Assembly: GCA_039028615.1 (NCBI GenBank)
Contig: JBCCHT010000078.1
Span: 1 to 22,731, forward strand
Source: Myxococcota bacterium
GTDB lineage: Bacteria > Myxococcota_A > Polyangia > Nannocystales > Nannocystaceae
Length of the DNA stretch: 22,731 nt
Direction: 5' to 3'
Made by a program: the position numbers and the translations under genes. This document shows positions 1-22,731 of the stretch, piece by piece. The notes under the pieces were generated by a model, which saw only the letters and a program-made list of their open reading frames with translations, made no database searches and was not told the DNA's origin. Every line of letters starts with the position of its first letter. The stretch's first letter is position 1.

Positions 1-302
1 GTCCTCGAGGGTATGGGGCCGCTGCGAGACACGGGGCCTGCTGTCGACGGGTACCCCCCCAAACCCCGCCCAGCGGGTCGGGCGTGATGGTGGTGGTTGC
101 TCGGGGGTTTTTCTGCCCGCTTTAAGTCCTCGGTCGGGGCTTGGGGCCCCCCCGTCGGCGCGGCCCCTTTCGGTTGGCACTGGGCATTCGCCATTCTCTA
201 CGACGGGTCCGCGATTGTTGGAGCGGGGAACTGCGGTGGCCTCATCCTTCGCTGACGATGGCTGGTCGAAAACTGCGGGAGTCGTTCCTCGTGGGGCGAT
301 GG
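1..302. repeat. Left arm of a ~300-bp inverted repeat (may extend beyond the window start)
   Basis: 1-302 aligns by eye with the reverse complement of 867-1166 at roughly 90% identity, e.g. ATGGGGCCGCTGCGAGACACGGGGCCTGCTGTCGACGGGTACCCCCCCAAACCCCGCCC is shared exactly. Confidence 0.93.
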
Positions 303-689
303 TTGGAGCGGGGGGGACTGGCGGTGGGTCTCGTGTTCGACTGGGCCTTTGGGGTTCGTCGAAGAGGTTGGAGACGGACTGCGTTTGGGTGGGGGTGAGG
401 TCGACGTGGTCGAGGATGGGGGCTTTTTCGTCGGAGATGTGAACTCCAGCGTCGGGGGGGTGAGACCGTGCTTGGTCCGAGACGCTCACTGACGGTCGAG
501 GCGACCCACCCTCCGTATCAACAACCGACCGACACCAGCAGGGAGTGAGCCAGACTCATCCGCGTCATCGGTTCAACAATCATCGTGCACCACCGGCCTC
601 TCGCCCTTCGGCACGGCACCCCCCCCCCGGGACTCCGACACCCAACGGACCTACGTCCTAGCCAACTGCCATTCACGAATCTCCACTCC

Positions 690-956
690 CGAAGAAACGA
701 ACCCCCCGCAGTGTTTCCCGACCACCCATTGCCGTCACGAAGAACGAACCCCCGCAGTGTTTCCCGACCACCCATTGCCGTCACGAAGAACGAACCCCCC
801 GCAGTGTTTCCCGACCACCCATTGCCGTCACGAAGAACGAACCCCCCTGCAGTGTTTCCCGATTAGCCATCGCGCCCCGAGGAACGACCCCGCAGTTTCG
901 ACCAGCCATCATCGACGAAGGATGAGGCCACCGCAGTTCCCCACTCCCACCATCGC
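690..956 (+). repeat. Tandem array of 46-48-bp units: three near-identical, then three degenerate
   Basis: Unit CGAAGAACGAA(C)5-6GCAGTGTTTCCCGACCACCCATTGCCGTCA at 690-737, 738-783 and 784-830. Decayed copies at 831-877, 878-915 and 916-~956. No spacers. Confidence 0.92.
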
Positions 957-1166
957 GGACCCGTCGTAGAGAATGGCGAATGCCCGTTGCCAACCGAAAG
1001 GGGCCGCGCCGGCGGGGGGGCCCCAAGCCCCGACCGAGGACTTAAGGCGGGCAGAAAAACCTCCGCGTTACTTCAACCGTCACGCCCGACCCGCAGGGCG
1101 GGGTTTGGGGGGGTACCCGTCGACAGCAGGCCCCGTGTCTCGCAGCGGCCCCATGCCTCCGAGGAC
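867..1166. repeat. Right arm of the ~300-bp inverted repeat
   Basis: Reverse complement of 1-302. The short ORFs 141..398(+) and 781..1026(-) start with near-identical peptides for this reason. Confidence 0.93.
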
Positions 1167-1276
1167 TCCAGCAAGCCACCCGCCATTCGAAACCAAGACG
1201 GACCCCAAACGCATCGAAGCGCCGCACATCCCAGGGACGGCAGCGCTTCGTTCGTTACGATTGTTCGAGGATCGGG

Positions 1277-1846
1277 TTACCCGTCGAGCCCACCCAGAGG
1301 ATCGTTCTCGTCCTCGGTGATCTCGATCTTGTCCCGCGGCGTCTCCGTGGGCTCCTCGACCTCGTACTCTTCTTCCTCGGTCGTCGTCCCGCCCTCGCCC
1401 TTGACCTTCTTGGGCGTCACGGTCACCGCAAACGCCAGCCCGCCCTCGATGCGGACGACTTCGCGCTTCTTGATCTTCGAGTTGAAGGTGTACGGAGCAA
1501 TGATCGCCTCGCCGTCGCGCCCGTAGCCGACGGTGATGGCCACCTCTTTGCTCTTCTTGCCCTCACCTTTGCGCTCGACCATCACGGAGAACTCGTGATT
1601 GGAGCCATCGGCCTCGATCGCCAGCTCGTTCTGCACGCCCCAGTCGACGGTGAAGTCGCCGGGCAGCTTGACGACCCGCCCCGACTCCAACTTGAGCTCC
1701 ATCTTGACTTGTGCGACTTCGCGCGCGTCTTCGGTCTGAGTGTCCTCGTCGGCAGCGGCGTGCACCATCGTGGCCGACCCAAGGAGTAATCCCAAGGCCA
1801 GGACCACCGCGTGCCCCCGTGCCCCCTGTCGCACTACGCGGATCAT
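1277..1846 (-). CDS. Secreted hypothetical protein (189 aa), beta-rich core with acidic tail
   Basis: ATG start, signal peptide (AVVLALGLLLGSATMVHA-A), high GC at third codon positions, natural amino-acid composition. Confidence 0.85.
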   Translation of the reverse strand: MIRVVRQGARGHAVVLALGLLLGSATMVHAAADEDTQTEDAREVAQVKMELKLESGRVVKLPGDFTVDWGVQNELAIEADGSNHEFSVMVERKGEGKKSKEVAITVGYGRDGEAIIAPYTFNSKIKKREVVRIEGGLAFAVTVTPKKVKGEGGTTTEEEEYEVEEPTETPRDKIEITEDENDPLGGLDG

Positions 1847-2773
1847 GATTTAAGCATGACCGAGATCCGCGTTCGTTCGCAAGCTTCGAACAGGGGACGC
1901 CTGGTTCATTGACCTAGTCAGAACGACGTACTGGTTGAAACCGGTCATTACACTGCCAGTGGGGGATTAGGCGCTCGATCTGGGCCTCTTGTCGGGTATG
2001 GCGGATCGAACCGAACCGCTGACGCCGTGAGCATGCTCGTGTCACGGGTCAACACGGTTCCGCTCTTCGCGGCCCGTTTTTGGTCGTTGATCGAATGGCC
2101 ACCGCGGATCGAGCGGACCGTTGGCGTGAAGCATCGTGCCGACCATGCGCATGCGGGTCGGCTTCATGCAGTTCGATTGCAAGGGTGCGGGTCGGGGATG
2201 TCATGAGCGGCGCGCGATCGAAGTTCACCGCGCTCGTGCAGATCCGAAGCGGAGCGTGCTCGCATGTTTTCGCCGAGATTTAGTAGTGCGACGCATTGGC
2301 TCCGGGACACGACCCGAGTTGGCCGCGCGGTCGTAGGTCAACGTCGGAGTCGGTCGTTCATTCGATCGGTCGACTCACACAAATCGGCGCGCGAGAAATC
2401 GGCTCCTGGCTGGTCGGCCGGCACGCCTCGCGGCGATGGAATGGTGTGCAATGCGAGCGGTGAGCCCGCCTTGCCGGGCTCAACTTTCCTCACTGGTTTG
2501 TTCCCACGGGCGGTCCCGACCGCGCTAGACTGAGCGCGTGCGGCAGGGCAGCAGGCAACCGGGGGCCTGCTGCGGCTTCGTCATGGTCGAAGACTACGAC
2601 ACCGCTCGGGCGTCCGAGCAACCGCGATTAGAGCCAATCGCTCGCAACGCATCATCGCGTGTGGCGCCACTAGAGTGGGCCTGCGGCTGCAATCAGCAAT
2701 TGCCAGCGACGCGCTCCCATGCCACAACCCCGGGTAGTCGCGCTTCGTTCTCTCGCTCCTGAATCCGTCGAAC

Positions 2774-4120
2774 ATGACGCTCCGCGCTCAGCTCGATGCC
2801 GTTGCCACGCTCCTCGATGAAGGAGCCGCCAGCTCGGCCGTACGCATGCTCCGAAGCTCCTGGGAGCCAGAGCTTCCGCCCGAGGATCTGGTTCCGCTGT
2901 ACTGCATGTGGATTCGGGCCCTGTGCGACACCGACGATCTCGAGCACGCCATCACGCTGGCGAAGCGAGCGGTCGATCAGATCCCCGACGAGCCCGACAT
3001 CCTCATCGCGCTGGGCAACGTGCACGACCTTCGCGGCGAGCTGCCCGAGGCTCGCGATGCATTCCGCGAGGCGATCCTCACCGGTAGCGTGGGCCCGCTG
3101 GCGCACTACAACCTGGGCGCGGTGCTCGAGCGGCTGAACGAAGAGGAAGAGGCCGAGGCCTGCTACCGCCACGCGTTCGAGTCCGACGAAGAGCCCGGGG
3201 CGATGTACGAAGCCGCGGCCGCCCTCGGTGCGTTGCTGCGTCGCAACGGTCGGCTCGATGAAGCGGCCGGCGTCTACGAGTCCTATCTCGACGAAGACCC
3301 GATCAACGTCGACATCCTGGTCGAGCACGGCATCTGCCTGTCCGACCTCGACGAGTTCGACCAAGCCGTCGAGCGCTTCGAGCTGGCGCTCACGCTCGAG
3401 ACCGAGCACGCGGGCGCCTGGTACAACCTCGCCATCACGCTGTACCGCCTGGGCCAGCCCGACGAGGCGCTGAGCGCCATGGAGAAGGCCCTGCGGGCCG
3501 ACCCCGAGAGCCCGCTGACGCTGGCCGTGCTGGGCTCCTGGTACCTCATCCGCAGCCACAACCCGGCCATCGCCAAGGGCGACACGCCCTCCGACCACCT
3601 CGACGAGGCACTGAGCATGCTCTACGGCGCGCTCGACCTGCTCACCGAGGTCACGTCCGACAAGCTCAGCCCCAGCTACGCCAGCCTGGTCTTCGAAGAG
3701 GTCTTCGAGGCGCTGTGGCAGCGCGGGCTCCGGGGTGAGGCGCGCGAGGTTGCTCGCCGGGCCGCGCGGCGCGACTGGATCACCGCCCACGTGCTCAACA
3801 CCCTCAACGAGGCCGACCACGGCGAGGCGCCGCAGGTCACCGCCTTCACCGTCACCGCGCGCGTCGAGGCGGGCGAGGTGCCCGAGTACTGGCCGCAAGA
3901 CGTCCAGGGCTACACCCGCGGCCTCACCGTGCTCGCCACCGACGAGGACGAGGCCAAGCGCTACTCGCTCGAGTTCCTGCGCACCATGGAAGCCCCGGGG
4001 GTCCAATTCCAGATCGAGACGGTGCGCCCCGGCCCCGCCGACGAGCTGCCCTACGACATCATTCGCCCGCGGGCGCGTGGCGTGGTCGGCTTCGCCAGCT
4101 CGCGCAGCTACTTTCGCTGA
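2774..4120 (+). CDS. Tetratricopeptide-repeat protein (448 aa) with a non-TPR C-terminal domain
   Basis: Several TPR-like units (AHYNLGAVLERLNEEEEAEACYRHA, AWYNLAITLYRLGQPDEALSAMEKAL), strong codon bias, terminator downstream. Confidence 0.92.
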   Translation: MTLRAQLDAVATLLDEGAASSAVRMLRSSWEPELPPEDLVPLYCMWIRALCDTDDLEHAITLAKRAVDQIPDEPDILIALGNVHDLRGELPEARDAFREAILTGSVGPLAHYNLGAVLERLNEEEEAEACYRHAFESDEEPGAMYEAAAALGALLRRNGRLDEAAGVYESYLDEDPINVDILVEHGICLSDLDEFDQAVERFELALTLETEHAGAWYNLAITLYRLGQPDEALSAMEKALRADPESPLTLAVLGSWYLIRSHNPAIAKGDTPSDHLDEALSMLYGALDLLTEVTSDKLSPSYASLVFEEVFEALWQRGLRGEAREVARRAARRDWITAHVLNTLNEADHGEAPQVTAFTVTARVEAGEVPEYWPQDVQGYTRGLTVLATDEDEAKRYSLEFLRTMEAPGVQFQIETVRPGPADELPYDIIRPRARGVVGFASSRSYFR

Positions 4121-4140
4121 GCCCGAGCCCCGCACGTAAT

Positions 4141-4175
4141 AAAGCCCTGGCCACCTCGAGTGCCCAGGGCTTTTT
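4141..4175. terminator. Intrinsic terminator, probably bidirectional
   Basis: AAAGCCCTGG-CCACCTCGAGTGC-CCAGGGCTTTTT hairpin with A/T flanks, between two convergent genes. Confidence 0.85.
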
Positions 4176-4198
4176 CGTGGCCGCAGCCGAGGCGTCGC

Positions 4199-5032
4199 TC
4201 AGCTCTTGGGCTTGCCCGCGGCCGGCTTGTCGACGCACAGCTCGCCCTTGTCCTTCTTGAGGATGGCGATCTGCTCCTTGGCGCGGTCTTTGTACTGCTG
4301 CGGCGCGTTGGTCTTCTTCTCGCCCAGCGCCTGGAAGTACAGGATGGCGTTGGAGCACTGCCCCAGCTTGGCGAAGGCCAGGCCCGAGTAGTAGAGCGCG
4401 TCGGGCATCACGGCCGCATCGGGAGAGTCCTGGATGATGCGGTAGAACTCGCCCAGGGCGCTCTTGTGGTCGCGCTCGCTGAAGTAGCTCAGGCCGATCT
4501 TGAAGCGGACGTCGGGCATCTGCGGGTCGGCCGGGTAGCGTGACTCGTAGGTCCGGTACAGGCGTCGCGCTTGCTTGTACTTGCGCTTGCCCATGAGCTT
4601 CTCGGCCTCGGCCATCAGCTCTTTTTTGGTCTCGGGGATGTTGGTCGCCTCGTTGAGCTTTTCCTCGAGCGAGGTCAGGCGCAGGTCGAGGTCGGCCCGC
4701 TGCTCCACGAGCTCCTGGCGGACGGCGGTGGCCCGGTAGTCGGCGTTCTCGGCCGCGCCGCGCAGCTCTTGGACCTCGAGCTCGAGGTTCTCCACGCGCA
4801 GGCCGAGGTTGGCCTGGTTGCTGCGCAGCAGGGTCTCGACCTCTTGGAGTTTGACGTCGACCTGGTCGGCCAGCTCCTGGTTGCGCGCGGCGGTCTCGTT
4901 CTGGGCGAGGACCTCCTTGCGGAGCTTGTCGACTTCCTTGGCGATCTCGTCTTGGTCGGCCTTGAGCGCGACGCAGCCGCTGCCCGAAAGGACGAGCACG
5001 GCGGCTGCGAGAGACGAAGCAATGAGGCGCAT
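4199..5032 (-). CDS. cpoB: Tol-Pal-associated cell-division coordinator CpoB/YbgF-like lipoprotein (277 aa)
   Basis: Start reassigned to ATG 5032 (MRLIASS...). Lipobox-like SGSGC, long coiled coil, C-terminal TPR (YESRYP...FKIGLSYF...PDALYYSGLAF), directly downstream of a pal-like gene. Confidence 0.8.
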   Translation of the reverse strand: MRLIASSLAAAVLVLSGSGCVALKADQDEIAKEVDKLRKEVLAQNETAARNQELADQVDVKLQEVETLLRSNQANLGLRVENLELEVQELRGAAENADYRATAVRQELVEQRADLDLRLTSLEEKLNEATNIPETKKELMAEAEKLMGKRKYKQARRLYRTYESRYPADPQMPDVRFKIGLSYFSERDHKSALGEFYRIIQDSPDAAVMPDALYYSGLAFAKLGQCSNAILYFQALGEKKTNAPQQYKDRAKEQIAILKKDKGELCVDKPAAGKPKS

Positions 5033-5055
5033 GCGGAGGGTCCTTGTCGCGTGGC

Positions 5056-5898
5056 CTACGGGAACACGAACTCGACGCGCCGGTCCTGCGACCAGGTGCT
5101 CTCGTCGCCCCCGCTGGACTCGAGCGAGCCCTTGGAGATGACCTGCATGTTCTCGCCCGGGACGCCCAGGTCCTCGAGGAAGCGCTTGACGCCCTGACCG
5201 CGCTTGTCGGTCAGCATGATGTTGTACTCCTCGGTGCCACGCGGGTCGGCGTGGGCCTCGAGGTAGACGAGCGAGCCGTTGTTCTTCAGGCACTCGGCCA
5301 CGTCGCGAAGCTGCTGGGCGGCCTCGTCGAGGATCTTGGGGCTGTCGAAGCCGAAGTAGATGGCATCCAGACCGCAGGGGTTGTTGCCGCTGGGCTCGAT
5401 GCCCGAGAACACGCACATGCCCGAGTCGCAGATCTCGTCCATCGCACACTGGTCGTCGGTGGTGCAGACGCCACCGCCCGCGCCCGAGGAGCAGGTGCCC
5501 GTGCCGAGGTCACAGGTTCCGCCGTCGCACTCGATGTCGTCGGTGCACTGCGCACAAGCGCCAGCGGTACAGACCAGACCGCCCGAGCAGTCGATGGTCT
5601 GGGTGCAGGGCGAGCCCAGGCTGCCCACGCCTCCGTCGCCGGCCGCGTTGATGGTGGCCGGATCGGAGCAGCGGAACTCGTGGCAGACCCAGTTGCTACC
5701 GTCGGGGGCTTTGCCCACGCAGTCGGCGTCGGTGTTGCAGTTCTGGCACTGACCGTCGACGCACTTTTCGCCCAGCTCGGCCTTGCAGTGCTTGTCCTTC
5801 TTGCACTGCGGATAGGTGGGCTTCTTGCAGCTTGCGGCCATCGTCAAGGGCAGGGCCAGCATGGCGACAGGGGCGAGGCGAGCGAGGAGTGGGCGCAT
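5056..5898 (-). CDS. pal: Pal/OmpA-family peptidoglycan-associated lipoprotein with five Cys-rich modules (280 aa)
   Basis: ATG 5898 with GGAG upstream. Lipobox-like MAASC. C-terminal OmpA-like domain IYFGFDS...EAHADPRGTEEYNIML...ISKG...DRRVEF. Upstream of cpoB. Confidence 0.82.
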   Translation of the reverse strand: MRPLLARLAPVAMLALPLTMAASCKKPTYPQCKKDKHCKAELGEKCVDGQCQNCNTDADCVGKAPDGSNWVCHEFRCSDPATINAAGDGGVGSLGSPCTQTIDCSGGLVCTAGACAQCTDDIECDGGTCDLGTGTCSSGAGGGVCTTDDQCAMDEICDSGMCVFSGIEPSGNNPCGLDAIYFGFDSPKILDEAAQQLRDVAECLKNNGSLVYLEAHADPRGTEEYNIMLTDKRGQGVKRFLEDLGVPGENMQVISKGSLESSGGDESTWSQDRRVEFVFP

Positions 5899-6011
5899 CG
5901 ATTCGATTCTCCAGTCGAGGCGAAGGCCCTGCCGGGTTTGGCAAGGGCGATCCGCCGCCAAGGGATAACACGGTCGGTTAGGGTGTCAACCGCGCAGCCA
6001 GCTCATGGAGC

Positions 6012-6596
6012 CTAAGAGCGGGGTCCGCCGGACTTTAGGGCAAACATGCGAATTTCGTAGTTTTCGCCGTCGATATCCACCAATTCGACATGCGGCTCAC
6101 CCTTGACGGTGATGATGTCGGCCCGCGCCACGCGAACGCGATCGGGCCCGACGTCGGGACGAGGCCCGAAACGGAGCCGGTGGAGGAGGTAGTCGGCGAC
6201 ACTGACCGTCTCGTACGGCGCGTCTTCCACGACGAGGTCCCACTCCATTTCGATCTCGTCGCGCGGGTGCTGGTGAGCGGCCAGCTCGATGGAAAAGTCT
6301 CGGCGACCGCGCGGCGTCCAGATCGCGCTCGAGAACTCGACGCGGTTGCCATCGGGAACGACGACGGTGCGGATCGGCATGGCCTCGATCGCGGCGCCCT
6401 CTTCGTCGTCGCGGTCGAGCCGACGGATCTCCACGCCCAGCTCGACGGGCCACAGCGCTTGCTGAAGCTCGGAGGTGATGGGCGTCGCGAGGCTATTGGC
6501 GCCCACGGCGGGAGCGGCCGTGGTGGCAACGCCGAGCGCGAGAAGGGTACCCACGATGCGGGCGGAGCGGGTTTGTTGACGACGCCGCGTAGACAT
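6012..6596 (-). CDS. Secreted hypothetical protein (194 aa)
   Basis: Protein-like C-terminal part of ORF 6012..7634, from MSTRRRQQ. Basic N-region and hydrophobic signal (IVGTLLALGVATTAAPAVGA). Confidence 0.75.
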   Translation of the reverse strand: MSTRRRQQTRSARIVGTLLALGVATTAAPAVGANSLATPITSELQQALWPVELGVEIRRLDRDDEEGAAIEAMPIRTVVVPDGNRVEFSSAIWTPRGRRDFSIELAAHQHPRDEIEMEWDLVVEDAPYETVSVADYLLHRLRFGPRPDVGPDRVRVARADIITVKGEPHVELVDIDGENYEIRMFALKSGGPRS

Positions 6597-6680
6597 GCCG
6601 CCACCTGGACATGAGCGGCCTTTGCGATCAACTTTTCCACGATTTGCCGGGCTCGCCCGGCTGGGGCATCGTTGCCCGCG

Positions 6681-7730
6681 ATGTCGCCCTCGTCGTGCCG
6701 CCCTGTGCTCGGTCTGTTGCTGGCGGCCGGTCTTTGGGGCTGTGGGGGCCCGGACCCCGCGAACCTGTTCGAGCGCGACGCGGTGAACGAAGTGCTGGCG
6801 GGCTATGGCCTGGAGGCCGAGCCCTCCGAGTCGGCCACCGTCGAGCTCGGCTACCAGGCGCCCACCACCGAGTGCGCGTACGCGTATCGCATGACCGCGA
6901 GCTACGAGCCCGCACTGCGCTTCGAGGAGGACAACGTCGGGCACCTGATCGTCGGCCGGCATCCCAAGCGCGAGGCGGACCACACGATCACCGAGGGGCC
7001 GATCCCTCCGGGCGGCCTCGTGCCTGCGCACCTGTTCTACAAGGGGCTTCGCGCGGAGCGGCGCGGGGCGACGCGCAACAACATCACCTTCACGCGCGAA
7101 TACGTGGGCCCGGCGGCTCCGACCGCGGCGTGCATGCCTCGCAGCTGGGATCCCATGGAGGACACGCTGGCGCTGGGCTGGCCGCAGCTCACCGGGCGCC
7201 TCACCGCGGTGGGCGAGCAGTGGAACGGCATGCGGGTGGGCGGCAAGTGCAGCCGCACCGCCTGCGTCGACCCGGTCCCCGGCGGCAGCGGGGTCGACCC
7301 CCACGAGATGACCTGCGTGGTCGGGCCCTGGCAGGAGCGCCTGGCGGGGCTGTTCGAGCACGACGGTGAGCACTACGCGTGGATCGAGAGCACCTGGACG
7401 GACGGCCATGGCCCCGGCCTGGGCATCCACACCAAGCGACGCACGCTGGTCTCGGTGGAGCACGGCCGGCCCCTGTGGTCGCAGACGGTGGTCGACCATC
7501 GCTACTTCGAGCCGCTGGCCGCGGGGGGCTTCGGGGCCATCGTGCGCACGTGGACCCTCGAGGCGATCGACGATTGCCCGGGCAGCTTGCAGGCCGCGGG
7601 CTGGGAGCGCCCGCCCGAGCTGGCGGACACCCATCAGGAGTTGGTGACCGAGCTGGCCGAGGCCGCGGAGTCACGCCCGGCCAAGCTGCGTCGGCCCCAG
7701 AACATCCGGCCGCGACCCGAGCTGGAATGA
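6681..7730 (+). CDS. Hypothetical lipoprotein (349 aa)
   Basis: ATG 6681, lipobox [10 protein letters not shown], strong codon bias, ends 31 bp before murA. Confidence 0.82.
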
Positions 7731-7761
7731 GCGTCCCTCCCGAAGCGTCGAGCGAACGAAC

Positions 7762-9027
<1,266 letters not shown>

Positions 9028-9043
9028 GGGCCGGGCCCGCCGC

Positions 9044-9829
9044 TTACTCGAGCACGACGAACTTCAGCGGGGCGACCTGGCCGTGGAACGCGGCCAGGAA
9101 GTTGACCATGGACTCGAGGCCGCGCAGGTCGATGCGGCACTTTTCGAGCAGCCACTCGATCTCGTCGCCGACGAGGTTGAAGGTGTCGTCGCCGGCCACG
9201 AAGTAGTCGTCGGGGCCGACGTGGGCGAAGATGAAGCCGCCCTGCAGCGCCTGCGACAGCCACACTCGCATGCCGTGGCGCAGGACCTCGAGGGCGTCTT
9301 CGCTGGGGGGCTCGGCGAAGCCGATGAGCACCTGGCGGTCGCTCCGGGTGCCGCCCATGTCGTCTTCGAAGGCGAAGGGCAGGGCGGGGTGGACGGCGGG
9401 CAGCCCCGACAGCTCGCCGCGCTCGATGGCCAGCTGCGAGCGGGAGTTCGACAGCCCGGGCAGCTCGACCACGACCTCTTGGATGGGCACCATCTCGTGC
9501 AGGGCCCACAGCTTGTGCAGCAGGACGGTGACGTAGCTGGGGTCGATGACGACGGGGGCCTCGAAGGCGACGCCGGACTGACCCGCGGTGCCGTAGCCCA
9601 CGCGCAGGGCGTCGTCGATGGACTGGTCGGAGAGCTTGGGAGGCACGCGCAGGCCCGCCCCCATGCCCATCAGGGCGCCCTCGACGAAGATGACCCCGTG
9701 CGCCTCGATGCGCCGAATATCGTCGGAGCTGACGGTGGGGGCACTGCGCACGCGGATGCGTAGCTTGTCGTCCATCGCCGTGTAGGCGCTGGCGCGGAAG
9801 GGGAGTTCGCCGCCGACAACGATGGCCAT
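9044..9829 (-). CDS. Hypothetical protein (261 aa) with an internal domain duplication, candidate second immunity protein
   Basis: Starts 2 bp after the DUF3396 gene stop. Strong codon bias. Two similar halves. Confidence 0.8.
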
Positions 9830-9831
9830 GG

Positions 9832-10758
9832 TCAGTCGAGGTGACGGCGGAGCCAGTCGAGGTAACGGGTCATGGGATCTTCGACGCGGAAGCCGATGGC
9901 GCCCCAGGTGGGCGTGTGGGTGACGGGTGCGAGCAGGGCGGCGACCTTGCGGGTGAGCGGCAGTCGGTCGCCCGCGTTGACGTCGCCCGGCCGCAGCTCG
10001 TCGCCCGCCACGATGGCCGCGCCGTGGTCGAGCTCGTGCACGGTGATGTCGGGCTCTTCGAGCGCCTCGCAGAGCCCGTCGACGTCCTTGCCGAGCGCCT
10101 CGAGGACCTCGGGGCCGAGCAGGGTGAGCCAGTAGGCCCCGCGTACGTGATCGCCGATCTGCAGCTGGGTGACGGAGGTGTTGTGCAGGTCGAAGCCGGG
10201 GTGACGCAGGCCGAGCGCGGGGGTCAGCTGGCGCTCGACCTTGGCGACGTCGGCGGCCTCGTAGTTGATGGCCATGCTGCAGTAGCCGGAGGAAAACGGC
10301 ACGTGGGCGGCCAGGGCGAGGATGTCCTCGACGAAGGTCTCGAGCCCGCGCTCCTCGGCCTTTTCGGTGGGCAGCCAGACCTCGATGGAGCTGGCGCGCT
10401 CTTCGTTGCCCTCGGTGCCGATCTCGTTGCCGATGTACGAAAACGCGTACTCGCCGACTTCGTACTCGGAGCCGGGGCCCTTCATGAGCACGAACTCGTT
10501 GGGCAGGCCGGTGGCCGCGGCGGCGGACATGCGCTTGCGGGCGCTATTGAAGCGGCGGGTGGTGAGCGGCTTCCACTGCTCGGCCGCGACGATGTGGTTG
10601 AGCGTGTCCTCGCCGATATAGGCCCGCAGGGCGTCGAAGAAGTCGCCGGCCTGGGCCGCGAGGTCGACGTGGCTGCGCCGCACGAACAGCACGAGCACGA
10701 TGCCATCCCGCGCGGCGGTGTTGCCGGTGGGGGGGTGACGCAAAGGGAGCAGGGACAT
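9832..10758 (-). CDS. DUF3396 (TsiV-like) immunity protein (308 aa)
   Basis: Start reassigned to ATG 10758. Motifs PFSSGY, RHPGFDL, VRGAYWLTLLGPEVLEALG, GDVNAGDRLP, terminal WLRR. Directly follows the toxin gene. Confidence 0.85.
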   Translation of the reverse strand: MSLLPLRHPPTGNTAARDGIVLVLFVRRSHVDLAAQAGDFFDALRAYIGEDTLNHIVAAEQWKPLTTRRFNSARKRMSAAAATGLPNEFVLMKGPGSEYEVGEYAFSYIGNEIGTEGNEERASSIEVWLPTEKAEERGLETFVEDILALAAHVPFSSGYCSMAINYEAADVAKVERQLTPALGLRHPGFDLHNTSVTQLQIGDHVRGAYWLTLLGPEVLEALGKDVDGLCEALEEPDITVHELDHGAAIVAGDELRPGDVNAGDRLPLTRKVAALLAPVTHTPTWGAIGFRVEDPMTRYLDWLRRHLD

Positions 10759-10766
10759 GGGGGATT

Positions 10767-11783
10767 TTAGAGGGCCACGATGGCCGAGGGGGTGTTGGGC
10801 TGGAGCATGGAGTCGTAGACCTGATTTTGCATCTGGCCGGACTTGTCCTTGGTCCAGTTTTGCTTGCCGCCCTTGGGGCAAGGGAACTTGAAGTCGTGGA
10901 TCGAGTCCACGTTGCCGCGGCTGGGCACCGCGTTGGGGTTGGAGGGCACGACCACGTCGGGGAACTTCTTGCCGCCGCACATGGCACCCACCGCCCCGTT
11001 GATGCTGCTGAAGGGGCTGTTGCCGCTGCGGAAGAAGCCGCGAGCCTGGCGAACGATGGCCTGCTGGGTCCGGGGCACCTGGGGCGGCGTGCCGCCCAGC
11101 GGGTTGTTGCGCGTGATGGCCTGACCGGTCGACTGCGTGTACGCGGGCTCGGAGTAGGCGTTGGGCGGCTGCCCGTTCTTGGCGCGGTCGGCCTGCGCCT
11201 GCTCGACCTTCTCGGCACAGCAGTCGTGCTTGGCCTTGCCGTCTTTGAGGCGCCGCTTCTTGCACTTTTCCTTGGCGTCGGGGTCGTTGGGATCGACGTT
11301 GCCGACCTGGTCTTCGCACTCTTCGGCGATCTTCTCGAGCGCGGCGACGATGGCGGGGGCCGTCGCGGCCTGGGCCAGCATGGTGGTGCCGGAGTTGGGC
11401 GGGTTGCTGTTGTTGTTGGTGGTGGGCTCGCTGAGCAAGTGGATGTTCTTGCCCTCGGCCTTGGTGTTCATCGAGCCGGGGCTGACGAACTTGGAGGGGC
11501 CGTGGGTGTTGGCGGAGACCATCCCGCCGCCCGTGCCCTTGCTCGGCACGTCGCCCATGCTCTTGAAGGTGGCGCCCTTGATCGCGATCACCTTGCCCTC
11601 GATCTTGACCTTCTTGGTGGCGCCCTTGAGGTTGTCGCCCGACTTGCCGATGTTGGGCAGCGGCGCGGGCACGAAGGGCGCGGGCGGACCGGGCATCTTG
11701 CAGATGTTGGGCATGGTCGCCGCGGTGATGCCCATGCTGCCCTTGGTCACGGGGGTCTTGGGTGGGTTTACGCCAGTCTTCAT
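10767..11783 (-). CDS. PAAR-like (DUF4150) domain fused to a PD-(D/E)xK VRR-NUC (TseV-like) nuclease toxin (338 aa)
   Basis: N-terminus PNICKMPGPPAPFVPAPLPNIG...KKVKIEG...GTGGGMVS...GSMNTKAEGKN. C-terminus FPDVVVPSNP...IHDFKFPC...QNQVY. Confidence 0.85.
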   Translation of the reverse strand: MKTGVNPPKTPVTKGSMGITAATMPNICKMPGPPAPFVPAPLPNIGKSGDNLKGATKKVKIEGKVIAIKGATFKSMGDVPSKGTGGGMVSANTHGPSKFVSPGSMNTKAEGKNIHLLSEPTTNNNSNPPNSGTTMLAQAATAPAIVAALEKIAEECEDQVGNVDPNDPDAKEKCKKRRLKDGKAKHDCCAEKVEQAQADRAKNGQPPNAYSEPAYTQSTGQAITRNNPLGGTPPQVPRTQQAIVRQARGFFRSGNSPFSSINGAVGAMCGGKKFPDVVVPSNPNAVPSRGNVDSIHDFKFPCPKGGKQNWTKDKSGQMQNQVYDSMLQPNTPSAIVAL

Positions 11784-11799
11784 CGGTCCAGATCACCTT

Positions 11800-12843
11800 T
11801 CAGGTGGGCAAGCTCAAGGTCGCGGCGGCTCGGGTTCCACCTTCCGAGCTCGTCCACAAAAGGACGTGCGGGCCGCGGGCGTACCCCCGCTGTCCCGACG
11901 CGATGGCCAGCATCGCCAGTAGAGGGCCCGACGCCGCCCCGACGTCGCCCCAGCAATCGGCCGGCGCTTCGAAGCGGTTGGAGTCGACGAAGGGGGCCCA
12001 CAGTCTCAATGGTACGTAAAAGAACTCGTCGTTGCGGTAGCGCTCGCCGTTGATGTCGCAGTAGGTGGTGGCGACCTTTTCCTCGGGCAGGCGCAGGGGC
12101 GCGGTCGCGCCTCGGATGGCCTCGGTGAGGCCCTCGCCGATGCAGATCCCGGGCGTCTTGATGGGATGCGGCTCGACGGCCGTGGACACGGCGCGCACGG
12201 TGGCGAGCACGGTCAGCCGCAGCGTGCGGGCCATGCTCTCGGTCATCACCACGAAAAAACCCGCGCCCTCGCCGGGGACGAACGACGAGCGGTTGGTCGC
12301 CGTCATGATCTGGCGCGTCTCGTCGAGCCAGTCGATGGTCTCGTGGTGCAGGTAGGTGTCGACGCCTCCGACGATGCAGCCGTGCACGCGCCCGGAGTCG
12401 ACCTCGCGCAGGGCCAGCTCGAGCGCGGCCAAGCCCGAGGCGTGACCTCGCGGCACGCTCATGACCTGCTCCAGGTTGAAGCGCTCGCCCAGGGTCGAGC
12501 TGAGCCGCCGCATGAGCTGCTTGGTGTCGGCCTCGCCCCAGCCGGGTCGCGTCTCGGGCACGCCCATCCATAGCGACAGGGTGGCCTTGCCCACGGGAAC
12601 GAGCGGCTCGATGCACTCTTGCAGGGCGCTCATGGCCAAGGTCTCGGCCCGGGCGGCGCCGCGCAGGTCGGGGTCGAGGGTGGCATCGACCGCGCAGCAC
12701 AGCGGATCGCCGGCCCCGTCGATCATGGTGGGGTGGCTCGCGTGCCGACTGATGCCCGCCCGGATCGCGGCCGCGCTCGTCTCGGCCCGCAGCCCGACGG
12801 GCGTGCGCGCGCCCATGGCGACGATGACGTGGGCCGCGCTCAT
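11800..12843 (-). CDS. Beta-ketoacyl-synthase-like (PRK06147-type) T6SS adaptor (347 aa)
   Basis: GARTPVGL...AAIRAGISR, GHASG, VGGVDT, FVPGEGAGF, DINGERYR, GDVGAASG. ATGA overlap with the DUF2169 gene. Confidence 0.85.
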   Translation of the reverse strand: MSAAHVIVAMGARTPVGLRAETSAAAIRAGISRHASHPTMIDGAGDPLCCAVDATLDPDLRGAARAETLAMSALQECIEPLVPVGKATLSLWMGVPETRPGWGEADTKQLMRRLSSTLGERFNLEQVMSVPRGHASGLAALELALREVDSGRVHGCIVGGVDTYLHHETIDWLDETRQIMTATNRSSFVPGEGAGFFVVMTESMARTLRLTVLATVRAVSTAVEPHPIKTPGICIGEGLTEAIRGATAPLRLPEEKVATTYCDINGERYRNDEFFYVPLRLWAPFVDSNRFEAPADCWGDVGAASGPLLAMLAIASGQRGYARGPHVLLWTSSEGGTRAAATLSLPT

Positions 12844-13856
12844 ATGTACGGCTTCTCCCGGATGAACGTGCTCTCGAGGTAGTCGGGCTCGTGGTGGCAG
12901 GGCAGGCTGGTGTGCCAGACCATGCTCAGCCGCGGGAAGTCGGGCTCGAGGATCACGGTGTGCAGCTTGGCGCGGTGCTCTTCGGTGCGCTGGCTTCGAC
13001 GCAGCGCGATGGTGGTGGTGAACGCCAAGAAGATCTTGGGCAGCGCGAAGCGGAGGGCGCCGTGGGGGTGGAGGTTGACCAGCTCGATCTCCGTGCCGCC
13101 GCGCAGGTGGGGGATGAACTGCTGGTCCGGGGGCGCGCACATGTAAAAGCGCGGGTCGAAATCCTCGGGCAGCAAGGGCTTGCGCTTTTCGATCCACTTG
13201 GCGTCGTAGGTGCCGCCGTAGGCCAGGCGCGGCGACCAGTAGCTGCAGATCGCTCCGAAGCCCGCCGCCCCCCGGCTGCCCGGGCTCGCGCCCGGGTACT
13301 CGATGTTGGCCACGGGCTGATCGATGAGGTGTGCCTTGCGAGCGACGTGCCCCGTGCCGATGGGGTTGTCGGTGAACATCCGCTGCTTGGCCAGATCGTC
13401 CGAGGTGGTGTCGTGACCCCCGTAGGCCCGCTCGTAGGTGATGGGCATCTTCTCGAACGCGGCCGGGCTCGAGGGCGAGACATCGGCGAGGTCTCGCTGC
13501 CACACGCGCTCGCCGGTCACCTCGAGGATCTTGCGCTGACCTCCGACCCCCAGCGCGACCGACATTCGCGTGGTGGGCTGGCCGTTGGGCGCGTACGCGT
13601 GGCCGACCACGTAGACGTCGGTGCCCGGCTTGGGCGGGATCATGTCCATCTCGTAGCGGAGGCTCGATTCGCCGTCGTCGCCGAAGTACTCGGGGGCGAC
13701 GACGGGGTCGACCTGTTCCTCGGACAGCGACAGCTGACCGTCGAGGCCGATGTCGAAGGTACCCTTGACGACCACGACCCAACGACGGGCGCCATTGGGA
13801 TCCTGAACCCACGTGAAATCGGCCTTGTACGGTGTGCTGTTACGGAGCTCCCACAT
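12840..13856 (-). CDS. DUF2169-family T6SS effector chaperone (338 aa)
   Basis: Start reassigned to ATG 13856 (MWELRNSTPY). VVVVKGTFDI, PKPGTDVYVVGHAYAP, YERAYGG, NPIGTG, WSPR..YGGTYD..W, LPEDFDPRFYMCAPPDQ, LRGG. Confidence 0.92.
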   Translation of the reverse strand: MWELRNSTPYKADFTWVQDPNGARRWVVVVKGTFDIGLDGQLSLSEEQVDPVVAPEYFGDDGESSLRYEMDMIPPKPGTDVYVVGHAYAPNGQPTTRMSVALGVGGQRKILEVTGERVWQRDLADVSPSSPAAFEKMPITYERAYGGHDTTSDDLAKQRMFTDNPIGTGHVARKAHLIDQPVANIEYPGASPGSRGAAGFGAICSYWSPRLAYGGTYDAKWIEKRKPLLPEDFDPRFYMCAPPDQQFIPHLRGGTEIELVNLHPHGALRFALPKIFLAFTTTIALRRSQRTEEHRAKLHTVILEPDFPRLSMVWHTSLPCHHEPDYLESTFIREKPYI

Positions 13857-14495
13857 GGCGACGGACCGAGACGAACGGCGGCCATCATACGACGAGTTCG
13901 AGGTCGCGGCACCCGGATCGCGGCGCGCTCGTGCGTACGGAAAAACCCCATGCCCCACCTGCTTGGGGTCGACGTGCGACACCCCCTCGAGGATCGTCGG
14001 CGTGGTGTTGAACGCACGCGTCTTTGCGTTCACTACCGAGTGCTCGGTGATCGAAAAGCGGAAACGATCGAGCCGCGGTCGTGGCGATCGAACGCGGTCG
14101 ACCACGAGCGGCGCGCGACCGAGCCGTGGCCTTCGCGAGCAGACGCGAAGCGGCCTCCGGTCGCCGGGGCACTCGTCGGCCGGTCGGCATCGAGAGCCGG
14201 CCGCCCACGTGACCGGCCGAGTCGCGAGGTCGACCCCGCGTCGGCGTCGTGGCACGGGGCTGGGGCCGCCCCGCCATCCGCGGGTGGGGCAGGCGACCCT
14301 CAGAACCGTGAAAAGCTCCGTGATCTCGATGGCTTGAGCCCAGGTCCCGACCCTCGAAGCGACCGGCTCGGCGGGGTCCATCGCCGGCACGCTCACGCGG
14401 CCACGAAGCGCCAAAATCCGCGCGCTGAGGCCCGGCTGCGCGTAGATCGAGCGGTTTCATGGCATCCGCCCGTGAACCCGAGTAAAAGGGGGTCC

Positions 14496-15176
14496 GTGCA
14501 GGCACAGGCGCTCACGTTCGCACTTCCCAAGGGGCGGATCCTCGGTCCGGCCACGAAGTTGCTGCGCGCGGCGGGTTTCGATCTGGGCGAGGTCGGTATC
14601 GCCAAGGATCGACGCCTGATGTTCGACCTGCCGGGTGGAGGGCGGGCCTTGTTGGTCAAGCCCAGCGACGTGCCGACCTATGTCGAGCACGGGGTGGCCG
14701 ACGTGGGAATCTCTGGAGCGGACACGCTTCGCGAGCATGCCCATGATCTGTACGAGCCGGTCGACCTCGGCATCGGGGCCTGTCGTCTCGCGGTCGCCGA
14801 GCCCGAAGATCGGCCCGCGCCGCTTCGTCGGGGCATGGCCCTGCGCGTGGCGACCAAGTACCCGAATTCGGCGCGTCGCCACTATCACTCCAAGGGAATT
14901 TCACCGGAGATCATCCCGCTTTACGGCTCGGTCGAGCTGGGGGCGATCACCGGGCTCGCCGATCAAATCGTCGATCTGGTCGAGAGCGGAGAGACCCTCC
15001 GGCAAAATCGCTTGGTAGAAGTAGAAACGGTCATGCACGTCACCAGCCGGCTCATCGTTCATCCCGCGAGCCTCAAGCTCAAGCCGGGTCCGGTCGCTCG
15101 TCTCATCGACGAGCTGCGAGCGGTGGTGGGCCAGCAGGAGACGGGCGAGCCGAGAAAGGCAGCGGGCGACCGGTGA
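14496..15176 (+). CDS. hisG: ATP phosphoribosyltransferase, short form (226 aa)
   Basis: GTG 14496 after AAAAGGGGG. ALPKGRI, DVPTYVEHGVADVGI, RVATKYP, LYGSVEL, IVDLVESGETLRQN. No C-terminal regulatory domain. Confidence 0.96.
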   Translation: MQAQALTFALPKGRILGPATKLLRAAGFDLGEVGIAKDRRLMFDLPGGGRALLVKPSDVPTYVEHGVADVGISGADTLREHAHDLYEPVDLGIGACRLAVAEPEDRPAPLRRGMALRVATKYPNSARRHYHSKGISPEIIPLYGSVELGAITGLADQIVDLVESGETLRQNRLVEVETVMHVTSRLIVHPASLKLKPGPVARLIDELRAVVGQQETGEPRKAAGDR

Positions 15177-15886
15177 GCAAGGATCGCGAGCGAGACGCAC
15201 AGCGGGTGCGCCATGCCATGAGCAAGGAGCTCAAGGCCCACGTGCGTCTCAAAGACCAGGGCATCGTGCCCTCCGACGCAGAGCTCCAGACGCTGGCCGA
15301 GTCGTTGCCCGACCTGCTGGCCTTTGGCGACAACGAATTCCACGGCGTTCGCGTCGTGCTCGACTGGGACCACCAGATCCCCAGCCAGTACTCGCTGCTG
15401 CGCATCATCGCCTGCTACGACAAGGCCGCGCTCGAGCGCGTCGATGCCCTGCTCGACGACCGCGACGAAGAGATCGGCGAGAGCAACCTCTACCCCGAGT
15501 TCGACGTCCCCGACTACGGAGACATCGACGGCAACGAGTCGTACGTCGCCCTGCTGCGCCCCGGCAGCCACGACATCGAAGACTTCCGCTTCATGAGTGG
15601 CTGGCGCAAGCAAGTCCGCCCCGTCGCCGCCGACCTGGCCGTCAAGACCGTCACCACCACCACCAGCTACCAACGCGCTGCCGCCTCCCGCTCCGGCGAA
15701 GGCCTCGGCGGCCCCGTCGTCATCGGCTGGGCCCCCCCGTGCCTCGCCAACACGGCGACCTGGGCCGTAGAAGTCTGGCTCCTCACCGAGTTCGACGGCC
15801 ACCAAGGCAAAGCCCGCGTCTTCATGGTCGACCTCGAAGGCAAAGCCATCACCCGCGAGTTCGACACCGACGTCCAACTCGCCTAG
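15173..15886 (+). CDS. Hypothetical cytoplasmic protein (237 aa), translationally coupled to hisG
   Basis: GTGA overlap with the hisG stop, very high GC at third positions, natural composition. Confidence 0.85.
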   Translation: MSKDRERDAQRVRHAMSKELKAHVRLKDQGIVPSDAELQTLAESLPDLLAFGDNEFHGVRVVLDWDHQIPSQYSLLRIIACYDKAALERVDALLDDRDEEIGESNLYPEFDVPDYGDIDGNESYVALLRPGSHDIEDFRFMSGWRKQVRPVAADLAVKTVTTTTSYQRAAASRSGEGLGGPVVIGWAPPCLANTATWAVEVWLLTEFDGHQGKARVFMVDLEGKAITREFDTDVQLA

Positions 15887-16204
15887 CCGACCCCCGTCGA
15901 CCCTCCACGCAAAGGCGGCAGCCCACCCCACCCGGGTAGGCCACCGCCTTTCGCAATTGGAAGCGACAAAAGTCCAGCCCCCTCCCACTGTCATGATGGC
16001 TGCGGCGCAGCGCACTCCTACGTTCGCGAGGGATGAGGAATGTAGCCCGCTCCCACCATCGTGATGTCAGCAGCGCGGCCTCACCAAGCCCACCCCCACC
16101 GTACCGGGACGAGCAGCAACCTCAACCAGCCCCCCTTCGCCCACCCCCCACCGCAGATCACCAACCAACACGGCAGGCCGCCCAGAAGCCCGCCACCATC
16201 TTCG

Positions 16205-16281
16205 TTGTAGATGCGGGGGGCACCCGCGTAGGCGGAAGGGGCCCCCGGTCGCGCGCAGGAGGTGACTATGCGCCCCTACAA
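16205..16281. repeat. Possible inverted doublet of GTAG-type REP-like sequences
   Basis: TTGTAG-ATGCGGG-GGGCA-CCCGCGT on the + strand and TTGTAG-GGGCGCA...TGCGC on the - strand, facing each other. Confidence 0.3.
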
Positions 16282-16363
16282 GCACTCACCACCATCAATT
16301 CACCGACGAGCACGTCCGGGGTAGGCGTCCGCCGTCAACAGGGCCCCCCACCCCCCAACGAAG

Positions 16364-16462
16364 CCGACCAAGCCCGTTCCCCAGCTCAACCAGCTTCCGA
16401 CCAAGCCCGTTCCAGAACTCAACCAGCCTCCGACCAAGCCCGCCCCCAGCTCAATCAACCCT
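16364..16462 (+). repeat. Three 33-bp tandem repeats
   Basis: CCGACCAAGCCCGTTCCCCAGCTCAACCAGCTT and two variants, at 16364, 16397 and 16430. Confidence 0.88.
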
Positions 16463-16598
16463 CCGAACGACGCACCAAAACCTAGGCAACCCCCAGCCCA
16501 ACCAACTCCACGCTCACGCCCGCGGCCAACCACCACCGAAGACTCACCTGCCGCGACCGATCATCCCCGCCGCGACTACCACTCAACCAGCTCGCCCT

Positions 16599-17042
16599 CT
16601 ACTCCTCCCCAGCCACCACGATCCCTTTCTCAACCGCCACCTCCATGAGCCGCTCCGCCGAAACCCGACAATTCTCCGCCATATGCCCAAACGCCGCCGT
16701 AGCCGTATTGTCCACGGAGTAGTCTTTATGCTTCGGGATCGCCAACATGAACCCCGCCGAGACCGCCCGAATCGCCGCCCGCCGAAACCCACTCCCCAAG
16801 ATCACCAACCGCACCGTAGAGCACAGCTCCGCAATCTCGTTGTACCCATCGAGCAGCGCCCGCCGAGCCTCCGCTCCCGGAATCGGTGACTCCGTGGGAA
16901 CGATGGCCGCATACGCCATCGGTTTCCCCTCGCGCTTGTACTCGTTGTTGACCCAAGCGACGAGCTGACTGACGGCGTCGACCGTCACTTCCTCCCAGCG
17001 GACCAACAGGGCGTCCTCGATTTCGGTGCTGACGTAGGTCAT
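16599..17042 (-). CDS. Small STAS/SpoIIAA-like alpha/beta protein (147 aa)
   Basis: Probable start ATG 17042 (MTYVSTEI). Pattern LLVRW...YAAIVPTESPIPGAEARR...LVILGSGFRRAAIRAV resembles a STAS/SEC14-like family common in myxobacteria. The fold call is tentative. Confidence 0.7.
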   Translation of the reverse strand: MTYVSTEIEDALLVRWEEVTVDAVSQLVAWVNNEYKREGKPMAYAAIVPTESPIPGAEARRALLDGYNEIAELCSTVRLVILGSGFRRAAIRAVSAGFMLAIPKHKDYSVDNTATAAFGHMAENCRVSAERLMEVAVEKGIVVAGEE

Positions 17043-17227
17043 GGCGACGGCGTAAGGCGTGACGCCGAGACGAACGAAGTCTCGGTGCCCCGCACGAGCT
17101 TGCCCAACCGCGTGAGCCCAGGCAACCGCATCGGAGGCATGACGGACGATGTTTTCCGTTCCGGCCCGGGTGACCATCCGCCTACACTCGGACCGCGCCG
17201 TTACTATTGACGGGGAGTCGGTCCTAC

Positions 17228-20200
17228 ATGGGTGACCCCACGGATTCAGTCCTGATCCTCGAGTTCGCGCGGAGCCACGCGCCGCAGGATCCCCACGCTT
17301 TTCGTTTCGAGCCGCAGACCTACACGCTGCGGACCGAACGAGGCGGGCGGGCGCTGTTCGAGGTGGACTGGAGCGCGGCGCTTCTCGCCGATATCGAGGC
17401 CCTGCGCCAGCCCGATCGCGATCCCGAGGTGGTCCAGCGGCTGGGCGAGACGATGGCTCGCTTCCTGGAGAGAGCGTCGTGGGCGACGCGGGCCCAGGCC
17501 ATCGCCGAGGCCCACGACGCGGGGCAGCGGGTGGTCATCACCATTCGCTCCAGCGCGGCGGAGCTGCACGCGCTGCCGTGGGAGCTGGTGACGCTGCCCG
17601 GGCGGGGGCAGCACCTGGGCAGCCTGCCGCGGGTCTTGCTTCGCTACGAACGACCGGAGACGGTGACGGCGACCGAGTCGCCGTCGCCTCGCCCCGAGGG
17701 CGGCCGGGTGCTGCTGGCGTGGTCGGCCGCGGCCGGTGCCGTGCCCGCCGCGGCGCACGAATCCGCGCTTCGAAAAGCATGTGAAGAGGGTCACCTCGAT
17801 GGCGCGGACGCGGTCGAGGTGTTGTCGCACGCGAGCGTGCGCAGCATCGCAGACGCGCTGACCCGGGCCGAGCGCAACGATCGACCCATCGCCGTGCTGC
17901 ACCTGCTGTGTCACGGCGGCAAGGCAGGGCAATCGGCGGGGCTAGTGCTCGACGGCAAGTCGCGGCCAGTGGTGGTCGCGGCGGATACCTGGCGCACGAT
18001 GCTGGCTCCGCACGCGGCCAGCCTGCGCCTGGTCGTGCTGGCGGCGTGCGACGGCGGCAACATGGGCGAGCCGGGCAGCCACCTGGGCAGCGTCGCTCAG
18101 GCCCTGCACGCGGCGGGGATCCAGTCGGTGGTCGCGTCGCGCTACTCGCTTTCGGCCAGCGGCTCGACCACGCTCACCGAGTCGCTCTACGAGGCGCTGC
18201 TGGTGCGCCGCGAGTCGCTCCAAGACGCGCTGCTCGACGCGCGGGCGCAGCTCGCTCTCGATCCGGTGCACCTGGATTGGCCCGCCGTGCAGTACAGCGC
18301 CCGGGCCGAAGACGGCGACGACACTCGACCCTTCGTGGTGCGCCCGTATCGAGGCTTGTTGGCGTTCGAGACCCGCCAGGCCGAGTTCTTCCACGGTCGC
18401 GCCGACGAACGCCAGGCGGTCACGAGCTGCCTGAAGGGTCTGGTCGACGGGGGCAAGCCGCGGTTGGTGGTGGTCGCGGGTGCCTCGGGGACGGGCAAGT
18501 CGTCGTTGGTGCGAGCGGGGGCGGTGCCGGACATCGTGGCCGGCCGAGGCGGGCCCTGGGAGCACGCGATCATTCGCCCGGGCAGCGACCCGGTGGGCGC
18601 GCTCGAGGGGGCGCTGGCGGACCGCAACGACGAGTCGCACTCGCTGCTGCTGGTGATCGATCAGTTCGAGGAGATCTTCACCCACACCCGCGATCCGGAG
18701 CTTCGACAGCGCTTCGCCCGGAGCCTGTGGGCGCTGGCCAACGGCGACACCAAGGTCTGCTGCATCCTGTCGCTGCGCGTCGATTTTCTGGGTCGCTGCG
18801 GCGAGCTGCGGCTCGACGAGCGCGGCACTCGGCTCGACCAAGTGGCGTACGACGATGCCCATCGGGTGTTCGTGGCTCAGATGTCTCCGCCCCAGCTGCG
18901 CGAGGCGATCGTTCGTCCCGCGGAGGCGGTGGGCATCGTCTTGGCCGAAGGGCTCGCCGAGCGTATCGTGACCGAGGTCGCGAGCGAGCCGGGGGCGCTG
19001 CCCCTGATGCAGTACACCCTCGATCAGCTGTGGCAGATCCGAAACGGGCAGACGCTGACGCAAGAGGCGTACGACGACCTCGGCGGTGTGGTCGGGGCGA
19101 TCGAGCGACGCGCCGATGCCCTGCTCGACGAGTTCACCGAGCAGGAGTTGCACTGGGCCCGGCAGATGCTGACGCAGCTGGTGGGCCTGGGCGACGACGA
19201 CACGGGGGACACCCGTCGGCGCGTGCCGGTCGAGCAGCTGTGGGCAGGGATCGACGGCGAGCGGCGGGGCATCGAAGCGGTGCTGCATCGCTTCGTCGAC
19301 GAGCGCCTCGTGGTGCGCGACGACCGAAGCGCGGGCGGAGCCACCGTCGAGATCGCCCACGAGGCGCTGGTGCGTCGCTGGGAGCGGCTCCGCGATTGGT
19401 TGGGTGACGAGCGGGAGCGTCGAATCGGGCGCTACATCGTGCTCGAGGCGACCTACGAGCGCGGCCGGGAGCAACACTTCACCGCGTACGATCCGACCCT
19501 CGATCGTCGGGTCAAGCTCCGGCAGCTCCGGGTCGGTCGGCGAGGCACGGAAGAGCGCCGCCGCATTCAAGAGCAGGCCCGCGCCCTGGCCCGGCTGTCG
19601 CATCCCCACGCTGAAGCCATCTACGACGTCGGCGTGAGCAAGGGCCACGTGTATCTCGCCACCGAGCTGGTGGAGGGGCGCCCCCTCGGAGCGTGGCTCG
19701 AGCAGGACGAGCCCTCGCAGGCCGAGATCGTCGAGCGCTTCATCGAGGCGGGTCGAGCTCTGGCCGCAGCCCACGAGATCGGGGTGATCCACCGCGGCTT
19801 CAACCCCGATTCCATTCGCATCGAAGACGGCGGCGGGGCCAAGGTGGTGGGCTTTGCCCTCGATCGCAGAGTCGAGGTGCGCGACACGGGGCGCAGCGAA
19901 GACACCATGCTGGCCCGCGTTCGGGCGCGCGGCTCGGGGCCCTCGCCCGCGGCCCGCTCCATCTCGCCCAGCGTGGCCACCGTAGAGCCCAGCTTGGGTT
20001 CGGTGAGCAAGTCGAGCGTGCTCAACGACGGGGTGTACCTGCCGCCCGAGCAGCTGCGGGGCCTGCCCTTGGTCCCCGCGAGCGACCAGTTCGCGTTCTG
20101 TCTGTCGCTGTACGAGGCGATCCACGGCGAGCGCCCGTTTTCGGGGCCGAGCCTGGTCTTCAACAAGCTCGACAGCACCACCAGCCGGGCGGTGACCTCC

Positions 20201-21604
20201 TCGGGCTCGACCATCGCCCCGTTGCTGCGCAAGGTGCTGTCGCGGGGCTTGGCCGGCGATCCCAAGCAACGCTGGCCATCGATGGACGCGCTGTGTGAGG
20301 AACTCGTTTCGTCGCAGGCCCAGCCCTCCGCCGGGGCGGTGGCGCGCTCGTTCGTCTTGCCCGTGGCGCTGGGGGTGTTGGCGCTCGTCGGTGGGCTGAC
20401 CTGGTGGGGCCTGTCGGGCGACGAACCGCCGTCGTCGACCTGCTCGGATGCCGACGTCTCGCTCGAAGAGGTCTGGGACATCACGCGGCGCGGGGACACG
20501 CGGGCGGCGCTGCTGAGCGTGGGCCGAGCCTCGGCGATCTCCGCCTGGAAGCGAGCCGAGCCCCGGCTCGAGGGCTACGCCTCCGTGTGGATCGAGCGGA
20601 GATCTGCGGCCTGCGAGAGCACCGAAGAGCACGCGTCGCTGGTCGCGGCTTGCCTCGACGAGCGGCGGATGGACCTGCGCGAGGCGGTGAACGTGCTGCT
20701 GCGCGCGGACGCTCAGACCATCGATCACGTGGATGCCTTGGTGCAGGGGCTGCCGCGGCTGGAGCGTTGCGACGATCTCGAGATCGTCCAGGCGGAGGCG
20801 CTGCCCACCGACCCGGAGGCCAAGGCCGAGGTCCTGGAGCTGCGCGAGCGGTTGGCCGTCGTGCGGGCGAAGTTCCTCGGCGGCGACGAAACGCAGGCGG
20901 AGGCGCTGGCCAGCGAGGTCGTGGAGCAGGCGGGCGACTCGAGCCGCGAGTACGGCGAGGGGCTGCGGCTGCGCGGACAGGTGCGAGCACAGGCGGGCAA
21001 GATCGAGGCGGCGCTCGGTGATCTCGAAGCCGCGGTGGGCCAGGCCCTGGCCGGGGGCCACACCGCCGTCGCCGCTCGGGCTGCGATCGCGCTGGCGAGG
21101 GTCATCGGCCGTGACGACGCGCGGGTCGAAGCGGCACAGGTCTGGGCGACGCTGGCGATCTCACTGGCGGAGCCCGCGACGGTCGATGCCGAGGTCCGGA
21201 CCGAGGCGCTCGCGGCCATGGGCTGGGTCCAGCAGCGGCGGGGGGACGCGGCCGACGCCAAGCAGTGGTACGAGCGTGCGCTCACGGCCCAGGTCGAGCT
21301 CCGCGGGCCCGAGCACCGGAGCGTGGTGCTGCTTCACGAGGCGCTGGCCGAGGTGGCGCTTTCGCAGGGCAAGACGGCCGAAGCGCGGGAAAACGCCGAG
21401 CAGGCGGTGAAGCTGGCCGAGCAGGGTAGCGCGGGGGAGCTGGGCCTGGCCGCGGCGCGCTTCCTGCTGGCTCGGTCGCTGCCGGAGGTCTCGGCCACCC
21501 GCGCTCGCGAGCTGGCCGAAGAGGCGCTCGACTTCTACTCCGCCCACGGCGGCCACGAAGCGCGGGTCAAGGCGATCGAGCAATGGCTCCAGTCGCGGTC
21601 GTGA
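17228..21604 (+). CDS. CHAT (caspase-like) protease - nSTAND1-type NTPase - Ser/Thr pseudokinase - TM - extracytoplasmic helical/TPR protein (1458 aa)
   Basis: ATG 17228 after GGGGAG. LPWE, LHLLCHG, LAACDG; PYRGL, GASGTGKSS, LLLVIDQFEE, GALPL, EIAHEAL..W; IGRY, LARLSHP, HRGFNP, PPEQ, SDQFAF; TM FVLPVALGVLALVGGLTWWGL; C-terminal TPR-like helices. Confidence 0.92.
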   Translation: MGDPTDSVLILEFARSHAPQDPHAFRFEPQTYTLRTERGGRALFEVDWSAALLADIEALRQPDRDPEVVQRLGETMARFLERASWATRAQAIAEAHDAGQRVVITIRSSAAELHALPWELVTLPGRGQHLGSLPRVLLRYERPETVTATESPSPRPEGGRVLLAWSAAAGAVPAAAHESALRKACEEGHLDGADAVEVLSHASVRSIADALTRAERNDRPIAVLHLLCHGGKAGQSAGLVLDGKSRPVVVAADTWRTMLAPHAASLRLVVLAACDGGNMGEPGSHLGSVAQALHAAGIQSVVASRYSLSASGSTTLTESLYEALLVRRESLQDALLDARAQLALDPVHLDWPAVQYSARAEDGDDTRPFVVRPYRGLLAFETRQAEFFHGRADERQAVTSCLKGLVDGGKPRLVVVAGASGTGKSSLVRAGAVPDIVAGRGGPWEHAIIRPGSDPVGALEGALADRNDESHSLLLVIDQFEEIFTHTRDPELRQRFARSLWALANGDTKVCCILSLRVDFLGRCGELRLDERGTRLDQVAYDDAHRVFVAQMSPPQLREAIVRPAEAVGIVLAEGLAERIVTEVASEPGALPLMQYTLDQLWQIRNGQTLTQEAYDDLGGVVGAIERRADALLDEFTEQELHWARQMLTQLVGLGDDDTGDTRRRVPVEQLWAGIDGERRGIEAVLHRFVDERLVVRDDRSAGGATVEIAHEALVRRWERLRDWLGDERERRIGRYIVLEATYERGREQHFTAYDPTLDRRVKLRQLRVGRRGTEERRRIQEQARALARLSHPHAEAIYDVGVSKGHVYLATELVEGRPLGAWLEQDEPSQAEIVERFIEAGRALAAAHEIGVIHRGFNPDSIRIEDGGGAKVVGFALDRRVEVRDTGRSEDTMLARVRARGSGPSPAARSISPSVATVEPSLGSVSKSSVLNDGVYLPPEQLRGLPLVPASDQFAFCLSLYEAIHGERPFSGPSLVFNKLDSTTSRAVTSSGSTIAPLLRKVLSRGLAGDPKQRWPSMDALCEELVSSQAQPSAGAVARSFVLPVALGVLALVGGLTWWGLSGDEPPSSTCSDADVSLEEVWDITRRGDTRAALLSVGRASAISAWKRAEPRLEGYASVWIERRSAACESTEEHASLVAACLDERRMDLREAVNVLLRADAQTIDHVDALVQGLPRLERCDDLEIVQAEALPTDPEAKAEVLELRERLAVVRAKFLGGDETQAEALASEVVEQAGDSSREYGEGLRLRGQVRAQAGKIEAALGDLEAAVGQALAGGHTAVAARAAIALARVIGRDDARVEAAQVWATLAISLAEPATVDAEVRTEALAAMGWVQQRRGDAADAKQWYERALTAQVELRGPEHRSVVLLHEALAEVALSQGKTAEARENAEQAVKLAEQGSAGELGLAAARFLLARSLPEVSATRARELAEEALDFYSAHGGHEARVKAIEQWLQSRS

Positions 21605-21732
21605 TCGACCCGACCCGCTGTGATGCATGCGCGTACATGCACCCCGATGCGCGCCCGTAACCGGGCCCAGCTCACAATTAATTCGAGTTCCGGGCTGCGA
21701 CGACGGGTCGATCGGCCCGTCTCTCGTTAGCG

Positions 21733-22731
21733 ATGACTCGGATTCGCGTACGAACTCTCGGTCCCTCGTGTCTCGCCCTGTCGCTCATCGTCGGCTGCGG
21801 CGACGACGGGGCCGGTGCCAACGACGATACCGGGGCGACCGACGGCTCGGCCGCGACCATGGGCGACGACGGCAGCGGCGACGAAACGGCGGCCGACGGC
21901 ACCGGGGGCGAGACCCAAGACGGCAGCGACGACGGGCCTTCGCCCAACTGCGGCAACGGGGTCATCGATGACGACGAGACCTGCGACGGCGACGACCTGG
22001 GCGGCGCGACCTGTGCCGACTTCGGCGGGGAGACGGGCGAGCTTTCGTGCAACGCCTGCCAGATCGACTCCAGCGCGTGCGGCCTGCTGCCCGCGACCCA
22101 GTTCGGCGACGGGGCCCCGTGGTCTCTGCCCGACGGCGGCGACAGCTTCGACGGCTTCTACAACCTCAGCGGCTCGGAGTGGGACGACGGCGATCAGTCG
22201 TGGTCGACGGTCGACCTGACGGGGGATGGCCTGCCCGACCTGGTGATCACCAACGAAGGGGGCGACCCGATCACGAGCGGAGGCGACCAGTACTGGTGGG
22301 TGTACCCGAACACGGGCGATGGCTTCGGCGAAGTCACGACCTGGGCGTTGCCCAACGGCGGGGATGCGTTCGACGGGTTCTATGCGCTGGGGGGCTCGGA
22401 GTGGGACGACGGCGACCAGTCGTGGTCGACGGTCGACCTGACGGGGGACGGCCGGCCCGACCTGGTGGTCACCAACGAGGGCGGTGACCCGATCACGAGC
22501 GGGGGCGACCAGTACTGGTGGGTGTACCCGAACACGGGCGACGGCTTCGGTGAAGCGACGACGTGGGCATTGCCCAACGGCGGTGACGCGTTCGACGGGT
22601 TCTATGCGCTGGGGGGCTCGGAGTGGGACGACGGCGATCAGTCCTGGTCGACGGTCGACCTGACGGGGGACGGCCTGCCCGACCTGGTGATCACGAACGA
22701 AGGGGGCGACCCGATCACGAGCGGAGGCGAC
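21733..22731 (+). CDS. Surface lipoprotein with acidic linker, myxobacterial Cys-rich repeat and FG-GAP/VCBS-like repeats (3' end beyond window)
   Basis: Translated by hand; absent from the ORF track because it has no stop in the window. MTRIRVRTLGPSCLALSLIVGC (lipobox), CGNGVIDDDETCDG, repeated VDLTGDGxPDLV...WVYPNTGDGF. Confidence 0.9.
   Translation, partial: MTRIRVRTLGPSCLALSLIVGCGDDGAGANDDTGATDGSAATMGDDGSGDETAADGTGGETQDGSDDGPSPNCGNGVIDDDETCDGDDLGGATCADFGGETGELSCNACQIDSSACGLLPATQFGDGAPWSLPDGGDSFDGFYNLSGSEWDDGDQSWSTVDLTGDGLPDLVITNEGGDPITSGGDQYWWVYPNTGDGFGEVTTWALPNGGDAFDGFYALGGSEWDDGDQSWSTVDLTGDGRPDLVVTNEGGDPITSGGDQYWWVYPNTGDGFGEATTWALPNGGDAFDGFYALGGSEWDDGDQSWSTVDLTGDGLPDLVITNEGGDPITSGGD
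22102..22731 (+). repeat. Coding tandem repeat with a 222-bp (74-aa) period, nearly three copies visible
   Basis: GGCTCGGAGTGGGACGACGGCGA recurs at 22171, 22393 and 22615. Confidence 0.95.

Follow-up and report, generated by a model that had tools for sequence, protein, structure and literature searches.

Several described systems bear on the protein analysed here. The nSTAND1 NTPases form a counter-invader clade named by Kaur et al. 2021 (PMC8195603; Pfam PF20703). In the myxobacterial SAVED-CHAT protein, it is oligomerisation that switches on the CHAT domain (10.1101/2023.06.23.546230), and in plant ZAR1-ZED1-PBL an NLR senses kinase perturbation via a pseudokinase (PMC6634424). Bacterial conflict systems also include inactive kinase domains, and inactive enzyme copies are likened to eukaryotic decoys in a paper in which the 5' gene of the two-gene EACC1 system encodes a single-TM EACC1 protein (PMC7159879).

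We analysed a window of 22,731 nucleotides (the whole stretch of myxobacterial DNA), which includes one intact ORF of 1458 aa with zero internal stops; TTG at 17207 is an alternative in-frame start. Its features are as follows.

17228..21604, + strand: whole ORF, CHAT - nSTAND1 - pseudokinase - TM - 4-Cys module - TPR
17228..18322, + strand: N-terminal extension and CHAT caspase-like protease, aa 1-365 (Pfam CHAT, fold match)
18323..19423, + strand: nSTAND1 NTPase, comprising NBD, helical domain and winged helix (Pfam and motifs)
18479-18502, + strand: Walker A, GASGTGKS
18656-18673, + strand: Walker B, IDQFEE
19424..20320, + strand: predicted Hanks-type pseudokinase, aa 733-1031 (residue losses; fold matches PknS, PknB and PknA)
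19892..19930, + strand: invariant motif R-S-x-x-T-x-x-A-R-x-x-A-R in the activation segment, aa 889-901 (15/15 fused proteins)
20351..20413, + strand: predicted single transmembrane helix, about aa 1042-1062 (hydropathy at least 1.7 in 13/14 members)
20441..20770, + strand: four-cysteine helical module with conserved Cys1072, 1129, 1142 and 1181
20813..21601, + strand: shortened TPR array of about 12 helices (Pfam, AF2 and fold matches)

Pfam finds the domains in this order, with CHAT at aa 92-345 (E 1.6e-17), nSTAND1 at 373-733 (E 7.3e-96) and, after them, Pkinase (E 6.3e-12) and TPR_12 at 1331-1399. An earlier note on this DNA had described a one-ORF fusion running seamlessly into IGRY, an intact His/Cys dyad and intact Walker motifs, and each of these descriptions holds: IGRY opens the kinase at 19424, LCHG starts at 17906 and AACDG at 18041, so that His229 (17912) and Cys274 (18047) agree with the note, and GASGTGKS and IDQFEE begin at 18479 and 18656. 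The fusion is real. Misassembly and a strain-unique chimera, the two artefacts that the note had raised, are ruled out, since 18 protein clusters, all in one clade, carry the STAND-kinase junction; these homologues, with an identical junction, are its independent support. At the read level, a 4153-nt contig from run X1 matches 18048-21800 with 0 differences, and its depth stays flat across the fusion point, although this DNA may itself have come from X1 and the check is therefore not independent. Among 73 family genomes searched, the junction occurs in 4 of 6 from the genus and in 0 of the 67 others; the two genus genomes with no match are fragmented and 72% and 92% complete. The best nSTAND1 matches in genomes G001 and G003 turned out to be other nSTAND1 proteins, as did a G004 protein first suspected of being a second copy from the sister branch.

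The effector and NTPase regions retain their expected motifs. In the AF2 model of aa 1-1035 (pLDDT 84.9, pTM 0.72) the CHAT domain adopts a caspase fold with a His-Cys dyad, and the closest solved structure among the matches listed is SAVED-CHAT 8tl0 (Z 22.2, rmsd 2.3, 192 aligned). PADLOC likewise returned its SAVED_CHAT model (E 7e-31), with no Avs model in the best 25 of 29 matches, and a phmmer search of solved structures with the CHAT-STAND part gave nothing significant. His229 and Cys274 are retained in all family members covering those positions, and caspase-like proteolysis is a prediction for this protein. The PF20703 match scores 322.5 bits against a cut-off of 27.1; further motifs, named by the usual conventions for STAND ATPases, are the sensor-1 Arg517, PGALP (588-592) and His711-Glu712. 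Walker A, Walker B, the sensor-1 Arg, GxP and the winged-helix motif are invariant in 15/15 fused proteins and in at least 100 of 101 relatives. Nucleotide-dependent oligomerisation is likewise only predicted; fold searches with the 1035-aa model were filled by kinase matches and barely tested the STAND fold.

Where nSTAND1 proteins ordinarily carry a helical arm after the winged helix and then a repeat sensor, here the kinase follows the winged helix directly. Of the 379 positions of the Pfam model, the match reaches 359, the point at which the helical arm of relatives starts; the genus's remaining full-length nSTAND1 matches (over 1e-85) reach 367-378. In the AF2 model the last winged-helix helix continues straight into the first kinase strand, and the junction (aa 715-740) is 87% identical and indel-free in 15/15 fused proteins. 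Co-adaptation of the winged helix was considered and rejected: 17 of 26 clade-specific residues lie there, but in seven control clades the share varies between 0 and 75%. The novelty is the pseudokinase in place of the STAND helical arm. Spanning the membrane, a feature stressed in the earlier note, is not new, since 90 of 105 CHAT-nSTAND1 relatives lacking the kinase have a TM no more than 140 aa past the STAND; in most cases WD40 or TPR comes next.

The grafted portion belongs, as the earlier note had stated, to a separate and expanded myxobacterial kinase-TM-TPR family, of which this genome has 159 paralogues that match in the kinase and the ectodomain alike. The note's proposal that a whole receptor kinase had been joined to CHAT-nSTAND1 is also upheld; the trees support a graft that happened once, and it has been conserved. 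The domain has a kinase fold (PknS 9eed, Z 26.5, rmsd 2.6, 243 aligned). It has lost the Gly loop and the catalytic-loop Lys and Asn, and carries Arg for the beta3 Lys, Gln for the alphaC Glu, HRG for HRD and GFA for DFG. The catalytic set (Lys, Glu, Asp, Asp) is intact in 0/15 fused proteins versus 154/157 canonical host paralogues, and the catalytic Asp and alphaC Glu are gone in all 15. Judged by these residues, the kinase domain is catalytically dead; it is nevertheless kept in all fused proteins.

Conservation is distributed unevenly along the protein. Mean pairwise identity is 75% in CHAT, 76-77% in STAND and 74% in the kinase N-lobe, falling to 51-56% in the C-lobe and 44-48% in the ectodomain. 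In 4/4 close pairs the N-lobe (89-94%) tracks STAND (88-96%) while the C-lobe (68-89%) and ectodomain (65-80%) lag. Among fused proteins, N-lobe identity exceeds C-lobe identity by 0.227, as against 0.093 (sd 0.065) for 1877 similarly divergent canonical pairs. Since the STAND-kinase join is kept while the ectodomain shrinks, the dead kinase may control the protease. We thus favour, at a probability of roughly 0.4, a caspase-like protease that is anchored in the membrane, gated by the STAND and regulated through the cytoplasmic pseudokinase. The N-lobe, fused to the winged helix in the arm's stead, would hold STAND off. Release would come through phosphorylation of the invariant motif at Ser890/Thr893 or, alternatively, through binding of that motif by one of many related active receptor kinases in the cell or by a foreign factor that targets such kinases. 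Nucleotide exchange and oligomerisation would then cluster the CHAT domains and so trigger the cutting of a specific substrate, with death, defence or ordinary signalling as possible outputs. Anchored by its TM, the protein would sit in the membrane beside its paralogues, with the ectodomain secondary. Counting against such a switch, no neighbour is conserved, the motif is modelled at low confidence, one sister branch has no motif, and 7/14 members keep a full ectodomain; real sensors would also be expected to evolve fast. A more specific version, which we consider doubtful, is that a dead copy of the expanded host receptor kinase inside the STAND guards that kinase family, with activity or sabotage registering on a new, putative phospho-acceptor helix and firing the protease, as a one-protein equivalent of ZAR1 and its pseudokinase.

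The strongest competitor is a one-protein transmembrane receptor in which a periplasmic ligand on the Cys/TPR ectodomain would signal through the TM and a rigid pseudokinase to STAND oligomerisation and CHAT. It is credible that a TM is present and that the part outside is Cys-rich, and here the earlier description stands: the TM is kept in 14/14 fused proteins measured, strongly in 13, and the top hydrophobic 19-mer of the query lies at aa 1037-1055 (Kyte-Doolittle 2.03). The Arg run that precedes the helix in most relatives is missing from the query. The AF2 model of aa 1036-1458 is confident (pLDDT 92.5), its ectodomain is all-helical and matches TPR structures, and the query shows the receptor family's TM, four-Cys module and TPR ectodomain, with the array shortened. 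The four cysteines are invariant in 8/8 fused proteins retaining the module and in 60/60 sampled canonical paralogues, and the module is probably disulphide-bonded and outside the cytoplasm; an Atlas search with it gave best matches of only 0.82, below the useful level. Seven of 14 members expose 402-423 aa, well folded and with the invariant cysteines. The parent family shares the topology and places WD40/TPR outside, which makes it probable that outside-in signalling is ancestral, and periplasmic sensors on STAND proteins were predicted earlier (10.1101/2023.09.22.558884). Against these observations, the ectodomain is below donor length in 14/14 (521-705 aa is the 5th-95th percentile of 158 canonical proteins, a set selected by ectodomain homology). 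It is 131 aa or less in 6/14, in at least two separate clades with CHAT and STAND intact, and the four-Cys module is missing in 6/14 relatives. It is also the fastest-evolving and least constrained region, its pN (0.40-0.51) approaching pS (0.47-0.57), unlike CHAT and STAND (0.14-0.22 versus 0.37-0.50), and a three-member sister branch has no TM. These data weaken the earlier note's suggestion of a periplasmic cue as the conserved trigger, and we regard the receptor as somewhat unlikely.

Conservation of the N-lobe could be purely structural, and canonical N-lobes are likewise somewhat more conserved than C-lobes. The N-lobe might then simply cap STAND in place of the arm, the rest of the kinase being a spacer and the trigger acting on STAND itself or via local membrane concentration. 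Consistent with this, the N-lobe alone among the kinase parts reaches STAND-level conservation, and the AAA_35 sister branch dropped the activation segment and kept the STAND-N-lobe join, so that not every branch with the fusion has the 889-901 motif. A mere cap leaves unexplained, however, why the motif is new and invariant in 15/15 TM-branch members, and we judge it unlikely. Each motif residue is found in at most 16% of 157 canonical paralogues, in which the region is hypervariable (25% identity), and among 21 family-specific conserved kinase positions, 9 fall in the junction or N-lobe and 8 in the activation segment. AF2 models residues 891-901 as a helix, at a pLDDT below 50 across the motif region except for 898-901. 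A Thr-to-Asp change in the P+1 loop (9/15) was not adopted as a phosphomimic, because loss of the Thr is also expected from loss of catalysis.

A lineage-restricted product of domain shuffling, in slow C-terminal decay and with no dedicated signalling role, fits the restriction to a single genus in the 73 family genomes searched (two of the six genus genomes lack a match), the repeated C-terminal loss, the lack of conserved context and a donor family of more than 150 copies per genome, from which such fusions are easily made. It is nevertheless very unlikely: proteins sharing about 53-64% identity with the query keep all CHAT and STAND catalytic residues, CHAT, STAND and N-lobe each show pN well below pS, and the deletions are in frame, with terminal helices retained and 0 internal stops in five genomic copies.

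A Pfam-only scan of window genes and of 31 hand-picked genes next to four homologous loci revealed no defence family, 0/9 window neighbours were matched at those loci, and no conserved neighbour at the loci compared points to a CHAT substrate. The upstream gene is divergent and has no Pfam match, and upstream genes vary among homologous loci. Signal in an all-against-all tblastx of the loci was GC-driven noise, and a promoter/terminator scan stayed at chance level. Among the titles and abstract openings listed by full-text searches, mostly outside subscription journals, we found no published description of the architecture; the source-data architecture lists of PMC8195603 and PMC7159879 may include it.

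If the pseudokinase is a switch, the protein would join two large, little understood myxobacterial expansions, the hundreds of receptor Ser/Thr kinases and the NLR-like STAND-caspase proteins, and would be a bacterial example of pseudokinase-gated NLR activation, otherwise known, to our knowledge, only from plants. Its range is narrow, one genus among those searched, and its function is predicted from sequence and models. The fused family forms a series of natural deletions, from a full ectodomain through partial and minimal ones to none, with one TM-less branch, which makes the question of input directly testable. Among the CHAT-nSTAND1 relatives retrieved, the majority are predicted to be single-pass receptors, and they raise the question of STAND activation across a membrane.

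Among known systems, Myxococcota CHAT-nSTAND1-TM-WD40/TPR proteins share the CHAT subfamily, the NTPase (about 43-55% identity over STAND), the effector-NTPase-sensor order and the single TM after STAND; here a pseudokinase and a kinase-family ectodomain replace the helical arm and WD40/TPR. The myxobacterial Hanks-type kinase-TM-4Cys-TPR family (PKN8-like by source name) is the donor of aa 733-1458 and shares the four cysteines and terminal helices, whereas the fused kinase is inactivated, has a new motif, has lost about 200 aa of TPR and sits behind a STAND. Kinase-nSTAND1-sensor proteins (36/250 screened) likewise pair a kinase with nSTAND1, but place it N-terminally, in the effector position, whereas ours lies after STAND and is dead. 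MLKL, in which a pseudokinase switch gates a death effector, is a functional analogy only. Haliangium ochraceum SAVED-CHAT (8tl0; 10.1101/2023.06.23.546230) has a similar protease, its CHAT activated by oligomerisation, but it is soluble, triggered by cA3 binding to SAVED and shares an operon with PCaspase, its substrate, whereas this gene has no such partner beside it. Avs and bacterial Apaf-1-like STANDs also combine a caspase-like protease, STAND and C-terminal repeats, but their characterised members sense intracellular phage proteins, and the accessible portion of the source mentions no pseudokinase (PMC13581612). Plant ZAR1-ZED1/ZRK-PBL may be compared by functional analogy only, as a pseudokinase switch gating an NLR; it consists of separate proteins with another STAND clade and effector, and homology is limited to generic folds (PMC6634424).

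The open reading frame under study lies in a window that is one entire 22.7-kb contig of a 12.3-Mb genome.

17228-21604, + strand: CHAT-nSTAND1-kinase-TM-TPR open reading frame, unbroken, 1458 aa

Pfam places CHAT, nSTAND1, protein kinase and TPR domains in that order, confirming the one-ORF fusion claimed in an earlier note, and the positions of the His/Cys dyad, Walker A/B motifs and WERLRDW-IGRY junction agree with those reported there. AF2 models were of good confidence for the cytoplasmic 1035 aa (pLDDT 84.9, pTM 0.72) and for aa 1036–1458 (pLDDT 92.5). In fold searches the protease part matched SAVED-CHAT 8tl0 (Z 22.2, rmsd 2.3, 192 aligned), the kinase part resembled PknS, PknB and PknA, and the ectodomain resembled TPR proteins. 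The protein is, as judged by its sequence, an nSTAND1 and CHAT family member and is not an active kinase; its named relatives are Myxococcota, including Paraliomyxa miuraensis, which suggests Nannocystaceae as the family.

The fusion is real, conserved and narrow in range. A junction query over 73 family genomes, scoring up to 44 candidates in each, matched across the join of STAND to kinase only in the genome of the window and in G002, G004 and G005 (two copies in the last), that is, in 4/6 genomes of the genus and 0/67 other family genomes. Another 14 of the 90% clusters in the protein collection have the full join, and P0016 adds one more; with two additional proteins of a sister branch that lacks the TM, 18 clusters carry the join, query included and overlapping genomic copies left out. 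When 1.84 billion representatives were searched with a profile, seven proteins among the best 150 matches spanned the join, all from the query family, and in 250 further kinase or STAND matches the STAND-before-kinase order occurred in just two fragments, both of this family, and the reverse order in 36 cases. Misassembly and a strain-unique chimaera, either of which the earlier note took as fatal to its claim, are ruled out by this recurrence; at the fusion point, a contig of sequencing run X1, which may be the source sample, crosses the join with zero differences. In a midpoint-rooted tree built from 72 STAND sequences, comprising every one of the 17 fused proteins whose STAND is complete and the first 55 of 102 others, the fused proteins group as one clade (support 1.0), with the TM branch at 0.979. 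A kinase tree that includes 157 host paralogues from the kinase-TM-4Cys-TPR receptor family likewise puts all 18 fused kinases in a single clade (support 1.0). The simplest reading of these trees is that the fusion arose once.

The sister branch (locus L016:8187-12320; proteins P0016, P0123 and P0124) joins CHAT-nSTAND1 to a shortened pseudokinase and AAA_35, with two NTPase domains in a single protein. Both branches are present in G005.

CHAT-nSTAND1 relatives without a kinase carry a winged helix, a helical arm of ~60–120 aa, a TM and then WD40 or TPR repeats. Of the 105 whose winged helix is complete and whose tail is at least 100 aa long, 90 have a 19-mer of hydropathy ≥1.8 within 140 aa; a single-pass NLR-like receptor is thus what is predicted for the parent even before the graft. 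The membrane-spanning layout is accordingly inherited and no novelty of the fusion, and the earlier note's interpretation finds support in part. The graft took out the helical arm, the kinase now sitting directly behind the winged helix; the nSTAND1 Pfam model ends at position 359 of 379 in TM-branch copies.

The parent family (P0125–P0228; loci L017–L019 and L033–L047) is for the most part predicted to cross the membrane once, its outer portion being WD40, TPR or next to nothing, and 10/101 of its proteins have at most 220 aa after STAND. Protein P0122 is a tandem CHAT-STAND-CHAT-STAND. Loci L020 and L021 of G008 hold near-identical CHAT-nSTAND1 regions on different contigs, frameshifted at different places, possibly through assembly error or decay.

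The kinase of the fused proteins is, to judge from its residues, catalytically dead, yet under constraint. An intact Lys/Glu/Asp/Asp set is found in 0/15 fused versus 154/157 canonical kinases; all 15 have Gln in place of αC Glu and lack the catalytic Asp. Mean within-family identity is 75% in CHAT, 76–77% in STAND, 87% at the junction, 74% in the kinase N-lobe, 51–56% in the C-lobe and 44–48% in the ectodomain. The N-lobe identity excess is 0.227 in fused pairs against 0.093 (sd 0.065) in canonical pairs of similar divergence, the pairs not being independent, and four close pairs repeat the pattern. A new motif, R-S-x-x-T-x-x-A-R-x-x-A-R, is invariant in 15/15 fused proteins within the activation segment, which is hypervariable in canonical paralogues; the AF2 model renders this region as a helix at low confidence, and deletion of the segment in the sister branch counts against over-reading the motif. 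The same caution applies to an apparent co-adaptation of the winged helix, which falls inside the range of control clades.

The ectodomain was surveyed in 14 TM-branch sequences (partial P0006 excluded, partial P0007 swapped for its full genomic form). All 14 have a hydrophobic helix, with hydropathy ≥1.7 in 13. Post-TM length is 402–423 aa in seven, 233 aa in one and ≤131 aa in six; canonical paralogues, picked by ectodomain homology, have 521–705 aa. Terminal helices are retained in 5/6 short forms, which therefore appear to be in-frame deletions. The short forms are spread over at least two clades, and P0010, read from its protein sequence alone, stops 8 aa past the TM. Where the 4-Cys module is retained, its cysteines are invariant (8/8 fused proteins; 60/60 sampled canonical paralogues), and an extracytoplasmic location would fit. 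As uncorrected proportions, with synonymous sites probably near saturation, pN comes near pS in the ectodomain, whereas in CHAT, STAND and the N-lobe it is much the lower of the two. The ectodomain is labile.

No window neighbour is common to the four homologous loci, and Pfam assigns 31 hand-picked neighbours there to metabolism or signalling or leaves their function unknown; neither the window nor these neighbours yielded a substrate, adaptor or defence island near the fused gene. Two other window features are as follows.

9832-14414, - strand: T6SS-type effector/immunity cassette (DUF2169, PRK06147-like protein, Tox-PAAR-like protein, TsiV immunity)
21733-22731, + strand: lipoprotein-like ORF on the downstream side; its FG-GAP repeats are near-identical and it continues past the contig end

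The cassette is not common to the homologous loci; a DUF4123 gene adjoins the copy of the fused gene in G002. Across the genome of the window, kinase-domain matches occur in 340 ORFs and CHAT matches in 25, and there is only one full-length nSTAND1 of the fused-protein type. Two paralogues of the same CHAT subfamily (49% identity; C6:159112-161154 and C29:16504-19002) have no STAND, their CHAT being joined directly to a TM and outer domain.

Our preferred reading, at a probability of roughly 0.4, is a STAND-CHAT switch that is anchored in the membrane and that the pseudokinase gates from the cytoplasmic side. The anatomy and conservation of this switch are observed; each dynamic step we infer. 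The pseudokinase N-lobe would restrain STAND, release might come when host receptor kinases or a foreign factor modify the Ser/Thr motif or bind to it, and STAND oligomerization would activate CHAT, as oligomerization has been shown to do in SAVED-CHAT (10.1101/2023.06.23.546230). Outside-in signalling via the ectodomain, considered beside both its invariant cysteines and its labile length, is rather unlikely. That the conserved but catalytically dead kinase is a structural cap, with the trigger elsewhere, we consider less probable still. Slow decay is improbable.

Related proteins are described in earlier reports. The work that named nSTAND1 gives caspase and kinase as examples of the effectors at its N-terminus (PMC8195603), CHAT is a frequent N-terminal domain in bacterial NLRs (10.1101/2020.01.06.895854), and caspase-STAND-WD40 proteins are already on record (PMC13581612). 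A predicted periplasmic sensor has been placed on STAND proteins (10.1101/2023.09.22.558884), and VMAP systems bring inactive kinases and a decoy idea (PMC7159879). ZAR1-ZED1-PBL serves as a comparison system for the fused protein (PMC6634424). The literature searched, which took in few subscription journals, gave no description of a bacterial pseudokinase behind STAND, and source-data files may list the architecture; CHAT-nSTAND1-pseudokinase-TM is apparently undescribed, in agreement with the earlier note, which knew of no characterization of this architecture. MLKL offers a further case with which the fused protein can be compared.
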